Assembly: GCA_964605725.1 (NCBI GenBank)
Contig: CAZSDQ010000001.1
Location: forward strand, 12,090 to 76,089
DNA length: 64,000 bases
Direction of reading: 5' to 3'
Origin: an uncultured Candidatus Saccharibacteria bacterium
GTDB lineage: Bacteria; Patescibacteriota; WWE3; UBA101185; UBA10185
Shown: positions 1 through 64,000 of the stretch, piece by piece
Position numbering within the stretch: the stretch's first letter is position 1
How the letters are laid out: each line of letters starts with the position of its first letter
The notes under the pieces: model-generated
What the model was told of the DNA's origin: nothing
The model's input: the letters and a program-made list of their open reading frames with translations, nothing else
Databases searched by the model: none
Program-made: the position numbers and the translations under genes

Positions 1-666
1 GATTCTTACGATATAAAACTTAGGGAATACGAAGAGTCGTTAAGTCAAGCTGAAGCTGCTTACCAAGCCCAACTTTCGCTTTTATCAAATTACTACATAT
101 ACGCACCTTTTGATGGAACAGTAGTTAAATTGTCACAAAAAGAGGGGGAGACCGCAACCCCAGGTGTGCCTGTGATTACCGTAGCCGATTTAAGCGACAT
201 TATTTTTGAAGTAGTGTTGGATCAAGAAGATTTTTCTACTGTTAAAGAAGGGCAGGAGGTAGAGATAGATTTAGATTCTTATGAAAACCATAGATTTACA
301 GGAAAAGTGAAAAGTCTATCTCTATATTCAGATCCTGTAAAAGGTGGTTTTGTTGTAAAAAATGTTTTTGAAAGTAATGGTAAAAGTATTAAAGTTGGTA
401 TGACAGGAGATGCCTACATGATTACAGATAAAACAGAAGGAGAAGTTCCTTCGTTACTTTTTAATGAAATCTCATATAATGAGAACGGTGATCCGTTCGT
501 ATGGATTTTAGATAGTAAAAAAGTAAAAAAAGAGTCAGTAGAATTAGGTTTAGAAGGAGATCTATATAGTGAAATCAAATCAGACCTCGAAGGTAAGACA
601 ATCTTAGTTCCGGCAACTGATGATACAAAAATAGAAGAAGGTTATGTAGCAAAAATTATTAATTAA
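1..666 (+). CDS. Efflux transporter periplasmic adaptor subunit (HlyD/MacA family), 5' end cut by window edge
   Basis: Frame 1 is open from nt 1 (DSYDIKLREYEESLSQAEAAYQAQL...YAPFDGTVVKL), a coiled-coil then barrel segment typical of HlyD-type adaptors. It is followed directly by a MacB-type ABC ATPase and an FtsX-type permease. Confidence 0.75.
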   Translation, partial: DSYDIKLREYEESLSQAEAAYQAQLSLLSNYYIYAPFDGTVVKLSQKEGETATPGVPVITVADLSDIIFEVVLDQEDFSTVKEGQEVEIDLDSYENHRFTGKVKSLSLYSDPVKGGFVVKNVFESNGKSIKVGMTGDAYMITDKTEGEVPSLLFNEISYNENGDPFVWILDSKKVKKESVELGLEGDLYSEIKSDLEGKTILVPATDDTKIEEGYVAKIIN

Positions 667-668
667 AA

Positions 669-1346
669 ATGACCCCCGTATTACAAGCAAAAAATCTTTG
701 CAAAGGATATGAAGTAGGAGATGAAGTTATTACAGCTGTATGTAATATAAATCTCACTATTAATAAAGGCGATTTTATTGCTATAACAGGTAAATCTGGA
801 TCAGGAAAATCAACTTTAATGCATATGCTCGGGCTTTTAGATACACCTACTTCAGGCGAACTTATTTTAAATGGTAAAAATACAAAAGGAATGAGCGAGA
901 AAGAATTGGCACAAGTACGAAATACTGATATTGGATTTGTATTTCAAGCCTTTAATTTATTACAAAGAACGACTGTTTTAGAGAATGTAATGCTTCCACT
1001 TATATATAGTAGAATCCCAAATTCAGAACACGAAAAAAAGGCTTTAGAAGTTATAGAACAAGTTGGTCTAACACATCGTTTAAAAAATAAATCTAATGAA
1101 TTATCTGGTGGAGAGAGACAGAGAGTCGCTATCGCCCGAGCTTTAGTCAATAACCCGTCACTAATATTAGCAGATGAACCTACTGGAAATTTAGATTCTA
1201 AAATGGGCGAGGAGATTGAAAAGATTTTAATAAATTTAAATAACGAAGGAAGAACTTTGATACTCGTTACTCACGATGATGATTTAGCTAAAATAGCTAA
1301 AAGGCAGGTTATTTTAAAAGATGGAGCAATTTTAAGTGAACGTTAA
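669..1346 (+). CDS. ABC transporter ATP-binding protein (MacB/LolD family)
   Basis: Walker A GKSGSGKST, ABC signature LSGGERQRVAIARAL, Walker B LILADEPT, H-loop VTHD. Confidence 0.9.
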   Translation: MTPVLQAKNLCKGYEVGDEVITAVCNINLTINKGDFIAITGKSGSGKSTLMHMLGLLDTPTSGELILNGKNTKGMSEKELAQVRNTDIGFVFQAFNLLQRTTVLENVMLPLIYSRIPNSEHEKKALEVIEQVGLTHRLKNKSNELSGGERQRVAIARALVNNPSLILADEPTGNLDSKMGEEIEKILINLNNEGRTLILVTHDDDLAKIAKRQVILKDGAILSER

Positions 1347-2520
1347 AGAAACATTATCGGCAGCATTAAAATCGCTGTTACTAAATAAAATAAGATCCTT
1401 TTTAACAATGTTGGGTGTAATCATTGGGGTATTTGCTGTTATTTCGTTAGTCTCTCTTGTAGGTGGGATTCAGAATTATGTTGAAGATCAATTTAATGAC
1501 CTTGGTGCTAATCTTATTTTTGTATCAAGTGGTAATAACAATTATAGAGGGGGCAGGCCAGGTCAGAATTTATCATCAAGTAATCTTAAGGAAGAGCACA
1601 TAGAGTTAATAGAAAAGGAGGCCGGTGATTACATTGATTACGTTACTCCAACTGTTCAAACTGTTAAAACTATTAAATATAAAACGAATAACTTCTATAC
1701 AACAATCATCGGTGTTAGTAATACAGCAGATAAAATATTCTCAATAAATGCTGCAGAAGGAAGATTCCTAAACAAATCAGAGGTTAATAATAGTTCTAAG
1801 TCAGTTGTAATTGGATATGCTATGAAAAAGAGATTATTTAGCCAAGAAAATCCTCTTAAGAAAAATATAAAGATAGATGGGAAATCATACGAGGTAGTAG
1901 GAATACTTGCAAAGAAAAATCCTGAATATGACGAAGCTTTAATAATGCCGTATACAACTCTCCGAGATAATTTTGATGGTACTACAATAATATCTATTGT
2001 TTCAAAAGCAAAAAGCCAGTTTCCAATTACAAAGGCAGCGGAAAGCGTTAAACTAGCGATGTACAGAGATCTACACGACGATGAATTTTCAGTAATGACA
2101 CAGGAAGATATTCTCGAATCTATAAATAGTATACTAGGAATTTTAGCTGTAGCTTTAGCTACAATATCAGGTATATCTTTATTGGTCGGTGGTATAGGGA
2201 TTATGAACATCATGTTAGTATCAGTTACAGAGAGAACGAGGGAGATAGGTTTAAGAAAAGCACTGGGTGCCACATCATTTGATATCAAACGCCAGTTCAT
2301 GATAGAGGCAGTAATTATTAGTTTATCTGGAGGTTTAATTGGGCTGTTACTTGGTTGGTTAAGTACATTGGCTATTAAGAACCTAGTTAGAGCTACCGTG
2401 CCTTTTTGGGCCATACCACTGGCGCTCGGATTTTCAGTACTGGTAGGAGTAGTATTTGGAACTTACCCTGCTGTAAAAGCAAGCAAAAAAGATCCAATTG
2501 AAGCACTAAGATACGAATAA
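1336..2520 (+). CDS. ABC transporter permease (MacB/FtsX-like, N-terminal MacB periplasmic domain)
   Basis: GTG start overlaps the ATPase stop by 11 nt. N-terminal TM, large periplasmic domain, C-terminal FtsX-type 3-TM block (ERTREIGLRKALGA...). Confidence 0.85.
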   Translation: MNVKETLSAALKSLLLNKIRSFLTMLGVIIGVFAVISLVSLVGGIQNYVEDQFNDLGANLIFVSSGNNNYRGGRPGQNLSSSNLKEEHIELIEKEAGDYIDYVTPTVQTVKTIKYKTNNFYTTIIGVSNTADKIFSINAAEGRFLNKSEVNNSSKSVVIGYAMKKRLFSQENPLKKNIKIDGKSYEVVGILAKKNPEYDEALIMPYTTLRDNFDGTTIISIVSKAKSQFPITKAAESVKLAMYRDLHDDEFSVMTQEDILESINSILGILAVALATISGISLLVGGIGIMNIMLVSVTERTREIGLRKALGATSFDIKRQFMIEAVIISLSGGLIGLLLGWLSTLAIKNLVRATVPFWAIPLALGFSVLVGVVFGTYPAVKASKKDPIEALRYE

Positions 2521-2529
2521 CAATTTGGG

Positions 2530-2964
2530 TTATTTTTCTAATATTTTTAGCTCGTAAGTTTTTCCTTTTTCTAAGTTCAACTTATCGATTTTTAATGTAA
2601 TGTCTTCGTTATCTTTTAGAATTGCCCATTTAAAACCATCCTTGGGTTTGATACCGTTGACCGATTCGATATCTACACCATAAGTGTACTTTACTATCTC
2701 ATAAGAAATATCACCCGAGCTTCTGATTTTTTTCATTAACTCTTCTACCGAATCCGTATTTTTTAATGTCTTAGTAAATTCTTTTGTTATTTTTCCGTTA
2801 ATCAATTTTAATGTTACGTCTACAGAGTAGGATTCCTCAACTTCTATTTTTTTCTTTTCATAAATTTTAAGATCGTCTCTTTTTAAAATTGATTTTACAT
2901 AAAATACAAGAATCGTACTTAAAAATATGTAACTTATTATCATGATAATTTTTGTTTTATTCAT
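2530..2964 (-). CDS. Hypothetical membrane-anchored protein (possible DUF4430-like)
   Basis: I trimmed the 2530..3228 ORF to the internal ATG at 2964 (MNKTKIIMIISY...) because the upstream part runs through tRNA-Arg. N-terminal TM helix; C-terminal GFKWAILKDNE-type segment. Confidence 0.5.
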   Translation of the reverse strand: MNKTKIIMIISYIFLSTILVFYVKSILKRDDLKIYEKKKIEVEESYSVDVTLKLINGKITKEFTKTLKNTDSVEELMKKIRSSGDISYEIVKYTYGVDIESVNGIKPKDGFKWAILKDNEDITLKIDKLNLEKGKTYELKILEK

Positions 2965-3024
2965 CTTTATAATTTTAACACGGAAAATTATGTATAATAT
3001 AACTAAGTACGATTGTTTTATCCT

Positions 3025-3102
3025 GCCCCCATAGCTCAGCGGATTTAGAGCACTCGTCTTCGGAACGAGGGGTCGGGGGTTCAAATCCCTCTGGGGGCGC
3101 CA
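3025..3102 (+). tRNA. tRNA-Arg (anticodon UCG), CCA encoded
   Basis: Manual cloverleaf: acceptor GCCCCCA/TGGGGGC, D arm GCTC..GAGC, anticodon stem CTCGT/ACGAG with loop CTTCGGA, T arm GGGGG-TTCAAAT-CCCTC, discriminator G then CCA. Confidence 0.9.
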
Positions 3103-3225
3103 TTTGATGTAAAGGTATTGAGCAAGGGATTTGAATGTCGGAGTGAACGAAGTGAAAGAGACGGGGTCGCGAGCTTTACAGATTGTTTGAGCGTAAGCGA
3201 GATAAAATGTGTTAAGACTTGTGAC

Positions 3226-3246
3226 CAAATCCCTCTGGGGGCACCA
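3226..3246 (+). repeat. Duplicate of the tRNA-Arg 3' end (T-loop to CCA)
   Basis: CAAATCCCTCTGGGGGC at 3226-3242 is a 17/17 match to 3082-3098 and is followed by ACCA (GCCA in the gene). The copies are separated by about 125 nt of non-coding sequence. Confidence 0.8.
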
Positions 3247-3539
3247 ATTATTTTTATATTAATATCCAAAATATTATTTTATTTGAGTATAAAAATATTT
3301 TTTATTTAAAATAATTCATTAAATAGTGTAGAAATATCAACAAATAAATATGGTTGTTATACATTGTCGTGTCAATGTATACACAGATACACCATATTGA
3401 CATTTCCATAAATACTCTGCAAAATTTTATTATATTAAAATGAATAAATTTCTGCCCAAAAAAATTTATTTAAATAAAAAATTTATTAGGACACTTCGTT
3501 AGAGAAGGTGTCCTTATTTTTATTAGGAGAAAATTAATA

Positions 3540-3718
3540 ATGATTACAAAAGAAGAAATAAGAAAAAAGTTAAAAGAAGATCCAAATTTTACATTAGAGG
3601 ATGACGCTTCGGATGAAGATTGGGATTTATATTTTGAAGTTAAAGATGAGATAAGTGAAGAAACCGGATCAGATGAACAAGACTCGTGGGAAGAAGATGA
3701 TGACGAGGAAATTATTTA
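3540..3718 (+). pseudogene. Small highly acidic protein, apparently frameshifted near its start
   Basis: AGGAG-N10-ATG at 3540 opens only 6 codons (MITKKK*). The next frame from 3542 is open for 58 codons to TAA 3716-3718 (DYKEEIRKKLKEDPNFTLEDDASDEDWDLYFEVKDEISEETGSDEQDSWEEEDDDEEII) and has no ATG/GTG/TTG. One extra A in the A-run at 3548-3550 would fuse the two. Confidence 0.3.
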
Positions 3719-3775
3719 ATAATTTAGGATTGTGTTTGTTAGGAGTAATTATTTAGCCAAAGGAGGGCCCCTAAG

Positions 3776-3844
3776 ATGGCAGTAAAGAAAAAAGCAGTTA
3801 AAAAAGCTGCACCAAAGAAAAAAACTGTAAAGAAGAAGAAATAA
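3776..3844 (+). CDS. 22-aa lysine-rich micro-ORF (MAVKKKAVKKAAPKKKTVKKKK)
   Basis: SD AAAGGAGGG 8 nt upstream of the ATG. A hairpin plus T-run terminator lies about 20 nt after the stop. Too short for the ORF track. Confidence 0.4.
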   Translation: MAVKKKAVKKAAPKKKTVKKKK

Positions 3845-3862
3845 CGTTTTTTTCGATAAAAT

Positions 3863-3902
3863 AAACAGCGGTCTAAGGATTTTCCAAAGATCGCTGTTTT
3901 CG
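3863..3902 (+). terminator. Rho-independent terminator candidate
   Basis: AAACAGCGGTCT ... AGATCGCTGTTT stem (one mismatch) followed by TTTTCG. Confidence 0.5.
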
Positions 3903-3943
3903 TAATTCAAATAAAATTGGTTAAATAATATTGGTAAATATAT

Positions 3944-3951
3944 TGTATAAT
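3944..3951 (+). promoter_or_regulatory. Extended -10 box TGtATAAT upstream of tRNA-Lys
   Basis: TGTATAAT lies 14 nt upstream of the tRNA 5' end. Similar TATAAT boxes precede tRNA-Leu (4955 region), tRNA-Leu (6853 region), tRNA-Gly (8822 region) and tRNA-Cys (9072 region). Confidence 0.45.
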
Positions 3952-3965
3952 TTGTTGATATTTAT

Positions 3966-4040
3966 GGGGACGTAGCTCAGTGGTAGAGCATTCGGCTCTT
4001 AACCGAAGTGTCGAGGGTTCGAGCCCCTCCGTCCTCACCA
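3966..4040 (+). tRNA. tRNA-Lys (anticodon CUU), CCA encoded
   Basis: Acceptor GGGGACG/CGTCCTC, anticodon stem TTCGG/CCGAA with loop CTCTTAA, T arm GAGGG-TTCGAGC-CCCTC. Confidence 0.9.
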
Positions 4041-4049
4041 GTTAAATTG

Positions 4050-4688
4050 ATGAAATCTAAATACAAAAACAATCTCATATTTGACTTCGACGGAACACTT
4101 GCTGATACTTTAGCATTTACAGTCAATGCTGCCACTGAAATTAATAGAAGCTTACATTTACTAAGTGACGAAAAAATAGATTTTGAAAAATTTAGATCAA
4201 CAGATACGATAGGGTTTTTTAAAGATCTAGAAATTCCCACCTACAAACTAATTTTCTTTCTGTATAAGTATCAAAGGAAACAATCAAAACAAATAGATAA
4301 TGTGAAAGTGTTTGATGAACTTCCTGCAGTTTTAAATCAATTAAAAAATAATGGTATAGGTTTAGGGGTTGCAACTTCTAATTCAACTAAAAACGTTAAA
4401 TTGTTTTTGAAAAATAATAACTTGAATATGTTTAATTTTATTTATAGTTCGATTGACTATTTTCATAAAAATAAAATCTTGGAGAGAGCAATAAAAAAAT
4501 ATGGAATGGAAAAAGAAAATGTAATTTATGTTGGAGATGAAATTAGAGATATAAAAGCAGCAAAAGAAGCTGGTATTAAAATAGCGTCGGTAACTTGGGG
4601 TTATAATTTCGAAAATGTTTTAAATAAATATAAACCTGATTTCATGATAAATCGACCAGAAGAGCTTTTAAATCTCTATTTACCGTAG
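4050..4688 (+). CDS. HAD-superfamily hydrolase (phosphoglycolate phosphatase-like)
   Basis: Start moved to ATG 4050 because the track start at 4008 lies inside tRNA-Lys. HAD motif I FDFDGTLADT, motif III/IV YVGDEIRDIKAAKEAG. Confidence 0.8.
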   Translation: MKSKYKNNLIFDFDGTLADTLAFTVNAATEINRSLHLLSDEKIDFEKFRSTDTIGFFKDLEIPTYKLIFFLYKYQRKQSKQIDNVKVFDELPAVLNQLKNNGIGLGVATSNSTKNVKLFLKNNNLNMFNFIYSSIDYFHKNKILERAIKKYGMEKENVIYVGDEIRDIKAAKEAGIKIASVTWGYNFENVLNKYKPDFMINRPEELLNLYLP

Positions 4689-4732
4689 TATCATGTTCAT
4701 CAATAACAATCTATCTTAAAGAAAGGGTGAGA

Positions 4733-4879
4733 ATGCGTACGATAGACTATGGATGCAGAGAGGCAATGATTTGTTATAAATGGAATCAATGGTTTAAAAA
4801 ATATCACAGACCAAAATTTGCATCAAGACACAGAAGAGAAAAGAAAGGACAGAAAAAGATAGAAAATAAAGAGAGATAG
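4733..4879 (+). CDS. 48-aa basic hypothetical protein
   Basis: MRTIDYGCREAMICYKWNQWFKKYHRPKFASRHRREKKGQKKIENKER. GGGTGAG SD-like element just upstream; a strong terminator hairpin follows. Below the ORF-track size cutoff. Confidence 0.45.
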   Translation: MRTIDYGCREAMICYKWNQWFKKYHRPKFASRHRREKKGQKKIENKER

Positions 4880-4895
4880 GTAAGTTTATAACCAA

Positions 4896-4929
4896 GCTCG
4901 GAATTATTAATTTAAATCCGAGCCTTTTT
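4896..4929 (+). terminator. Rho-independent terminator candidate
   Basis: GCTCGGA ... TCCGAGC stem followed by CTTTTT. Confidence 0.55.
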
Positions 4930-4967
4930 ATGTTATTGAGGATTTTTTTGTATAATGATGTTTATAA

Positions 4968-5052
4968 GCCGGAGTGGTGGAATGGTATACACGCAGTGTT
5001 CAGAACGCTGTGTCCAAAAGACTTGCAGGTTCGAGTCCTGTCTCCGGCACCA
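4968..5052 (+). tRNA. tRNA-Leu (anticodon CAG), long variable arm, CCA encoded
   Basis: Acceptor GCCGGAG/CTCCGGC, anticodon stem CAGTG/CGCTG with loop TTCAGAA, long variable arm, T loop TTCGAGT. Confidence 0.9.
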
Positions 5053-5064
5053 ACTATAAAATTA

Positions 5065-6801
5065 CTAATATTTACAAAAGGTCCTAACAAACATTTTTTC
5101 CCCAATCAAATTATAAATAGGTGTTGTGTATTCCTCACTCATTATTAATCTATCATTTAGATCAAAATCATTGTCTTTTGACTTTAATAGAGAAACATTT
5201 TCTATTCTAGGGTTTGGTAAATGTTTAATTATTATCGGGTGTTCATTAAGATAGTTAAATAATTTAGCTAAGTAATTTCCGTTCCCCTCACTATATTCCT
5301 GAATAAAACATATTGGGTTATAGTCATCAATATTTAATAATTTCATACCACTATAATTATCACGCTCTTCCATTAAGGCAGACTTAATATATACAGAATC
5401 TAAAAAAATATCAGTATTTTTGACCTCACCTGCCCTAGTAATTTCTTCGACCATTTTCCATTTTAAATTCATCTGCCTGTAGTAATCTACAGTAATTAAA
5501 AAGGTAATTGAGGATACTAAAAAGATTATAAAGTACATTATTAAAAGATTTTTATAATTATACTTATTTACTTTTAAAGCCGAATATATAGTAGTAATGA
5601 CAAAAAAATTTAATAAATATCTATCGTAAAATTTGTCTGTGATCAATGCAATTAAATAAAAACTAAGGATCAATATTTCTAGTAATAAACTGGTTTTTGA
5701 AATATGGATTTTAAAATTATGTTTTTCACTAAAAGATTTAATCGATTTTTTAATAATACTTTCGACTATTACTACTATGGATATAGATATAAGAAAGGAT
5801 AGAAGTAATTTAAAAGGAATATTGTTTAGTAGGTTTAGCCGTATATTGTTGAACATTTTTGCATACAAACCCTCCAAGTAAAAAATATTTCCAATTTTAA
5901 ATAAGTTTCCTTCATAAATATATAAACCAACAAAAGCTGAGATTATTCCTATTGATATTTTCTCTTTTCTTTTCAAGTCTATAAATTTACTGATAGTAAA
6001 AGGTAGTAAAATAAAACCAGAGTAAGAGAGATAGTGAATATTAAAAATCCTTCCAAATAGAGATTTAAGACTTGTAAAAAGCATCAGAATATTAAAACTT
6101 TTTGGAAATTCAGGATTAATATATTTTGGATATAGAAATCCAAACGTACTTATAACCACAAAAGGTAATACAATTGCTAAAAAACGCGAAATTTTTCTTT
6201 GAGAAGGTTTGTAATAATCTATAATTAAAAATATCGGAAATAATACAAATCCGTATTGTCTAATTAAGGTGGAAAGGCCTCCAAATATTGAAGAAATAAC
6301 CAAATATCTAATTTTGTCGTTACTTTGAGATTTAATAAAAAAGAAAATTGATAAAAGCCCAAATAATAAAAAATAATTTTCGGTCATGAAAGTCAAAGAG
6401 CTTGCAAAAAAAATTGGGTTAAATGTTATAGATAGAAGACAGGGTAGTATTAATGTTTTTTTTACATTCAGTGTTAATAAAATTTTAAAGATTATATATA
6501 AACATAAAATAGATATGAAAATAGTAAGAAACCTCAATGATACGTAGGAAATACCGAATAAAGCGGACCACAGTAGACCTAAATATCCTTGAAGTATAAA
6601 GGTTGGCGTAATTAATGCACTTTTTTTAAACACCCCTATAGAAAAAGCTCGAACCTGGGTATAGTAGTAGAAATCGTCATTTACAGGATAATTTCCCCAT
6701 GGCTGTACTATTAAAATACTTATTAAGTACAAACTTACTGTAACTAAAAGAGGATATCTAGAAATAAATTCAATGATTTTGCTTAATGTATTTTTGAACA
6801 T
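5065..6801 (-). CDS. Polytopic GT-C-type glycosyltransferase (ArnT/PMT_2-like)
   Basis: 578 aa with more than 10 predicted TM helices. Acidic motif in the first loop (YPVNDDFYYY), as in GT-C/GT39/GT83 enzymes. C-terminal soluble domain. Confidence 0.55.
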   Translation of the reverse strand: MFKNTLSKIIEFISRYPLLVTVSLYLISILIVQPWGNYPVNDDFYYYTQVRAFSIGVFKKSALITPTFILQGYLGLLWSALFGISYVSLRFLTIFISILCLYIIFKILLTLNVKKTLILPCLLSITFNPIFFASSLTFMTENYFLLFGLLSIFFFIKSQSNDKIRYLVISSIFGGLSTLIRQYGFVLFPIFLIIDYYKPSQRKISRFLAIVLPFVVISTFGFLYPKYINPEFPKSFNILMLFTSLKSLFGRIFNIHYLSYSGFILLPFTISKFIDLKRKEKISIGIISAFVGLYIYEGNLFKIGNIFYLEGLYAKMFNNIRLNLLNNIPFKLLLSFLISISIVVIVESIIKKSIKSFSEKHNFKIHISKTSLLLEILILSFYLIALITDKFYDRYLLNFFVITTIYSALKVNKYNYKNLLIMYFIIFLVSSITFLITVDYYRQMNLKWKMVEEITRAGEVKNTDIFLDSVYIKSALMEERDNYSGMKLLNIDDYNPICFIQEYSEGNGNYLAKLFNYLNEHPIIIKHLPNPRIENVSLLKSKDNDFDLNDRLIMSEEYTTPIYNLIGEKMFVRTFCKY

Positions 6802-6870
6802 GTTGATTTTAAGTATTTCTATTATAGTTCATATATCAGTAGAAATTTATAGTATAATTCTAGATGTTAT

Positions 6871-6957
6871 GGGCGGGTGGCGGAATTGGTATACGCGCAA
6901 CGTTGAGGTCGTTGTGGGGTAAAACCCGTGCAGGTTCAACTCCTGTCTCGCCCACCA
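6871..6957 (+). tRNA. tRNA-Leu (anticodon GAG), long variable arm, CCA encoded
   Basis: Acceptor GGGCGGG/CTCGCCC, anticodon stem CAACG/CGTTG with loop TTGAGGT, T loop TTCAACT. Confidence 0.9.
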
Positions 6958-6968
6958 AAGTAATGTAA

Positions 6969-8804
6969 ATGAAAATCAAAAACATCAGATTATTTTTATT
7001 ACTTTCGATTGTCACACTTTCATTTGTAACCCCAGCAAAAGTATTTGCTGAAAGAATATCTGACTTTAATTCAGAAGTAGACATACGAAAAGATGGTACA
7101 GTTGAGATATCAGAGACAATAAAATATGACTTTGAATCAGCACAAAAACACGGTTTAGTTAGAGAGATAATCTATAAAAGAACAAATCAAGATAACAAAA
7201 CCTACATTATTGATATTGATGTTCTAAGTGTGACAGACGAAAACGGCAATCCTTATAATTTTTCTACATCTAAAATTGGAAGTTACATAGAATTAAAAAT
7301 TGGTGATGCAGATAAATTAATTTCAGGTCAGAAAACCTACATTATAAAATACAAACTTTCAGGTTCAATGACGTACTTTACTGACCACGATGAGTTTTAC
7401 TGGAATCTTGTTGGTTTTGATTGGCTAATACCTATTAGAAATTTCACTGCATCAATTTCAGTACCCGGATCTATCCGTCAAGACGATCTAAAATATATTT
7501 GTTACGAAGGGGTAAAGGACAGCACTTCCCAATCTTGTTTGATAAATTTTTCTGAAAACAAAATTCAAGTGTCTTCTAGTAAAAGTCTTAATCCAGGTGA
7601 AAATGTTACCGTCTCGTTGTCGTTTCCCAAAAATGCTATTGAAGTTCTTGAACCAAGAGAAGACAAGTCAGGAATTTTTTTACTAATATTCCAAGTATTT
7701 TTAGGAATATTGGCTTCACTTTGGTATCTTTTTTTACCCATCAAAATATTTTCAGATTATGTTAAACAAAAAAGTTTTTTAAAGAGTCACGAAAGAATAG
7801 TTTCCGCTTGGTTTGAACCTCCCCAATACGATGGCGGTAATGTGTTTTCACCCGCAGAAACAGGATTTATTGTTGATGGAGTAATAGATCATAAGGAGTT
7901 AACGGCTACCATAATACATTTAGCCCAAAGAGGATTTCTAAAAATCAAAGAGGACGATAAAAAGCACTTCTCGTTTGTGAGATTAAAAAGTATAGATTCT
8001 CCCGATCTTAGAAATTTTGAACAACAGGTTATGAGCGCAATCTTTAAAGAAGGGGTTTCAATTAAAGATCTTGATGAAAAATCACTTGAAAATTTAAACC
8101 AAGGATTACCTAATTTGGAAAAGTTTAACGATCTTATAAAAATCCCACAACTAGTTAATCTTGAAAACGAGATCAAGGGTACTCCTGTAGATGTGAAAGA
8201 GGAGGTAAGAGACACCGATTTGAAAAAATCGAAAACAATGTTTGGAAAAATCACTAAATTTAATAAATACGTGGAAGAAGAAGTAGTAGAAAAAGGTATG
8301 TTTGAAGATAAACCCACAGAAACTTATACAAAGAATATGACACTGTTCGCCCTAGGATTAACGACTTTAAACCCTTTGTTATCAATTGCAGGATTTGTTG
8401 CTGGAAGAAAATCAACAAAAAGAACATTAAAGGGAATTGAAAAGTATTCTGAAGCAATGTCTTTAATGAATTTTTTAAAATCTCAGGATGAACAAATAAA
8501 TTTTCAAGCAATGAACCAAATGTTTTTTGAAAAACTTTTACCTTATGCCGCTGCTTTTGGTGTTGAAAAACAATGGGCAAAGAGATTCAAGGATATTTAT
8601 TTAACAAAACCTGATTGGTATGAAGGAGAAAACTTTTCTAATAGCGTTTTTATTAGTTCGATGACTGGTAATATTGGCGGTTCTATGAAATCTTCTTACA
8701 GTTCTGGCATGTCTTCTACAAGATCTTCTTCAGGTTTTTCGTCCGGGTTTTCAGGAGGTTCTTCGGGAGGTGGCGGCGGTGGAGGTGGTGGAGGTAGCTG
8801 GTAA
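6969..8804 (+). CDS. DUF2207-family membrane protein with Gly/Ser-rich C-terminal tail
   Basis: Signal peptide, N-terminal beta-rich ectodomain, central and C-terminal TM helices. The tail SSGFSSGFSGGSSGGGGGGGGGGSW is typical of DUF2207 proteins. Confidence 0.7.
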   Translation: MKIKNIRLFLLLSIVTLSFVTPAKVFAERISDFNSEVDIRKDGTVEISETIKYDFESAQKHGLVREIIYKRTNQDNKTYIIDIDVLSVTDENGNPYNFSTSKIGSYIELKIGDADKLISGQKTYIIKYKLSGSMTYFTDHDEFYWNLVGFDWLIPIRNFTASISVPGSIRQDDLKYICYEGVKDSTSQSCLINFSENKIQVSSSKSLNPGENVTVSLSFPKNAIEVLEPREDKSGIFLLIFQVFLGILASLWYLFLPIKIFSDYVKQKSFLKSHERIVSAWFEPPQYDGGNVFSPAETGFIVDGVIDHKELTATIIHLAQRGFLKIKEDDKKHFSFVRLKSIDSPDLRNFEQQVMSAIFKEGVSIKDLDEKSLENLNQGLPNLEKFNDLIKIPQLVNLENEIKGTPVDVKEEVRDTDLKKSKTMFGKITKFNKYVEEEVVEKGMFEDKPTETYTKNMTLFALGLTTLNPLLSIAGFVAGRKSTKRTLKGIEKYSEAMSLMNFLKSQDEQINFQAMNQMFFEKLLPYAAAFGVEKQWAKRFKDIYLTKPDWYEGENFSNSVFISSMTGNIGGSMKSSYSSGMSSTRSSSGFSSGFSGGSSGGGGGGGGGGSW

Positions 8805-8838
8805 GTTATCTATTTTTTGTTTATAATGTTTTAGTTAT

Positions 8839-8913
8839 GCGACGGTAGTTCAGTGGTAGAATGTCTCCTTGCCAAGGAGAAGGTCGCCGGTTCGAATCCG
8901 GTCCGTCGCTCCA
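8839..8913 (+). tRNA. tRNA-Gly (anticodon GCC), CCA encoded
   Basis: Acceptor GCGACGG/CCGTCGC, anticodon stem TCTCC/GGAGA with loop TTGCCAA. Confidence 0.9.
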
Positions 8914-8963
8914 AGTTTTTGTTTTGAAAAGGTAACAAGTTAGGTTGTACGTTTTTTAGTTAT

Positions 8964-9038
8964 GCGACGGTAGTTCAGTGGTAGAATGTCTCCCTTCCAA
9001 GGAGAAGGTCGCCGGTTCGAATCCGGTCCGTCGCTCCA
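8964..9038 (+). tRNA. tRNA-Gly (anticodon UCC), CCA encoded
   Basis: Identical to the GCC gene except for the anticodon loop (CTTCCAA). Lies 125 nt downstream in tandem. Confidence 0.9.
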
Positions 9039-9093
9039 CTTTTTTATATAATTTTTTCCAAATAATTAAGGTATAATTGAGGCGTTACATACT

Positions 9094-9167
9094 GGCCTGG
9101 TCGCCAAGTGGTAAGGCAAGGGTCTGCAAAACCCTTATCGCGGGTTCGATTCCCGCCCAGGCCTCCA
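9094..9167 (+). tRNA. tRNA-Cys (anticodon GCA), CCA encoded
   Basis: Acceptor GGCCTGG/CCAGGCC, anticodon stem AGGGT/ACCCT with loop CTGCAAA, T loop TTCGATT. Confidence 0.9.
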
Positions 9168-9214
9168 TATTGCTAAAAGTGTGTAATAATTGGTAGAATT
9201 TAGTGTTTAAACAT

Positions 9215-9290
9215 GGGGCGGTAGCCAAGGTGGTCAAGGCACCGGTCTGAAAAACCGGCTATGTGGGTTCGACTCCCACCCTCCCCACCA
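9215..9290 (+). tRNA. tRNA-Phe (anticodon GAA), CCA encoded
   Basis: Anticodon stem CCGGT/ACCGG with loop CTGAAAA, T arm GTGGG-TTCGACT-CCCAC. The acceptor stem has one C-U mismatch. Confidence 0.8.
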
Positions 9291-9342
9291 AATCCTGATA
9301 TATGTTGTTGTAGCAACTAATTAATTATCTAATAAATAATTT

Positions 9343-9807
9343 TTACTTGACCAATTTCTTCTCCATGCAGACCATCTCTATATCCCCGAATAGTATATTT
9401 TCTAAGGTTTTAAACCCTAAACTAGTATAAAAACGCTTAGCATTTAAAGTAGCGTTTAAAGATATCTTATTTTTGTTATTTTTTATAAATTCCTTTTCAA
9501 TATATCTATACAATTTCTTACCGTAACCTTTTCCTTGATAATCCGGATCTATCTGTATTTGGTAAAGATTCTGATCTTCCAAATCATATTGAGCAAAGCC
9601 AATTATCTTATTGCTCTTTTTAATAATTATCCAAGAAGTGTTATCAAATTGAGATAGCACATTTTTTTCATTAATTTGCCCTAACCATGACTCAATAACT
9701 TTAGGATCGTAGATATCTGCATTAGTTTCTACAATGCATTTTTTATGTATTATTACGATGTTTTTTATATTCTCTTTTTTTGCTTGGGTGATTATTGAAT
9801 TATTCAT
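9343..9807 (-). CDS. GNAT-family N-acetyltransferase
   Basis: Acetyl-CoA binding motif A QIDPDYQGKGYGKKLYRYIE. About 150 aa, typical GNAT size. Confidence 0.8.
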   Translation of the reverse strand: MNNSIITQAKKENIKNIVIIHKKCIVETNADIYDPKVIESWLGQINEKNVLSQFDNTSWIIIKKSNKIIGFAQYDLEDQNLYQIQIDPDYQGKGYGKKLYRYIEKEFIKNNKNKISLNATLNAKRFYTSLGFKTLENILFGDIEMVCMEKKLVK

Positions 9808-9821
9808 TTATATTTAATGAT

Positions 9822-9873
9822 AAAAAAGATGGGGACGATATACATAGAATTAAAATTCATGTTTAAAGTCCCC
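9822..9873 (-). terminator. Hairpin plus T-run after the small peptide ORF (terminator/attenuator candidate)
   Basis: On the minus strand: GGGGAC ... GTCCCC outer stem with inner AACATGAATT/AATTCTATGT pairing, followed by ATCTTTTTT. Confidence 0.45.
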
Positions 9874-9890
9874 TCTGGTTTGGCCAATAA

Positions 9891-10001
9891 TTAATCACCG
9901 TGCTTTTTCTTGCAACCCCCATCTTGCTTACAACATCCAGGATGGGAATGTCCCGTAACACGAGTTTTATTCTTGGGCCAAGTTACTAACACTTTCTTCA
10001 T
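9891..10001 (-). CDS. 36-aa Cys/His/Lys-rich peptide, candidate RiPP precursor
   Basis: My own translation: MKKVLVTWPKNKTRVTGHSHPGCCKQDGGCKKKHGD*. SD AAGGAGAGGAGG then 7 nt then ATG. It starts 28 nt after the rSAM/SPASM stop on the same strand and is followed by a hairpin and T-run. Absent from the ORF track because of its size. Confidence 0.6.
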   Translation of the reverse strand: MKKVLVTWPKNKTRVTGHSHPGCCKQDGGCKKKHGD

Positions 10002-10029
10002 TATGGTACCTCCTCTCCTTCGTCATGAT

Positions 10030-11289
10030 TTAGAATCGGTCTATATCAACCTCATCTATAACGATTGGGGCAATTCTATCATCTGTAGCTATCAACAGCA
10101 ATAGCTCCGGTATTAGCGTGTGTTGAACTACACATGTGAAATTAGATTTTTTAAGTGGAAAACCATTTTTCCAAATACTAGCCATCGGACATCCACCATG
10201 GCATATCATTCTGAGATTGCAGTTTGAACAACCACCTAATTGATTCACAAAGTGTATATCTTCGAGTTTTTTCTTTTTGTTTAAATCAAATACCAAACCA
10301 TTTTCCACCTTACCGTAGATAAAAATATCAGCGTAAGGATCATTAGGTCTTGCAACTTCTACACAAGATGTAATTAGCCCGTGTGGTGTTAAAACTTTAT
10401 TACCGTTTGGCATTCCGCAGTAAAATTCATTGCTAGGCTCTGATAAAAAACCTGTATCTAACGTTATTTTATATCCTTTGTCTGCAATGTGTTTTATTAC
10501 TTCTATCATTGCTCTGGAAAACTTTATTGGATCAGGTTCCATAGACAAATCTGCTCTTGACACATCAGTAGATAGCGCAGGTTCAATTTTTATACTTTTT
10601 ACACCTAAAGAGCTTACTAAATCTACAGTAGATATAAGCGTATCTAATCCTTCTGACGTAACAATACACTGTACTATAACATCTACTCCTGATTGGATTA
10701 ATTTTTTGATGTTTTCAATTACTATACTTGAGGATCCACTACCATCAGCAAAAGGTCTTTGAATATTTTGCCTTACGCCATCAAATGATACACGAACACC
10801 AGCATTATTTTTAATTAGCCATTCACAAGCATTATTTCCGAAAGTTCCATTGCTAACAACGTTAACTTGGACTTCATCAAATAGTGTTTTTGCGTATTCT
10901 ACAATTTCCAAAACCCTTTCGAAGTATAATAAAGGTTCTCCGCCACCCACTAGAAATAAATCGAGATAATCTCCATCAGAGCTCTCTCGTACGGAATTAA
11001 GAGCTTCTTTTGCTGTTTCAAAGGAGATTAACTCCTTTGATTCTCCTCCTCGTGCGTAGCAATATTCACACCTGAGATTACAATCAAAAGTCACTATAAT
11101 TCCTAAGGAGGCGTTGTTCCTTGAGTGTTCATTTATATTTTCAATGGGAACAGAATAAGCCTCGAACATTAAACTTTCTAAATCCTCATCAGTAGCATCT
11201 AATCCAAATAAGATGTTTCCAGGGTAAACAACGGCAAAGTTTCTTATTCCGGGTAATTTAACAACACACACCTCATTTTTCTCAACCAT
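10030..11289 (-). CDS. Radical SAM / SPASM-domain peptide-modifying enzyme (maturase-like)
   Basis: CX3CX2C = CNLRCEYC at about aa 70. C-terminal 7-Cys SPASM pattern: C-x17-C (with G-x4-C), CSNCNLRMICHGGC (C-x2-C-x5-C-x3-C) and a trailing Cys in FTCVV. SD AAGGAGAGAGAA lies upstream. Confidence 0.9.
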   Translation of the reverse strand: MVEKNEVCVVKLPGIRNFAVVYPGNILFGLDATDEDLESLMFEAYSVPIENINEHSRNNASLGIIVTFDCNLRCEYCYARGGESKELISFETAKEALNSVRESSDGDYLDLFLVGGGEPLLYFERVLEIVEYAKTLFDEVQVNVVSNGTFGNNACEWLIKNNAGVRVSFDGVRQNIQRPFADGSGSSSIVIENIKKLIQSGVDVIVQCIVTSEGLDTLISTVDLVSSLGVKSIKIEPALSTDVSRADLSMEPDPIKFSRAMIEVIKHIADKGYKITLDTGFLSEPSNEFYCGMPNGNKVLTPHGLITSCVEVARPNDPYADIFIYGKVENGLVFDLNKKKKLEDIHFVNQLGGCSNCNLRMICHGGCPMASIWKNGFPLKKSNFTCVVQHTLIPELLLLIATDDRIAPIVIDEVDIDRF

Positions 11290-11354
11290 TTCTCTCTCCT
11301 TATTCTAAAGATAATTTTTTATTGGGCTGATTCTACATTATGCTTTAAATAGAA

Positions 11355-11855
11355 TCAAATCATAGTTACTAACCCAATGTTTTTAGGCCCCTCAAAATCA
11401 AAAGTTACTACCTTATATTTCACACCGTTAGATTCGTAGAATTTGGATATTTCACTAATCATTGCATCTCTTCCTAGTTTTTTATTTTGATTCCAAAAAT
11501 TACAACAAGGTATTAAAATTGTATTCGTCCCTAGAGCGGACTTAGCTACTTCAATTGTGGCTTCATCCGGATGTAAACCAATAACTAGATCGTAATAAGA
11601 TGCGTCTTCGGAGGAAAACTCTTCTTGTAAGTTATCAACTCCTAATAGCGGGTATCCTCTGGGGTCAACCACGGTAGATTTATAGTTATATTTTTTATTT
11701 AACACTCTCGATAACATACCTCTTCCTCCGGCAACATCAGCAATATATTCAATGTTTCTTCCAAATGTCTCAAAAACAAAACCAGCCACAACCTCAAATC
11801 TTTGAGGGTCCCCGTGAAATTTATGTCCTTTATATGTACCACCCTTAGTGCTCAT
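11355..11855 (-). CDS. Putative class I SAM-dependent methyltransferase-like protein
   Basis: Rossmann motif I-like IADVAGGRGMLS (DxGxGxG) followed by an acidic loop (VVDPR). 166 aa. The assignment rests on motifs only. Confidence 0.45.
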   Translation of the reverse strand: MSTKGGTYKGHKFHGDPQRFEVVAGFVFETFGRNIEYIADVAGGRGMLSRVLNKKYNYKSTVVDPRGYPLLGVDNLQEEFSSEDASYYDLVIGLHPDEATIEVAKSALGTNTILIPCCNFWNQNKKLGRDAMISEISKFYESNGVKYKVVTFDFEGPKNIGLVTMI

Positions 11856-11861
11856 AGAGGG

Positions 11862-11867
11862 ATTATA
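11862..11867 (-). promoter_or_regulatory. -10 box TATAAT (minus strand) 6 nt upstream of ATG 11855
   Basis: The minus strand reads TAGTATAATCCCTCTATG. No SD is present, which is leaderless geometry. Confidence 0.4.
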
Positions 11868-11900
11868 CTAGAGAAAATGTATTGCTAATAAATTATTAAG

Positions 11901-11933
11901 TTCCCAACAACCTCCCAGATAGTCCACCAAATT
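11901..11933 (+). repeat. 33-nt direct repeat, copy A (intergenic)
   Basis: TTCCCAACAACCTCCCAGATAGTCCACCAAATT. Matches copy B at 32/33 and copy C at 30/33. Confidence 0.85.
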
Positions 11934-11972
11934 ATTGGTATTGCTGTTATAACAATAAATAACATAACCTGA

Positions 11973-11978
11973 TATAAT
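11973..11978 (+). promoter_or_regulatory. -10 box TATAAT 6 nt upstream of ATG 11985
   Basis: GATATAATTTACCCATG with no SD, which is leaderless geometry. Confidence 0.4.
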
Positions 11979-11984
11979 TTACCC

Positions 11985-12539
11985 ATGAAAAAATGGAAAT
12001 TAAAATCATCAAAACCTGTATTTGAATCCAAATGGCTAACAATAAAATCAAATGATTATGAACTACCTAATGGAGATATAGCAAAAGAATACTACCATCT
12101 CTATCGTCCTGATTATGTTTTAGTGATTGCACATATGGATAATAATATTTTAATAGAAAAACAATATCGTAGAGGAGTTGATGATTTTGTTTATGAATTA
12201 CCCGCAGGATGGGTTGATAAAAATGAAACTCCAGAACAAGCTGCAATTAGAGAACTAAAAGAGGAAACAGGATATACTGGAGACGCTACTTTTTTAGGTA
12301 CTCTTTATCCTCAACCCGGTTTTAGTTCTATGCTTGCACATATTGTAGAAATAGAATTAAACGGGACTATTGAGGATAGAAATTTGGAAAAAGATGAAAA
12401 CATTGAATTTGAATTAATGAATATTGAAAAAGTGGATTCGATGATAAGCGAGAATAAATTTCAAGACATGGGTATGCTTGCTGCTCTAAATTTACTCAGA
12501 CAAAAAATTGGTAACAATTCTCAACAACCTCCCAGATAG
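11985..12539 (+). CDS. Nudix hydrolase (ADP-ribose pyrophosphatase-like)
   Basis: Nudix box GWVDKNETPEQAAIRELKEETGY (GX5EX7REUXEEXGU). The last 6 codons and the stop lie inside repeat copy B. Confidence 0.85.
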   Translation: MKKWKLKSSKPVFESKWLTIKSNDYELPNGDIAKEYYHLYRPDYVLVIAHMDNNILIEKQYRRGVDDFVYELPAGWVDKNETPEQAAIRELKEETGYTGDATFLGTLYPQPGFSSMLAHIVEIELNGTIEDRNLEKDENIEFELMNIEKVDSMISENKFQDMGMLAALNLLRQKIGNNSQQPPR

Positions 12540-12550
12540 TCCACCAAATT
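12518..12550 (+). repeat. 33-nt direct repeat, copy B (3' end of the Nudix gene)
   Basis: TTCTCAACAACCTCCCAGATAGTCCACCAAATT. Encodes ..SQQPPR* and extends 11 nt past the stop. Confidence 0.85.
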
Positions 12551-12614
12551 TTTTATTTTATAATAACAGCCAAAAGTAAGTGTAATTTTTGGATAGTGGG
12601 TGGTAAAGTCGAAC

Positions 12615-12623
12615 TGGTATAAT
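12615..12623 (+). promoter_or_regulatory. Extended -10 box TGgTATAAT 6 nt upstream of ATG 12630
   Basis: CTGGTATAATAATTTTATG with no SD. Confidence 0.4.
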
Positions 12624-12629
12624 AATTTT

Positions 12630-13325
12630 ATGACATCTATCGCGGAAATACTTGGACCAGAAAAAGTTGAGGAGCTGACAAGCATACAGTTTGAAACCTC
12701 GGAATCAATACAACCGAAAAGAGATAAATATGAGCCGTATAAGGAAATACTTGAAACAAATAATGGGTTATGTGAACAAATTCAAAGAGTATTCTCACAT
12801 TCTCACATTGTTCCCGCAGTGCACATAACTTCTAGTGCATTTAAAAATGAAATGGGTGAAGTAACCTCTGGATTTTTAGACAATATAGCAGCAAATGGTT
12901 TTAGAGCAAAAGATACGAATGTTGGCGTTTTTATGAAAAGAGAGGGATTACGAGAACCAGCTATACCAGTAAATTTTGTGGAGAGACCAGAGAAATTTTT
13001 AAGAGAGCTTGAGACAATTATAAGACACTATTATCATCATGGAGTACGAACTAATAAGGCATTATTGAGAGATAGTAGAAATATAGGCACAGGTGTTCCC
13101 GTGATGTTATTAATAGATACAAGTAACATAGATTTAGAGCGAGGTAGTGATTACGAGGATCACTATAAACTTGGTACGAGTGCTTCTATCAGTAGGATTG
13201 TTGGAGAAATAGACTTGGAGGGAATTGGAACTGAAATTAGAGAAAAATTACCAGAAATCGCTACTAAATTTTTAGAATTAACTGAGTCTTACCTAGATAA
13301 AACTTCCCAACATCCTCCCAGATAG
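12630..13325 (+). CDS. Hypothetical protein
   Basis: I prefer ATG 12630 (MTSIAEILGPEK...) to the track's GTG 12600 because of the -10 box geometry. I recognise no motif. The last 6 codons and the stop lie inside repeat copy C (..SQHPPR*). Confidence 0.6.
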   Translation: MTSIAEILGPEKVEELTSIQFETSESIQPKRDKYEPYKEILETNNGLCEQIQRVFSHSHIVPAVHITSSAFKNEMGEVTSGFLDNIAANGFRAKDTNVGVFMKREGLREPAIPVNFVERPEKFLRELETIIRHYYHHGVRTNKALLRDSRNIGTGVPVMLLIDTSNIDLERGSDYEDHYKLGTSASISRIVGEIDLEGIGTEIREKLPEIATKFLELTESYLDKTSQHPPR

Positions 13326-13336
13326 TCCACCAGATC
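13304..13336 (+). repeat. 33-nt direct repeat, copy C (3' end of the hypothetical gene)
   Basis: TTCCCAACATCCTCCCAGATAGTCCACCAGATC. Confidence 0.85.
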
Positions 13337-13362
13337 TATCACAAATATTATCTGTGCTTTGC

Positions 13363-13368
13363 TATACT
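13363..13368 (+). promoter_or_regulatory. -10 box TATACT 7 nt upstream of GTG 13376
   Basis: GCTATACTCTCATTAGTG with no SD. Confidence 0.35.
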
Positions 13369-13375
13369 CTCATTA

Positions 13376-14056
13376 GTGAATTTAGAGAAATTAAATATCA
13401 GTAAAAATTCAAAAGTTCTATTTATCTATCCCCATCCAGATGATGAAACCTATTTTAATGCTGGACTGATTCAGAATTTAGTTAAAGAAAATATCACCAC
13501 TAGGATTTTATGTTTAACTAAAGGAGAGGCTTCTTCTCTTAAATATGGGATTAAGCATAATAATTTAGGAGAAATAAGGAAAAAAGAGTTCGAATCGGTC
13601 ATGAAATTTTTAAAAGTTTCTGAACACAAGATTTTAGATTTTGAAGATGGAAATTTAGGTAATGAAAATTCCCTTTCTGAGATACTAGAAAAAGAAATTA
13701 ATTTATTTGAACCTGATGTGGTAATAACTTTCGAACCAAGCGGAGTATATGGGCACAGGGATCATATCGTGGTATCACAGGTTGTGACTGATCTCAAAAA
13801 ACTTAGAAAATTTAATTTAATATATTCTACTGTTCCATTTAATTACCACACCTCCCAAAAAAACTCATTAAATTTTAAAATTGATAGTAAACCGCTAGAA
13901 CCCGATATGATTTTAAAACTGAGTCCAAATGAAGTTGTTAATAAACTAATATGTTTAATAAAATATAAGAGTCAGGTAAACAACGAAAGATTGATTCAAA
14001 TAATCCTAAAGCCTTATTTGTACAAAGAATGCTATTGTATCTACCCAAATCTATAA
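13376..14056 (+). CDS. PIG-L/LmbE-family N-acetylglucosaminyl deacetylase
   Basis: Family motifs YPHPDDETYFNAG and GHRDHIVV (HxDH). Confidence 0.8.
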   Translation: MNLEKLNISKNSKVLFIYPHPDDETYFNAGLIQNLVKENITTRILCLTKGEASSLKYGIKHNNLGEIRKKEFESVMKFLKVSEHKILDFEDGNLGNENSLSEILEKEINLFEPDVVITFEPSGVYGHRDHIVVSQVVTDLKKLRKFNLIYSTVPFNYHTSQKNSLNFKIDSKPLEPDMILKLSPNEVVNKLICLIKYKSQVNNERLIQIILKPYLYKECYCIYPNL

Positions 14057-14129
14057 GTAACGTAAACTTTCGGTGTTTAAAAAATGATAAAATACCTAAT
14101 AATTTTTAATTGCTTTTTTTTAACTCAAC

Positions 14130-15233
14130 ATGATCAATATTAGAAAAAAAAGAATATTTGTATTAGTTCTGATACTCACGATAATAATTTTGAGTTTGAT
14201 TATTTACCTACTCTTTAACAAATTATCTGGCTCGTCTAATCTAAAAGAAGAAACCACCCAAATACCTGAAAAATCAAACTCTTCTTCAGATAGTAATTCT
14301 GAAGATTCTAATACAGAATCAACAGAGGATTATTCTTTTGAAGATCTCACAATTCCTTATCTGCGCTCAAGACAATACACAGGAAAATTAGGTAATTTAG
14401 AAAAATATAGCGAAAACGGCTCTTATACTAGCTATTTAACCAGTTACGATTCCGATGGTTTGCGCATTAACGGTCTTATTACTATCCCGAAGGATGAAAA
14501 ACCTGAAGACGGGTGGCCTGCAATAGTGTTTGTTCACGGTTATATCCCGCCTCAAGACTACCAAACAACTAAAAATTATGAGAGCTATGTTGACTATTTA
14601 GCTAAAAACGGCTTTGTGGTCTTTAAAATCGACCTTAGAGGTCACGGAAAATCAGAAGGTGAGGCCGAGGGCGGTTATTACTCTTCTGGCTACGTAATTG
14701 ATACTTTAAACGCGTATAACGCCCTTCTGACAAGCGATTTTGTAAATCCTGAGAAAGTAGGACTTTGGGGTCATAGTATGGCGGGAAATGTTATTTTTAG
14801 AGCTTTTGTAGCTAAAAAAGACATTAAAGCCATTTCAATTTGGGCTGGGGCAGTTTACACGTATTCGGATTTATCAGAATACGGTATTTCTGATAACAGC
14901 TACAAACCACCTTCTCAAGAATCAGAATCCAGGAAAAAGCGAAACCTGTTATTTGAAAAATACGGTAATTTTGATCCAAATAATGAATTTTGGATGAAGG
15001 TAGTTCCTACAAACTATCTAGGAGGTTTAGATGGGGTAGTTCAAATTAATCACGCAGTGGATGATCCTGTTGTTAGCATTGAATATACAAGAAACTTAAG
15101 CTCTGTTCTTCTTGAAACCACTTTGAAACACGAAATAAACGAATATTCAACCGGCGGACACAATATTTCGGGGTCTTCTTTTGATAAAGCTATGCAAAAT
15201 ACCGTGGATTTTTTTAAGAGAACGTTTGAATAG
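14130..15233 (+). CDS. Alpha/beta hydrolase (S9 peptidase / dienelactone hydrolase-like), membrane anchored
   Basis: N-terminal TM, Ser-rich linker, oxyanion VFVHGY, nucleophile elbow GHSMAG, C-terminal catalytic His region (TGGHN). Confidence 0.75.
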   Translation: MINIRKKRIFVLVLILTIIILSLIIYLLFNKLSGSSNLKEETTQIPEKSNSSSDSNSEDSNTESTEDYSFEDLTIPYLRSRQYTGKLGNLEKYSENGSYTSYLTSYDSDGLRINGLITIPKDEKPEDGWPAIVFVHGYIPPQDYQTTKNYESYVDYLAKNGFVVFKIDLRGHGKSEGEAEGGYYSSGYVIDTLNAYNALLTSDFVNPEKVGLWGHSMAGNVIFRAFVAKKDIKAISIWAGAVYTYSDLSEYGISDNSYKPPSQESESRKKRNLLFEKYGNFDPNNEFWMKVVPTNYLGGLDGVVQINHAVDDPVVSIEYTRNLSSVLLETTLKHEINEYSTGGHNISGSSFDKAMQNTVDFFKRTFE

Positions 15234-15250
15234 TATATAATCCAGTCACT

Positions 15251-16423
15251 ATGAAGAAATTTACAGTTATCTTAGTCTTGACATTAACAACAGCTATCGT
15301 GATAGCTTTGTTTTATAAAATTAACCAAGACCCCCCACTTGATACTAAATTTGTGCAAAATGTGAGAGATAACGAGCAAAATACAAATAACTTAACTCCA
15401 AAAACTGAAGGAGAGAGCAGTACCAGCGGTTCTGAGTTGATACCCGATTTGAAGGTAAAATCAAACTCAGTAAATTTAAAAGAGCCTGGAGAATACGCAC
15501 AACTAATCAACAACTATCATGTATACCAATCATTCAATAACTGTGGTCCGGCAACTCTGTCGATGGCGATGGCTTGGTATGGGGTAAAAGTCTCTCAAGA
15601 AGAACTAGCTAAAAATATGAGACCGTTTCAACATCCAAAGGGGGACAACGATGATAAAACCATATTTACCTATGAATTTGTAAATTGGGCTAATGAGTAT
15701 GGTCTTGAGGCTATTGGCAGAGTTAACGGCGACATAGAACTTCTTAAAAAATTTATTTCAAACGGTATTCCAGTTGTGGTAAAAACTTGGTTAAAACCAA
15801 ACGAGGATATTGGTCATTTTAGATTTGTGACTGGGTACGATGAAAATAAACAGATAATAGTTCAAGATGATTCCTACGAAGGTCCTAATAAAAAGATTGG
15901 TTATTATGACTTTTTAAGCATGTGGCAGGTCTTTAATTACAGTTATGTGGTTGTGTACACATCTGATTTAAAAGATAAAGTAGAGTCAATAATTGGTGAA
16001 GAGGTAGATGAGAAAATAGCTTGGGAAAATGCCTTAAAGAGAGCGGAGGAGGAAACTTTAAAAGATGAAAATAATCTATACCCGCATTTCAACATATCAA
16101 CAGCTTCATACCATTTAGGTGATTACGAAAGATCTGTAAAAGAGTATGAAAAAATAGAAAACAATTTACCTAGAAGAATGCTTTGGTACCAGATAGAGCC
16201 AATTAAAGCTTATCAAGAGTTAGGAGATTACGACAAAGTTTTTGAAATAATTGAAAAAATACTTGAAAATGGTAATAGATCATTTTCCGAGCTTTACGTT
16301 ATTAGAGGGGAGATTTATCTTGAGCAGGGTTTAAAAGTAAAAGCCAAAGAGCAGTTTGAACTTGCTTTGAAGTACAATGAAAATCAAAAAACCACTATTA
16401 CCGTATTTAGGCAATTGGAGTAA
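15251..16423 (+). CDS. Peptidase C39-like domain protein with C-terminal TPR repeats, membrane anchored
   Basis: N-terminal TM. Catalytic-Cys context QSFNNCGPATLSMAMAWYG and a downstream GHF His, typical of C39-like/BtrH-like papain-fold domains. TPR-like helices at the C-terminus. Confidence 0.6.
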   Translation: MKKFTVILVLTLTTAIVIALFYKINQDPPLDTKFVQNVRDNEQNTNNLTPKTEGESSTSGSELIPDLKVKSNSVNLKEPGEYAQLINNYHVYQSFNNCGPATLSMAMAWYGVKVSQEELAKNMRPFQHPKGDNDDKTIFTYEFVNWANEYGLEAIGRVNGDIELLKKFISNGIPVVVKTWLKPNEDIGHFRFVTGYDENKQIIVQDDSYEGPNKKIGYYDFLSMWQVFNYSYVVVYTSDLKDKVESIIGEEVDEKIAWENALKRAEEETLKDENNLYPHFNISTASYHLGDYERSVKEYEKIENNLPRRMLWYQIEPIKAYQELGDYDKVFEIIEKILENGNRSFSELYVIRGEIYLEQGLKVKAKEQFELALKYNENQKTTITVFRQLE

Positions 16424-16453
16424 TAATATATTTCATACTAGAGTGTAAAAAAC

Positions 16454-16730
16454 GGGGCTATTTGTAAAGAAAGATTGTGAAACAGGCATACTGTTTAAAC
16501 TCCAATCTTCTTTGCAGAATAGCCCCTACATATCATTACATCGCCGACCAGTTGAAATTTATGTCTATGACATAAAAAAACATTCAACTATAAACTAGCT
16601 TATTTTCTATACTTGTAAGCTAGTTTACCGATCGATCCACCCTACATGCTTCTCAGGAAGCCATCAAGTGGTTCATCTTAGAGGTAAGGGGTATAGACCC
16701 GACGTTTTTTTTACGTCCTTTCCCCACAAA
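16454..16730. ncRNA. Candidate structured RNA locus (unclassified)
   Basis: A 430-nt gap between convergent genes with locally higher GC. It contains a long imperfect hairpin (16454-16527), a perfect 11-bp hairpin (16592-16626), a GCTTC-TCAG-GAAGC hairpin and a GACGT-T7-ACGTC hairpin. On the minus strand the long hairpin is followed by TTTTTT. I could not match tmRNA, RNase P, SRP or 6S RNA signatures by eye. Confidence 0.25.
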
Positions 16731-16853
16731 GATGTTTCGATGTAATAACTTATAGTATACTACAGATATCTGATATGTCAAGTATCAATTTATAATTAGT
16801 AGATTTAATTTGTAACAGTAATGATTCGAAGAAATGTCTAATAGATATCTAAA

Positions 16854-17642
16854 TTAACCCTTCTTGGGAGGAAGTGGGAAGAAAATGCTAGTTTTTTTAG
16901 CATACTTTTTAAAATCAGGATCATCCCCGTACTTTTTTTCTAATAAAGGAACTCCAGAAACTTTAAGGATAAGATAAGTTATGGTTACAGGGCTAATTAT
17001 AGTTATTGGCCAGTAATTTGTCCCAACGGAAATTAAAAATATACCCCACCACATGGTAACCTCTCCAAAATAATTAGGATGCCTTGAATATTTCCACAAA
17101 CCTTCGTCCATTATTTTCTTCTCTTTACCTTTTTTCTTTTTAATAAAATTTTTAAGTTGGGCATCTGCAACTGATTCAAACACAAATCCTATTACCCAAA
17201 CTAATAAACCTAAATAGTAAAAAGGGTTATTGTTTCCTGGCCCAAAAATATTTATCACGGATATTACAAAACTTACAAGGTACATTAAAAATCCCTGCAA
17301 AAGAAATATCACCACGTATTCCTTCAGTAATTTGTTTTTCTTCCAGTTTTTTTTAATTTCAACATATCGCAAATCTTCTTTTGTTTTTCTAAACCTTAAA
17401 AAAAGATACGTGGATAATCTAATTCCCCAAATTAAAACAAGTAGGGTAGTGATAATTGATATAACGTTTGCATAACGGCTAATAAAAAGAGTAAGAAGTG
17501 CAACAAGAATGAATCCAAACCCCCAAGCTATGTCCACAAAATCGGTCCTTTTTAGGTATTTTGAAAAAAGAAAACAAAGGGACATGTAGACAACGATTGA
17601 TAAAGGTACGGTAACTATTAAGTTAAATATTTCGTAACTCAT
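16854..17642 (-). CDS. DUF1295 / steroid 5-alpha-reductase-like membrane protein
   Basis: Polytopic protein. C-terminal motif [14 protein letters not shown] is characteristic of the DUF1295/ICMT-like fold. Confidence 0.7.
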
Positions 17643-18038
17643 TTATTTTTTTAATATTAAATAAGACAAAAAAGAGACGCTTCCTGTTAAAAAAGTGCCC
17701 CAAACTATGTCTACAATTGTAACGTGAAGAGGCCAGTTTTTTAAGGTTGCCAAATTCGTAAGATCATAAGTTGCGTAAGCAATAAAACCTAAAAAAGCTC
17801 CTAGTAGAATTGCTAAAGTTGGTGATTTTTCTTTTAAAGCTGGATTTATAGCAAAAACAATTATCCCAATAACATAAAAAATATAAAAAACTAGTGCTGC
17901 TAGTAGGTTTGCTTTATCAGCTAAAAGATGTCCGATTGTTTTTGAGTAGAAGTTTTTTGCTATTAATCCAAGCCAAATCCCGTCAATTCCTAGAAAGATC
18001 AGAAAAGTAACTATAAATTTAGTTAAATATGTTGTCAT
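17643..18038 (-). CDS. Small 4-TM membrane protein (DUF2177-like)
   Basis: 131 aa. Its stop abuts the downstream gene's start (17643/17642). The N-terminal GIDGIWLGLIAKNFY segment resembles DUF2177. Confidence 0.5.
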   Translation of the reverse strand: MTTYLTKFIVTFLIFLGIDGIWLGLIAKNFYSKTIGHLLADKANLLAALVFYIFYVIGIIVFAINPALKEKSPTLAILLGAFLGFIAYATYDLTNLATLKNWPLHVTIVDIVWGTFLTGSVSFLSYLILKK

Positions 18039-18057
18039 ATTTAAATATTAACATTTT

Positions 18058-18957
18058 CTAATAGTTATTTACGAATTCAGCAACATATTGATTTACCCTA
18101 TCAAAACTTTCATCAGTGATTTCTTTACTCATTAAACACAAAATCAAGTCCTTGTTCTCACTTCTAATAATCCCACAGTTATGATACATTGCAGTTGAAA
18201 AACCTACTTTGTGATAAAAGGCTAAATTTTCTTTTAAATATGGATTTAAAGCTTCGTCGTAGGAAGTAGGGTTTAGGTAACTTAATAACAAATTGACACT
18301 TTCATCGGAAATCCATTTTTTATAAAAAATACCTTCTATAAGATAGCCACACTTTTTTGGATTTGTTAGAAGCTCCTCATCAAAAAGATCGGCAGTTTCA
18401 TATCCAGAAATCTTCTTAAACTCGGTATTTAAATACTCTTCTCCTAGGTGTCTTTTCAAAATAATTGGTGCGGCGTTATCTGACTCTCTGAGCATCAATT
18501 CCACTACTTTTTTTAATTCATATTTCGAACCAAATCCAAAGGAGTGAATTGTTCCGTATTGATTGAAAAAGTCTCCGGGTTTATATATAAGGGTATCGTC
18601 CCATTTTAATTCACCTCTTTCAACGTCTCTAGTAACAATGTAAGCTATTGGTAATTTAAATAGAGATAGCGGATAAAATTCTTCATTCGCGTTCATTTCA
18701 AATACTGTCCCACCTATCATGTCTTTAATGTATATCCCGTAAACACCTTCCTCATATGATACTTTATTTTTTAGCTCTTCGAATCTTTCGTTATTAATTT
18801 GTGTTATATCTTTTTCTTGAGGAAGGTCAAAATCAAAATTTATATTATGCAAGAGATTTTTTATTTGAGAGTTATTACCTAGTTCATTTTTAAATACTAT
18901 TGTTATAAATAGAATTGAGGATATGAATACTATTATCTGCCATGTTTGTTTTTTCAC
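18058..18957 (-). CDS. Serine hydrolase, class A beta-lactamase-like fold
   Basis: SxxK (SLFK), SDN (RESDNAA) and a KTG-like triad (HKVGFS). N-terminal TM or signal sequence. Confidence 0.65.
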   Translation of the reverse strand: MKKQTWQIIVFISSILFITIVFKNELGNNSQIKNLLHNINFDFDLPQEKDITQINNERFEELKNKVSYEEGVYGIYIKDMIGGTVFEMNANEEFYPLSLFKLPIAYIVTRDVERGELKWDDTLIYKPGDFFNQYGTIHSFGFGSKYELKKVVELMLRESDNAAPIILKRHLGEEYLNTEFKKISGYETADLFDEELLTNPKKCGYLIEGIFYKKWISDESVNLLLSYLNPTSYDEALNPYLKENLAFYHKVGFSTAMYHNCGIIRSENKDLILCLMSKEITDESFDRVNQYVAEFVNNY

Positions 18958-19019
18958 ATATGTATTTTATATGATTTTTGTTACGTGTTAAAATACAAGC
19001 ATTCGGTTTTAGAAAATTT

Positions 19020-19053
19020 GGGTCTGTAGCTTAGTGGTAGAGCGCCCGGTTTT
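19020..19053 (+). other. tRNA 5' half fragment (acceptor 5' strand, D arm, anticodon stem 5' strand, up to about nt 34)
   Basis: GGGTCTG-TA-GCTT-AGTGGTA-GAGC-G-CCCGG-TTTT, then the tRNA structure stops. Confidence 0.6.
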
Positions 19054-19062
19054 AAAAAGTTT

Positions 19063-19139
19063 GGGCGATTAGCTCAGTTGGTTAGAGCATTCGGTTTACA
19101 TCCGAAAGGTCGTAGGTTCGATCCCTACATCGCCCACCA
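19063..19139 (+). tRNA. tRNA-Val (anticodon UAC), CCA encoded
   Basis: Acceptor GGGCGAT/ATCGCCC, anticodon stem TTCGG/CCGAA with loop TTTACAT, T arm GTAGG-TTCGATC-CCTAC. Confidence 0.9.
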
Positions 19140-19166
19140 AAATTTTGCTGTGAGTGAAACGAACAG

Positions 19167-19208
19167 ACATCCGGTAGGTCCTTGGTTCGAATCCATGCGG
19201 ACCCACCA
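19167..19208 (+). other. tRNA 3' half fragment 1 (from anticodon nt 35 to CCA), acceptor strand complementary to the 19020 fragment
   Basis: ACAT-CCGGT-AGGTC-CTTGG-TTCGAAT-CCATG-CGGACCC-A-CCA. CGGACCC pairs 7/7 (one G-U) with GGGTCTG at 19020-19026. Confidence 0.6.
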
Positions 19209-19235
19209 AATTTTCGTACGCGAACGAAGTGAGCG

Positions 19236-19278
19236 TACATCCGAAAGGTCACAGGTTCGAATCCTTTACCACCCACCA
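19236..19278 (+). other. tRNA 3' half fragment 2 (Val-like, from anticodon TAC to CCA)
   Basis: TACATCCGAAAGGTC is identical to the intact tRNA-Val over 15 nt. It then has a different T arm (ACAGG-TTCGAAT-CCTTT) and acceptor strand ACCACCC-A-CCA. I saw no matching 5' half in the window. Confidence 0.6.
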
Positions 19279-19301
19279 AACTTTAATTTAGATAAAAAAA
19301 T

Positions 19302-19338
19302 CCCCCGATCTTGTGATTAATCAGGGGTTTGTTGTTTT
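19302..19338. terminator. Bidirectional terminator candidate between the tRNA array and the convergent nuclease gene
   Basis: A7-CCCCCGAT...ATCAGGGG-TTTGTTGTTTT: a hairpin flanked by an A-run and a T-rich run. Confidence 0.45.
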
Positions 19339-19348
19339 GTACCAATCT

Positions 19349-20254
19349 TTAGGTAAAAGGCAGACTTAATTGTTTAACGATTTCAGGTCTACACTGAAAT
19401 ACATAATCACAATAAGCACAACTAGGAGTGAGATTCTTCCGAAACTTATGATCTGTTATACTTTTAGCCATTCTTTGAAAAACTAGATCTAACAAATCAC
19501 GATATTCTTTTAAGTCACCATTTATAAGCAATTTGTTATTAGATTCATATCTTAGCCAATAAATAAGATATCCGACCGGATACGTTCCAAATTGTTGTTT
19601 ATACAGCATTATGTTCATTGCTGCCTGTATTATCAACCCATCAGGTAATAATATTAAAGTAGGGTTTCTATCTTTAAAAACAGGGTCCAACATGCTCGTA
19701 CTGTATTTAACGATTAGATTAGGGGAATAATCCTTTGTCAAATCGCCATTTTCTATTATTTCCGGACGCGCTGCTTTTATCCATGAGATATCGCACGGTA
19801 CAATATGATCTAATCTCCCTGAAAGATAATTATAGGGTAACCCGGAACACTTTATTCGAACAGTGTATTCAATATTTTTAATTTTGAGGGGTTCAGGACT
19901 ATCCAAATTTTGAATCCAATAGTTTTTAATGCAGGCTGCTCCAATTTTACTTTGTTCTTTAGCGATACCTTTATCAACAAAAGAGAGTACTTCAGAGTTG
20001 TCTTTCATAGCAATATCCCACACTCTATACCAATCTCTCGTAGCTGATTTAATACTATAATAAAAGAACTTTCTGTAGCCTGTGTGTTTTCTGTATAAGT
20101 TTCTGATAAATTTACTTACTTCTGCTCCTCTTATACGGTAATAGTCAGTTTTTCTAGGTTGTCTCCCACTAAAGTTCAAGAATTCGAACAGTTTAGCACA
20201 TCTTGCGTAAGCCAATACTGAGGACACGCTCACTACTGATTTCGTCTTTCCCAT
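19349..20254 (-). CDS. PD-(D/E)XK-superfamily nuclease, Cas4/RecB-like with Fe-S cysteine pattern
   Basis: One N-terminal Cys (YARCAKLF) plus a C-terminal C-x2-C-x5-C (SCAYCDYVFQC), the 4-Cys arrangement of Cas4/AddB-type nucleases. No CRISPR array or other cas genes lie nearby. Confidence 0.55.
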   Translation of the reverse strand: MGKTKSVVSVSSVLAYARCAKLFEFLNFSGRQPRKTDYYRIRGAEVSKFIRNLYRKHTGYRKFFYYSIKSATRDWYRVWDIAMKDNSEVLSFVDKGIAKEQSKIGAACIKNYWIQNLDSPEPLKIKNIEYTVRIKCSGLPYNYLSGRLDHIVPCDISWIKAARPEIIENGDLTKDYSPNLIVKYSTSMLDPVFKDRNPTLILLPDGLIIQAAMNIMLYKQQFGTYPVGYLIYWLRYESNNKLLINGDLKEYRDLLDLVFQRMAKSITDHKFRKNLTPSCAYCDYVFQCRPEIVKQLSLPFT

Positions 20255-20365
20255 TTCTCACCTCTTATCTATTTTTTTAAAGTGCTTTACATGCTTTATA
20301 TACGTTTTATGTTGTAAAATCAAATGAAAATAGAGCGGGTTTGTATATTTTTATTATAAATGTGC

Positions 20366-20374
20366 TGGTATAAT
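20366..20374 (+). promoter_or_regulatory. Extended -10 box TGgTATAAT upstream of tRNA-Gln
   Basis: Lies 17 nt upstream of the tRNA 5' end. Confidence 0.45.
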
Positions 20375-20391
20375 AGTTGTTGGTATATCTT

Positions 20392-20465
20392 TGGGGGATC
20401 GTCTAATGGTAGGACGCCGGACTTTGAATCCGTTAATTGGGGTTCGACTCCCTGTCCCCCAGCCA
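20392..20465 (+). tRNA. tRNA-Gln (anticodon UUG), CCA encoded
   Basis: U1-A72 acceptor TGGGGGA/TCCCCCA, anticodon loop CTTTGAA, T loop TTCGACT. Confidence 0.88.
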
Positions 20466-20694
20466 GTAAGAGCAACACCACTAGGGACAAAGTTCTAACC
20501 CAGCCAAATCAAGCCCAAAACAGTGTTCGAACTCTAGATATCAAAAAGGGTAGGATTGAGGACAGATGTTGTGGAAAGAACACAATAGGTGTTGTCAGAT
20601 CAACATAAAAACCTTCTAAATTTTAGGTTCGAACTCGATGTGTAAGCTTTACTTGTAAGCACGTTTCTTGTAAGATTGTGGACAGTATATAAAT

Positions 20695-21669
20695 ATGCAT
20701 ATTTTTCAAAAAAGAATTAACTATCAAGGTTATTTGGAGCCACTCTTAAAAAAAGCGTGTATAGATTTTTCTATCGGAGAATATAAATCTTATAAGATTG
20801 TTCCTATTGGATATGAGGATTTCAATATATTTCTTTACACCAACAAGGGGATATTCTTTATTAAAATATTTGGTTCTTTTAGAGATGAAAAAGAATGCTC
20901 ACGTTATGTGGATATTATAAAGACAGCTCTTGATAGTAATATTTCTCATCCAAAATTATACCAATCTAATAAAGGATATTTGTACGAAACCGATACAGGG
21001 CAAAAGGATCGGTTGATTGTAATGGAATATGTTGATGGAAATATTTTTTACGAACTTAAAACAACACCAACAGTTGATGAAATTAAGTTCATTGTGAAAC
21101 AGGCAGCATTAATCAATCAAATCAATATAAAGCCTGAGTTTATTTATGACCATTGGGCAATAACTAGTCTGCCAACTGAGTACGAGGAAAAAAAGCAATA
21201 TCTTTCAGACTCAGATAAAGAATTAATACAACCCTTGGTAGACTGGTTTAACACTTTGAAATTAGAAAACATTCCACACTGTTTTGTTCATGGTGATATC
21301 ACAAAAACAAATGCTATGAGAGCTGTAGATGGAAAAATATATATACTGGATTTCGCCGTTTCTAACTGGTTTCCAAGAATACAAGAACTTTCGGTAATGC
21401 TATGTGATCTCTTTTTTGATCCAGATAAAAAAACTGATTTCGAAAGTACATACAATTTAGTTTTATCTGAATATCAAAAGTATATAAATTTAACAGAACA
21501 AGAAATAAAATTGTTACCCAACTATCTTAGGTTAGCTCATGTAATGCATGTGTTGTTAGCGAATTACGAAAAAGTTGTAAATGGTAATACCTCTGTTGAG
21601 AACGAGTACTTTCTTAACATGGGTAGACAAGGACTGCACTATATGAATGAACAGTTTGGCTCTCATTGA
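20695..21669 (+). CDS. Phosphotransferase-family kinase (APH / choline-kinase / homoserine kinase II-like)
   Basis: Catalytic loop FVHGDITKTNAM (HGDxxxxN) and metal-binding ILDFAVS (DF) motif. Confidence 0.7.
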   Translation: MHIFQKRINYQGYLEPLLKKACIDFSIGEYKSYKIVPIGYEDFNIFLYTNKGIFFIKIFGSFRDEKECSRYVDIIKTALDSNISHPKLYQSNKGYLYETDTGQKDRLIVMEYVDGNIFYELKTTPTVDEIKFIVKQAALINQINIKPEFIYDHWAITSLPTEYEEKKQYLSDSDKELIQPLVDWFNTLKLENIPHCFVHGDITKTNAMRAVDGKIYILDFAVSNWFPRIQELSVMLCDLFFDPDKKTDFESTYNLVLSEYQKYINLTEQEIKLLPNYLRLAHVMHVLLANYEKVVNGNTSVENEYFLNMGRQGLHYMNEQFGSH

Positions 21670-21791
21670 AATCTTTCATCTAGCGTCAGCAGGAAGGTCT
21701 AGGACGCTATTTTGCGTGATGGTGAATACACTTGAAACTCTACTTCGGTGTTAATGAAATAGTTTCGAACTTCGTCGCACGTTCGCAGCCA

Positions 21792-21800
21792 TGATACAAT
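21792..21800 (+). promoter_or_regulatory. Extended -10 box TGaTACAAT 6 nt upstream of ATG 21807
   Basis: CATGATACAATTCATCAATG with no SD. Confidence 0.4.
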
Positions 21801-21806
21801 TCATCA

Positions 21807-22340
21807 ATGAATAACGTAGAAATATCGCCTACGCCTAATTATGTTACCGAAGATTCAAGGTCAGTAGAAATACAAATGAAAAAAATTCTTGAAACGGCAG
21901 TTAGCTATGGGATTGATATAAGTTCAGAAATACTTAATAGAGAAACTTTATTAAACTCAGTTAGAAATCACGTGCCTGAAAGGTATCAATTAGTTTCCGA
22001 TAAACTGGCTACGGAAGGTTTGATTTTGGAACAACTAGATGATAAGACTATCTATGATCGGATGCTTGGAATAGATTATCTAATCAGGTTTAATGGACAT
22101 TTAATAGCTATCGACGTAACAAGTGGAAACGGCACTTTACTTTACAACAAAAAGAGAAAGTTTGAGGAGCTAAAACCAGTATTTGATGATTTGGGTATAT
22201 CCCACGCAGTCGTAATTTCTCTAAAAGGCGGGATAACGGATGATCAGGTTATTTCAATTTTTGAAAAGATAGATGACCTAAAAGATTATGAATTTACGAC
22301 AGTTCTGAAATATAGAAATGAGCTCAGAAATAATTTATAG
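21807..22340 (+). CDS. Hypothetical protein
   Basis: 177-aa ORF with a leaderless-type start. The GIDYLIRFNGHLIAIDVTSG segment is faintly reminiscent of restriction-endonuclease-like folds, but no firm assignment is possible. Confidence 0.5.
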   Translation: MNNVEISPTPNYVTEDSRSVEIQMKKILETAVSYGIDISSEILNRETLLNSVRNHVPERYQLVSDKLATEGLILEQLDDKTIYDRMLGIDYLIRFNGHLIAIDVTSGNGTLLYNKKRKFEELKPVFDDLGISHAVVISLKGGITDDQVISIFEKIDDLKDYEFTTVLKYRNELRNNL

Positions 22341-22402
22341 ATATTTCAAATAGCTTTCAAAATTCCTGAGTAGACCTTTAAATTTTTGGTACAATATGAA
22401 AC

Positions 22403-22648
22403 ATGAATAATAAAGTTATGGAAATAGTAGGCTGGTATGGAACCTTAGCAATTCTAGCAGCTTACGCGCTTTCAAATTTTAACATTATCTCAACCCAAAC
22501 ACTTCTTTATCAAAGTCTAAATGTTACTGGAGCTTTAGGAATTGTTCTTATTTCTATAAAAAGAAAAACCTATCAACCAGCAGTATTAAATATGATATGG
22601 GCTGCTATCGGTATGGTAATTCTACTTAAAATTCTTCTTAAATATTAG
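22403..22648 (+). CDS. Small 3-TM membrane protein
   Basis: 81 aa with three hydrophobic helices. TGgTACAAT lies 7 nt upstream of the ATG. Confidence 0.5.
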   Translation: MNNKVMEIVGWYGTLAILAAYALSNFNIISTQTLLYQSLNVTGALGIVLISIKRKTYQPAVLNMIWAAIGMVILLKILLKY

Positions 22649-22841
22649 TTCTATATCATGTGTAGGACTGCATATCGTCCTAAAATTCTTTTAAGATTTT
22701 TCCGAACACATGCTAAACACTCCGATGAACTAGATTTTTCAAGTCAGTGTATTTATCTTAGATATTTATTCAATTCATTTAACTCTGTTAAATTTCTATA
22801 ATGTGGTATTATCTCCATAAAAATAGTGAAAGGAGTAAAAA

Positions 22842-23528
22842 ATGTGGTTTGTGACGTTGATGAGAGTGGTAAAATTCTTACTTTCATTCAGGCTGAAAGT
22901 TAATGTAATTGGAAAAGAAAATATTCCTGAAGAAGGTCCTGTAATAGTGTGTTTTAACCATACCGATATCCTTGACCCGCTTTATATTATGTTTGCCCTA
23001 ATGAGGGACATGTGGGCATTAGTAGCATCTAGTTATAGCAAAAACATCATTATCAGGTTTTTCTCTATGACTGGAAAGGCTATATTAGTTGATAGAAATA
23101 CAACTGATATGAATGCTCTAAATAAATCTATTGAGGTTTTAAAAACCGGAAAATTTTTGGGGGTTTCTCCGGAAGGAACTAGAAGTAAAGACGGTTTATT
23201 GCACAAGGGAAAGTTCGGACTGGGTTATTTAGCTGGTATGACAGACTCAACAATACTTCCACTAGGATTAGTTGGTTCCTACGGAGCTTCAAAAAGAATG
23301 CTAACACAAAGCTTATTGAAAAAAGTGGAAGTAACTGTGAACATAGGTAAATCGTTTAAGCTTAAGGATATTGAACACTTAAAAAGAGACTATCCACAAG
23401 GAAATACCAGGGAAGACAGAGAAATCAAACGCATAATCCTAGTTAAGGGGGGAGAAGCAACTAATACTCAAATTATGCCAAAAATCGCGAAATTGTTACC
23501 ACAAGAAATGAGAGGGAAATTCGAATAA
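22842..23528 (+). CDS. plsC: 1-acyl-sn-glycerol-3-phosphate acyltransferase (PlsC family)
   Basis: HX4D motif (NHTDILD) and SPEGTRS motif. SD GAAAGGAG upstream. Confidence 0.8.
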   Translation: MWFVTLMRVVKFLLSFRLKVNVIGKENIPEEGPVIVCFNHTDILDPLYIMFALMRDMWALVASSYSKNIIIRFFSMTGKAILVDRNTTDMNALNKSIEVLKTGKFLGVSPEGTRSKDGLLHKGKFGLGYLAGMTDSTILPLGLVGSYGASKRMLTQSLLKKVEVTVNIGKSFKLKDIEHLKRDYPQGNTREDREIKRIILVKGGEATNTQIMPKIAKLLPQEMRGKFE

Positions 23529-23629
23529 TTTTATTAGTATTAAAAAAGGCTATTTTAACTTTATGTTTTAGTAGCCTTTATTAAATAAATATTACCTTTA
23601 CCCACATTTTTAAGGTGTAAAATATAATT

Positions 23630-23947
23630 ATGTTTAATAATAAATCCAAACCATTTATAGGATTCTTACAAGCTAGTGGTCTAGTAACTTACATCCTAAT
23701 TATTTCTGTTTTCTTAAACAATGTTGAAAATATTTTTCACAAAGATACTGGGGAATATATAGCACCTATTTTAATGTTGCTGCTTTTCATCATTTCTGCA
23801 GTAATCTCTTCTTCATTAGTACTTGGTAGAGCAGGGGTATTATTTTGGGAAAAGAAATATTCTGAAGCTTTTACTCTTCTTGCTTGGACAATGGGTTGGG
23901 GAGTGTTTTACTTTGTACTTCTTCTAGCGGTTCTTTATTTAGTTTAA
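23630..23947 (+). CDS. Small 3-TM membrane protein
   Basis: 105 aa, hydrophobic. TAAAAT lies 6 nt upstream of the ATG. Confidence 0.5.
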   Translation: MFNNKSKPFIGFLQASGLVTYILIISVFLNNVENIFHKDTGEYIAPILMLLLFIISAVISSSLVLGRAGVLFWEKKYSEAFTLLAWTMGWGVFYFVLLLAVLYLV

Positions 23948-23954
23948 GTATTTC

Positions 23955-25151
23955 CTAAAGTCCTTCTTTCATTTTAATATTTAACTCTAAATTTTTATCT
24001 TCATCCCATCTATATATTTCAACTTTTACCCTATCTCCAATTTTAGTTTTATTTACAAGCTCACTTAAACTCTTTTCGGTTAATTTAACACCATCAAAAG
24101 ATACTATTATATCGCCCTCTTTAATGCCACCCTCATCTGCACTTGAATCTTTGATAACCTCCGTTACATAAGCACCAACTGGAACCTCATTTTTTAGTGC
24201 CGCTTGTTCCGAAATCATGGTGTATTTAACTCCCAACAAAGCTCTATCAAATTTTCCCGTATTTTCAAAATTATCTAAAGATTTTTTTAAGACGTTTACT
24301 GGAATAGAAAATCCAATGTTTTCCGCATTACTAGATACTGCAACATTTATCCCAATTACTTCTCCACATCTATTGATAAGAGGTCCTCCAGAATTACCTG
24401 GGTTTATTGCCGCATCTGTCTGAATAACATTATCAATTGACTCTACAAAACCTCCCAAACCGTCACTAGCTGTAATACCTCTTCCTAAACCTGAAATAAC
24501 TCCTGTGGTTACTGTGTGTCTAAACTCCCCCAAGGCTGTCCCAATAGCTACAACGTCCTCACCAACTCTAATTTTATCTGAATCACCTAAAACAATTGAG
24601 TCAACTTTTAGACCATCGACCTGCAAAATAGCCAAATCATTAGCGGGATCTCTATAAATTTTTGAAACTACGTACTCATTATCGTCTTTATCAACTATTT
24701 TATATTCAGCCTCTGTATCTGATACAACGTGTTTATTAGTAATAACAAATTTTTCTTCTCCGACGACAAAACCGGTCCCGATGTCTTGTTGCACTTCCTC
24801 ATAATCTTCAGGTCTGAAACCTGGAGACAAATTAAAAAAACCAAAAAGGCCGAGACCACCTCTAACACTAGATTTTAAATTCAGTCTTTTAACTGCCACT
24901 GTAACAACAGAATCCGATAATTCTTCAGTAATATTTGCAGTGCTTTCGTCACATGATGATAGGTCGTACACATCCCTTTCTCTTTCTCTCAATCTCTGAT
25001 TAACTAAATTCTCACCTTTGTTAATCAAATCTGATTTACCGTTTTTACCAAAGTAGATGCCGCCTACAAAAATAGCTATAAGGACAAACAATCCTAAAAT
25101 CCATAGGAGTACAAACTTCGTAACTTTTTTACCAATATTTATCATAACCAC
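23955..25151 (-). CDS. htrA: HtrA/DegP-family serine protease with C-terminal PDZ domain
   Basis: N-terminal TM. Catalytic His (ITNKHVV), Asp (NDLAIL) and Ser motif TDAAINPGNSGGPL. PDZ-like C-terminus. Confidence 0.9.
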   Translation of the reverse strand: MVMINIGKKVTKFVLLWILGLFVLIAIFVGGIYFGKNGKSDLINKGENLVNQRLRERERDVYDLSSCDESTANITEELSDSVVTVAVKRLNLKSSVRGGLGLFGFFNLSPGFRPEDYEEVQQDIGTGFVVGEEKFVITNKHVVSDTEAEYKIVDKDDNEYVVSKIYRDPANDLAILQVDGLKVDSIVLGDSDKIRVGEDVVAIGTALGEFRHTVTTGVISGLGRGITASDGLGGFVESIDNVIQTDAAINPGNSGGPLINRCGEVIGINVAVSSNAENIGFSIPVNVLKKSLDNFENTGKFDRALLGVKYTMISEQAALKNEVPVGAYVTEVIKDSSADEGGIKEGDIIVSFDGVKLTEKSLSELVNKTKIGDRVKVEIYRWDEDKNLELNIKMKEGL

Positions 25152-25183
25152 TCCTTTTGTAGGCGGGCCTCCGCTTAAATAAA

Positions 25184-25633
25184 TTATTGTATTTCGATCT
25201 TCTTAGATTTTATCTCATCTGATTTAGGTAACATTAAAGTCAGAATTCCATTTTCATATTTGGCTACAGCTTTATCACTATCAAATCTTGCAGGCAAATT
25301 GAAGGTTTGTTCAAAAGAATTATCAATACTCTTAAAGTAATAGTTTTTCTTATCATTAACTTTCTCTTCTTCTTTTTTGGCACATCCTTTGATAGTTATA
25401 GCCTCAGGAGTTGTTGTAATCTCAATGTTGTCTTTATTTACTCCTGGTAATGCCATTTTAATAAAGAAATTATCGTCTTCTTCCCAAACGTCTGCATAAA
25501 GGTTCTTAGATGGAAAAGTCTTATCAAAAATCTCATCCATCCATGAATTAGATGAAATGAAATCATCTAACATGGATCTAAATGGAACGTAGGGTGTTAA
25601 CCCATTACTAGTGTTTCTTTTTACTATTTTCAT
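25184..25633 (-). CDS. Hsp20/alpha-crystallin small heat-shock protein
   Basis: Alpha-crystallin domain with a C-terminal ENGILTLMLPK motif. Confidence 0.85.
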   Translation of the reverse strand: MKIVKRNTSNGLTPYVPFRSMLDDFISSNSWMDEIFDKTFPSKNLYADVWEEDDNFFIKMALPGVNKDNIEITTTPEAITIKGCAKKEEEKVNDKKNYYFKSIDNSFEQTFNLPARFDSDKAVAKYENGILTLMLPKSDEIKSKKIEIQ

Positions 25634-25678
25634 ATAGGCCTCCTTTTTAAAATTTATAATATTGAATTAGATGTTTTC

Positions 25679-25695
25679 TGACACCAAAAGTGTCA
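25679..25695. promoter_or_regulatory. Perfect palindrome TGACAC-N5-GTGTCA in the hsp20/peroxiredoxin divergent region (operator candidate)
   Basis: 6-bp arms with a 5-nt spacer. It overlaps a TTGACA hexamer on the hsp20 strand. Confidence 0.3.
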
Positions 25696-25868
25696 ATTAA
25701 GTAAAAATGGGTGTAAGGTGCCTAACCTGATTTCTCTAATGTAAATAAGAGTAGTAGGGCATCAACACCATCTCACTTACAAAAATAATTTAATATAGGT
25801 AAAAAAGTTTGTCAAGATATCGTTGTGTTAAAATACCTCAATGTATCAAATCTTTTGAAAGGATTCTT

Positions 25869-26591
25869 ATGGAACAAACTAATCAAACAGAAGCTTTCAC
25901 AATGCCTCGTATCGGGGAGCCGGCACCCTCTTTTAAGGCCGTCACAACCCAAGGAGAAATAAATTTTCCCGCTCAGTATAAAGGTAGCTGGGTTATACTT
26001 TTTAGTCACCCTGCAGACTTTACTCCGGTATGTACTTCGGAATTTATGACCTTTGCATCAATGGAGAAAAAATTTAATGATGCAAACTGTAAGCTGGTTG
26101 GTCTATCTGTAGATGGACTCTATAGTCACATTGCTTGGCTAAGAACTATAAAAGAAAAAATTGAATATAAAGGAATGAAGGATGTAGAAGTAAAATTTCC
26201 TTTGATTGAAGATATTACTATGGAAGTTGCTAATAAGTACGGTATGGTTCAACCCGGGGAAAGTAACACTAAAGCCGTAAGGGCAGTATTTTTTATTGAT
26301 CCTAAAGGAATTATTAGAACAATTATTTATTATCCTTTAAGTCTTGGTAGAAATTTTGATGAGTTATACCGAGTTTTAGTCGCACTTCAAACAGCTGATA
26401 ATTTCTCTGTTGCTTTGCCAGCAGATTGGAGACCTGGAGATGACGTTATAGTACCAACCGCAGGTTCTTGTGGAGTGGCTAAACAAAGAATGGAAAGTAA
26501 AAAAGATATGAAATGTTACGATTGGTTTTTTTGCACTAAGAAATTGTCCAAAGATGAGGTTGAGAAAGCCCTACAGTCAAAAAAGAAGTAA
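25869..26591 (+). CDS. Peroxiredoxin (Prx/AhpC-TSA family)
   Basis: Start moved to ATG 25869 from the track's TTG start at 25809. Peroxidatic Cys motif HPADFTPVCTSE; a second CxxxxC-like region lies near the C-terminus. Confidence 0.85.
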   Translation: MEQTNQTEAFTMPRIGEPAPSFKAVTTQGEINFPAQYKGSWVILFSHPADFTPVCTSEFMTFASMEKKFNDANCKLVGLSVDGLYSHIAWLRTIKEKIEYKGMKDVEVKFPLIEDITMEVANKYGMVQPGESNTKAVRAVFFIDPKGIIRTIIYYPLSLGRNFDELYRVLVALQTADNFSVALPADWRPGDDVIVPTAGSCGVAKQRMESKKDMKCYDWFFCTKKLSKDEVEKALQSKKK

Positions 26592-26604
26592 ATAACCACG
26601 GCTG

Positions 26605-27888
26605 TTAACCGAACATTAGAATTTCGGGGCGGAATAGTAATAAAACGCCAATGGCTACCATTAATATTCCGCCTATCAGCCTGGACCACTTAACATATTT
26701 TGTGGTAATTCCTGTCATCTGTAAAGTTTTCATTGCTACAAAAAACACAAACAAATCGTCAAACATAAAAAATAATATATAGAGCAATAAATAAAAATCG
26801 TATACAATTTTACTCAAATTACTGAGAACTAAAACTTGGGTATAAACCGCGGGAAGACCGGCAGAGCATACTAACTCTACTAAATTTACCGCAAATGACA
26901 GTGCAATTATTCCAACCAAAGCTAACAAGAATGATTTATTAGAAGTAATTTTCCCTAACTTCTCAAAAATACTTCTTCTTTTCTCATCTCCCTCAACATC
27001 ACATCCTGGCGTACCCTTGTTTAAAAACTTTTTTAAACTCTTATAACCACCGACAAACGCGATACCTGCAATTAACACCCTAATCCAGTAAATATAACCA
27101 ACGAATAAAAAGAAGTTTAACCACGCAAACATAAATAAGAAATAGACAAGAGCAGATGAGATTATAAAAGCCAAACCTAAAATCCACATCTTTTTTCTAT
27201 CCTTCATATCTAAAAGAAGGCTTATTAAAAAAAGTAGAACCCACATTGCACAGGGATTGAAACCATCTAAAAATCCTAATACTACCGTTAATGCCGGAAG
27301 AGAAAGTTGTTCTAGGTCAAAATTTGCAAATTTTGGTAATGTCGGCCCTTTCAAATCTTCGTTTGGGGCACAGATGCCTGTACCTCCCGAATCTTCTGTT
27401 TCGCATGAGTCTTGTCCCGATTCTACGTTGTAAATTTCTGATATTTCAGCATCACTTATATTAATTTCTCCCGGACAGTCAACCTCATCACTGTGCATAT
27501 TTAGTAAATCAATACAACCATTTTTTCTATATTCTTCGATAATATTTTCAATCTCTTTGCCAGTAGAATCCTCTCCAAGAAAACCATAAATGGACTTATC
27601 GCCTATGACAAGAAATGGAAAACCTTTGAAATCTGTATTTAGTTTTTCAATCGCCTGCTGTAGTTTTTTTTGATTATCCTTGTTTTTAGATACCTCAAAT
27701 GTGTGGAGATGCAAATCTTCATTTGAATCAATAAGTTTTTGAAGAAAAATCTTTTCTTCTTTGCAACGTGGGCAGCCCTCAGTCCAAAATAAGTAAAGAT
27801 TAATCTTATCGGCAGCATATATGCGATTAGAACCTAAAAAGGTTAATAGTGAAAATATTAAAATGCCGATAAATTTGTTAATCCTCAT
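26605..27888 (-). CDS. Fusion of a secreted CxxC thioredoxin/glutaredoxin-like domain to a polytopic DsbD/CcdA-like membrane domain
   Basis: Signal peptide, WTEGCPRCKEEK (CPxC), then about 6 TM helices with a conserved DGFNPC motif. The membrane-domain family assignment is tentative. Confidence 0.55.
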   Translation of the reverse strand: MRINKFIGILIFSLLTFLGSNRIYAADKINLYLFWTEGCPRCKEEKIFLQKLIDSNEDLHLHTFEVSKNKDNQKKLQQAIEKLNTDFKGFPFLVIGDKSIYGFLGEDSTGKEIENIIEEYRKNGCIDLLNMHSDEVDCPGEINISDAEISEIYNVESGQDSCETEDSGGTGICAPNEDLKGPTLPKFANFDLEQLSLPALTVVLGFLDGFNPCAMWVLLFLISLLLDMKDRKKMWILGLAFIISSALVYFLFMFAWLNFFLFVGYIYWIRVLIAGIAFVGGYKSLKKFLNKGTPGCDVEGDEKRRSIFEKLGKITSNKSFLLALVGIIALSFAVNLVELVCSAGLPAVYTQVLVLSNLSKIVYDFYLLLYILFFMFDDLFVFFVAMKTLQMTGITTKYVKWSRLIGGILMVAIGVLLLFRPEILMFG

Positions 27889-27890
27889 TA

Positions 27891-28160
27891 TTACTTATCT
27901 ATATTATCATTAATAACTTTAACTAATTCTTCTTTATCAACCTCGCCCGTCAACCTCAAAATTTCATTTTCATCCTTGTCTAAAAATATAAAGACAGGAA
28001 GTTTATGGTCAATACCGTATTTTTCCATTACTTCTTTATCTTTATCAAAGTCATAATACTCCGTCAAAAGCTCGGGCATTTCTTTTTCAATTTCAGCCCA
28101 TCTGGGTTTCATGATTAAACACCCTGAACACCAAACGGCACCAATTTTTAAAACTTTCAA
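27891..28160 (-). CDS. Thioredoxin-fold protein
   Basis: 89 aa with a WCSGC redox motif. Separated by 2 nt from the downstream gene. Confidence 0.7.
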   Translation of the reverse strand: MKVLKIGAVWCSGCLIMKPRWAEIEKEMPELLTEYYDFDKDKEVMEKYGIDHKLPVFIFLDKDENEILRLTGEVDKEELVKVINDNIDK

Positions 28161-28161
28161 G

Positions 28162-28452
28162 CTAATCCACCTCCTTACCTAATCGAAACTTAATAGCTTT
28201 CCCTTTAATAAGAGCTTCCGCTACCTTTTTATTGGCTGATGATAGTGTACGTGCAAAAGTGGGTTGAGAAATATCCATTTTTTTGGCCGCGTCGGTTTGA
28301 TCCAAACTATCTACTAAATAAAGTTTTATTGCTTCAACCTCGTCAGGGTACAACTCAACCTCCTCGAGTTCCATAAGCGGAATTCCTCGAGGCTTAAAAT
28401 AACTCACGTCCGGATTAAAATGTAATCTTCTTTTTATTCTCGGTCTCGTCAT
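28162..28452 (-). CDS. DUF134 (UPF0251) predicted DNA-binding protein
   Basis: Close match to the family pattern: MTRPRIKRRLHFNPDVSYFKPRGIPL...ISQPTFARTLSSANKKVAEALIKGKAI. Confidence 0.8.
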   Translation of the reverse strand: MTRPRIKRRLHFNPDVSYFKPRGIPLMELEEVELYPDEVEAIKLYLVDSLDQTDAAKKMDISQPTFARTLSSANKKVAEALIKGKAIKFRLGKEVD

Positions 28453-28470
28453 ATGTTTAAGTTACTATTT

Positions 28471-28731
28471 TTAATTCTCTTCCTCAAGCTTTTTCTTCTC
28501 AGTTTTAATTACTTCTAACTCTTCTTCTAAACCTTTCTGGTACTTGTCAAGATCTTTTTTAATATCTTCTTTCGATGGGGCAGCACTCCAAAATCTAAAA
28601 CCTCTGCCTCTACCGTAACCTCTTCTACCAAAACCTCTTCTTCCATAACCATAACCATCTCCACAAGGACCCATACCTCTACCTGTCTGTGGTCCAAAAC
28701 CTTGAGGACCTGTTCCGTTAAATACTGGCAT
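28471..28731 (-). CDS. DUF5320 family protein
   Basis: Gly/Arg-rich N-terminus MPVFNGTGPQGFGPQTGRGMGPCG and a C-terminal coiled coil, the usual partner of DUF134. Confidence 0.75.
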   Translation of the reverse strand: MPVFNGTGPQGFGPQTGRGMGPCGDGYGYGRRGFGRRGYGRGRGFRFWSAAPSKEDIKKDLDKYQKGLEEELEVIKTEKKKLEEEN

Positions 28732-28890
28732 TTAATTCACCTCCTTAATAAAACTATATTGAATACATATTCATAATACAATTTTAAGATGAGGAGTCAA
28801 GATATTTTAATGACTAGACTAATTAGGCCCAGTTGTTAAAAACTTCTTAGTATAATTTTAAAATTTGCAAACAACTGATACAATAAAAAC

Positions 28891-29406
28891 ATGGAAAATA
28901 CAGAAAATAATAAACCAATAGATAGTAGTGAAAAAGTTGAAGTCAAAGAGGTTAAGAAGACAAAGAAATCCTTTAAACAAATAACCGGTACTAAAAAGGT
29001 TAGGCTTTGGGTGATAATTATTCTTTTGGCTATTGTGGCAGTATTATTTTTCTTCTTTAAAAAAGCAAGAATTGCTCTTGCAGTAGCTTTTTTTGCATTA
29101 CTAGCCGCCTTGGGTTTGGAAGTTTCAAACAAAGATTACGATATGAAAACGTTGATGAAAACAAGATCCTTTGAACAGTCAGAAGTTCAAAGAGATTCTG
29201 CAGGAAACGTCCTTTACGATATTTTCGGTGAAATTACTACCGATGCGTCAAAAGGAAAAACTGCAAATGAATACAATTGTGAGGATTTCGGATCTCAGCC
29301 AGAAGCTCAAACTTTTTTTGAAAAAGTTGGCGGTGTTGGAAACGATGTAAATAGGCTTGATGGAGATAAGGACGGAGAAGCCTGCGAAAGTTTACCTAAA
29401 AAATAA
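28891..29406 (+). CDS. Membrane protein with C-terminal Excalibur calcium-binding domain
   Basis: NCEDFGSQPEAQTFFEKVGG...LDGDKDGEACESL matches the Excalibur pattern (C..F..AQ...DxDxDGxxCE). Confidence 0.65.
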   Translation: MENTENNKPIDSSEKVEVKEVKKTKKSFKQITGTKKVRLWVIIILLAIVAVLFFFFKKARIALAVAFFALLAALGLEVSNKDYDMKTLMKTRSFEQSEVQRDSAGNVLYDIFGEITTDASKGKTANEYNCEDFGSQPEAQTFFEKVGGVGNDVNRLDGDKDGEACESLPKK

Positions 29407-29502
29407 AACTAAGCTGATTTTTAAAAAATATAAAAGGCTTATTCATACACTTTCAGTATAGAGTTTAATATTGCTAAAACCACAAAAGCTAGACAAAAAA
29501 GT

Positions 29503-30531
29503 ATGAAAAAGGTAAACCGAAACAAACTAAAAGGTGTAAATTTAGGAGGGTGGTTAGTTTTAGAGAAATGGATAACACCATCGTTATTTGAAGGATACAA
29601 AGCCGATGACGAGTACTCCTTATTGAATAAGTTTCCTAAAAAAGCCATTAGAGAGCACTATAAAACCTTTATAAAAGAAGAAGATTTTCTTTTTTTATCT
29701 CAAAATGGAATAAATGCAATTAGAATACCTGTAGGGTATTGGATATTCGGGGATTTCCCACCATACGAAAAGAGTATTCAATACTTGGATTTTGCTTTTG
29801 ACATGGCAGAAAAACACGGTCTAAAAGTCTTAATTGACTTGCACGGAGCTCCTGGTAGTCAAAACGGTTATGATCACAGTGGAAAATCAGGAGAGATTGG
29901 TTGGGATAAAGATTCTACCAATATTAAACTTACATTAAAAATTATTGAAAAAATTGCCGAAAGATACTGTAGGAAAAAAGTCTTCTTTGGAATTGAAGTG
30001 TTAAACGAGCCTCATATTTCTATTGATATAGACTTATTAAAATCATTTTACGAGGAAGCATATCGAATAATAAGAAAGGTCTGTGGTGAAAAAATTGCTG
30101 TGGTTATCAGCGATTCTTTCAGACCGTTGGAATTTAAAAACTTCTTGCCTTATCCAAAATTTACAAATGTATTTTTGGATTCCCATTTTTATCAATGTTT
30201 TTCAGATGAGTTTAAAAAAATTAAATTAAGAGCTTTTCTAAGAAAAGGCAAAAGAGAGTGGGGCAGTACTATAAAAAAAATGCAGAAACACTTGCCAATG
30301 ATATCCGGTGAATGGAGTTTAGCTTTGAATTCGAGAGATTTTAACGAAAAATTATCAGTAAATAATGTGCAAGAAAAGCAGATATTTAAAAATTATCAAA
30401 ATTTCCAAAAAATGCAGAATAAAGTTTTTAATAAGTCTGCAGGGTGGTTTTTTTGGACATATAAGACTGAGGATACAACTGACTGGGCTTGGAATTTCAG
30501 AAAGCTTATTGAAAACGGATTTAAGTTTTAG
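29503..30531 (+). CDS. Glycoside hydrolase family 5 (exo-beta-1,3-glucanase-like)
   Basis: GVNLGGWLVLEKWITPSLF N-terminus, acid/base EVLNEPH, nucleophile GEWSLA. Confidence 0.8.
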   Translation: MKKVNRNKLKGVNLGGWLVLEKWITPSLFEGYKADDEYSLLNKFPKKAIREHYKTFIKEEDFLFLSQNGINAIRIPVGYWIFGDFPPYEKSIQYLDFAFDMAEKHGLKVLIDLHGAPGSQNGYDHSGKSGEIGWDKDSTNIKLTLKIIEKIAERYCRKKVFFGIEVLNEPHISIDIDLLKSFYEEAYRIIRKVCGEKIAVVISDSFRPLEFKNFLPYPKFTNVFLDSHFYQCFSDEFKKIKLRAFLRKGKREWGSTIKKMQKHLPMISGEWSLALNSRDFNEKLSVNNVQEKQIFKNYQNFQKMQNKVFNKSAGWFFWTYKTEDTTDWAWNFRKLIENGFKF

Positions 30532-30532
30532 G

Positions 30533-31468
30533 TTATTTTAATATCAATGACACTTTTGAGATTAAAGAATCAATAGTATATTTGATTCTATTTTTTGTGA
30601 CATTGAAAAGGGTGTTTTCTTCACAAAATGAATTTACTAACTCTTTGTCGGCAGACTTAATTCCGGTGGTCTCAGATACTATTGGATTCATCATCGCTCC
30701 CTCTTCCTCTATGTGGTCTAGTCCTAGGGAGTGACCCAGCTCATGAGCAAGAATATTTACTAAATTGGCGTCATCGGTATAGAAAAATATATCAATCTTC
30801 TCCTCTCCTGAGGTATAAAACCCAACCTCGGGCTTCTGCTCTAACACTGTGTTAAATTTAGTAACCATGTTGTTAAAAGTACCAATATTTTTATTTACAT
30901 CGTCTACGGCTTGGTTAAGTTTGTTTGCATATGAATTCAGCTCATCAATCTTAGAGTTTAGATTCTCCTGCATTTTTGTTAAGGCTCTAAACTCAGGCTC
31001 GGGAGCACCACCTTTGCTGTTCCAATAGTCTATTTGTTTGTTTAACTCAGTTATTTGCTTTTCAAGTTCTGCTACTTTTTGATCATAGATTGCGTTTTCT
31101 TCCTCCAAAGAAAGCTTTTTATCACTAACATTGGTTTCCATGTTCTCAATATTTTCAAAACTTCCCTGTCTTTCATCGTAAATTAAATTAACTTCAAGAT
31201 CGGAGTTTTGATCATAAACAAATAGTCTTTTACCGTAAGCATTTGTCCACAAATTTGAAGCTTCTTCTATTTTGTCCAAAAGCTCGGTCTCGGTTATTTT
31301 AAATTTTGGATCGATTGAACCAACCTTGTATTTCACAGGTTCATCACAAATAGATGAATTCGCTTTTTCTTTTAGGGTTAGTACGTCGTTAAGGCTAATA
31401 TCAAAAACATAATGGAGGAGAAGGAAAATACCAACGATCCAGAAAATAAGTTTAATTATTAACTTCAT
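30533..31468 (-). CDS. Matrixin-like zinc metalloprotease with N-terminal anchor and coiled coil
   Basis: HExxHxxGxxH = HELGHSLGLDH followed by a Met-turn (GAMMNP). Confidence 0.7.
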   Translation of the reverse strand: MKLIIKLIFWIVGIFLLLHYVFDISLNDVLTLKEKANSSICDEPVKYKVGSIDPKFKITETELLDKIEEASNLWTNAYGKRLFVYDQNSDLEVNLIYDERQGSFENIENMETNVSDKKLSLEEENAIYDQKVAELEKQITELNKQIDYWNSKGGAPEPEFRALTKMQENLNSKIDELNSYANKLNQAVDDVNKNIGTFNNMVTKFNTVLEQKPEVGFYTSGEEKIDIFFYTDDANLVNILAHELGHSLGLDHIEEEGAMMNPIVSETTGIKSADKELVNSFCEENTLFNVTKNRIKYTIDSLISKVSLILK

Positions 31469-31604
31469 TTACTAAATTTTATTAGTATTGAGATAAATAC
31501 ACAAGTTATGAGGTGTTTTAAGGTTTTTGGATATCATTGACTATAGGTTTTTATAGTGTTAAAATTCTGAAAATCACGTCAAAAAAATAGAAAAGGAGAA
31601 AAAA

Positions 31605-32240
31605 ATGAAAAAAGCAAGTGAATTTAAGAGAAATGTAGGGAGTTACCTGGATGAAACCCGACCAAAAAGACAGAGAACTACAGGATACATCGCATTCTTT
31701 GTTATTATGCTGTTTGCTGCCTATGTTTTTGGTAGAAATGATGCCAGTTCAGAAAAAGCCATGGCGGCAGCCTTACCAATATCGGTAGAGCCGGCTGAAC
31801 AAGGAGAGAAGTGTGAACTTCCTGAAATTCACCCAAATCCTAGCTACCAATCAAGTTGGGAAAACGTACTTTTTTATTGTAATGAGATAATTGATACATC
31901 TCGTAGATATAATCTGGAACCAGAGCTTGTCTCTTCAATAATTTTGTTGGAATCAGGAGGAGATTCTAACGCAATTTCTCAAAGTGGAGCAGTTGGTCTT
32001 ATGCAGATTATGTCCTCCGACGGACTTTCAAGGCAACTTTACGGAGACTATTTTTCTGATAGACCTACGGTCTCAGAACTACTGAACCCTGTATACAACA
32101 TTGAATGGGGAGTAAGCCATCTCGCAGGACTTGTCGAGATTTACCGTGATCTTAGAGAGGCTCTGTACCATTATGGGCCTATTGACGTAGGATATGATTA
32201 CGCAGACAGCATCATGAGTATGTTTGATGCTTTAAATTAA
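31605..32240 (+). CDS. Lytic transglycosylase (SLT domain), membrane anchored
   Basis: Catalytic LLESGGD and GLMQI motifs. SD AAAAGGAG upstream. Confidence 0.75.
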   Translation: MKKASEFKRNVGSYLDETRPKRQRTTGYIAFFVIMLFAAYVFGRNDASSEKAMAAALPISVEPAEQGEKCELPEIHPNPSYQSSWENVLFYCNEIIDTSRRYNLEPELVSSIILLESGGDSNAISQSGAVGLMQIMSSDGLSRQLYGDYFSDRPTVSELLNPVYNIEWGVSHLAGLVEIYRDLREALYHYGPIDVGYDYADSIMSMFDALN

Positions 32241-32260
32241 AAAACGAGATTCATTTTAAA

Positions 32261-32298
32261 AGGACATAAAATGCCAAAAGCAAATTATGTCCTTTTTC
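32261..32298 (+). terminator. Rho-independent terminator candidate
   Basis: AGGACATAA ... TTATGTCCT stem followed by TTTTTC. Confidence 0.5.
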
Positions 32299-32335
32299 AT
32301 GCTAATTCTTCACAAAGTGATATCATATCCTAGTT

Positions 32336-33127
32336 ATGAAGATAAAATATCGAATTTCTAAGGACAAAAGATGCAAAGAGATTAACGACTTCATCCAAAA
32401 AGAATTTCCACATTTACTTAAAGAGAGAAAGCCGGACCTTATACTAGTATCCGGAGGAGATGGAGCAATTCTTCACGCTATTCAAGAATACAATCATCAC
32501 AAAGTACCATTTTTAGGCTATGGCACTGGTACTTTAAATTTTTTAATGAATGATATGAATTTAGAACAACTAAAAAAATTCATTCAAAAACTGGAAAAAG
32601 ACGAGATAAAATTAAAAACCATAGGAACAACAAAAATAAGTGTAAGTTTGCAAAAAAAGAGAAATGGTAAAAAAATTAAAATCGGTCAAGCTGTAAATGA
32701 GGTAGTTTTAGGATCTAAATTAATGGGATATCACTCATTTTCTATAAACTCAAACGATGGGTCATTCAATGACTTTGAAATCAAAGGATCCGGTATCTGC
32801 ATAAGTACTGACTTAGGCTCAACTGGCTATAATTTTAACCTCGGTGGAGCTGTTTTACCCTTAGGAAGTAATCTTTGGTCGTTATTAGGCATAGTATGCA
32901 ACAGATATCTAGAAGACATTTTAAACACAGATAACATAGTCATTGAAAACATTTCAAAAAGACCGGGGCTTTCAATATTTCTAGACAGTATTAAACAAAA
33001 TGTATCAATAAGTTACGGGGATAAAATCATTATTAAAAAAGGTGATGCGGTTAAGTTAGCCTTCTATAATCAAAAGAAATTTTTTGAAAAAAGAATAGAT
33101 ATTAGCTCTAGATATCGAAAAGGGTAA
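32336..33127 (+). CDS. nadK: NAD(+) kinase
   Basis: GGDG motif (VSGGDGAILHA), NEVVL motif and TGYNFNLGG (TAYS-like) region. Confidence 0.8.
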   Translation: MKIKYRISKDKRCKEINDFIQKEFPHLLKERKPDLILVSGGDGAILHAIQEYNHHKVPFLGYGTGTLNFLMNDMNLEQLKKFIQKLEKDEIKLKTIGTTKISVSLQKKRNGKKIKIGQAVNEVVLGSKLMGYHSFSINSNDGSFNDFEIKGSGICISTDLGSTGYNFNLGGAVLPLGSNLWSLLGIVCNRYLEDILNTDNIVIENISKRPGLSIFLDSIKQNVSISYGDKIIIKKGDAVKLAFYNQKKFFEKRIDISSRYRKG

Positions 33128-33180
33128 TAAAAAACCTAGCTTTGCAAATAATAATAAAGAGCAAAACTAGGTTTAATAAA

Positions 33181-33381
33181 TTATCTGAAAGTTGGAGGGT
33201 CAACATACTTATCTAACTCTCTCAACCTCTTCTTATCTTGATAATCGAAGACAAGAGATGAGATAAATAAAACGCCACTAACAATGTTATATAAAGCACC
33301 CCCAACGAAAAACAAAATAATTAGTATCTTTAAAAAGGGACTAATACTGCTTGTCATGAAAGCATTAACAAATTCAATCAT
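33181..33381 (-). CDS. Small 2-TM membrane protein
   Basis: 66-aa hydrophobic ORF with no recognisable motif. Confidence 0.35.
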   Translation of the reverse strand: MIEFVNAFMTSSISPFLKILIILFFVGGALYNIVSGVLFISSLVFDYQDKKRLRELDKYVDPPTFR

Positions 33382-33442
33382 TTCTCTCCTTCGTGTGATT
33401 TATTAAATGTATTTTACTACTATGGGACTATTTATCAAGTCT

Positions 33443-34078
33443 TTAAGGGTTAGGAATATACTGCTCAAGAGAAACTGGCTCACTAATGAAAACAGTCATA
33501 TTTACAGTGCACGGGCATTGTAAATATGCAGGCTCGTTTTCGGGGGTAATCCAGTTACCGTCATAAAGATAGCTAAGAACAATCGTCCTGACCTGTTTAT
33601 TTTCAACTCTGACATACCCTGTAACACTACCTTTTATAGTGCTGAAAGCTATTCCCGAAATCAAATGATTTCCGTATCTAGTGCTAGTTGACCAACCAGA
33701 ACTTTCTAAATTCTTTTTCATAAGACTACCAACTGCAAATCCTGCATTATTGTAATTCCAATCTTTGTTTGTTAAGTTAACCGAGTAAATCTTTCCAGGT
33801 GTTAATATTTCACCGGAAATCGGAGTCTCTGATTGATTTTTTAAAAACCTATCATCAAAAATAATCTTGTTATTTTTTATATCCTCATCGTTTGCATCAT
33901 TTTCTACCCAATTAAAATTTTCCGGAAGAGCGGGGATACGCCAATTTATCTCTTTGTTTTGAGTGTTTTGAAAACCTGAAGGATTGCGTCTTAAAAAAAA
34001 TGAGACAACACCTGAGATTAATAACAATGCCAGAAAAATTTTACCGAGAGAACCTAACTTAGATTTACTTTTCTCCAT
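33443..34078 (-). CDS. Hypothetical membrane-anchored protein
   Basis: 211 aa with an N-terminal TM. No recognisable motif. Confidence 0.45.
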   Translation of the reverse strand: MEKSKSKLGSLGKIFLALLLISGVVSFFLRRNPSGFQNTQNKEINWRIPALPENFNWVENDANDEDIKNNKIIFDDRFLKNQSETPISGEILTPGKIYSVNLTNKDWNYNNAGFAVGSLMKKNLESSGWSTSTRYGNHLISGIAFSTIKGSVTGYVRVENKQVRTIVLSYLYDGNWITPENEPAYLQCPCTVNMTVFISEPVSLEQYIPNP

Positions 34079-34173
34079 AAGTAAATATTATCACATAAGA
34101 ACATTCAGTTTTAAATTATTGGGGTCTAAACTTCATGTTATGATAAACTTTTATTAACTTTTAATTTTACATA

Positions 34174-36627
34174 ATGGATAATTTAAACAATACAATTTCA
34201 AATAACGGTTTAAGTAAAGAGGAAGCTATTAAAAGACAACAAGAATATGGATTAAACGTCCTTCCCGAAAAAAAGCCTCCAAGTAAATTTAGTATATTTT
34301 TAAGTCAATTAAAAAGCCCGTTGGTTTTTGTTTTATTGGGAGCTTCTGCAGTAACAGTTTTTATTGGACATGCAAACGATGCTTTAATTATAATGATCGC
34401 AGTAACAATAAACACTATACTTGGTTTTGTTCAAGAAAATAAAACTTCAAACTCACTTGCCGCTTTGAAAAAATTTATTTCTACAAAAACTACTGTTTTA
34501 CGAGATGGACAAAGAGAGCAGATTGATACCGTTTACGTTGTACCCGGCGACGTGGTGTTTTTGAACAGAGGTGACAAGATACCTGCGGATGGTAATTTGT
34601 TATCAATCAATAGATTCACCGCAAACGAGGCTGTGTTGACTGGAGAAAGTATTCCAGTTGAAAAAAAGGTGAGCGAGAAGGTCTTTATGGGGACCACCGT
34701 TGCTTCGGGTCAGGCCGTCATGTTAGTAGAACAAACAGGCTCAAAGACAGAAGTTGGGAAAATTGCAGATAAAATTCAGGACAAAGACGAAATCACCCCA
34801 TTTCAAATACAATTAAAAAAATTTAGCAATCAACTACTGATAGTAATCGGGGGAATTATTTTATTTGTTTTTATTGTTGGTGTTTTAAGGGGCATGGATT
34901 TAACAGAAATTTTTATTACATCGGTTGCGCTAGCTGTTTCTAGCATTCCTGAGGGCCTTCTAGTTTCCTTAACAATAGTATTAACCATAGGAATGCAAAA
35001 AATATTGAAAAGAAGAGGTTTAGTTAGAAAGCTGGCAGCAGCGGAGACGCTGGGAGGGGTTTCAGTCATATGTGTAGACAAAACAGGCACATTAACATTG
35101 GGCCAAACAGAGGTTTCTGACTTTATTGGAGATAAATTATCTTTAGCTACTCAACTAATAGTAGCAAACGATCTAGACGACCCTGTCTTAATTTCAGCTT
35201 ATAAATGGGCAAAAGAAATTTACAAAGAAGATTCAAATAGATATAAAAGAATTGACAGCATACCTTTTTCGTCTAAGGAAAAATTTTTCATATCACTAAA
35301 TGAGTGGGATGAGGATAAAAATATTGTTTTTGTTAATGGGGCTCCAGAATTGTTGTTGAATTGGACAAACCTGAATGAAGACAAGAAAAAGGAAGTGGTA
35401 GCAGATATTGAAAATTTCACCAATAAGGGTAAAAGGGTTTTGGGATTTGCAAAAAAGTTAGTTGATTTAGATAAAAAAAGTTTGGATATTTCAGATGCAA
35501 AGGAGGGTTTAGAGTGGGTAGGGATTGTTGCTTTTTCAGACCCGGTAAGAGACGGGTTAAAAAACTCAATAAAAGAAACCATGGATGCGGGTATAAAAAC
35601 GGTGGTTATTACAGGAGATTATGTAAACACATCTATCTACGTGTTATCTCAGCTTGGTATTGAGGTGCTTGAAGACGAGTACATGACAGGAACAGAGCTT
35701 TTAGAGCTATCAGACGAAGAATTAGATAAGAAAATTAGCAAGATAAAGCTTTTTGCCAGAACTACACCCGAGCAAAAATTAAGAATCGTGAATGCCTTTA
35801 AAGACAACGGAGAAGTAGTAGCAATGATCGGAGACGGCGTTAACGATGCTCCTGCACTTCACAGGTCGGATATTGGAATAGTTGTAAATGAAGCGTCCGA
35901 TGTTGCGAGAGAAACTGCAGATCTTGTTTTGCTTGATTCAAGTTTTTCTACTATTGTGCATGCAATTGAGGAGGGGAGGGTGATGTTTGAAAATATCAGA
36001 AAAATAATTTTGTATCTTTTGTGCGATGCTTTTGAAGAGATTTTAGTAGTTTTAACAGGAATTATTTTAGGCCTTCCTTTACCCGTAACTGCGGTGCAGA
36101 TACTTTGGGTGAATCTGGTTTCTGACGGCCTTCCTAACTTATCTCTTACTGTAGATCCCAAGAGACGTGGAATTATGAAGGATAAGCCACGTTCTCCGGA
36201 CGAACATATTATAACTTCATGGATGATAAATTTAATTTTATTTGTTAGTGTAATTGCGGGATTAACCGCTTTTCTATCCTTCTACTTTGTTTATAAAAAT
36301 ACAGAAAATATTGTTTTAGCAAGATCAGTGACTTTTGTTACCATTGGGATTAACTCACTTGTGTACGTATTTTCAGTCAGAGCTCCCTTTACCTCATTTA
36401 TAAAATCAAGAATGTTTAAAAACAAATGGCTGGGATTATCTGTACTTGCTGGGTTCGGGCTTCAATTTTTACCATTTGCTACTGAAACCACTAGAAACTT
36501 TTTTAAAATTGAGAAAATATCAGTAAGTTATTGGTCCGTGGCCTTTGGATTATCTATACTAATGTTTTTAGTAGTAGAAATGTTCAAACACGTCTTTCAT
36601 GCAAACATTGTAAAAGGTCACGAGTAA
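34174..36627 (+). CDS. Cation-transporting P-type ATPase (type II, Ca2+/cation-like)
   Basis: TGES, PEGL, phosphorylation site DKTGTLT, TGDYVNT, GDGVNDAPAL. Confidence 0.9.
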   Translation: MDNLNNTISNNGLSKEEAIKRQQEYGLNVLPEKKPPSKFSIFLSQLKSPLVFVLLGASAVTVFIGHANDALIIMIAVTINTILGFVQENKTSNSLAALKKFISTKTTVLRDGQREQIDTVYVVPGDVVFLNRGDKIPADGNLLSINRFTANEAVLTGESIPVEKKVSEKVFMGTTVASGQAVMLVEQTGSKTEVGKIADKIQDKDEITPFQIQLKKFSNQLLIVIGGIILFVFIVGVLRGMDLTEIFITSVALAVSSIPEGLLVSLTIVLTIGMQKILKRRGLVRKLAAAETLGGVSVICVDKTGTLTLGQTEVSDFIGDKLSLATQLIVANDLDDPVLISAYKWAKEIYKEDSNRYKRIDSIPFSSKEKFFISLNEWDEDKNIVFVNGAPELLLNWTNLNEDKKKEVVADIENFTNKGKRVLGFAKKLVDLDKKSLDISDAKEGLEWVGIVAFSDPVRDGLKNSIKETMDAGIKTVVITGDYVNTSIYVLSQLGIEVLEDEYMTGTELLELSDEELDKKISKIKLFARTTPEQKLRIVNAFKDNGEVVAMIGDGVNDAPALHRSDIGIVVNEASDVARETADLVLLDSSFSTIVHAIEEGRVMFENIRKIILYLLCDAFEEILVVLTGIILGLPLPVTAVQILWVNLVSDGLPNLSLTVDPKRRGIMKDKPRSPDEHIITSWMINLILFVSVIAGLTAFLSFYFVYKNTENIVLARSVTFVTIGINSLVYVFSVRAPFTSFIKSRMFKNKWLGLSVLAGFGLQFLPFATETTRNFFKIEKISVSYWSVAFGLSILMFLVVEMFKHVFHANIVKGHE

Positions 36628-36629
36628 TT

Positions 36630-37943
36630 TTATTCTAGCGATAAAGCTATATCTATCAAATCCTGTTTACTAGAATTGGTAGTTGAAAGAGAAACCAGTA
36701 CATTATCTGATTTTTGAAAAACAAGGTTTAAATTATCCCCGCCCATCTCTAAAGTATTTGAAATTAGGTATCCAACACCACCTACTGTATTTGGAATATT
36801 TACTGTACTAGTCTGTGAATACACCCCGGAAATAGTTGAAATATAATCCTTAATAACAAAACTCCTATGAACACCAACTTGTTTCACAATCACAGGCCTT
36901 GATTTTTTAAGGTCAACAACTTCTTCTAAAGCATAATCATACACAACCTGGACTGCATCTTTTAAACCTGCCATTTCCTTACCAGTTGTAAAATTTGAAG
37001 TATAAACAAGGCCCAGGGGCATAACTTTAGGTTTATAAATGTGATATCTAGTTCTTGAAACAGCTCTAGAGTATCCAAAATCGTCGTTTTTTGCAACCGA
37101 GTAGCCTTTCAAAACTACAAATAATGTGGGTATCATAAATAGACAAATAAAAAACGTTAAATAACCCATATTTTTAGCTGTCATTTTGTTGTTTTTAAAA
37201 TGAAATTTTTTGTAGGAAAAAACTAGAATACAAAGAGTAATAAACGAAATTAAAAACGCAGGTTCACTGAAAACCCCAATGAACAAAGTGTAGGTTCCCG
37301 AAGGTATTTTTGGAGCATTTTCACCTAAATTTATTGACTGTGTTGAAAAATAAGATCCAACTGAATGCATGAGATTGTAGTTAATAAATAATAAAGAGGC
37401 GGGCAGTATTATTAAGGACAGCAAACCTATGATAAAAGAAGGTCTAGAGGCAATTCTTATTTTAAAAGAGTTAAATAAAAATGCTGAAGCAGATAAAGCA
37501 AACGCTACTACAACCCACCCGTACATTGGAAATTGCTTTAAAAAGTAATACATAGAACCCTCGGTGTAAGAAAAATGATCTATGATACTCATTATTGCTA
37601 CCATCATCCCAGCTTTGTATATAAACAAAAATGAAATAACAATAAAAAGCATTGAAATTACACCTACAAGTACACTTGCTTTATCTCCGACTGGGATTTC
37701 CACGTGCTCTCTTACCACAGTTGCAGGATGAGCAACTGAACTATCAACAACAAATACACTATCCCGATCTTTTTTGTGAATATCAAAAGGAGTATCAGAC
37801 TCTAAGCTACCAACTTTATTAAGAGCATTTTTTATGTCATCTTCGGCCCAATTATTTTCCAATAATTCTTTTACAATAATCTCCTCATCAATTTTTTTGG
37901 ATTTTTGGTACTTTATATATTCAATGAGTTCTTGTGTAACCAT
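36630..37943 (-). CDS. Hypothetical polytopic membrane protein with C-terminal extracytoplasmic domain
   Basis: 437 aa. About 7 TM helices in the middle; soluble N- and C-terminal domains. No motif recognised. Confidence 0.5.
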   Translation of the reverse strand: MVTQELIEYIKYQKSKKIDEEIIVKELLENNWAEDDIKNALNKVGSLESDTPFDIHKKDRDSVFVVDSSVAHPATVVREHVEIPVGDKASVLVGVISMLFIVISFLFIYKAGMMVAIMSIIDHFSYTEGSMYYFLKQFPMYGWVVVAFALSASAFLFNSFKIRIASRPSFIIGLLSLIILPASLLFINYNLMHSVGSYFSTQSINLGENAPKIPSGTYTLFIGVFSEPAFLISFITLCILVFSYKKFHFKNNKMTAKNMGYLTFFICLFMIPTLFVVLKGYSVAKNDDFGYSRAVSRTRYHIYKPKVMPLGLVYTSNFTTGKEMAGLKDAVQVVYDYALEEVVDLKKSRPVIVKQVGVHRSFVIKDYISTISGVYSQTSTVNIPNTVGGVGYLISNTLEMGGDNLNLVFQKSDNVLVSLSTTNSSKQDLIDIALSLE

Positions 37944-38037
37944 CCTATTTAATTAAAACAAAAGATTTATGATATGTCCAAAAATTTTTATATACTTATA
38001 TAGTAAAAAATAAATTTTAGAAAATTTAAAAATATAA

Positions 38038-38259
38038 ATGAAAATTGAGGTTTGCGTACACGCTAATTCTAAATCTCAAAGAACAGATAGAACTCCTGAC
38101 GGTATTATGCACATCTATGTTAGAGAACCAGCCATAGAAGGAAAGGCGAATAGGGTAGTGGTTGAAGTACTTTCAGAATTATATAAAACACCAAAATCCT
38201 CAATAAATCTGATTCACGGAATAAAATCAAAGAAAAAGATATTTGAGATAAACAAATAA
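38038..38259 (+). CDS. DUF167 (YggU-like) protein
   Basis: 73 aa. EPAIEGKANRVVVEVLSELYKTPKSSINLIHGIKSKKKIFEI matches the DUF167 pattern. Confidence 0.7.
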   Translation: MKIEVCVHANSKSQRTDRTPDGIMHIYVREPAIEGKANRVVVEVLSELYKTPKSSINLIHGIKSKKKIFEINK

Positions 38260-38260
38260 G

Positions 38261-39670
38261 CTATCTTAATTCTTCAAGTGCCGGAATATTATCTCTCACA
38301 GCTCCGATCATATTTTCAACTTCTAAGAATTTTTCTATCACCAGATTCTTAGTTTTAGCTTCTAAGTTTATTCTTAGAAGAGGTTGAGTATTAGAAGTTC
38401 GTAAATTAAACCTCCAATCTTCAAATTCGACGGAAAGACCATCAATTTTTTCAATTTTTGCTCCTTGATTTTTGTAAAACTCCTCAATTTGATTGATCAA
38501 ACCTATCGCGTTTTCAACCCTGTAATTCACCTCACCTGAATTTGGGTAATTTTCAAATAAATAATCGACTGCTTGAGTCAGTTCAAAACCGTCAAAGTAC
38601 ATATTTAGCATCTGAGCAATTGTTACCATACCTGAATCACAATTATAAAAATCGCGGTAATAGAAGTGTGCGCTTGCTTCAGCTCCAAACAAAGCTTGTT
38701 TCTCTGCCATAGCTGCTTTAAAAAAAGAGTGCCCGGCCATACACTGATAAACTTCAGCACCCAACTTTTGAGCCTCCTTTATAAACGGCCAGGTAATTCT
38801 TGGGTCGTGAACAATTTTTTTATTACCTGGATCGTTGCTTAATATACTTTTTGCAAGTAATACACCAACGTAAACACCATCGGGTCTTCTGCCTTTATTA
38901 TCAATAAAAAAGGCTCTATCTGCATCACCATCTATTGCTATTCCAAAATCAGCACCTTTTTCTACAACTCTTTTTTTAATTTCTTCTACATTTTCTTCTT
39001 CCATAGGATTTGGTACGTGGTTGGGGTATGTACCGTCGGGATCAAAATACATACGTTCAACATTTAAAAATTCATTTTCTAAATCACAAAAAATGTAATC
39101 AAAAACCTTTCCGCCAATCCCATTTCCTGCGTCAACGACAATCTTTAATGGTTTTTTATTTTCAGAGGTTATAAAAGATAAAACCTTTTTCTTATATTCC
39201 GGCATTACATCCATGGTAGAAACAGCGCCTTTTACATCTCTCACTTTTTCATATCTATTTTCAAGAATTATCTTCTTTAGATCCATTAAACCGGTTGTAC
39301 CACTAATTGGTTTGGCGTTTTTAGTTACCATTTTGCAACCGTTCCAACCTGCACCGTTGTGTGAGGCAGTGACAACTAAACCACCATCGAAAGTTTCTGG
39401 ATACTCGCCTGTAGCAAAATACAATGCTTCTGTTGGTACTTCACCTATGTCAACAACATCACAACCCATTTCACATAAACCTTTAGCAAGTGAATCTTTC
39501 ATTTCAATACTTTCAGGTCTGATATCGTAACCCACAGCAACCTTAGTGGGTTTAAAAAAAGTGACATAAGCCTTACCTAAATTTTCATAAAACTGTGAGT
39601 TAAGTTCAGAAGGATACCTTCCTCTAATATCATAAGCACGAAAAATAGTATCTAATATTTGTTTATCCAT
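38261..39670 (-). CDS. Phosphomannomutase/phosphoglucomutase
   Basis: Active-site TASHNG, metal-binding DGDADR, sugar-binding EASAH-type loop. Confidence 0.9.
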   Translation of the reverse strand: MDKQILDTIFRAYDIRGRYPSELNSQFYENLGKAYVTFFKPTKVAVGYDIRPESIEMKDSLAKGLCEMGCDVVDIGEVPTEALYFATGEYPETFDGGLVVTASHNGAGWNGCKMVTKNAKPISGTTGLMDLKKIILENRYEKVRDVKGAVSTMDVMPEYKKKVLSFITSENKKPLKIVVDAGNGIGGKVFDYIFCDLENEFLNVERMYFDPDGTYPNHVPNPMEEENVEEIKKRVVEKGADFGIAIDGDADRAFFIDNKGRRPDGVYVGVLLAKSILSNDPGNKKIVHDPRITWPFIKEAQKLGAEVYQCMAGHSFFKAAMAEKQALFGAEASAHFYYRDFYNCDSGMVTIAQMLNMYFDGFELTQAVDYLFENYPNSGEVNYRVENAIGLINQIEEFYKNQGAKIEKIDGLSVEFEDWRFNLRTSNTQPLLRINLEAKTKNLVIEKFLEVENMIGAVRDNIPALEELR

Positions 39671-39681
39671 CTTAGAACCTC

Positions 39682-42600
39682 CTAAATTACCAAATAAATA
39701 TCAATGTTTCCCATATCACTTCTAAAATAGATCTTTGAATCATCCATTTTGTTTCCATTTACAAAAAGACCTTTTTTCTCACCTCTTTCAACTTTTATAC
39801 TGTAGTAGGTATTGTTGTGAGAGTAGATCATTTCATATTCGGTCCATTCTTTTGGTAAAACTGGCTCTAATGTAAAATAGTCCTGCTTAACCTTAAAACC
39901 TAAAATATCCTCGATTGCTACCCGATACAACCAACCTGCAGATCCTGTATACCAACTCCAGCCACCTCTAGCTAAATGTTGCGGGTTAGAATAAATATCT
40001 CCAGCCATAACATACGGCTCGGATTTATAAATATTTACGCTATCTCTATCAAGAGTTCTATTTATAGGATTCAATGTATTAAACAACTCATAGGCTTTAT
40101 CGCCATTTTTCATCATCGCGTAAGCTTTCATTGCCCAGACAGCTCCGTGGGTATACTGACCGCCGTTTTCCCTAATACCTTCGGGGTAACCCTGAATATA
40201 ACCGGGGAATGGAGTAGATTCTTTAAAAGGCGGCGTCAGCAGTTTTATAATTTTGTTCTTCTTATCCTCAAGATATTTTTCGTGGCTCAACATAGCTTTT
40301 TCAAGCTTCCCTGGTGACGCCGCCCCTGATATTACAGCCCAAGATTGCGAAATAGAGTCTATAGTGCATTCATTGTTTAAATGAGTTCCCAAGGGGCTTC
40401 CATCATCAAAAAAGGCCCTTTTGTACCATTCTCCGTCCCAACCATTTTCATTTACATTATTCTTAAGTTGTTCAACTACAGACCGCAATCTTTCGATCTC
40501 ATTTCTTCTGTCTGTTTTTTCAAGAATCTTTATAAAATTCTCAATTACAGTTATTAAAAACCAAGCAAGCCACACACTTTCTCCCTTACCTTCATCCCCG
40601 ACACTACTTAACCCGTCGTTCCAATCTCCTGAACCTATTAGAGGTAATCCGTGTGACCCGAATCGTAATGATCTATTTATGGCCCTTATACAGTGGTCCA
40701 ACACATTACCTCTTTCATCTGAAACGTTGGGTATGCCGTACAAACTTTCTTCATGAGATTGCAGTTGTTGCATTTCTAAATACGGTACCTCTATTTTTAA
40801 AATATCCATATCTCCGGTTTTTTCAATGTAGTAAGCTACAACATACGGCAACCAAAGCAAATCATCACTAATTTTTGTCCTAACCCCCGCCCCCGAAGGA
40901 TAGTGCCACCAATGTTGGACATCCCCTTCTTTAAATTGATGCGCACAACACAATGTTAGGTGATCTCTAACTTTACTGGGATTACAATAAACCAATGACA
41001 TCACATCCTGAAGCTGGTCTCTAAATCCGAAAGCACCTGCTGCTTGATAAAAGGCTGTTTTTCCGTCAACTCTACAAGATAATACTTGATATAACATCCA
41101 ATTATTTATCAAGTAATTAAATTTTGTATCCGGAGTATTAATTTTGATCTTAGACTTTACTTGATTCCATTTTTCCTGAATGTCTTTAACACTTTGTTCA
41201 ACTGCCTCTAGATTAGTATATTTATCTATTAATCTATTAACGTTGTCTACGTTATCATCCTGACCCAATATAAATAACAGGCTTACTTTAGAATTTTTAG
41301 GAATTTCTACTTCCGTAGTAATAACACCACATTTATCAGAAACTGATTTAAATCCTGTAATTCCTCTCACATTTTTATAAATCCATAAAGGCACCTTTTT
41401 AGAATTGCCCATTCCAAAGAATTTTTTTCTATCAGAAGTTGCTGCCACAACAGGTCTGTTTGTTGCCATAAAAGCTGTTTGATTCGAAAAATTATTGCTA
41501 TAAGGATTTTGGGCTAGGATTGACTGTCTAACAGGGTCAAATTCAATTTTTAAATTCTCTTGATTAGTATACCTGTCTTCTCCCAATGTAAATTCCACAT
41601 AATATGTGGCTTCCATTGTTTTTGTGTATTTACTATTGTTTTTTAGTGTTAATTTAAGAATCTTAACCGGGTCATTAATATCAACTAAAACTTTTAAGGT
41701 GTGATCTACGTCAAAACTTTCACCTTTGTATTCGGTATAACCTTGGGAATGAGTTACTCTAAAATTACCACTTTTGTTGGGGAGCGGAGTAGCGCTAATT
41801 ACCTTTTCTGAATCAGCATCTTTTAGATATATTATTTCGCCCTGAATATCACTTACAAAATCATTAGACCACGGGGATATCTTATTCATCTGACTATTAA
41901 TATTCCACGTGTAACCTAAACCCGATTCTGTTACCATAGTACCGAATCTTTCGTTAGCAATTACATTAGACCACGGGAGTGGGGTAGGGTTCTCTGCTGA
42001 AATATCCATAACATAGTTCTCACCATCTTTTGAAAATCCGCCTATGCCGTTATAGAATTCTAAACCTTCTTTAAAATCTACTGCGGGTACTATACTTTCA
42101 ACATAGTCCTCGTAAACAACATCCTTAATACCTACGGATTCAGGTTCAGAATATTTAGACGCAAGGTTTATCTGGTCATCAAGTGATCCTAAAGAAGAAT
42201 CTAATACAACCTTAGCCAATGACAGTATCGTGTACCTTTCTTCTAAAGTCATATTAATAACATTGAGAACATATACGCCTGAATCTTTGTATGGGTGAGA
42301 TAACGAATTTTCTACAACCTCATAAACATCCTGCTCCAATGTTTCCTCGTAGCTAATCTTCTCGTCTACTATAAAAACCAGGTCAAAGTTAAATCTCAAC
42401 ATTCTCAAATATTCATGTAATAGAACTAAGTTTCTAACTAGCTCAATATTTTTACTATTTACCTTAACGGCAAGTATCCTATTTTCACCGGATATTGAAA
42501 ATCTATATAAAAGACTTCTACCGGTAGTATGATCAATACTTTGAGTCTCTTTTAATCTGTAATCCGGATAAACCAATCTTGAAAATAGTTTTTGAAATAG

Positions 42601-45600
42601 TATTTCCTGACGTACATCTATTCCCAAATGAGTTCTTTTTGCTTCTATATAATGAGTGTTAAGATAACGGAGCTCGTTCATCTGCTCACCGGTAAATAAA
42701 AGCTCCCTCGCTGCTTTAATTTCATGGATATTGTTGGCGTAACCGTATATAAAGTGTATTTTTTTGGATTCACCAGGTTTTAATGAAATCTTGTATCTTA
42801 TACTAAAAATGGGGTCCAGAACTGTTCCAATACTATTTGTTAATTCGGAGACCATAGCTGCAGGGTTTTGAATGTGTTTAATCCTCCCTATAAAATTTTG
42901 CCTGCTTGTTTCATAAGAATCTGTTTTTAAATTTACATCTTCAGAAAAACCAAAATGAAAAGCATATTTTTCAATATCTCTAATGTATCGTTTCTTTCTT
43001 TTAGCAATTAGTACACCGTTTTCGTAAGCAGTTTCAATAAAAAGTTTATTAAAAACAGGATGTGATAGACCTGCTTTTAAATCATCAAGCATTATCTCGC
43101 TGTATGTAGTAATTTCATACTCTTTACTGTTATCCGATTGATTAGTAAGTGTAAGCTCTCTTATCTCAAAGTTTTTTTCAGGTGGAACAAATATGTTTAA
43201 ATTAGTTAAAGTCTTCTTATCTAACCTACTAAATTCAGCATATTCTGTGTAGAACCTAACCTCATAATTATCCGGTTTTACTAAGGTTGGTTGGTATGTA
43301 GCAGACCAAAAATAACTATTTTCTACATCCTTTATAAAAATATGGTTCCCCGAATCATCTAAAGTAAGATCTTCATTATATCTATTAATAAACGTATCTC
43401 GGAATTTGCTGAACCCAGCTCCGGAATTTGAAATCATTACGGAATATTTTCCATTACCGTATAGTTGGGCTATTGGGAATAAGGTATTTGGAGTATTTGA
43501 GTACCTCACTCTTTCTTTTTCATACCTTCTAACAGTACTTAATTTTCTATCAAATCCGTATTGATTAGCTTCAACTATATTTGATACTTGAGGTATTTTT
43601 TCATCTAATAAAATGTCACAAGACTTTATATAATCGTTGCTATGCAGTCTGCCCACCATTATTCTATTATTAAGTGCGTTATTGATTGCTACCAAACTCA
43701 TACCTTGGTGGTGAGCAGTATAAATTTTTACATTTTCTCCAACTTTCGGTTCGTTTGTAGATCTGTTAAAATCAACAGCTTCGTAAAAACCGTAAGGGCC
43801 TAAAACACCATCATCTTCCAATCTATGCAGGTTTCTCTCTGATTCTTCGGGAGCAATCATTAATGATAGAAATGATGAATAAGGAGATACTACCAAATCT
43901 CTTGAGTCATATCTTTTAAGTGCTATCTCAGGAACTCCCATCATCTTATATTGATAGTTAGAATCAAAGTCGAATGCATCAAAATTAGATTCTGAGATTC
44001 CCCACGGAATACCGTTTTCTTCCGCATATTTTTTTTGAATATAAAATATTTGCTCGGTAGTTTGACTCAAGAAAGTATTTTTCTTTTCATTTAACAAGAG
44101 CGCCGGTAGAAGATATTCAAACATAGTCCCACCCCATGACATAAGGTAAAACTTTCCTTTCCTGATTCTTACCGGACGTGATAGATTGAACCAATGCTTA
44201 ACCTCAACTTGATCTAAAGCTATAGCCACATAACTAGCTATTCTTGCCTCCGACGCTAAGATATCGTAGTAACTAGAATCTCTCTGTCTTGCAGAGACGT
44301 TATAACCAATAGAAAACACCGACATGTTTTTATCATAAAGAAATGTAAAATCAGTTTTTTGATAAATTCTTCTTGAAAGTTTTGATAGTTGGAGAAACTT
44401 CTTGCTAATTTCAAGGTTAGACTTTTTAAGTGCACTAGACATTGACGAACAAGCTTCCTCAGCTAACATCAGAGCAGCAACAAAATTACCACTATCTGCT
44501 GTGGATATATATGGGTTAAGTGGTTCCAATTTTTTCAAGTCATACCAGTTAAACAAATGTCCTCTATATTTTTTTAATCTATAAACAATATTAAGAGTGT
44601 TCCATAATCTTGAAACGTAAGTTTCTAAATCTATTATTTTCAAGTCATATGCAGAGATCAGGGATAGTATGTAAAAACCAATATTTGTCGGGGACGTTCT
44701 ATAAGTAATTTTTTTTGAAGGTGTTAGTTGTATATTGTCAGGCGGGAGATGATTACTTTCTTCATTTACATGCTGTTCAAAAAATGACCAAATCATTTTT
44801 GAATAACTAAGCATTTTATCCTTATCTTTGAGCCTGTCTGAAATTTGTATTTGTTTATACGGTTTACTAATTACAAAAACAAATATAGGAGACAAGATCC
44901 AAATAAATAAGGTAAAAATATTTAAAACAGTTAGTTTTCCCAAAACAAATAAAGAAAACAGAATAATTAGATTTAAATACACCGCCTTTGAAGTCAGGAA
45001 GTATCCAAGGATATTATTTTCACTTTTAACATGCTCTGCCTCACTGTGTGTCATCCATTCAAGTAGATTTCTATGGGTAATGAGCCTTTTTAAAGTTCTA
45101 AAAATTGAGAGTATTTTATTTATAGCAGTAACAGATGCCATAATAAAAAATGAGGAAGTAAGTATAATTTTCTGCAACATAAAAGAGAGAGTTAAACGTA
45201 TTTTTTCTGAAATAGGAAGTTTATGTACCCAATATCTCTTTATAGAAAAAAATTCAAACAATAGATGTCCAAAAAATAAGACAAGGATATAGATATTAAT
45301 TGCTTCAGAAGATGAAAAAAACCAGTTTATATAAAGTAAAATAATAAATATCGGTACTACCAAACTTCTTCTAAGATTATCTATAATCATCCACAAAGAC
45401 ATCATATCCAAGGGATTTTTTGCTTTCGTACCGTTAGCAAGAGGTATCATAGGGCATAACCACGGTAATAATTGCCAGTCACCTCTTACCCATCTGTTAT
45501 CTCTATTAACATAACTTTTATATGAAGTAGGAAAATCTTCTACTAAGCTGGTATCTGACAAAAATCCGGATTTTGCAAAGCAACTTTCTATCAAGTCGTG

Positions 45601-47745
45601 GCTTAAAAGAGCATTTTCCGGGAATTTTCCTAACAAAGTCTCTTTTACAGCCCTTACATCAAATATGCCCTTACCCATAAAATTAGATCTATTAAAAACA
45701 TCCTGATAAATATCAGATATAGCTGTGGAGTATGAGTCAAAACCGCTATCTGTTACAAATATTCTTGTAAAAGGAGAGTTATGTTCTGTTTCAGGTTTTA
45801 TGATAATCCTAGGCTGTAAAAACCCATAACCTCTCTTAATTATTTTTTTATCTTCATCTAAAATCGGAAAATTTAATGGGTGCGCCATCGCACCTATCAA
45901 TTTTAACGAAACATCAGCAGGTATTGAGGTATCTTCGTCCAATGTAATAACGTACCTTACGCCATACAATCTTGAGACATCGCCATCTACAACGGAGAAT
46001 GATTTATTTTCCGACTTGTTTTTTTCAGATAACCATTCTACCAGCTGCATTAATTTTCCTCTTTTCCTCTCCCAACCCATCCAGCAACCTTCTCTTGGAT
46101 TGAAAAGTCTTTTTCTATGGAAAAGATAAAATACATCAAAACCGGAAGACTTGTATTTCATATTTAACTGTTTTATCTTTTTTCTTAGATAAGTTAGGTC
46201 TTTACTATCTTGATCGGTTTCTTCATAAGGGGAATCTTTAAAATCACTTAAAAGTGCAAAATAAAGATTATTAAACTTGTTCGTTAAAAATCTTTTTTCT
46301 AAATTTTCTACTAATATATCTACTTTCCCTTTCCCGGAAAAAATAGACGGAACAACAACCAATGTCTTATATTCTTCGGGTATGTGGTTTTCAAATTCTA
46401 GTTTTGGAGGTAGCGCCGGCGGCATTAACCATGTAAAAAATTTATTCGTAAAGAAAATACAAAGATTTGATGAAGGTACAATCTGTAGAAACGTTAAAAT
46501 AATCGTAAGTAAAAGGTTTTGTGTATTTTTAAAAAAGAACGAAAATGAGAAAAGTGAAAGTAAAATAACCAAACTTACATTCAACCCAAAATACGATAAA
46601 TCCGGATACTTTTTTACTAGTATTTTAAGTGCACCTTTCAGAGGAGGTTTATAACCTATCTTTCTAGCAAAAGAATAATAACCATCATCTATTAAATAAT
46701 ATCCAACATGTCTTTGAACATCTATATTTGCTTCGGAAGATTGTTCAACTAGTTTTCTGGCAATTTCTGACTCACTGAAATTACTGTTTGAGCTCATATC
46801 CTCAATAATATGTCGATATCTATCGCGGCTAATATCATCCATTAACGGGTATATACCGGAAGGATCAATTGATAAAGTGTTTTCTACAATACTTACCTTT
46901 GTAAAAAACTTGCTCCAATTTATGTATGAAAAATTACGGATCGAGGTTACTGCATTATTTAAACCTTGTTTCAAATCTAAATCCCTTAAAACACTTGCTC
47001 GTGTAAACTCTTCGAGGTTCAAGTCCTCTTCGTGAATTTTTCCTTCAACAAGCTTCAAGGCCTCTTCTACACGATAATCTAGTTCTCTTATGTCTTCTAA
47101 GACTAATAATAGTACATGGGGGCTAACTGAAACATCTTTTATAATTTTTTTAATTCTTTTGGCTGGATTTTTACCTTTATCTATGTCTGAAGATATGTCT
47201 GAAACAATACTTGCAGCTAATTTACTATTTTCTATTTTTTCTTTTATTTCTAACCCTTTATCTAAAATTGATTTTATAATTTCAAATTTAATAATTGTTG
47301 GTAAAACCCAAAGTTCCAAACTTGATAGAGGGTATATTTTTTGATAACCCTTAAGAAAAGGTATTAATGTTTCTTCAGAAAATTCATATATTGATGCCTC
47401 CAAATACTTTCTAGCGATGTAATGAATTTGAAAATATATTTTACTGTACTCTGATAAGGGTAACTTATTTAATATTTTTGGTTTAAATGTTTCTGAAAAA
47501 TAGGAAGATTGCTGATTAATTAAGTAATAATTATCTAGTATCCATGAAGATGACAAGGGAACAATTTCAGGATTTTTCTCAAACTCAATCACTAGATATG
47601 AATATAATGAATCTATATTTTCTATTAAACTCTTGTAATCAAGCTGTCTATCAAAATTAAATTTTGAAAATAAACGTTTCGAAGGAAACTTTTTTTTGAT
47701 AGCAATATCCCTACCTAGGGTATAAAAATTTACTTTATTCTCCAT
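39682..47745 (-). CDS. ndvB: Cyclic beta-1,2-glucan synthase-like giant protein (NdvB/ChvB/Cgs architecture: membrane GT84 domain plus C-terminal GH94 phosphorylase-like domain)
   Basis: 2687 aa. TM segments flank a GT domain (VITLDEDT, RWVRGDWQLLPW). The C-terminal GH94-like region carries GSGDWNDGLS and RENGGQYTHGAVWA motifs. Confidence 0.85.
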   Translation of the reverse strand: MENKVNFYTLGRDIAIKKKFPSKRLFSKFNFDRQLDYKSLIENIDSLYSYLVIEFEKNPEIVPLSSSWILDNYYLINQQSSYFSETFKPKILNKLPLSEYSKIYFQIHYIARKYLEASIYEFSEETLIPFLKGYQKIYPLSSLELWVLPTIIKFEIIKSILDKGLEIKEKIENSKLAASIVSDISSDIDKGKNPAKRIKKIIKDVSVSPHVLLLVLEDIRELDYRVEEALKLVEGKIHEEDLNLEEFTRASVLRDLDLKQGLNNAVTSIRNFSYINWSKFFTKVSIVENTLSIDPSGIYPLMDDISRDRYRHIIEDMSSNSNFSESEIARKLVEQSSEANIDVQRHVGYYLIDDGYYSFARKIGYKPPLKGALKILVKKYPDLSYFGLNVSLVILLSLFSFSFFFKNTQNLLLTIILTFLQIVPSSNLCIFFTNKFFTWLMPPALPPKLEFENHIPEEYKTLVVVPSIFSGKGKVDILVENLEKRFLTNKFNNLYFALLSDFKDSPYEETDQDSKDLTYLRKKIKQLNMKYKSSGFDVFYLFHRKRLFNPREGCWMGWERKRGKLMQLVEWLSEKNKSENKSFSVVDGDVSRLYGVRYVITLDEDTSIPADVSLKLIGAMAHPLNFPILDEDKKIIKRGYGFLQPRIIIKPETEHNSPFTRIFVTDSGFDSYSTAISDIYQDVFNRSNFMGKGIFDVRAVKETLLGKFPENALLSHDLIESCFAKSGFLSDTSLVEDFPTSYKSYVNRDNRWVRGDWQLLPWLCPMIPLANGTKAKNPLDMMSLWMIIDNLRRSLVVPIFIILLYINWFFSSSEAINIYILVLFFGHLLFEFFSIKRYWVHKLPISEKIRLTLSFMLQKIILTSSFFIMASVTAINKILSIFRTLKRLITHRNLLEWMTHSEAEHVKSENNILGYFLTSKAVYLNLIILFSLFVLGKLTVLNIFTLFIWILSPIFVFVISKPYKQIQISDRLKDKDKMLSYSKMIWSFFEQHVNEESNHLPPDNIQLTPSKKITYRTSPTNIGFYILSLISAYDLKIIDLETYVSRLWNTLNIVYRLKKYRGHLFNWYDLKKLEPLNPYISTADSGNFVAALMLAEEACSSMSSALKKSNLEISKKFLQLSKLSRRIYQKTDFTFLYDKNMSVFSIGYNVSARQRDSSYYDILASEARIASYVAIALDQVEVKHWFNLSRPVRIRKGKFYLMSWGGTMFEYLLPALLLNEKKNTFLSQTTEQIFYIQKKYAEENGIPWGISESNFDAFDFDSNYQYKMMGVPEIALKRYDSRDLVVSPYSSFLSLMIAPEESERNLHRLEDDGVLGPYGFYEAVDFNRSTNEPKVGENVKIYTAHHQGMSLVAINNALNNRIMVGRLHSNDYIKSCDILLDEKIPQVSNIVEANQYGFDRKLSTVRRYEKERVRYSNTPNTLFPIAQLYGNGKYSVMISNSGAGFSKFRDTFINRYNEDLTLDDSGNHIFIKDVENSYFWSATYQPTLVKPDNYEVRFYTEYAEFSRLDKKTLTNLNIFVPPEKNFEIRELTLTNQSDNSKEYEITTYSEIMLDDLKAGLSHPVFNKLFIETAYENGVLIAKRKKRYIRDIEKYAFHFGFSEDVNLKTDSYETSRQNFIGRIKHIQNPAAMVSELTNSIGTVLDPIFSIRYKISLKPGESKKIHFIYGYANNIHEIKAARELLFTGEQMNELRYLNTHYIEAKRTHLGIDVRQEILFQKLFSRLVYPDYRLKETQSIDHTTGRSLLYRFSISGENRILAVKVNSKNIELVRNLVLLHEYLRMLRFNFDLVFIVDEKISYEETLEQDVYEVVENSLSHPYKDSGVYVLNVINMTLEERYTILSLAKVVLDSSLGSLDDQINLASKYSEPESVGIKDVVYEDYVESIVPAVDFKEGLEFYNGIGGFSKDGENYVMDISAENPTPLPWSNVIANERFGTMVTESGLGYTWNINSQMNKISPWSNDFVSDIQGEIIYLKDADSEKVISATPLPNKSGNFRVTHSQGYTEYKGESFDVDHTLKVLVDINDPVKILKLTLKNNSKYTKTMEATYYVEFTLGEDRYTNQENLKIEFDPVRQSILAQNPYSNNFSNQTAFMATNRPVVAATSDRKKFFGMGNSKKVPLWIYKNVRGITGFKSVSDKCGVITTEVEIPKNSKVSLLFILGQDDNVDNVNRLIDKYTNLEAVEQSVKDIQEKWNQVKSKIKINTPDTKFNYLINNWMLYQVLSCRVDGKTAFYQAAGAFGFRDQLQDVMSLVYCNPSKVRDHLTLCCAHQFKEGDVQHWWHYPSGAGVRTKISDDLLWLPYVVAYYIEKTGDMDILKIEVPYLEMQQLQSHEESLYGIPNVSDERGNVLDHCIRAINRSLRFGSHGLPLIGSGDWNDGLSSVGDEGKGESVWLAWFLITVIENFIKILEKTDRRNEIERLRSVVEQLKNNVNENGWDGEWYKRAFFDDGSPLGTHLNNECTIDSISQSWAVISGAASPGKLEKAMLSHEKYLEDKKNKIIKLLTPPFKESTPFPGYIQGYPEGIRENGGQYTHGAVWAMKAYAMMKNGDKAYELFNTLNPINRTLDRDSVNIYKSEPYVMAGDIYSNPQHLARGGWSWYTGSAGWLYRVAIEDILGFKVKQDYFTLEPVLPKEWTEYEMIYSHNNTYYSIKVERGEKKGLFVNGNKMDDSKIYFRSDMGNIDIYLVI

Positions 47746-47856
47746 ATCGGTTCTCCATAAATATTCTACATTAGATTGAATAGGAAATTAAGTATTTTAA
47801 AAGTAAAAATTCGATTAACTATCTAAATATTATTTAATATATTGTATTATTAACAT

Positions 47857-48243
47857 ATGAAAAAAATATTTAATTTTTTAATCATCGTTGGAATAGCATA
47901 CGGTATCTATTATTTCGCCGATCAAACAAGAATTTTTAAAAGATTGAATTGTTTAGGTCTTGGAGGAACTCCTGTAAATGTAAGGGAAGTTGGGGCTAAC
48001 ATTATAAGTAACGATATAGTATGCGCGGAACCTACTACCGACGCCAATAAAGAATGCTTTGATAATACTGACTGTAATGAAGATTGCATTTTAGAGAGAT
48101 ACTCAGACGAGTATCCTGATGTTACTACTTTTCTAGATAAACACGGGTACGATAAACGTGGTTATTGTCAACCTTATGAGGATATGGATTGTTACGTGTC
48201 GAGAGACAGGGGTACTATCGTTATCCATAAGTGTTCAAAATAA
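47857..48243 (+). CDS. Small secreted/anchored Cys-rich protein
   Basis: N-terminal hydrophobic helix plus about 9 Cys in the mature part. Leaderless-type start. Confidence 0.45.
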   Translation: MKKIFNFLIIVGIAYGIYYFADQTRIFKRLNCLGLGGTPVNVREVGANIISNDIVCAEPTTDANKECFDNTDCNEDCILERYSDEYPDVTTFLDKHGYDKRGYCQPYEDMDCYVSRDRGTIVIHKCSK

Positions 48244-48650
48244 TGAATCAAAAGATTGCAAATTATAAAAAATTTATAGAAGCTAATATAATAGAAGCAA
48301 AAAATGAGAAGGACTTAAATCTTTTACTAAAGTTAAACAGCTCCGCAATATCAAATTTTCAAGCTGAACGATTAATCCATTTGATAGTAACTATGTCCTT
48401 TGCTTTGTTTACATTAGTATTTATATATTTTTATCTATTTTTTGATGTTACTATTTTTGGAATAGTGTGTTTAATTACTATAGTTGTTTTGATATTCTAT
48501 ATACTGCATTATTACAAACTGGAAAACGGTGTTCAAAGTCTTTTGGAGTATGATCAAATAATTTTAAATCGAAAAAAAGAACTGGATCAGCAAAAATTAC
48601 CCACGAACCAAGTTGTTACTCAAACACCGCAGTTTAGAACGGGGTTATAA
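48243..48650 (+). CDS. Hypothetical 2-TM membrane protein
   Basis: I prefer ATG 48243, which overlaps the upstream TAA as TAATG, to the track's GTG 48231. Confidence 0.45.
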   Translation: MNQKIANYKKFIEANIIEAKNEKDLNLLLKLNSSAISNFQAERLIHLIVTMSFALFTLVFIYFYLFFDVTIFGIVCLITIVVLIFYILHYYKLENGVQSLLEYDQIILNRKKELDQQKLPTNQVVTQTPQFRTGL

Positions 48651-48677
48651 AAATAAAGTAATTGACGCTAAATAGTA

Positions 48678-48683
48678 TATAAT
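48678..48683 (+). promoter_or_regulatory. -10 box TATAAT 6 nt upstream of ATG 48690
   Basis: AGTATATAATTCCTCCATG. Confidence 0.4.
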
Positions 48684-48689
48684 TCCTCC

Positions 48690-49181
48690 ATGAATCACTT
48701 CTATTTATCTACTTTTCAACCTTCTGACATAGGCAGCGTTCCGATTGTTTTAACTAAACTAATTCCGGATATAAAAATAGATATAAACTCTGATAATTTT
48801 ATTTTTTATACTACTGGTTTTAATAATATAAAAGTTCTTGAGAATGATATTTTGAGAAACACGTTTGTTGTTATAAAAAAGTTTGATAAATTAACCGGAA
48901 ATTATTTTAAACCGATATTTCAGTGGTCTGGACGTCATAATTTTGAAGACATTTTACTTGCAATTAAATCTCTTGGGTACAAATCATTTAGATTAATACT
49001 AAATGATGATTTTAGAATTGTTTCCGGACATCGAAGAGCCGTAAAAGCACTTGAGAGACAAATATCAAGCCAAACGGGATTAAGAATTGATAGAGTAAAC
49101 CCATCAACCGAAATTTGGATTTTACACACAAAAGATGGGTATGGTTTTGTTATGTTAAAAATTTCAAATGTCAAAAAATAG
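48690..49181 (+). CDS. Hypothetical protein (weak THUMP-like resemblance)
   Basis: 163-aa ORF. The resemblance to THUMP-type RNA-binding domains is by eye only. Confidence 0.35.
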   Translation: MNHFYLSTFQPSDIGSVPIVLTKLIPDIKIDINSDNFIFYTTGFNNIKVLENDILRNTFVVIKKFDKLTGNYFKPIFQWSGRHNFEDILLAIKSLGYKSFRLILNDDFRIVSGHRRAVKALERQISSQTGLRIDRVNPSTEIWILHTKDGYGFVMLKISNVKK

Positions 49182-49240
49182 TATGTGCGAGGTGTTTACT
49201 TATTGTAAATATTTCCCACTTCCATCTCAATATTTATAAT

Positions 49241-49948
49241 ATGAAGAATATTTTAAACAAACTTAAAACAGAGTTAACCTCTAAAACTAATCAGAGTGGG
49301 ATAAAAAATTCTCAAAGATTTTTTAAGGACCCTATCAATACTTATGGGATGAAATCTAAAGATATAGGGATAATATCTCAAAAATATTTCCAATTAATAA
49401 AGAGTCTGTCAAAAGAGGAAATGTGTAAATTGTGTGAGGTTCTGTTTAAATCTGATATGTATGAAGAGTTTATGATTGCAGCAAATTGGATACAAAAAAG
49501 GGATAAAGAGTTTATATCTAAAGACATAGATTTATATGAAAATTGGATTAATAAATATGTTAATAACTGGGCAAAGTGCGATGTATTCTGCAATCACTCC
49601 GTCGGAAGTTTGGTAGAAAGATACCCAAAATTGATTAAATACCCTAAAAAGTGGGCAAAATCGAAAAATCTTTGGATGAGGAGAGCGTCCGCGGTATCAT
49701 TAATTATTCCAGCTAAAAATGGGCTATTTTTAAACGATATCTTTGAAATCTGCGATATTTTATTGGAGGATAGGGAGGATATGGTTCAAAAAGGTTACGG
49801 ATGGCTTTTAAAAGTTACCTCACAAATAAACTTAAAAATGGTTTTTGACTACGTAATGAAGAACAAAGGTAAAATGCCTCGTACTTCTCTAAGATATGCT
49901 ATAGAAAAAATGCCAAAGGATCTTAAAGAAAAAGCAATGAAAAAATAG
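49241..49948 (+). CDS. DNA alkylation repair protein (AlkD/HEAT-like repeat family)
   Basis: Start moved to ATG 49241; the track start at 49115 overlaps the upstream gene. NNWAKCDVFCNH and WMRRASAVSLI motifs are typical of the DNA_alkylation family. Confidence 0.7.
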   Translation: MKNILNKLKTELTSKTNQSGIKNSQRFFKDPINTYGMKSKDIGIISQKYFQLIKSLSKEEMCKLCEVLFKSDMYEEFMIAANWIQKRDKEFISKDIDLYENWINKYVNNWAKCDVFCNHSVGSLVERYPKLIKYPKKWAKSKNLWMRRASAVSLIIPAKNGLFLNDIFEICDILLEDREDMVQKGYGWLLKVTSQINLKMVFDYVMKNKGKMPRTSLRYAIEKMPKDLKEKAMKK

Positions 49949-49981
49949 TAATAAGATAGGTATTTCTGATATCATTTACAA

Positions 49982-50680
49982 ATGAGAACAAACGTTATCG
50001 CTACAATCGGACCCTCTTCCATTGATAAAGATATTCTTGGACAACTTATATCTGAAGGTGTGGATATAATTAGAATAAATACTTCATACGGAGATATTGA
50101 GCAATACAAAAAGGTTCTCCAAAATCTTAAAGAGGTAGACCCCAACTCCAGAGTAAAAAAGATGCTTGATATTAAAAGTGAAGATATTCTCAATTTTTGT
50201 GATGAAAATAAAATGGATTTCATAGCTGTTTCTTTTGCTGAATCAAAGGAACAAATTGAAAATATAAAAAATAAGCACCCCGACTGTGTACTAATCTCAA
50301 AGATTGAATCAGTTAAAGGTGTTACGAATTATCACGACATATTGGAAGTATCGGACGGTGTCATGATTGCTCGAGGAGATTTAAGCAGTGCCGTAACCTT
50401 GGAGAAAGTACCACCACTACAAAAACAATTTACAAAGGAAGCGATCTTAAAAAATAAATATGTTATTGCCGCAACTGAAATGCTTTTATCAATGACTGAT
50501 AAACCTTATCCAACCAACGCAGAGGTGTCTGACGTGGCCAATGCAGTTTTTGATGGGGTTAATGCAGTAATGTTATCCGAAGAGACAGCTGTAGGTAAAT
50601 ACCCTGTAGAATCAGTAAAGATTATGGAAAAAATAATAACCGAAGCAGAAAACTACACAAGGGAGCAGAACTTAATTTAA
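49982..50680 (+). CDS. Pyruvate kinase-like protein, A (TIM-barrel) domain only
   Basis: 232 aa. IATIGPSS, RINTSYG, ISKIESVKGV, MIARGDLS and MLSEETAVGKYPVESV align with PK barrel motifs. The B (lid) domain and the C-terminal domain are absent. Confidence 0.75.
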   Translation: MRTNVIATIGPSSIDKDILGQLISEGVDIIRINTSYGDIEQYKKVLQNLKEVDPNSRVKKMLDIKSEDILNFCDENKMDFIAVSFAESKEQIENIKNKHPDCVLISKIESVKGVTNYHDILEVSDGVMIARGDLSSAVTLEKVPPLQKQFTKEAILKNKYVIAATEMLLSMTDKPYPTNAEVSDVANAVFDGVNAVMLSEETAVGKYPVESVKIMEKIITEAENYTREQNLI

Positions 50681-50685
50681 GTCAA

Positions 50686-53208
50686 TCAAACGTTTTTAAC
50701 TTTATTTCTATAAATTGACAGCTTAACGAACTCGCTTGTAATAAAATATCCAGCAGCAATCACTATGATTGTTAATAAATTACTATATTTAAGAGGAGTA
50801 AATCCAAATGTGTTCTTTCCAAAAGGTAAGAAGGTTACTACAAACGTACTCACAGCTGCCAAAGAAGTTAAAAATATAATAATTCTGGAAGGTTTTGAAC
50901 GACTTTTTAATATAAATTTCTTTGTCCTAATGGAAAATATTAATAGCAGCTCTGTTAATATACTTTCTATAAACCACGCTGTCCTTAGTACCTCGGGCTT
51001 GCTCGACTTAAAGATAGCGAACAATAAAAGGTCGAAGACGGTGCTCACAATTCCCAGAAAAGTCGCCATAATTACTATTTCAGTATTGTTATAGACACAT
51101 GGATCTTTTATTTCCTCCTTCTCAACATTATCTGTAGCAATAGATATCATTGGAAAATCGGAAAGTAAGTTAACAAGTAAAATTTGAACAGGAAGCATTG
51201 GAAGGTATTCAATCAAAAGTGAGGCTATAGCAACAGCGTAAAAATTACCAAAATTAGATGATAATGTAGCTTTAATATATTTAGATGTGTTTACAAAGGT
51301 TTTCCTTCCTTCTTCAATTCCGTCAATAATAACTTTTAAATCCTGTTGTAACAAAATTAAGTCAGAGGCTTCTCTGGCAACATCTGAAGCACCGTTAACT
51401 ACAATAGCCACATTAGCAAGTTTTAATGCGGGTGCGTCGTTAATGCCATCTCCCAAGTAACCAACTGTATACTTCTTTTGAAGTATCTCAATAATTTGAA
51501 ATTTCTGTTCAGGAGAAACCCTAGCGAAAACATTTCCTTTCTCAACAGCAGATATTTTTTCTTCGTAATTCATTTTTTCAAGATCAAAACCAGAAATTAC
51601 CTCGCTATATGATTTGGCAATACCAACCTCGTAAGCAACTGCCCCTGCAACTTCAGCGCTGTCACCAGTAATTATTTTTATTCTCACACCTAACTCCTGT
51701 GCTTTATTAACAGCACTTCTAGAACTTATTTTTACGGGATCTGAAAAGGAAATTAAACCAACTAATTCTAAATTTGATTCCTCGTCTTCAACATCGTAAT
51801 CATCTTTACTAAATTCTTTCCTGGCGACAGTAATCACCCTTCGTCCTTTTTTACCTTGATCTAAAATCCATTCTAAAATATTCTTTTCATCTTCATTTGA
51901 AATATTTGAAACATATGGAAGTATACTTTCTTGGGCACCTCGAACAATAATATATCTTTTTGACTCAATTTCTACTAAAACACTATTTCTTCTTCGAACA
52001 GGGTTAAATGGATTTTCATTTAACCTTTTTACCTTTTTCAATTTTGTTAACTCAAAACGTCCTATTTTTTTAAATAATGCCAGATCAAATGAATTGTTTG
52101 CAGTTTTCTTTTTCCCAAAAACATCTCCCGCTAATGCAGAGTAGAGAAGTGTTTTATCCTTATCTTCCGAAAATATTTCCGAAACTGAAAGACTATTTTC
52201 AGTTAAAGTACCTGTCTTATCACTACATAAAATTTCTATGCTACCCAGATCTTCTATAGCTGATAATCTTTTAGCTACTACTTTCTTTTTAGCTAATTTT
52301 AAAGCACCTTGGGTTAATGAAAAAGTGGTAACTAAAGGAAGTGCTTCGGGGATCACTCCTACAGCTAGTGCTATAGAAAAAAGTATGAGTTCAGGTATAG
52401 CGATATCTTGACCTTTAATAAAAAGGTGGGCCAAAAAAACTACAACAAGTGTTACAGATGTCAGTATTAAAATGAACTTACTAAATTTATTAATGTGTTT
52501 TTCGAAACCACTTGTATCAGATGTCTCAACCGTCAATTTAGTTATTTTCCCAATCTCTGTGTTTTTGCCCGTGAATATGACTATGCCTTTTGAGTTACCT
52601 TCTGAGACTGTCGTTCCCATAAATACAATATTGCTAGCTTTATAAATTTGGGTTTCCTTTTCTTTAAGTGGAGTTGAAATTTTCTTAACGGGAACTGACT
52701 CACCTGTTAAAGAAGACTCGTCGACATAGAAATTGTCTTCCATAACTAAACGAATATCCGCGGGTACTATGTCACCAACCTCCAAGAGCACCACATCTCC
52801 CGGTACTAAATCAGTAGATGAAATATACCGTACTTGATCTGATCTTATAACTCTTACCTGTCTATCAACTAAATTTTTTAAATATGAAAGTGCTTTCTGA
52901 GATTTAAATTCTTGATAAAACCCTAAACCTGTATTTATAACCACAAAAAGAAGAATCATTAGTGAATCGAAACGATTATTAAGTAAAAAAGAAATTACAG
53001 ACGCTGCTATCAACAGGTAAATGAAAGCTGATTTAAATTGCCTTAATAAAATATCAAACCACGTAGATTCGTTAGCTCGAAGAGTGTTAGGACCGTATCT
53101 ACCTTTTCTAATATTAGCTTTTTGAAATGAGAGGCCTTTTTCAATATCAGTATTAAATTCTTCACATAATGTTTGATTGGTTTTAGTTGTGTATTCAGAA
53201 AATTTCAT
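50686..53208 (-). CDS. Cation-transporting P-type ATPase (Mg2+/H+-type-like)
   Basis: TGES, PEALP, CSDKTGTLTEN, TGDSAEVA, GDGINDAPAL. Confidence 0.9.
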   Translation of the reverse strand: MKFSEYTTKTNQTLCEEFNTDIEKGLSFQKANIRKGRYGPNTLRANESTWFDILLRQFKSAFIYLLIAASVISFLLNNRFDSLMILLFVVINTGLGFYQEFKSQKALSYLKNLVDRQVRVIRSDQVRYISSTDLVPGDVVLLEVGDIVPADIRLVMEDNFYVDESSLTGESVPVKKISTPLKEKETQIYKASNIVFMGTTVSEGNSKGIVIFTGKNTEIGKITKLTVETSDTSGFEKHINKFSKFILILTSVTLVVVFLAHLFIKGQDIAIPELILFSIALAVGVIPEALPLVTTFSLTQGALKLAKKKVVAKRLSAIEDLGSIEILCSDKTGTLTENSLSVSEIFSEDKDKTLLYSALAGDVFGKKKTANNSFDLALFKKIGRFELTKLKKVKRLNENPFNPVRRRNSVLVEIESKRYIIVRGAQESILPYVSNISNEDEKNILEWILDQGKKGRRVITVARKEFSKDDYDVEDEESNLELVGLISFSDPVKISSRSAVNKAQELGVRIKIITGDSAEVAGAVAYEVGIAKSYSEVISGFDLEKMNYEEKISAVEKGNVFARVSPEQKFQIIEILQKKYTVGYLGDGINDAPALKLANVAIVVNGASDVAREASDLILLQQDLKVIIDGIEEGRKTFVNTSKYIKATLSSNFGNFYAVAIASLLIEYLPMLPVQILLVNLLSDFPMISIATDNVEKEEIKDPCVYNNTEIVIMATFLGIVSTVFDLLLFAIFKSSKPEVLRTAWFIESILTELLLIFSIRTKKFILKSRSKPSRIIIFLTSLAAVSTFVVTFLPFGKNTFGFTPLKYSNLLTIIVIAAGYFITSEFVKLSIYRNKVKNV

Positions 53209-53283
53209 AGGCAGTTAAATAAATTTTACACTTTTAAATTAAACTAATACACACAGTTATTTTTTGAAGGGGATAGGTGGTAT

Positions 53284-54324
53284 TTATAGACTCGAGTAGT
53301 TAAGATGCATTGCTTCTTTAGTTCTTTCCAATGTCTTTTGTGCCAAATTACGAGCAAACACGGTACCTTCATCTAAAATTCCTTTGATATCTTCTTTTTC
53401 GTGTTTTTTTCTACTTTCTCTGATAGGCTCTAAAAACTCCTGAATAGATTTTTCCAACTTTTCTTTAACCTCGACGTCACCAACCGTTCCTTTTTTGTAT
53501 CGATTTTTTAAATCTTCAACCTCTTCTTTATTTATATTAAAAACGTCGTGATAAATAAAAACCGGATTACCTTCAACTGTACCCGGATCATTAGGATGAA
53601 TTCTTTTTGGGTCTGTATACATAGTTTTAATCATTTTTTTAACAGTATTTTCGTCATCTTTTAAGAAGATAGCGTTATTTAGGGACTTGGACATTTTTGC
53701 TTGACCATCAGTTCCCACAAGCCTCCCAATTTTACCAACAAGTGCATCACACTCCACAAAAGTTGGGGAGTAAGTTCTATTAAATGCTGAAACAATGTTA
53801 TTGGTATCTCTAAGGTGGGGAACCTGGTCCTCTCCCACGGGAACTAAAATAGGTTCTTTTGACTTTTTTGGGTCGGGAGATGAAAAAAGTATGTCTGCGG
53901 CCTGGCTTACCGGATAATACATAAAACCTGTAGAAATATTTTTTCCTAGATATTTTGATTCTGTTTGAATTGTGGGGTTACTCTGCATCCATGTAAAAGG
54001 TGTAACCATGGACAAATACACCGTAAGCTCGGTGAGTTCGGGCATTGCACTTTGCAAAATAAAATGAACATTTTCTTTACGAGGATTAAGGCCGATCGAT
54101 AAAAAATCTAAAACTACTTCCCGTACGGATTCCTCAATTAATTTAGGATTATCGGAATGAGTAGTTAAAGCCTGAATATCAGCTATCATGAAAAAACATT
54201 CGTATTTATCCTGAAGTTCAACCCAATTTTTTAAGGCACCTACATAGTGGCCAAGGTGTAGCGGTCCTGTAGGTCTGATCCCTGTCATCAGATTACTTAA
54301 TGTATTCTTTGGTTCTGAAATCAT
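53284..54324 (-). CDS. trpS: Tryptophan--tRNA ligase
   Basis: HIGH-type motif ([12 protein letters not shown]), KMSKS, and a TrpRS-typical [12 protein letters not shown] segment. Confidence 0.9.
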
Positions 54325-54420
54325 ATATAAATTTTACACTATTAAAACCATTTTATTAATATTAAGAGGTATAAAAGATAGTTTAAGCAAATAGGGAAGT
54401 CGGTTATTATAAAGATAAGC

Positions 54421-54494
54421 TGGCACCGGCGGGAGGAATCGAACCTCCACCAGCGGTTTTGGAGACCGCTACTCTACCACTAAGCTACGCCGGT
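54421..54494 (-). tRNA. tRNA-Trp (anticodon CCA), CCA end encoded
   Basis: The minus strand reads ACCGGCG-TA-GCTT..., anticodon stem GCGGT/ACCGC with loop CTCCAAA, T arm GGAGG-TTCGATT-CCTCC. Confidence 0.9.
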
Positions 54495-54514
54495 AAATTA
54501 ATATTAAAAGTATA

Positions 54515-55105
54515 TCAAAAAAAGCTTAGACTTACTAAAACGAAGGACATAGTGGCAATTAAAAAATAGAAAATCGAAAGAAATCTTGGTACAAAGTATT
54601 CCTTACCTTTCAAAAAGATAAAAAACATAAAAAGAAGTATGAATTCTAAGATCATGTATTCCGATAATAAATATTGAGTAAGACGATTTCCTCGATTATG
54701 GTCAATATGTAAATTAAAACCAAAAACCTTAGGATAGAAGGGTGCAAAAACGGCTACGCCTCCGATTATGAAATCTATAAAAAGGTGAGTTGTGATACCA
54801 AATAAAAAAACAGCTGCTGCAACTTTAAAAAATTTCCTTCCGAATTCATCCTTTTTTTGAAAATAACTAAATCCATAAATGACTAAAAATGCCAACAAAT
54901 ACAAGAATAATCCATGGGTAACAAAACTTCGATGATCCTCTAAATTTTTAATAACTGAATAAGCAATATCAAAATCTGGTAGCACACCCGAGGTTATACC
55001 TATAAACCAAAGAACAGTTTTTTCTTTAGCAGAAAAAAGATCATCGTACTTTTTCATAATGGGCTTCATTATCAAAGCCCCTGCTGTAGCGTGATTAAAA
55101 TACAT
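54515..55105 (-). CDS. Membrane-bound metal-dependent hydrolase-like protein (DUF457/YdjM-like)
   Basis: 196 aa, polytopic, with conserved His/Asp in the first helices (NHATAG, PDFD, HRSFVTHG). Confidence 0.5.
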   Translation of the reverse strand: MYFNHATAGALIMKPIMKKYDDLFSAKEKTVLWFIGITSGVLPDFDIAYSVIKNLEDHRSFVTHGLFLYLLAFLVIYGFSYFQKKDEFGRKFFKVAAAVFLFGITTHLFIDFIIGGVAVFAPFYPKVFGFNLHIDHNRGNRLTQYLLSEYMILEFILLFMFFIFLKGKEYFVPRFLSIFYFLIATMSFVLVSLSFF

Positions 55106-55187
55106 AAAGTAAATTATACACGTAAGAAACCAATACCCATTTCAAAATTATTAAAAACAAGATAAAATTATTGTATAAACACTGCCT

Positions 55188-56042
55188 ATGAAAGCTAAAA
55201 AATATTTCGAAAAAGCAAAAAATGAAAGTTTTGGAATTGGTGCTTTCAATGCAGCAAATCTTGAAAGTATGAAGGCAGTGGTTGCTGCCGCATTCAAATT
55301 TCAATCACCAGTAATTATAGAGTTTTCACCCGGTGAAGTTGACCATATGGGGGTGGATCAAGCTGTCGCACTTGGAAGAGCTTTTGAGAAACAGTATTCT
55401 GTCCCGATTATTTTAAATTTAGACCATGGTACAAATCCTGAGAAAATTATACAAGCCATCGATGCAGGTTTTGATTATGTTCATTACGATGGAGGAAAAA
55501 TTCCTTTTGAAGAAGCTTTAAAAACAGGAAAAATGCTTGCTGACTATGCTCATGGTAAAGGAGTGTTGATAGAAGGTGAGATTGACCACATAGAAGGAAG
55601 CTCCGCAGACCACACAGATTCTAAACCTGATGTAGATTCAAAACTTTACACCGACCCAAATCAAGCTAAAGAATTTATTGAGAAAACAGGTTTTGACGTT
55701 TTTGCCAGTTTTGTCGGGAATTTACATGGAATTTATGCTGAAAGTAAAAATTTAAACTTGGAACTGCTTAAAAATATTCAAGAAACCTTACCCAATACCT
55801 ATCTATCTCTCCACGGAGGCTCGGGAATAGTAGAAGAGGATATTAAAAAAGCCATTGAGATAGGAATAGTAAAAATCAACGTAAACTCAGAACTTCGTAT
55901 TGCTTTTAAAATGGTATTGCAGGAGGTTTTAAATAATTCTAACGAAATAGCCGCATATAAGTTCATGCAAAAGCCAATAGAGGAAATGCAAAAAGTTGTG
56001 GAACAAAAAATAAAGATGTTTGGAAGTGCAAATAAGATTTAG
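55188..56042 (+). CDS. Class II ketose-bisphosphate (fructose/tagatose-1,6-bisphosphate) aldolase
   Basis: LNLDHG, HYDGG, SLHGGSG and KINVNSEL motifs of the class II FBA family. Confidence 0.85.
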   Translation: MKAKKYFEKAKNESFGIGAFNAANLESMKAVVAAAFKFQSPVIIEFSPGEVDHMGVDQAVALGRAFEKQYSVPIILNLDHGTNPEKIIQAIDAGFDYVHYDGGKIPFEEALKTGKMLADYAHGKGVLIEGEIDHIEGSSADHTDSKPDVDSKLYTDPNQAKEFIEKTGFDVFASFVGNLHGIYAESKNLNLELLKNIQETLPNTYLSLHGGSGIVEEDIKKAIEIGIVKINVNSELRIAFKMVLQEVLNNSNEIAAYKFMQKPIEEMQKVVEQKIKMFGSANKI

Positions 56043-56146
56043 TTTTTCACAACACGGTAATATTAAAGTAGAAATTACATTTCCAGCTTAAATCCACGCA
56101 CCTATAAACTATTTAAAAAACACCGCAAACCATATAGAATACTGGT

Positions 56147-56959
56147 ATGGATTTAAATAAATTTACCGAAAATGGTAACTATTTAATGCTGGCCTTTGAC
56201 CACAGAGAAAACTTTAAGAAATACATTAATCCAAAATTCCCTGATAAAGTTACAGACGAAGAAACCATCAATTCAATAAAAAACATTATAAAAAGTATAA
56301 AAGGTGATTTTAGCGGGATACTTCTAGATGAAATATACAGTCTACCTGCTTTTAAAGATTTAAATATTAATAAAGCTTTTTTACTCCCTATCGAAAAAAG
56401 TGGTTTTGAAATGTCCGGAAATGAAAAAATTACTGTAATCGAGAAAAATGCAATTCAAATTAAGAATATCGGAGCAAGCGGGCTAAAAATATTGGTATAT
56501 CTTAGCCCTCATTCAAATAAATCTGACGAGATACTTAAAGTTGTAGAACATTCAATAGAGGATGGTCGTAAAGAGAATCTTCCAACATTTCTTGGAGTTA
56601 TATCAGAGGACATTGAAAATACCGAAAGAGTTTTTGACAGTGTGGAATTCTTTTTAAAAAAGGGCGTTATACCTGATGTTTTTGCTTTGGAATTTCCCGG
56701 AAGTGACTACTTATGCAGAAAAGTTAGCAACGCACTGGGATCAATTCCCTGGATAGTTATATCAGGTGGCGCAGATTATATTTTATTTAAAGAACAATTA
56801 AAAATTGCAGCTGAAAACTATTGCAGAGGTTTTATTGTAGGAAGATCCCTGTGGCAAGAGTATTTTGATATTGCGGAACCTGAGAGAAAAGAACACTTTC
56901 TAGAATTTACACTACCTCTAAGATTTAAGGAAATAAAAGAGATAATGCAGCGATCATGA
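56147..56959 (+). CDS. Class I aldolase-like TIM-barrel protein (LacD/YihT/DUF2090-like)
   Basis: The N-terminal YLMLAFDHRENF segment resembles tagatose-bisphosphate/sulfofructosephosphate aldolase families. Substrate unknown. Confidence 0.5.
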   Translation: MDLNKFTENGNYLMLAFDHRENFKKYINPKFPDKVTDEETINSIKNIIKSIKGDFSGILLDEIYSLPAFKDLNINKAFLLPIEKSGFEMSGNEKITVIEKNAIQIKNIGASGLKILVYLSPHSNKSDEILKVVEHSIEDGRKENLPTFLGVISEDIENTERVFDSVEFFLKKGVIPDVFALEFPGSDYLCRKVSNALGSIPWIVISGGADYILFKEQLKIAAENYCRGFIVGRSLWQEYFDIAEPERKEHFLEFTLPLRFKEIKEIMQRS

Positions 56960-57050
56960 AAATATGTTCTTGGAATGTTAATGGAATAAGATCTGTATCC
57001 CAAAACTAAGCACTATACACAATCCGACCCTCTAATATATACTTAGCTAT

Positions 57051-58232
57051 ATGAAATTTCCTGCCCATTTCATGTGGGGTACAGCTACCGCTGCCTACCA
57101 AATCGAAGGTAATAACTCAAACACCGACTGGTGGTATTGGGAAAATAATAAAAAACGTGGACAAAAATATCCCTTGGAATCTTCCGGTTTAGCTTGTGAT
57201 TCTTACAATCGTTACGAAGAAGATTTTGATCTTTGCAAACAATTAAACAATAACGCGGTAAGAATATCAGTAGAGTGGTCCAGAATCGAGCCTTCAGAAG
57301 GCAAGTTTGATTACCGAGAAATTGCTCATTACAAAAAGGTATTATCAGCAGCCAAAGACCGAGGTTTAAAAACTTTTGTAACACTACATCACTTCACAAA
57401 TCCTCTTTGGTTTTATAAAAAAGGAGGTTGGACTAACATAAAATCACCTCATTACTTTTCCCGTTACGCAAAAGAATGTGCTAAAGAATTTGGAGCACTC
57501 GCTGATGTTTACCTTACAATCAACGAGCCTCAAGTTTACGCACTTATGAGCTATACAGTTGGTAAATGGCCGCCAAACAAATCTAATCTGTTTTTATCAC
57601 TAATAGTTCAACTAAATTTAATGTCAGCCCATAACGAAGCGTATAAAAAAATTAAATCGGTTGGAAAATATACCGTAGGACTTGTAAAACAAGTCGTTTG
57701 GTATGAAACATTTGAACAAAAACCATACTTCTGGGATTCCTGGTATGCAAAAATAGTTTTCTGGTTAAACTGTGATTTCTTTTTAAAATTTATTAAAAAT
57801 AATCTCGATGTCGTCGGCCTTAATTACTATTTTACAAATCAAATTAAAGGTTTAAGGGCAACTCATCCTAAGGGAATGGTGAGTAACTTGAACTGGTGGA
57901 TTAATCCCGATGGTTTGAAAAACGTTCTTTTACATCTTAAAAAATATGATCTTCCTATCTACATAACCGAAAACGGCCTTGCAGATTCTCAAGACAGACT
58001 TAGAGAAATGTTTATAAAAAATATGCTAACCGCCACATACGAAGCCATGCAAAAGGGTTCACAGGTTAAGGGATATTTTCATTGGTCATTAATAGACAAC
58101 TTTGAGTGGCACGAGGGCTACTGGCCTAAATTCGGACTTGTCGCAATAGATAGAAAAACTTTAGAAAGAAAACCGAGAAAATCCTTTTATTATTATGCAA
58201 AAATCTGCAATAATAATTCATTGGATGAATGA
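57051..58232 (+). CDS. Glycoside hydrolase family 1 beta-glucosidase
   Basis: FMWGTATAAYQIEG, acid/base TINEP, nucleophile YITENG. Confidence 0.9.
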   Translation: MKFPAHFMWGTATAAYQIEGNNSNTDWWYWENNKKRGQKYPLESSGLACDSYNRYEEDFDLCKQLNNNAVRISVEWSRIEPSEGKFDYREIAHYKKVLSAAKDRGLKTFVTLHHFTNPLWFYKKGGWTNIKSPHYFSRYAKECAKEFGALADVYLTINEPQVYALMSYTVGKWPPNKSNLFLSLIVQLNLMSAHNEAYKKIKSVGKYTVGLVKQVVWYETFEQKPYFWDSWYAKIVFWLNCDFFLKFIKNNLDVVGLNYYFTNQIKGLRATHPKGMVSNLNWWINPDGLKNVLLHLKKYDLPIYITENGLADSQDRLREMFIKNMLTATYEAMQKGSQVKGYFHWSLIDNFEWHEGYWPKFGLVAIDRKTLERKPRKSFYYYAKICNNNSLDE

Positions 58233-59332
58233 GTGATATAAATATGTTTAAATTTTTAAAACAAAAAAACTACTTCAGTGCAGAACTTAAAAAAGCTTGG
58301 ATACTTATAAAAAAATTATTCTCGCTAAAAGCTATAAAAATAATCTTAGTAATACTTCTGTTTTTACTACTCGCCCCATTTATTTTATTTTTTATCCTAA
58401 GACCTAAAGTACAAAAAAATATTAATTACGGAGTAACTTTTTCTAACAGATTTTGTGATCAAATGGGATTAAATTGGAGAGAAGTATACGTTAAATCTTT
58501 AGATGATCTTTATATAAAAAATATTAGATTGGTTGCTTATTGGGATGAAATAGAAAATGAAAGAGATTCCTACGACTATTCAAATATTAAATGGCAACTT
58601 GAAGAAGCTGAAAAAAGAAATGTAAATGTTTTACTTTCTATCGGAAGAAAAGTACCAAGATACCCAGAATGTTTTGAACCCAAGTGGTGGGATGAACTTC
58701 CGGGAGAAAATCTAAAAGAGCAGGAATTGTTAGAATATATTAAACAAACCGTCAACGAACTGAAAGGTTTTAAAGCCATTAAAATTTGGCAAGTAGAAAA
58801 CGAACCATTTTGGCCATTTGGAGATTGCCAAAATCCCGAAATTAAAAAAGAAACTGTATTAAAAGAAATCGAATTAACAAGAAGTCTGGACTCAAGGCCA
58901 ATTTTAGTTCAAGACAGCGGCGAGGGTGGGGTTTGGAGGCCAACCTATGAAATGGGTGATTACCTTGGAATATCTATGTATAGGAGGATTTGGTATGACT
59001 TTTGGGGAGTATTCTTAGGAAGATTTATTTACTTCCAATATCCATTGGCCCACTGGACTTATAAAATTAAGGCTAACATTGTAGGAGTACCTGTAGATAA
59101 AATAATTATCACTGAACTTCAAGGTGAACCTTGGGGGCCAAGAATTAATTCCGAACTTACACAAGAAGAAAAAGATGAAACTATGTCAAAAAATCATTTT
59201 CTATCCACGCTTGATTACGCTCAAAAGTCAGGGTTTAAAGACCTATATCTTTGGGGGGTGGAGTGGTGGTATTTTGAAAAAGAAAACGGGAATCCTTTTT
59301 ACTGGGATACCGCAAAAGCACTGTTTAGATAA
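58229..59332 (+). CDS. Membrane-anchored clan GH-A-like glycoside hydrolase (family unassigned)
   Basis: ATGA start/stop overlap with the GH1 gene. N-terminal TM, QVENEPF (NEP acid/base-like), ITELQGEPW (candidate nucleophile). Confidence 0.45.
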   Translation: MSDINMFKFLKQKNYFSAELKKAWILIKKLFSLKAIKIILVILLFLLLAPFILFFILRPKVQKNINYGVTFSNRFCDQMGLNWREVYVKSLDDLYIKNIRLVAYWDEIENERDSYDYSNIKWQLEEAEKRNVNVLLSIGRKVPRYPECFEPKWWDELPGENLKEQELLEYIKQTVNELKGFKAIKIWQVENEPFWPFGDCQNPEIKKETVLKEIELTRSLDSRPILVQDSGEGGVWRPTYEMGDYLGISMYRRIWYDFWGVFLGRFIYFQYPLAHWTYKIKANIVGVPVDKIIITELQGEPWGPRINSELTQEEKDETMSKNHFLSTLDYAQKSGFKDLYLWGVEWWYFEKENGNPFYWDTAKALFR

Positions 59333-59727
59333 TCAGACAAAGAACTTTCCAAGTCACCGACATCTTCAAATTCAATATAAAGATCACACACACTTCTTAT
59401 TCTGGGTGATGAAGCACCCTCTTTAACTACCATTATTAATTTTTTATTCAATGCTTTAGCGTAACCAGCTTCCATAGCCATTCCTTCGCTAAGTTCGCTG
59501 TGATTAACATATGCAATTACTCCATCGCACTCTGCCATTGCGGAAAAAACCATTTTTGAAGACTCTTCTCGGGGTATTTCAATATTTTGCCAATTTTTAA
59601 TATCTCTATCGAAAATAAAACTATCGTGACCCATATCACTTAATATAGAAGATAGCTGTTCTAAGTCCTTTTCAAGTTGGTACTTATTTTTAGTAGTTGT
59701 GTATTTATAGATTATGCAAAATTTCAT
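59299..59727 (-). CDS. Nucleoside 2-deoxyribosyltransferase-like protein
   Basis: 142 aa. The flavodoxin-like pattern and AMEAGYAKALNKKLI segment resemble the NDT superfamily. Tentative. Confidence 0.4.
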   Translation of the reverse strand: MKFCIIYKYTTTKNKYQLEKDLEQLSSILSDMGHDSFIFDRDIKNWQNIEIPREESSKMVFSAMAECDGVIAYVNHSELSEGMAMEAGYAKALNKKLIMVVKEGASSPRIRSVCDLYIEFEDVGDLESSLSDYLNSAFAVSQ

Positions 59728-60560
59728 AAATTCTCCTTTAATAAAATAAACCCCCCATAAATTCCTGAATCATCTTCCAATGTTGACTTCCTGATTTCTG
59801 GGACCGTAAAAAAGTTCTGTTTTTTTATCTCATTTATCAAATGTTTATAGAAATTATCAAAATTATGTATCGACAAGCCACCACCTATAACAATAACTTC
59901 CGGATCCCACATTGAAACTATATTTATTATACCCGCAGATAAATAGTAAGAGTACTTCTTCCAATTTTCCTCACCTGCAGTAACATCCGGAGCAGCACCG
60001 TACCTTTTTTTAAAAAAAGATCCTGAGCAATAAGACTCCAGAGTACCTTTAATACCTGTGCCGTCGAATGTTGAATCGTCTAAGTTAACAACCTGATGCC
60101 CGGGCTCGGCGTTAATAAGAATATATTCATTTTCATATTTTTTAACAAAGGCCCCTCCTACTCCCGTACTTAAAGTTAGGTAAGCAATAGATTCTTTATC
60201 TTTTCCGGAACCAAAGTAAGCCTCACCCAGTGCTCCTAGTGCAGCATCATTTTCAACAAGAATCTTAGATTGGTTAAACCTTTCAGGAAAAATATTCTTA
60301 ATATTTAAACCTTCTATTTGAGGGTAATTCGCACTTTTTTCAAATACTTTTTTAAATTTATCCGTTATTCCCGGAAAACCAAATGAAATTGCATCTACTT
60401 CAGTACTTCCTGTAACCTCATCAAAAGCCTTATACATATTACTTTTTTGCAAATTAATATCTGATTCTGTCTTAAATTTAACAATTTTTAAAACACTCTT
60501 TAGATCAAGAGTTGAGGCAATTCTTGTTGTAGATCTTCCTAGGTCTATTGAGATATACAT
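59724..60560 (-). CDS. ROK-family sugar kinase (glucokinase-like)
   Basis: Start moved to ATG 60560 (MYISIDLGRSTTR, the ATP-binding DxGxT motif). ENDAALGALGE and GVGGAFV motifs. Confidence 0.8.
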   Translation of the reverse strand: MYISIDLGRSTTRIASTLDLKSVLKIVKFKTESDINLQKSNMYKAFDEVTGSTEVDAISFGFPGITDKFKKVFEKSANYPQIEGLNIKNIFPERFNQSKILVENDAALGALGEAYFGSGKDKESIAYLTLSTGVGGAFVKKYENEYILINAEPGHQVVNLDDSTFDGTGIKGTLESYCSGSFFKKRYGAAPDVTAGEENWKKYSYYLSAGIINIVSMWDPEVIVIGGGLSIHNFDNFYKHLINEIKKQNFFTVPEIRKSTLEDDSGIYGGFILLKENL

Positions 60561-60627
60561 TAGTACCTTAATAGTAGCAAGAAATACGTAGGTAAAAAAG
60601 TACAGCGCTTGTGATATATTATTTTTA

Positions 60628-61461
60628 ATGGAAAAAAATACCGTAAACACAAGAAAAAAAGTTGGATTAGCTCTAAGTGGAGGGGGTTGGAGGGGTATGG
60701 CTCACATCGGTGTTTTAAAAGTACTCGAAAAAAACAATATCCCCATAGATTTCATTGCTGGAACAAGCGCGGGAGCTTTAATGGGTGGTTTATATAGTTA
60801 CTATGGCAATATAAATCAATTAGAAGACTTTGTACTTAAATTCGGATATAAAGATCTTTTTAAAATGATAACCGACCCACGACTTAAAACAGGGATCATT
60901 AAAGGACAGAAAATTATTAAATATATAAATGAAAAAACAAGTTGCGCTAATATCGAAGATTTAAAAATACCATTTTCTGCAGTTGCTTCAGATTTAGTAT
61001 CCGGCAAACCATACTACTTTAAAAAAGGAAGCCTCGCAGAAGCAATAAGAACTAGTATTTCAATCCCGTTACTTTTTCAACCAACACAAAAAGACGGGAT
61101 GATTTTAATTGATGGGGGAGCTACAGAGAATGTACCGGTAAATTGCTTAAAGGAAATGGGTGCCGAATACATTATTGCCAGTAACGTAAATTCCGGAATA
61201 TTTCCGTTGGGGCCGGGAATGATAAAAAATGCTGGGAATATTGCCTTAGTATCAACAAGAACAATGTTAAACACCTTGTCTGACATATTAACATCACAAG
61301 CCGACTTTGCCATAGAATCTAAAATTCCAATAGAAAAGATGAAGATTGGTGTAGGTTACTTTTTAGAATTTATAAAGGAAAAAGAAGTAATCGCCATAGG
61401 AGAGAGGGCCGCAGAAAGTAGTATCAAAGAATTAAAAAAATATTTATCTGATAAAATATAG
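60628..61461 (+). CDS. Patatin-like phospholipase
   Basis: GGGWRG oxyanion motif, GTSAG nucleophile elbow, DGG catalytic Asp motif. Confidence 0.85.
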   Translation: MEKNTVNTRKKVGLALSGGGWRGMAHIGVLKVLEKNNIPIDFIAGTSAGALMGGLYSYYGNINQLEDFVLKFGYKDLFKMITDPRLKTGIIKGQKIIKYINEKTSCANIEDLKIPFSAVASDLVSGKPYYFKKGSLAEAIRTSISIPLLFQPTQKDGMILIDGGATENVPVNCLKEMGAEYIIASNVNSGIFPLGPGMIKNAGNIALVSTRTMLNTLSDILTSQADFAIESKIPIEKMKIGVGYFLEFIKEKEVIAIGERAAESSIKELKKYLSDKI

Positions 61462-61464
61462 CTT

Positions 61465-62409
61465 ATGAAAAATATTATCGTAACAGGAGGAGCTGGTTTT
61501 TTAGGTAGTCACTTATGCGAGTATTTAATAAAAAAAGGGGAGAAAGTAATCTGCATTGATAACCTCTTTACGGGTAATTTAAAAAATTTAGAAGATATTA
61601 AAGATCATCCAAATTTCGAGTTTATACAACACGATATTATTGATCCAATTTTCTTTGATGGCAGGAAAATAGATCAAATATATAATTTAGCTTGTCCGGC
61701 ATCCCCAATCCAATACCAAATAAATCCAGTTAGAACTGTAAAGGCTAATACAATTGGAGTTATAAACGTTTTGGGAATTGCAAAAAAACACAAAGCAAGA
61801 ATTTTTCAAGCTTCTACATCAGAGGTTTACGGCGACCCTTTAGAGCATCCTCAAACAGAGTCCTACAGGGGGAACGTAAATACTATTGGTGAGAGAGCTT
61901 GCTATGATGAGGGGAAAAGGGTCGCCGAAACCCTGTTTTTTGATTACCACAGGGAACACGGAGTCGAGATAAGAGTAGCGAGAATATTTAATACATATGG
62001 CCCAAGAATGTACGAGAATGACGGTAGAGTTGTATCTAATTTTATCGTCCAGGCACTAAATGACGATCCCATTACTATCTACGGCACTGGAGAACAAACA
62101 CGATCTTTTTGTTATGTAGACGACCTTATTGAAGCTATCTATAGAATTATGAATACGGAAAATATCACAGGTCCGATTAATATTGGTAATCCATGCGAGT
62201 TTACTATGCTAGAACTTGCAGATAAAATACTTAAAATTACAGATTCAAAATCTAGTATAATTTTTAAAGATCTTCCCAACGATGATCCTAAAAAAAGAAA
62301 GCCTGATATAACACTGGCAAAAGACCTGCTTGATTGGGAACCAAAAGTTACTATCGATGAAGGTCTTGTTCAAACAGTAAGTTATTTTAAAAAGGTATTA
62401 AATAAATGA
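61465..62409 (+). CDS. uxs: UDP-glucuronate decarboxylase (UDP-xylose synthase), SDR family
   Basis: [19 protein letters not shown], catalytic YDEGKR, and a typical UXS C-terminus ([16 protein letters not shown]). Confidence 0.85.
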
Positions 62410-63065
62410 ATAAATATGCACTATTAATATTAATAATTGTTCCTGTTGTAGTATTTATATTAACTATCAACTATAAAGATAAAACAATGCAGGGAGGAAA
62501 TCCTTATGACAATTCCAAAGACAGTGAAGTAATACTTACTGACAAAACTAATGTAAAACCACCTACAACAAAACTGGATATAATTAAGACTTACAAAGTT
62601 AAATTTAAAACTACCGAGGGGGATATTGTTATTAAGGTTAACGCACTCGATACAACAATGGCTTCTACGAACTTTGTATATTTATCCAGAATTGGTTTTT
62701 ATGACGGAACAATTTTCCACAGAGTAATTAAAAACTTTATGATCCAGGGTGGAGATCCTTTAGGAAACGGTGCAGGAGGTCCGGGTTACAATTTTAACGA
62801 CGAGCCTTTTGACGGAGAATATGTCAGAGGTACAGTAGCAATGGCAAACTCAGGACCTAATACTAATGGTAGTCAATTTTTTATAATCCATAAAGATTAC
62901 ACGCAACTCCCAAAAAATTACGTTATTTTTGGTAAAGTGATTGAAGGTATGGATGTCGTAGACAAAATTGCCGAAGTTCCTGTAGAAGATAACGGCACCG
63001 GTGAGATATCAAAGCCAATCTCACCTGTTACTATTACTAAAGCCGAAGTAATTGAAGAAAATTAA
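62406..63065 (+). CDS. Peptidyl-prolyl cis-trans isomerase (cyclophilin type), membrane anchored
   Basis: [30 protein letters not shown]. Confidence 0.9.
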
Positions 63066-63066
63066 T

Positions 63067-63486
63067 ATGTCTTTTTTGATAGGTTTTATATTAGCGTTCA
63101 TAAATATTATCTCAATATTGGGTGGTTTTTTGGTTTATCATTTAACTCAAGCTGAAACACAAAAACCCATTCAGATAATATCGGCTTGTACATTTTCAAT
63201 TGTTTTTTTTCTTTTACGGGGATTCTTATTCAGAAAGATATTCAAAAAAAAGGATTTAAAAACTAAAAAAGACTACTTTATAACGTATATATCAAGTCTG
63301 TTACTCTCACCGCTAATATTTATCACACTGCACTATATTTCCGAAGGATACTTGACATCTGCACAAAATATATATGCTATGTTGATGTTTCAAGTTCCCA
63401 CCAATCTGTTGGTACTAATAATTTACAAAAATTTCTCAAAAGTATTCGATCTTAACGAAAAACTAAAAGATATTGATAAAATATAG
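63067..63486 (+). CDS. Hypothetical 4-TM membrane protein
   Basis: The start is ambiguous: ATG 63052 overlaps the upstream gene, and ATG 63067 follows its stop. Confidence 0.4.
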   Translation: MSFLIGFILAFINIISILGGFLVYHLTQAETQKPIQIISACTFSIVFFLLRGFLFRKIFKKKDLKTKKDYFITYISSLLLSPLIFITLHYISEGYLTSAQNIYAMLMFQVPTNLLVLIIYKNFSKVFDLNEKLKDIDKI

Positions 63487-63558
63487 AGAATCAGACAACA
63501 CTTTCAAATCGCTGCTGTTGTATAATAAATCCAGTAAATAATTTGAAAGTATAATAAT

Positions 63559-63945
63559 ATGGACGAAAATAATCAAAATATCGATACCCCCTCTCCTGAA
63601 ATAAAAAAGGACGAACCTTCAGATAACGTAGGAATGGCGGCTATTGCATACATAGTTTTTTTCATACCTCTACTCACTGATTACAAGGATGATGAATTTA
63701 TAAAATTTCACGTAAAACAAAGTCTTTTAATATTTGTTTCCTACCTATTTTTCTATTTCTTAAGATTCTTTCCATTAATTGGAGGAATCATTTGGAGATT
63801 ATTTCCACTAATTTATTTATCAGAACTGGCACTAATGGTTATAGGAATTTTAAACGCACTTAGAAGAGAGAAGAAGGAGCTGCCTTTTATTGGGAAATAT
63901 GCAGATGGTTTATATAATTTTCTTAAGAAAGGTTTTACAAAATGA
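63559..63945 (+). CDS. Small membrane protein (DUF4870-like)
   Basis: 128 aa. The FHVKQSLLIF motif and 3 TM helices resemble DUF4870. Confidence 0.45.
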   Translation: MDENNQNIDTPSPEIKKDEPSDNVGMAAIAYIVFFIPLLTDYKDDEFIKFHVKQSLLIFVSYLFFYFLRFFPLIGGIIWRLFPLIYLSELALMVIGILNALRREKKELPFIGKYADGLYNFLKKGFTK

Positions 63946-64000
63946 AGAAATATATTTCTTTAGCAGCTCTATTAATAACTATTTCTCTGACGCTAACTGC
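63942..64000 (+). CDS. Start of a secreted/lipoprotein-like ORF, cut by window edge
   Basis: ATGA overlap with the upstream stop. MKKYISLAALLITISLTLT... looks like a signal peptide. Confidence 0.3.
   Translation, partial: MKKYISLAALLITISLTLT

Follow-up and report, generated by a model that had tools for sequence, protein, structure and literature searches.

The closest known concept to the arrangement described here is tRNA-dependent lysogeny. In actinobacteriophages, an insert disrupts an essential host tRNA gene without rebuilding it but carries a tRNA of that isotype, so that the lost function is complemented and the host comes to need the insert; the inserted DNA is an entire prophage, which a tyrosine integrase places by way of a common core of ~10 bp (Guerrero-Bustamante and Hatfull 2024, PMC10865867). 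A mobile-element origin has also been proposed for disrupted and split tRNA genes of archaea, where a 1.8-kb element encodes a recombinase and the locus is polymorphic in a natural population (Sugahara et al. 2012, PMC3293823). Patescibacteria, for their part, often have group I introns in the anticodon loop of their tRNA genes (PMC13011429).

The tRNA-Val locus that we examined lies in a stretch of 64,000 nt, hereafter the window, from a small Saccharibacteria-type bacterium. As in tRNA-dependent lysogeny, one gene (Val-A) is split between positions 34 and 35 and the insert supplies a tRNA-Val with the same UAC anticodon; unlike there, the insert measures ~114 bp, is essentially a tRNA and a hairpin, comes without core or integrase, and is repeated within itself. 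With the archaeal case the locus shares a tRNA 5’ fragment followed by a complete second gene for that tRNA, polymorphism, and an explanation by insertion of mobile DNA, but the host is a bacterium, the cassette is a bare tRNA gene, and no sign of rejoining is seen, whereas split tRNAs of archaea are rejoined by a protein endonuclease and ligase. The group I introns of Patescibacteria offer the same phylum-level setting, the same region of the gene, and an insert that follows U and ends in G; here, in contrast, the intron core is absent and the insert is far too short and is itself a complete tRNA gene.

Two further comparisons concern the way the insert may have arrived. Classical integrase scars predict a hybrid tRNA followed by displaced 3’ copies with a common core repeat, and Williams is said, in 2002, to have placed the crossover sublocations of tyrosine integrases in tRNA genes at the anticodon loop and the T loop. 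Like such att scars, the breaks treated here fall in anticodon and T loops, and displaced 3’ segments with CCA lie downstream of an intact gene; unlike them, the Val 5’ halves are kept, the junctions have no repeat, and the intact gene is not a host/element hybrid. Miniature IS200/IS605 elements and REP elements (HUH/Y1) are very small, lie 3’ of a short fixed sequence, carry an end hairpin and leave seamless empty sites. The Val cassettes resemble them in small size, a fixed GGTTT target, no target duplication, an end hairpin and a seamless empty site, but differ in that no second (left-end) hairpin was recognised and no transposase was found in the scanned ORFs; we also know of no IS200/IS605-type or REP element with a tRNA gene as cargo. 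We therefore treat this likeness as an analogy of mechanism rather than as membership, and as an incomplete one as long as a structured left end is missing. In the literature on nested or interrupted bacterial tRNA genes we found no description of such an arrangement.

On the + strand the locus forms a nest, with its pieces in strictly nested order: an outer 5’ remnant, 5’ half A, intact Val B, a hairpin, 3’ half A, a second hairpin, and 3’ half C. The features are as follows.

18966–18994, + strand: promoter-like site from a consensus scan (TTTATA, 17 nt, TG-TAAAAT).
18997–19009, + strand: outermost remnant, remD, AAGCATTCGGTTT, with a 12/12 match to Val-B positions 24–35 (repeat D2).
19010–19019, + strand: leader of cassette A, TAGAAAATTT, the same 10-mer as before Val-A in relatives.
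19020–19052, + strand: 5’ half of tRNA-Val A, positions 1–34, ending U32 U33 U34.
19053–19166, + strand: cassette B, read as a 114-nt insertion from its presence or absence among relatives.
19053–19062, + strand: leader of cassette B, TAAAAAGTTT, 10 nt.
19063–19139, + strand: intact tRNA-Val(UAC) B (ARAGORN; Rfam tRNA, 74.2 bits).
19140–19147, + strand: trailer of cassette B, AAATTTTG, 8 nt.
19148–19166, + strand: hairpin of cassette B, CTGT-GA-GT-GAA-AC-GA-ACAG, 19 nt.
19167–19208, + strand: 3’ half of tRNA-Val A, positions 35–76 including CCA, with the same sequence as the 3’ part of the intact Val-A genes of relatives.
19209–19238, + strand: right end of cassette A, with trailer AATTTTC and a hairpin at 19216–19238.
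19236–19278, + strand: 3’ half of tRNA-Val C, acceptor strand ACCACCC; the 5’ half GGGTGGT... lies upstream of cassette A in relatives.
19302–19327, strand not assigned: G+C-rich hairpin with T runs on both sides, called on the - strand and followed on the + strand by TTTGTTGTTTT.

Most of the inner pieces had been recognised in an earlier note on this DNA, and they held up. Its tRNA 5’ half is confirmed at 19020–19052, base 19053 belonging to the insert instead; its intact tRNA-Val(UAC) is the sole tRNA that ARAGORN and Rfam call at the locus, and this Val-B is the only complete gene of the nest and presumably functional. The 5’ half reads GGGTCTG TA GCTT AGTGGTA GAGC G CCCGG TTT and, except for C6T and C13T, is identical to the first 33 nt of intact Val-A (L013, L174, L235). 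The 3’ half noted at 19167–19208 does pair with it as claimed: CGGACCC matches GGGTCTG (19020–19026) 7/7, with one G.U. Joining 19052 to 19167, which had been expected to recreate a second tRNA-Val, gives 75 nt called as tRNA-Val(tac) by ARAGORN, which form a cloverleaf with 7 nt in the anticodon loop and mismatches at C27.U43 and U50.U64, and the same sequence exists as an intact gene in relatives. The further 3’ half at 19236–19278 indeed differs in T stem and acceptor strand, CCA is encoded at all three 3’ ends, and a hairpin precedes each 3’ half, all as described.

The earlier note lacked remD, the strict nesting and the 10-nt TARAAARTTT leaders. remD holds the end of the D stem, the 5’ strand of the anticodon stem and TTT, from a B/C-type tRNA-Val, and occurs in relatives too, where its sequence varies; it is what remains of still another 5’ half outside 5’ half A. 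The leader of cassette A stands upstream of Val-A in L013, L174, L235, L310 and others. We describe the nest of the window as remnant > (5’ half C lost) > A > B. Most related loci, too, have a GTATTTTATATGAT...TGTTAAAAT block ahead of them, and the promoter-like site at 18966–18994 would drive the whole nest as one transcript. The hairpin at 19302–19327 is likely a bidirectional terminator, which would close the tRNA transcript.

The left junction of cassette B is GGTTT|TAAAAAG and the right is GAACAG|ACATCC; a common core is absent, and no repeats flank any insert at the Val locus. All Val junctions come after GGTTT, empty sites are exactly GGTTTACAT, and the proposed breakpoint at 34|35, the canonical anticodon-loop sublocation, recurs in four junction pairs. 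Because relatives carry Val-A uninterrupted, and in view of the triple nest and the C-type-in-A cases given below, comparison of the sequences indicates that 19053–19166 is a precise insertion between anticodon positions 34 and 35, without target duplication. Integron-type (G|TT) boundaries and a Campbell-type single crossover between two Val genes were also considered; the junction sequences do not fit either.

Comparison with related genomes, a check that had been proposed for this locus, turned up relatives with an uninterrupted Val-A at the same position. In these, CGCCCGGTTT runs directly into ACATCCGGTAGG (L013, L174, L235, L284, L310, L313, L315); the empty site, with CGCCCGGTTT directly followed by ACATCCGG, is found in L013/L014, L174/L297/L305, L235/L286/L294/L295/L307, L284/L285, L309/L310, L290/L306, L313 and L315. 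The filled site, with identical junctions, is found in the window, L011, L257/L289/L296, L258, L260, L301 and L314. Where A is intact, it is itself enclosed, at the same junction place, by two halves that pair 7/7, GGGTGGT... on the 5’ side and ...ACCACCCACCA on the 3’ side. The 5’ half GGGTGGT... that matches 3’ half C stands upstream of cassette A in L013, L301, L310 and L315, and the complete triple nest is present in L301. L256 shows the reverse nesting order, with a C-type gene (GGGTGGTTAGCTCAG...) within A, after leader TAGAAATTTT. Each alternative state of the locus has 2 to 5 independent assemblies behind it.

In a tree built on the neighbouring gene, lineages with filled and with empty sites are interleaved. 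Since recombination between lineages inside the locus can explain this interleaving, independent insertions may number as few as three. All examples sit at what is probably the single tRNA-Val(UAC) locus of each genome, and movement elsewhere is therefore not seen directly. A scan of genome contigs for the left-junction pattern GTTTTARAAARTTTGGG returned mostly A/T-rich noise, with 2/119 loci relevant among the matches listed.

The inserted units share one architecture. Every inner unit begins with a 10-nt leader TARAAARTTT, and the cassette as a whole (~112–116 bp) consists of this leader, a whole tRNA-Val(UAC) gene with CCA, a 7–9-nt A/T trailer and a 19–23-nt hairpin. Two types are seen: type 1 combines a B/C-type tRNA with the hairpin CTGT-GAGTRAAACGA-ACAG (example pattern: GGTTAGAGCATTCGGTTTACATCCGAAAGGTC, trailer, then CTGTGAGTRAAACGAACAG), and type 2 an A-type tRNA with the hairpin GYAYGY-GAACGAAGTGA-GYRTAC. 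The cassettes have no promoter of their own, and the 114-bp insert has no protein-coding gene. In line with the earlier observation that no integrase is present, a Pfam search of the 40 window ORFs and the genes called beside the locus gave no integrase, transposase or reverse transcriptase, and no Y1/HUH transposase was found among the ORFs scanned (64-kb window and short loci). The right-end hairpin is conserved and covarying; at the left end of the cassette no comparable hairpin was found besides the tRNA’s own arms.

The hairpins follow one design: a stem, tandem G.A, 2 bp and a GAA triloop. Scanning the window for this type gave 3 instances, compared with 0.02 in shuffles. Hairpin A is GTACGC-GA-AC-GAA-GT-GA-GCGTAC, its last 2–3 nt being the anticodon bases of half C. 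In the 10 lineages compared, 85% of its cells are paired, both sides have changed in 4 pairs, and its covariation of 0.344, compared with 0.217 in shuffles, was reached by 0/500 of them. These alignments indicate that pairing in hairpin A is maintained through compensatory changes. Hairpin B is identical across the seven filled lineages, and the adjoining spacers are variable. The loop motif that had been reported as common to the tRNA-Arg locus is an 11-mer, GAACGAAGTGA, with exactly two copies in the window (19222–19232, and 3145–3155 by tRNA-Arg), and the same type of hairpin recurs beside broken tRNA-Arg, Gln and Val genes of the clade.

We consider it probable that the locus records a serial gene-in-gene replacement of the valine tRNA gene. 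A cassette would insert between 34 and 35 (GGTTT|ACAT) of the resident tRNA-Val(UAC) gene without duplicating the target, killing that gene and bringing a replacement with the same anticodon. The replacement would carry the same target sequence and would itself be open to the next insertion, with the two cassette types alternating. The nest is probably transcribed from a single upstream promoter up to the terminator at 19302–19327, and mature tRNA would come from the innermost gene only; the outer halves would then decay, or be lost through recombination between the repeated leaders, trailers and T loops. The cassette would have been moved by a dedicated enzyme acting in trans. By analogy with IS200/IS605-type and REP-associated HUH enzymes, this enzyme may take single-stranded DNA as its substrate and recognise the terminal hairpin together with the short GGTT(T), and the replaced gene would make the insert indispensable to the host.

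More tentatively, and with more doubt than belief, we raise the idea that the tRNA gene cassettes are active and self-targeting, and that they form a new class of miniature mobile element with an essential tRNA gene as sole cargo. Such a cassette would home into the anticodon loop of its cognate gene, probably as single-stranded DNA or via an RNA intermediate, using its terminal G.A hairpin and GGTT(T) as a short target; in related T-loop/D-loop elements, a variable segment complementary to the flanking tRNA sequence may be involved as well. Through killing and replacing the resident copy the cassette would become indispensable, and it would be in an ongoing replacement race against the second type. 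The outer halves that are retained may, in addition, yield a functional tRNA-like RNA, either hairpin-capped or in two pieces.

Among the alternatives, we regard as rather improbable a rearranged tandem array of tRNA-Val genes with hairpins, produced by unequal crossover, deletion and gene conversion with no insertion. Recombination of modules clearly occurs: the window lost 5’ half C between two CATTCGGTTTTAGAAAATTTGGGT repeats, L310 has an extra hairpin and a chimeric A/C 3’ half joined at GGTTCGAATCC, and L301 and L011 are mosaics. (Recombination at GGTTCGAATCC explains the extra 3’ half of L310 better than a true fourth layer does.) However, crossover yields chimeras and tandem copies, never a whole gene enclosed by the two halves of another, and making the nest this way needs two deletions per layer, exact at 34|35 and at the unit boundary, without microhomology, over at least three layers. 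The two halves of one layer are moreover mutually complementary, yet differ from the inner gene in 4 acceptor pairs, and none of the relatives compared has a plain tandem tRNA-Val array. The suggestion of a rearranged array is therefore right in that module recombination reshapes the locus, but the nesting was not created by it.

Equally improbable, or slightly more so, are decayed scars of classical tyrosine-integrase islands or prophages, each of which would have entered at the anticodon loop with a replacement 3’ half and later been lost, so that the displaced 3’ halves remained together with short remnants of the arms, the hairpin among them. Breaks do occur at both classical tRNA sublocations, in the anticodon loop here and at T-loop C56 in Arg, Gln and Phe. 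The T-loop elements come after GGGTT and have perfect 21-nt direct repeats typical of att cores, and the same hairpin motif lies within their remnants. The clearest example in the window follows tRNA-Arg:

3103–3246, + strand: related element after tRNA-Arg, sharing the 11-mer with Val hairpin A.
3125–3135, + strand: segment antisense to the T arm.
3137–3162, + strand: G.A-type hairpin with the shared 11-mer.
3226–3246, + strand: 21-nt copy of the tRNA-Arg 3’ end, from C56.

This element holds a 63-nt hairpin core; over 3125–3234 it is 84.5% identical to an element that follows tRNA-Gln in L013 and has flanks corresponding to tRNA-Gln instead, and Rfam found nothing on the Arg/Gln elements of L011 and L013. 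A reading of the antisense segments as group I internal guides was rejected, as the junction sequences do not fit. At the Val locus, in contrast, the intact gene is not the host-5’/element-3’ hybrid that an integrase would leave: the host 5’ half is kept upstream as the counterpart of the displaced 3’ half, the inner gene has a different sequence from either of these A halves, the insert has no flanking core repeat, and the 3’ halves are merely 61–73% identical to the intact gene. Independent events would also have left the same 10-nt leader, 7–9-nt trailer and hairpin with nothing between, which is unlike random deletion, and an integrase is absent nearby. Integration scars in the form first suggested are thus not upheld: the 5’ half is retained, no core is repeated, and the 114-bp insert is a whole tRNA gene.

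The interrupted genes might instead still function as RNA, their pieces being processed from a common transcript and joined, or used as two-piece or tRNA-like molecules (the outer halves, a hairpin-capped 3’ half, or an acceptor/T-arm minihelix of 5’ half A and 3’ half A); to this we give a low probability. In its favour, the split A halves vary at 2/75 sites in crown lineages, close to the functional Val-B (1/77), whereas the spacers and remD vary at 9/41 (p=0.0013); hairpin A together with 3’ half C differs at 11/63 between the window and L257 (p=0.006). Both window substitutions in 5’ half A preserve pairing as G.U. In L314, where 5’ half A is eroded, its acceptor strand is kept, and the two changes that 3’ half A has undergone improve pairing, giving T6-A67 and a perfect T stem. 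3’ half C differs at 1/42 nt between L315 and L013, despite neighbour genes only 50% and 74% identical to the window’s. The insert follows U and ends in G like group I introns, and the G.T pairs tolerated in the hairpin (8 cells) fit an RNA-level role in processing or stability at least as well as a role at the DNA level.

On the other side, no ribozyme matched, and 114 nt, mostly tRNA, is too small for a catalytic core. Neither a group I core nor another ribozyme was found at gathering score in the window or at E<=10 at the locus; known RNA families at 18900–19400 (Rfam, E<=10), and over the whole window at gathering score, were limited to tRNA and chance matches. We know of no archaeal splicing endonuclease in bacteria. 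The inner gene has the same anticodon, which would make a joined outer tRNA redundant, and the intron-aware ARAGORN run that had been recommended finds nothing except Val-B on the native sequence. Minimum-free-energy folding of the whole Val transcript and of the Arg element was uninformative.

The halves, moreover, decay in many lineages, independently and in different ways. 5’ half C is eroded, truncated or deleted in the window, L313, L235 and L290, with substitutions, an internal deletion or an insertion in relatives; 3’ half C is truncated in L174, has lost CCA in L257, is deleted in L258 and L260, and is eroded in L235 and L290. The T stem of 3’ half C is decayed in the window (ACAGG/CCTTT) and intact in L013, L257 and L315 (ATAGG/CCTAT), and this half is a relic, as are most outer halves. 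RNA-level joining, the more speculative of the earlier suggestions, is not supported: there is no group I core, and halves are decayed or deleted in several lineages. Some RNA-level role, or a functional split tRNA, is unlikely; the conservation of the A halves in crown lineages is unusual, however, and together with the L314 changes is not predicted for a pure relic.

Finally, an assembly artefact from repeated tRNA-like sequence, which had been named as a possible refutation, is hardly credible: there are N runs inside the locus in two JGI scaffolds (L004, L005) and in L260, and contigs ending within it in L256, L259 and L309, but at least six independent metagenome assemblies from different samples and pipelines, as well as NCBI assembly GCA_046128295.1, read through the window’s locus with identical sequence.

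The hairpin motif extends beyond these genomes. Its exact form GCGAACGAAGTGAG is found at hairpin tips in many viral contigs, where this 14-mer and the 17-mer TGTGAGTGAAACGAACA are widespread without linkage to tRNA, and Rfam run on 12 viral loci gave no family overlapping the motif. An anticodon-arm 19-mer, GGTTTACATCCGAAAGGTC, matches 4 viral loci; the viral loci L279 and L280 have a tRNA-Val in which positions 8–48 equal those of Val-B, without nesting. Viral contigs scanned for the Arg/Gln core, A-type tRNA and interrupted C-type sequence yielded zero matches. The hairpin may be the mark of a broader family, so far undescribed, of small elements or RNA signals.

If serial replacement is the right reading, tRNA genes can themselves act as inserting units, and a nearly identical copy that lands inside an essential gene can take that gene over, which amounts to genetic addiction in a minimal form. 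The reading would account for the appearance of tRNA halves in a bacterium without integrases or splicing, and would bear on the old debates about the origin of split and intron-containing tRNA genes. Annotation pipelines, which report one tRNA here, would then miss the history of the locus.

A nested set of tRNA-Val genes and gene halves spans 18997-19278 on the plus strand of the window. Reading the sequence confirmed the earlier note's account of a split tRNA-Val locus and extended it with an outermost 5'-half remnant (remD), a nested order and the states of the locus in relatives. Three tRNA-Val genes are involved: Val-B, which is intact; Val-A, which is split into two halves; and C, of which the window keeps a 3' half.

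Features of the tRNA-Val locus in the window
18966-18994, promoter-like site
from 18997, plus, remD AAGCATTCGGTTT, the surviving end of a tRNA 5' half
plus, TAGAAAATTT, between remD and 5' half A
19020-19052, plus, 5' half A, GGGTCTGTAGCTTAGTGGTAGAGCGCCCGGTTT
plus, TAAAAAGTTT, between 5' half A and Val-B
19063-19139, plus, intact tRNA-Val(UAC) B (ARAGORN, Rfam)
plus, AAATTTTG, between Val-B and the first hairpin
19148-19166, plus, hairpin B, CTGT-GAGTGAAACGA-ACAG
19167-19208, plus, 3' half A
plus, AATTTTC, between 3' half A and the second hairpin
19216-19238, plus, hairpin A, GTACGC-GAACGAAGTGA-GCGTAC
19236-19278, plus, 3' half C
19302-19327, terminator-like hairpin flanked by T runs

Both hairpins lie before 3' halves, as the earlier note had described. 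Val-B was the sole tRNA called at the locus by ARAGORN and Rfam, and ARAGORN accepted the 75-nt join of 19052 to 19167 as tRNA-Val(tac). The anticodon-stem strands pair in nested fashion (outer TTCGG..CCGAA, middle CCCGG..CCGGT, inner TTCGG..CCGAA). Since a promoter-like site and a terminator-like hairpin flank the nest, the whole is probably one transcript. The window (~33% G+C) has ordinary cellular genes as well as 11 tRNA genes with encoded CCA, and 39682-47745 (minus strand) is a single ORF of 2687 aa; one close relative of the locus was deposited as Candidatus Saccharibacteria.

The uninterrupted tRNA-Val that the earlier note had considered for relatives is found, as Val-A, in two related contigs (L013/L014), whose neighbour protein is 73% identical to the window's. 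The order there is remD, TAGAAAATTT, a complete 5' half C (GGGTGGTTAGCTCAGCTGGTTAGAGCATTCGTTTT), TAGAAAATTT, unbroken Val-A (Rfam tRNA, 68.5 bits), AATTTTC with hairpin A, and a 3' half C whose T stem is intact and whose acceptor strand reads ACCACCC. Because CGCCCGGTTT and ACATCCGG are contiguous in these contigs, 19053-19166 of the window is a precise 114-nt insertion between anticodon positions 34 and 35, without target duplication. Val-A itself sits within C, which is broken at the same place. Further relatives show other states, some in at least two assemblies.

States of the Val locus in related contigs (loci grouped by slash)
A intact within decaying C halves: L174/L297/L305, L235/L286/L294/L295/L307, L284/L285, L290/L306, L313, L315
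B inside A: L257/L289/L296, L258, L260, L314
full triple nest (remD, 5'C, 5'A, B, 3'A, 3'C): L301
C-type gene inside A after leader TAGAAATTTT, order reversed: L256
additional type-1 hairpin and chimeric A/C 3' half downstream of 3'C: L309/L310

The additional hairpin and chimeric half are best explained by recombination at GGTTCGAATCC. The 5' half C, present in L301, is missing from the window, which fits a deletion between two CATTCGGTTTTAGAAAATTTGGGT repeats.

Two cassette types recur: type 1 joins a B/C-type tRNA to hairpin CTGT-GAGTRAAACGA-ACAG, and type 2 an A-type tRNA to hairpin GYAYGY-GAACGAAGTGA-GYRTAC. Common to both are a 10-nt leader (TARAAARTTT), a trailer of 7-9 nt and a hairpin built from a stem, a tandem G.A, two further base pairs (AC/GT or GT/AC) and a triloop, GAA. 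In hairpin A 85% of cells are paired over ten lineages and four pairs have changes on both sides, with a covariation score above all 500 shuffles; hairpin B is invariant in 7/7 filled lineages (B inside A), and its neighbouring spacers are variable. Three G.A hairpins were observed in the window against 0.02 expected. The third match to the pattern, AGGA-GATTGAAAAGA-TTTT (1210-1228, within ABC-transporter ATPase ORF 669-1346), is probably due to chance, its A/T stem being weak. Related motifs occur in IMG/VR viral contigs: the exact 14-mer GCGAACGAAGTGAG more than 120 times among the matches listed (L017-L136) and TGTGAGTGAAACGAACA 18 times (L261-L278). Many lie at hairpin tips on unrelated but mutually complementary stems, sometimes in several related copies per contig; the contigs are diverse and the matches do not adjoin tRNAs. 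The motif may be a widely distributed hairpin cap.

On balance we favour serial replacement, gene inside gene, by a small tRNA-Val cassette. Rearrangement of a tRNA array, raised in the earlier note, is unlikely: crossover in a tandem array would yield chimeras, not whole genes within genes. Scars of islands moved by a classical integrase, also raised there, are about as unlikely: the junctions have no core repeat, the 5' halves are kept, there is no hybrid gene, and none of the 40 window ORFs is an integrase. Halves that function as RNA are also unlikely. A-half variation in five crown lineages is confined to 2/75 sites (spacers 3/28, p=0.12; spacers plus remD 9/41, p=0.0013; hairpin A plus 3' half C, window against L257, 11/63, p=0.006), and both changes in the 3' half A of L314 improve pairing, which does not fit relics alone. 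The C halves, however, undergo lineage-specific substitutions, internal deletions, insertions, truncation, CCA loss or total loss, and 5' half A of L314 is eroded beyond nt 13; such relic-like decay argues against a general split-tRNA function. The low A-half variation could reflect recent recombinational spread of the filled haplotype, since the L011 locus (8900-9320) is identical to window 18940-19360 beside a neighbour protein (301/304 aa) with only 74% identity, in L301 a right part that equals the window's is fused to an upstream part that diverges, and filled and empty states are intermixed in the neighbour-gene tree. Recombination breakpoints appear, from these comparisons, to lie within or beside the locus. 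Mis-assembly is practically negligible, as the locus runs unbroken and with identical sequence in six independent assemblies and in GCA_046128295.1 from NCBI. The 301-aa neighbour gene is present on 23 contigs, and gaps in two scaffolds are expected in a stretch rich in repeats.

Further hairpin insertions, small (26-41 nt) and G+C-rich, lie within dead halves (L314, minus strand, outer-gene 3' half; L315, 5' half C, D loop), some with GCGAAG-type tips and one between CATA repeats. Ordinary tRNA-Val(TAC) genes in several G+C-rich metagenome contigs (L283, L287, L293, L311, L312) match cassette tRNA A at 39/41 nt (positions 8-48), with the acceptor stem of B (GGGCGAT/ATCGCCC). As Saccharibacteria live on Actinobacteria, tRNA gene transfer from the host is conceivable.

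The Val insertions are precise, repeated, target-specific and without duplication; the right end is structured and the cassette lacks a promoter. A trans-acting enzyme would insert it. No enzyme for this movement was found in the window. The target is short and fixed (GGTTT/A here, GGGTT/C at the T-loop elements described below). Small size, seamless empty sites, a fixed short target and a terminal hairpin recall IS200/IS605 or REP-type HUH systems, but a search for a left-end hairpin found none. G.T pairs in the hairpin would also fit a role as RNA, in processing or stabilising the upstream tRNA. A group I intron was rejected, Rfam searches giving no such match; these introns are common in tRNA genes of Patescibacteria (PMC13011429). 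The functional logic of a gene disrupted and complemented is that of tRNA-dependent lysogeny (PMC10865867), and there is an archaeal case of a tRNA 5' fragment upstream of a whole gene (PMC3293823); literature searches turned up no account of nested tRNA genes in bacteria.

Structured elements of ~110-190 nt follow tRNA-Arg, Gln or Phe, with a T-arm antisense segment, two hairpins (one G.A-capped, the second long) and an exact 21-nt copy of the tRNA 3' end from C56.

T-loop elements
window 3103-3246, after tRNA-Arg (3025-3102): T-arm antisense segment, G.A-type hairpin, hairpin core, 21-nt tRNA 3'-end copy
L013 7607..7486, minus
L011 7700..7300, minus

In the tRNA-Arg element the G.A-type hairpin holds the same 11-mer as the Val locus and the 21-nt copy begins at C56; Rfam gave no family match. 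Its 3125-3234 shares 84.5% identity with the element that follows tRNA-Gln in L013, whose two flanks match tRNA-Gln: the core is common, each flank matches the tRNA it adjoins, and in other lineages the antisense segment tracks the local T-arm sequence. Tandem pairs occur in L011 and L294. After tRNA-Gln in the window (20392-20465), unlike in relatives, no T-loop element is present; the ~200 nt of non-coding sequence (20466-20690) holds a possible eroded 3'-end copy, ACCCAGCCA, and two GTTCGAACTC copies ~100 nt apart. A decayed tRNA-Gln 5' fragment (nt 1 to about 22) lies ~110 nt upstream of intact tRNA-Gln in L013, L257, L011, L258 and L294, directly adjoined by an opposite-strand G.A hairpin in L013 (7839..7815) and L257 (1020-1038); in L011 and L294 the adjoining copy is decayed. 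This upstream fragment and the downstream 21-nt copy suggest that tRNA-Gln was likewise replaced in place, and the Arg and Gln elements suggest a wider family targeting tRNA genes in this clade.
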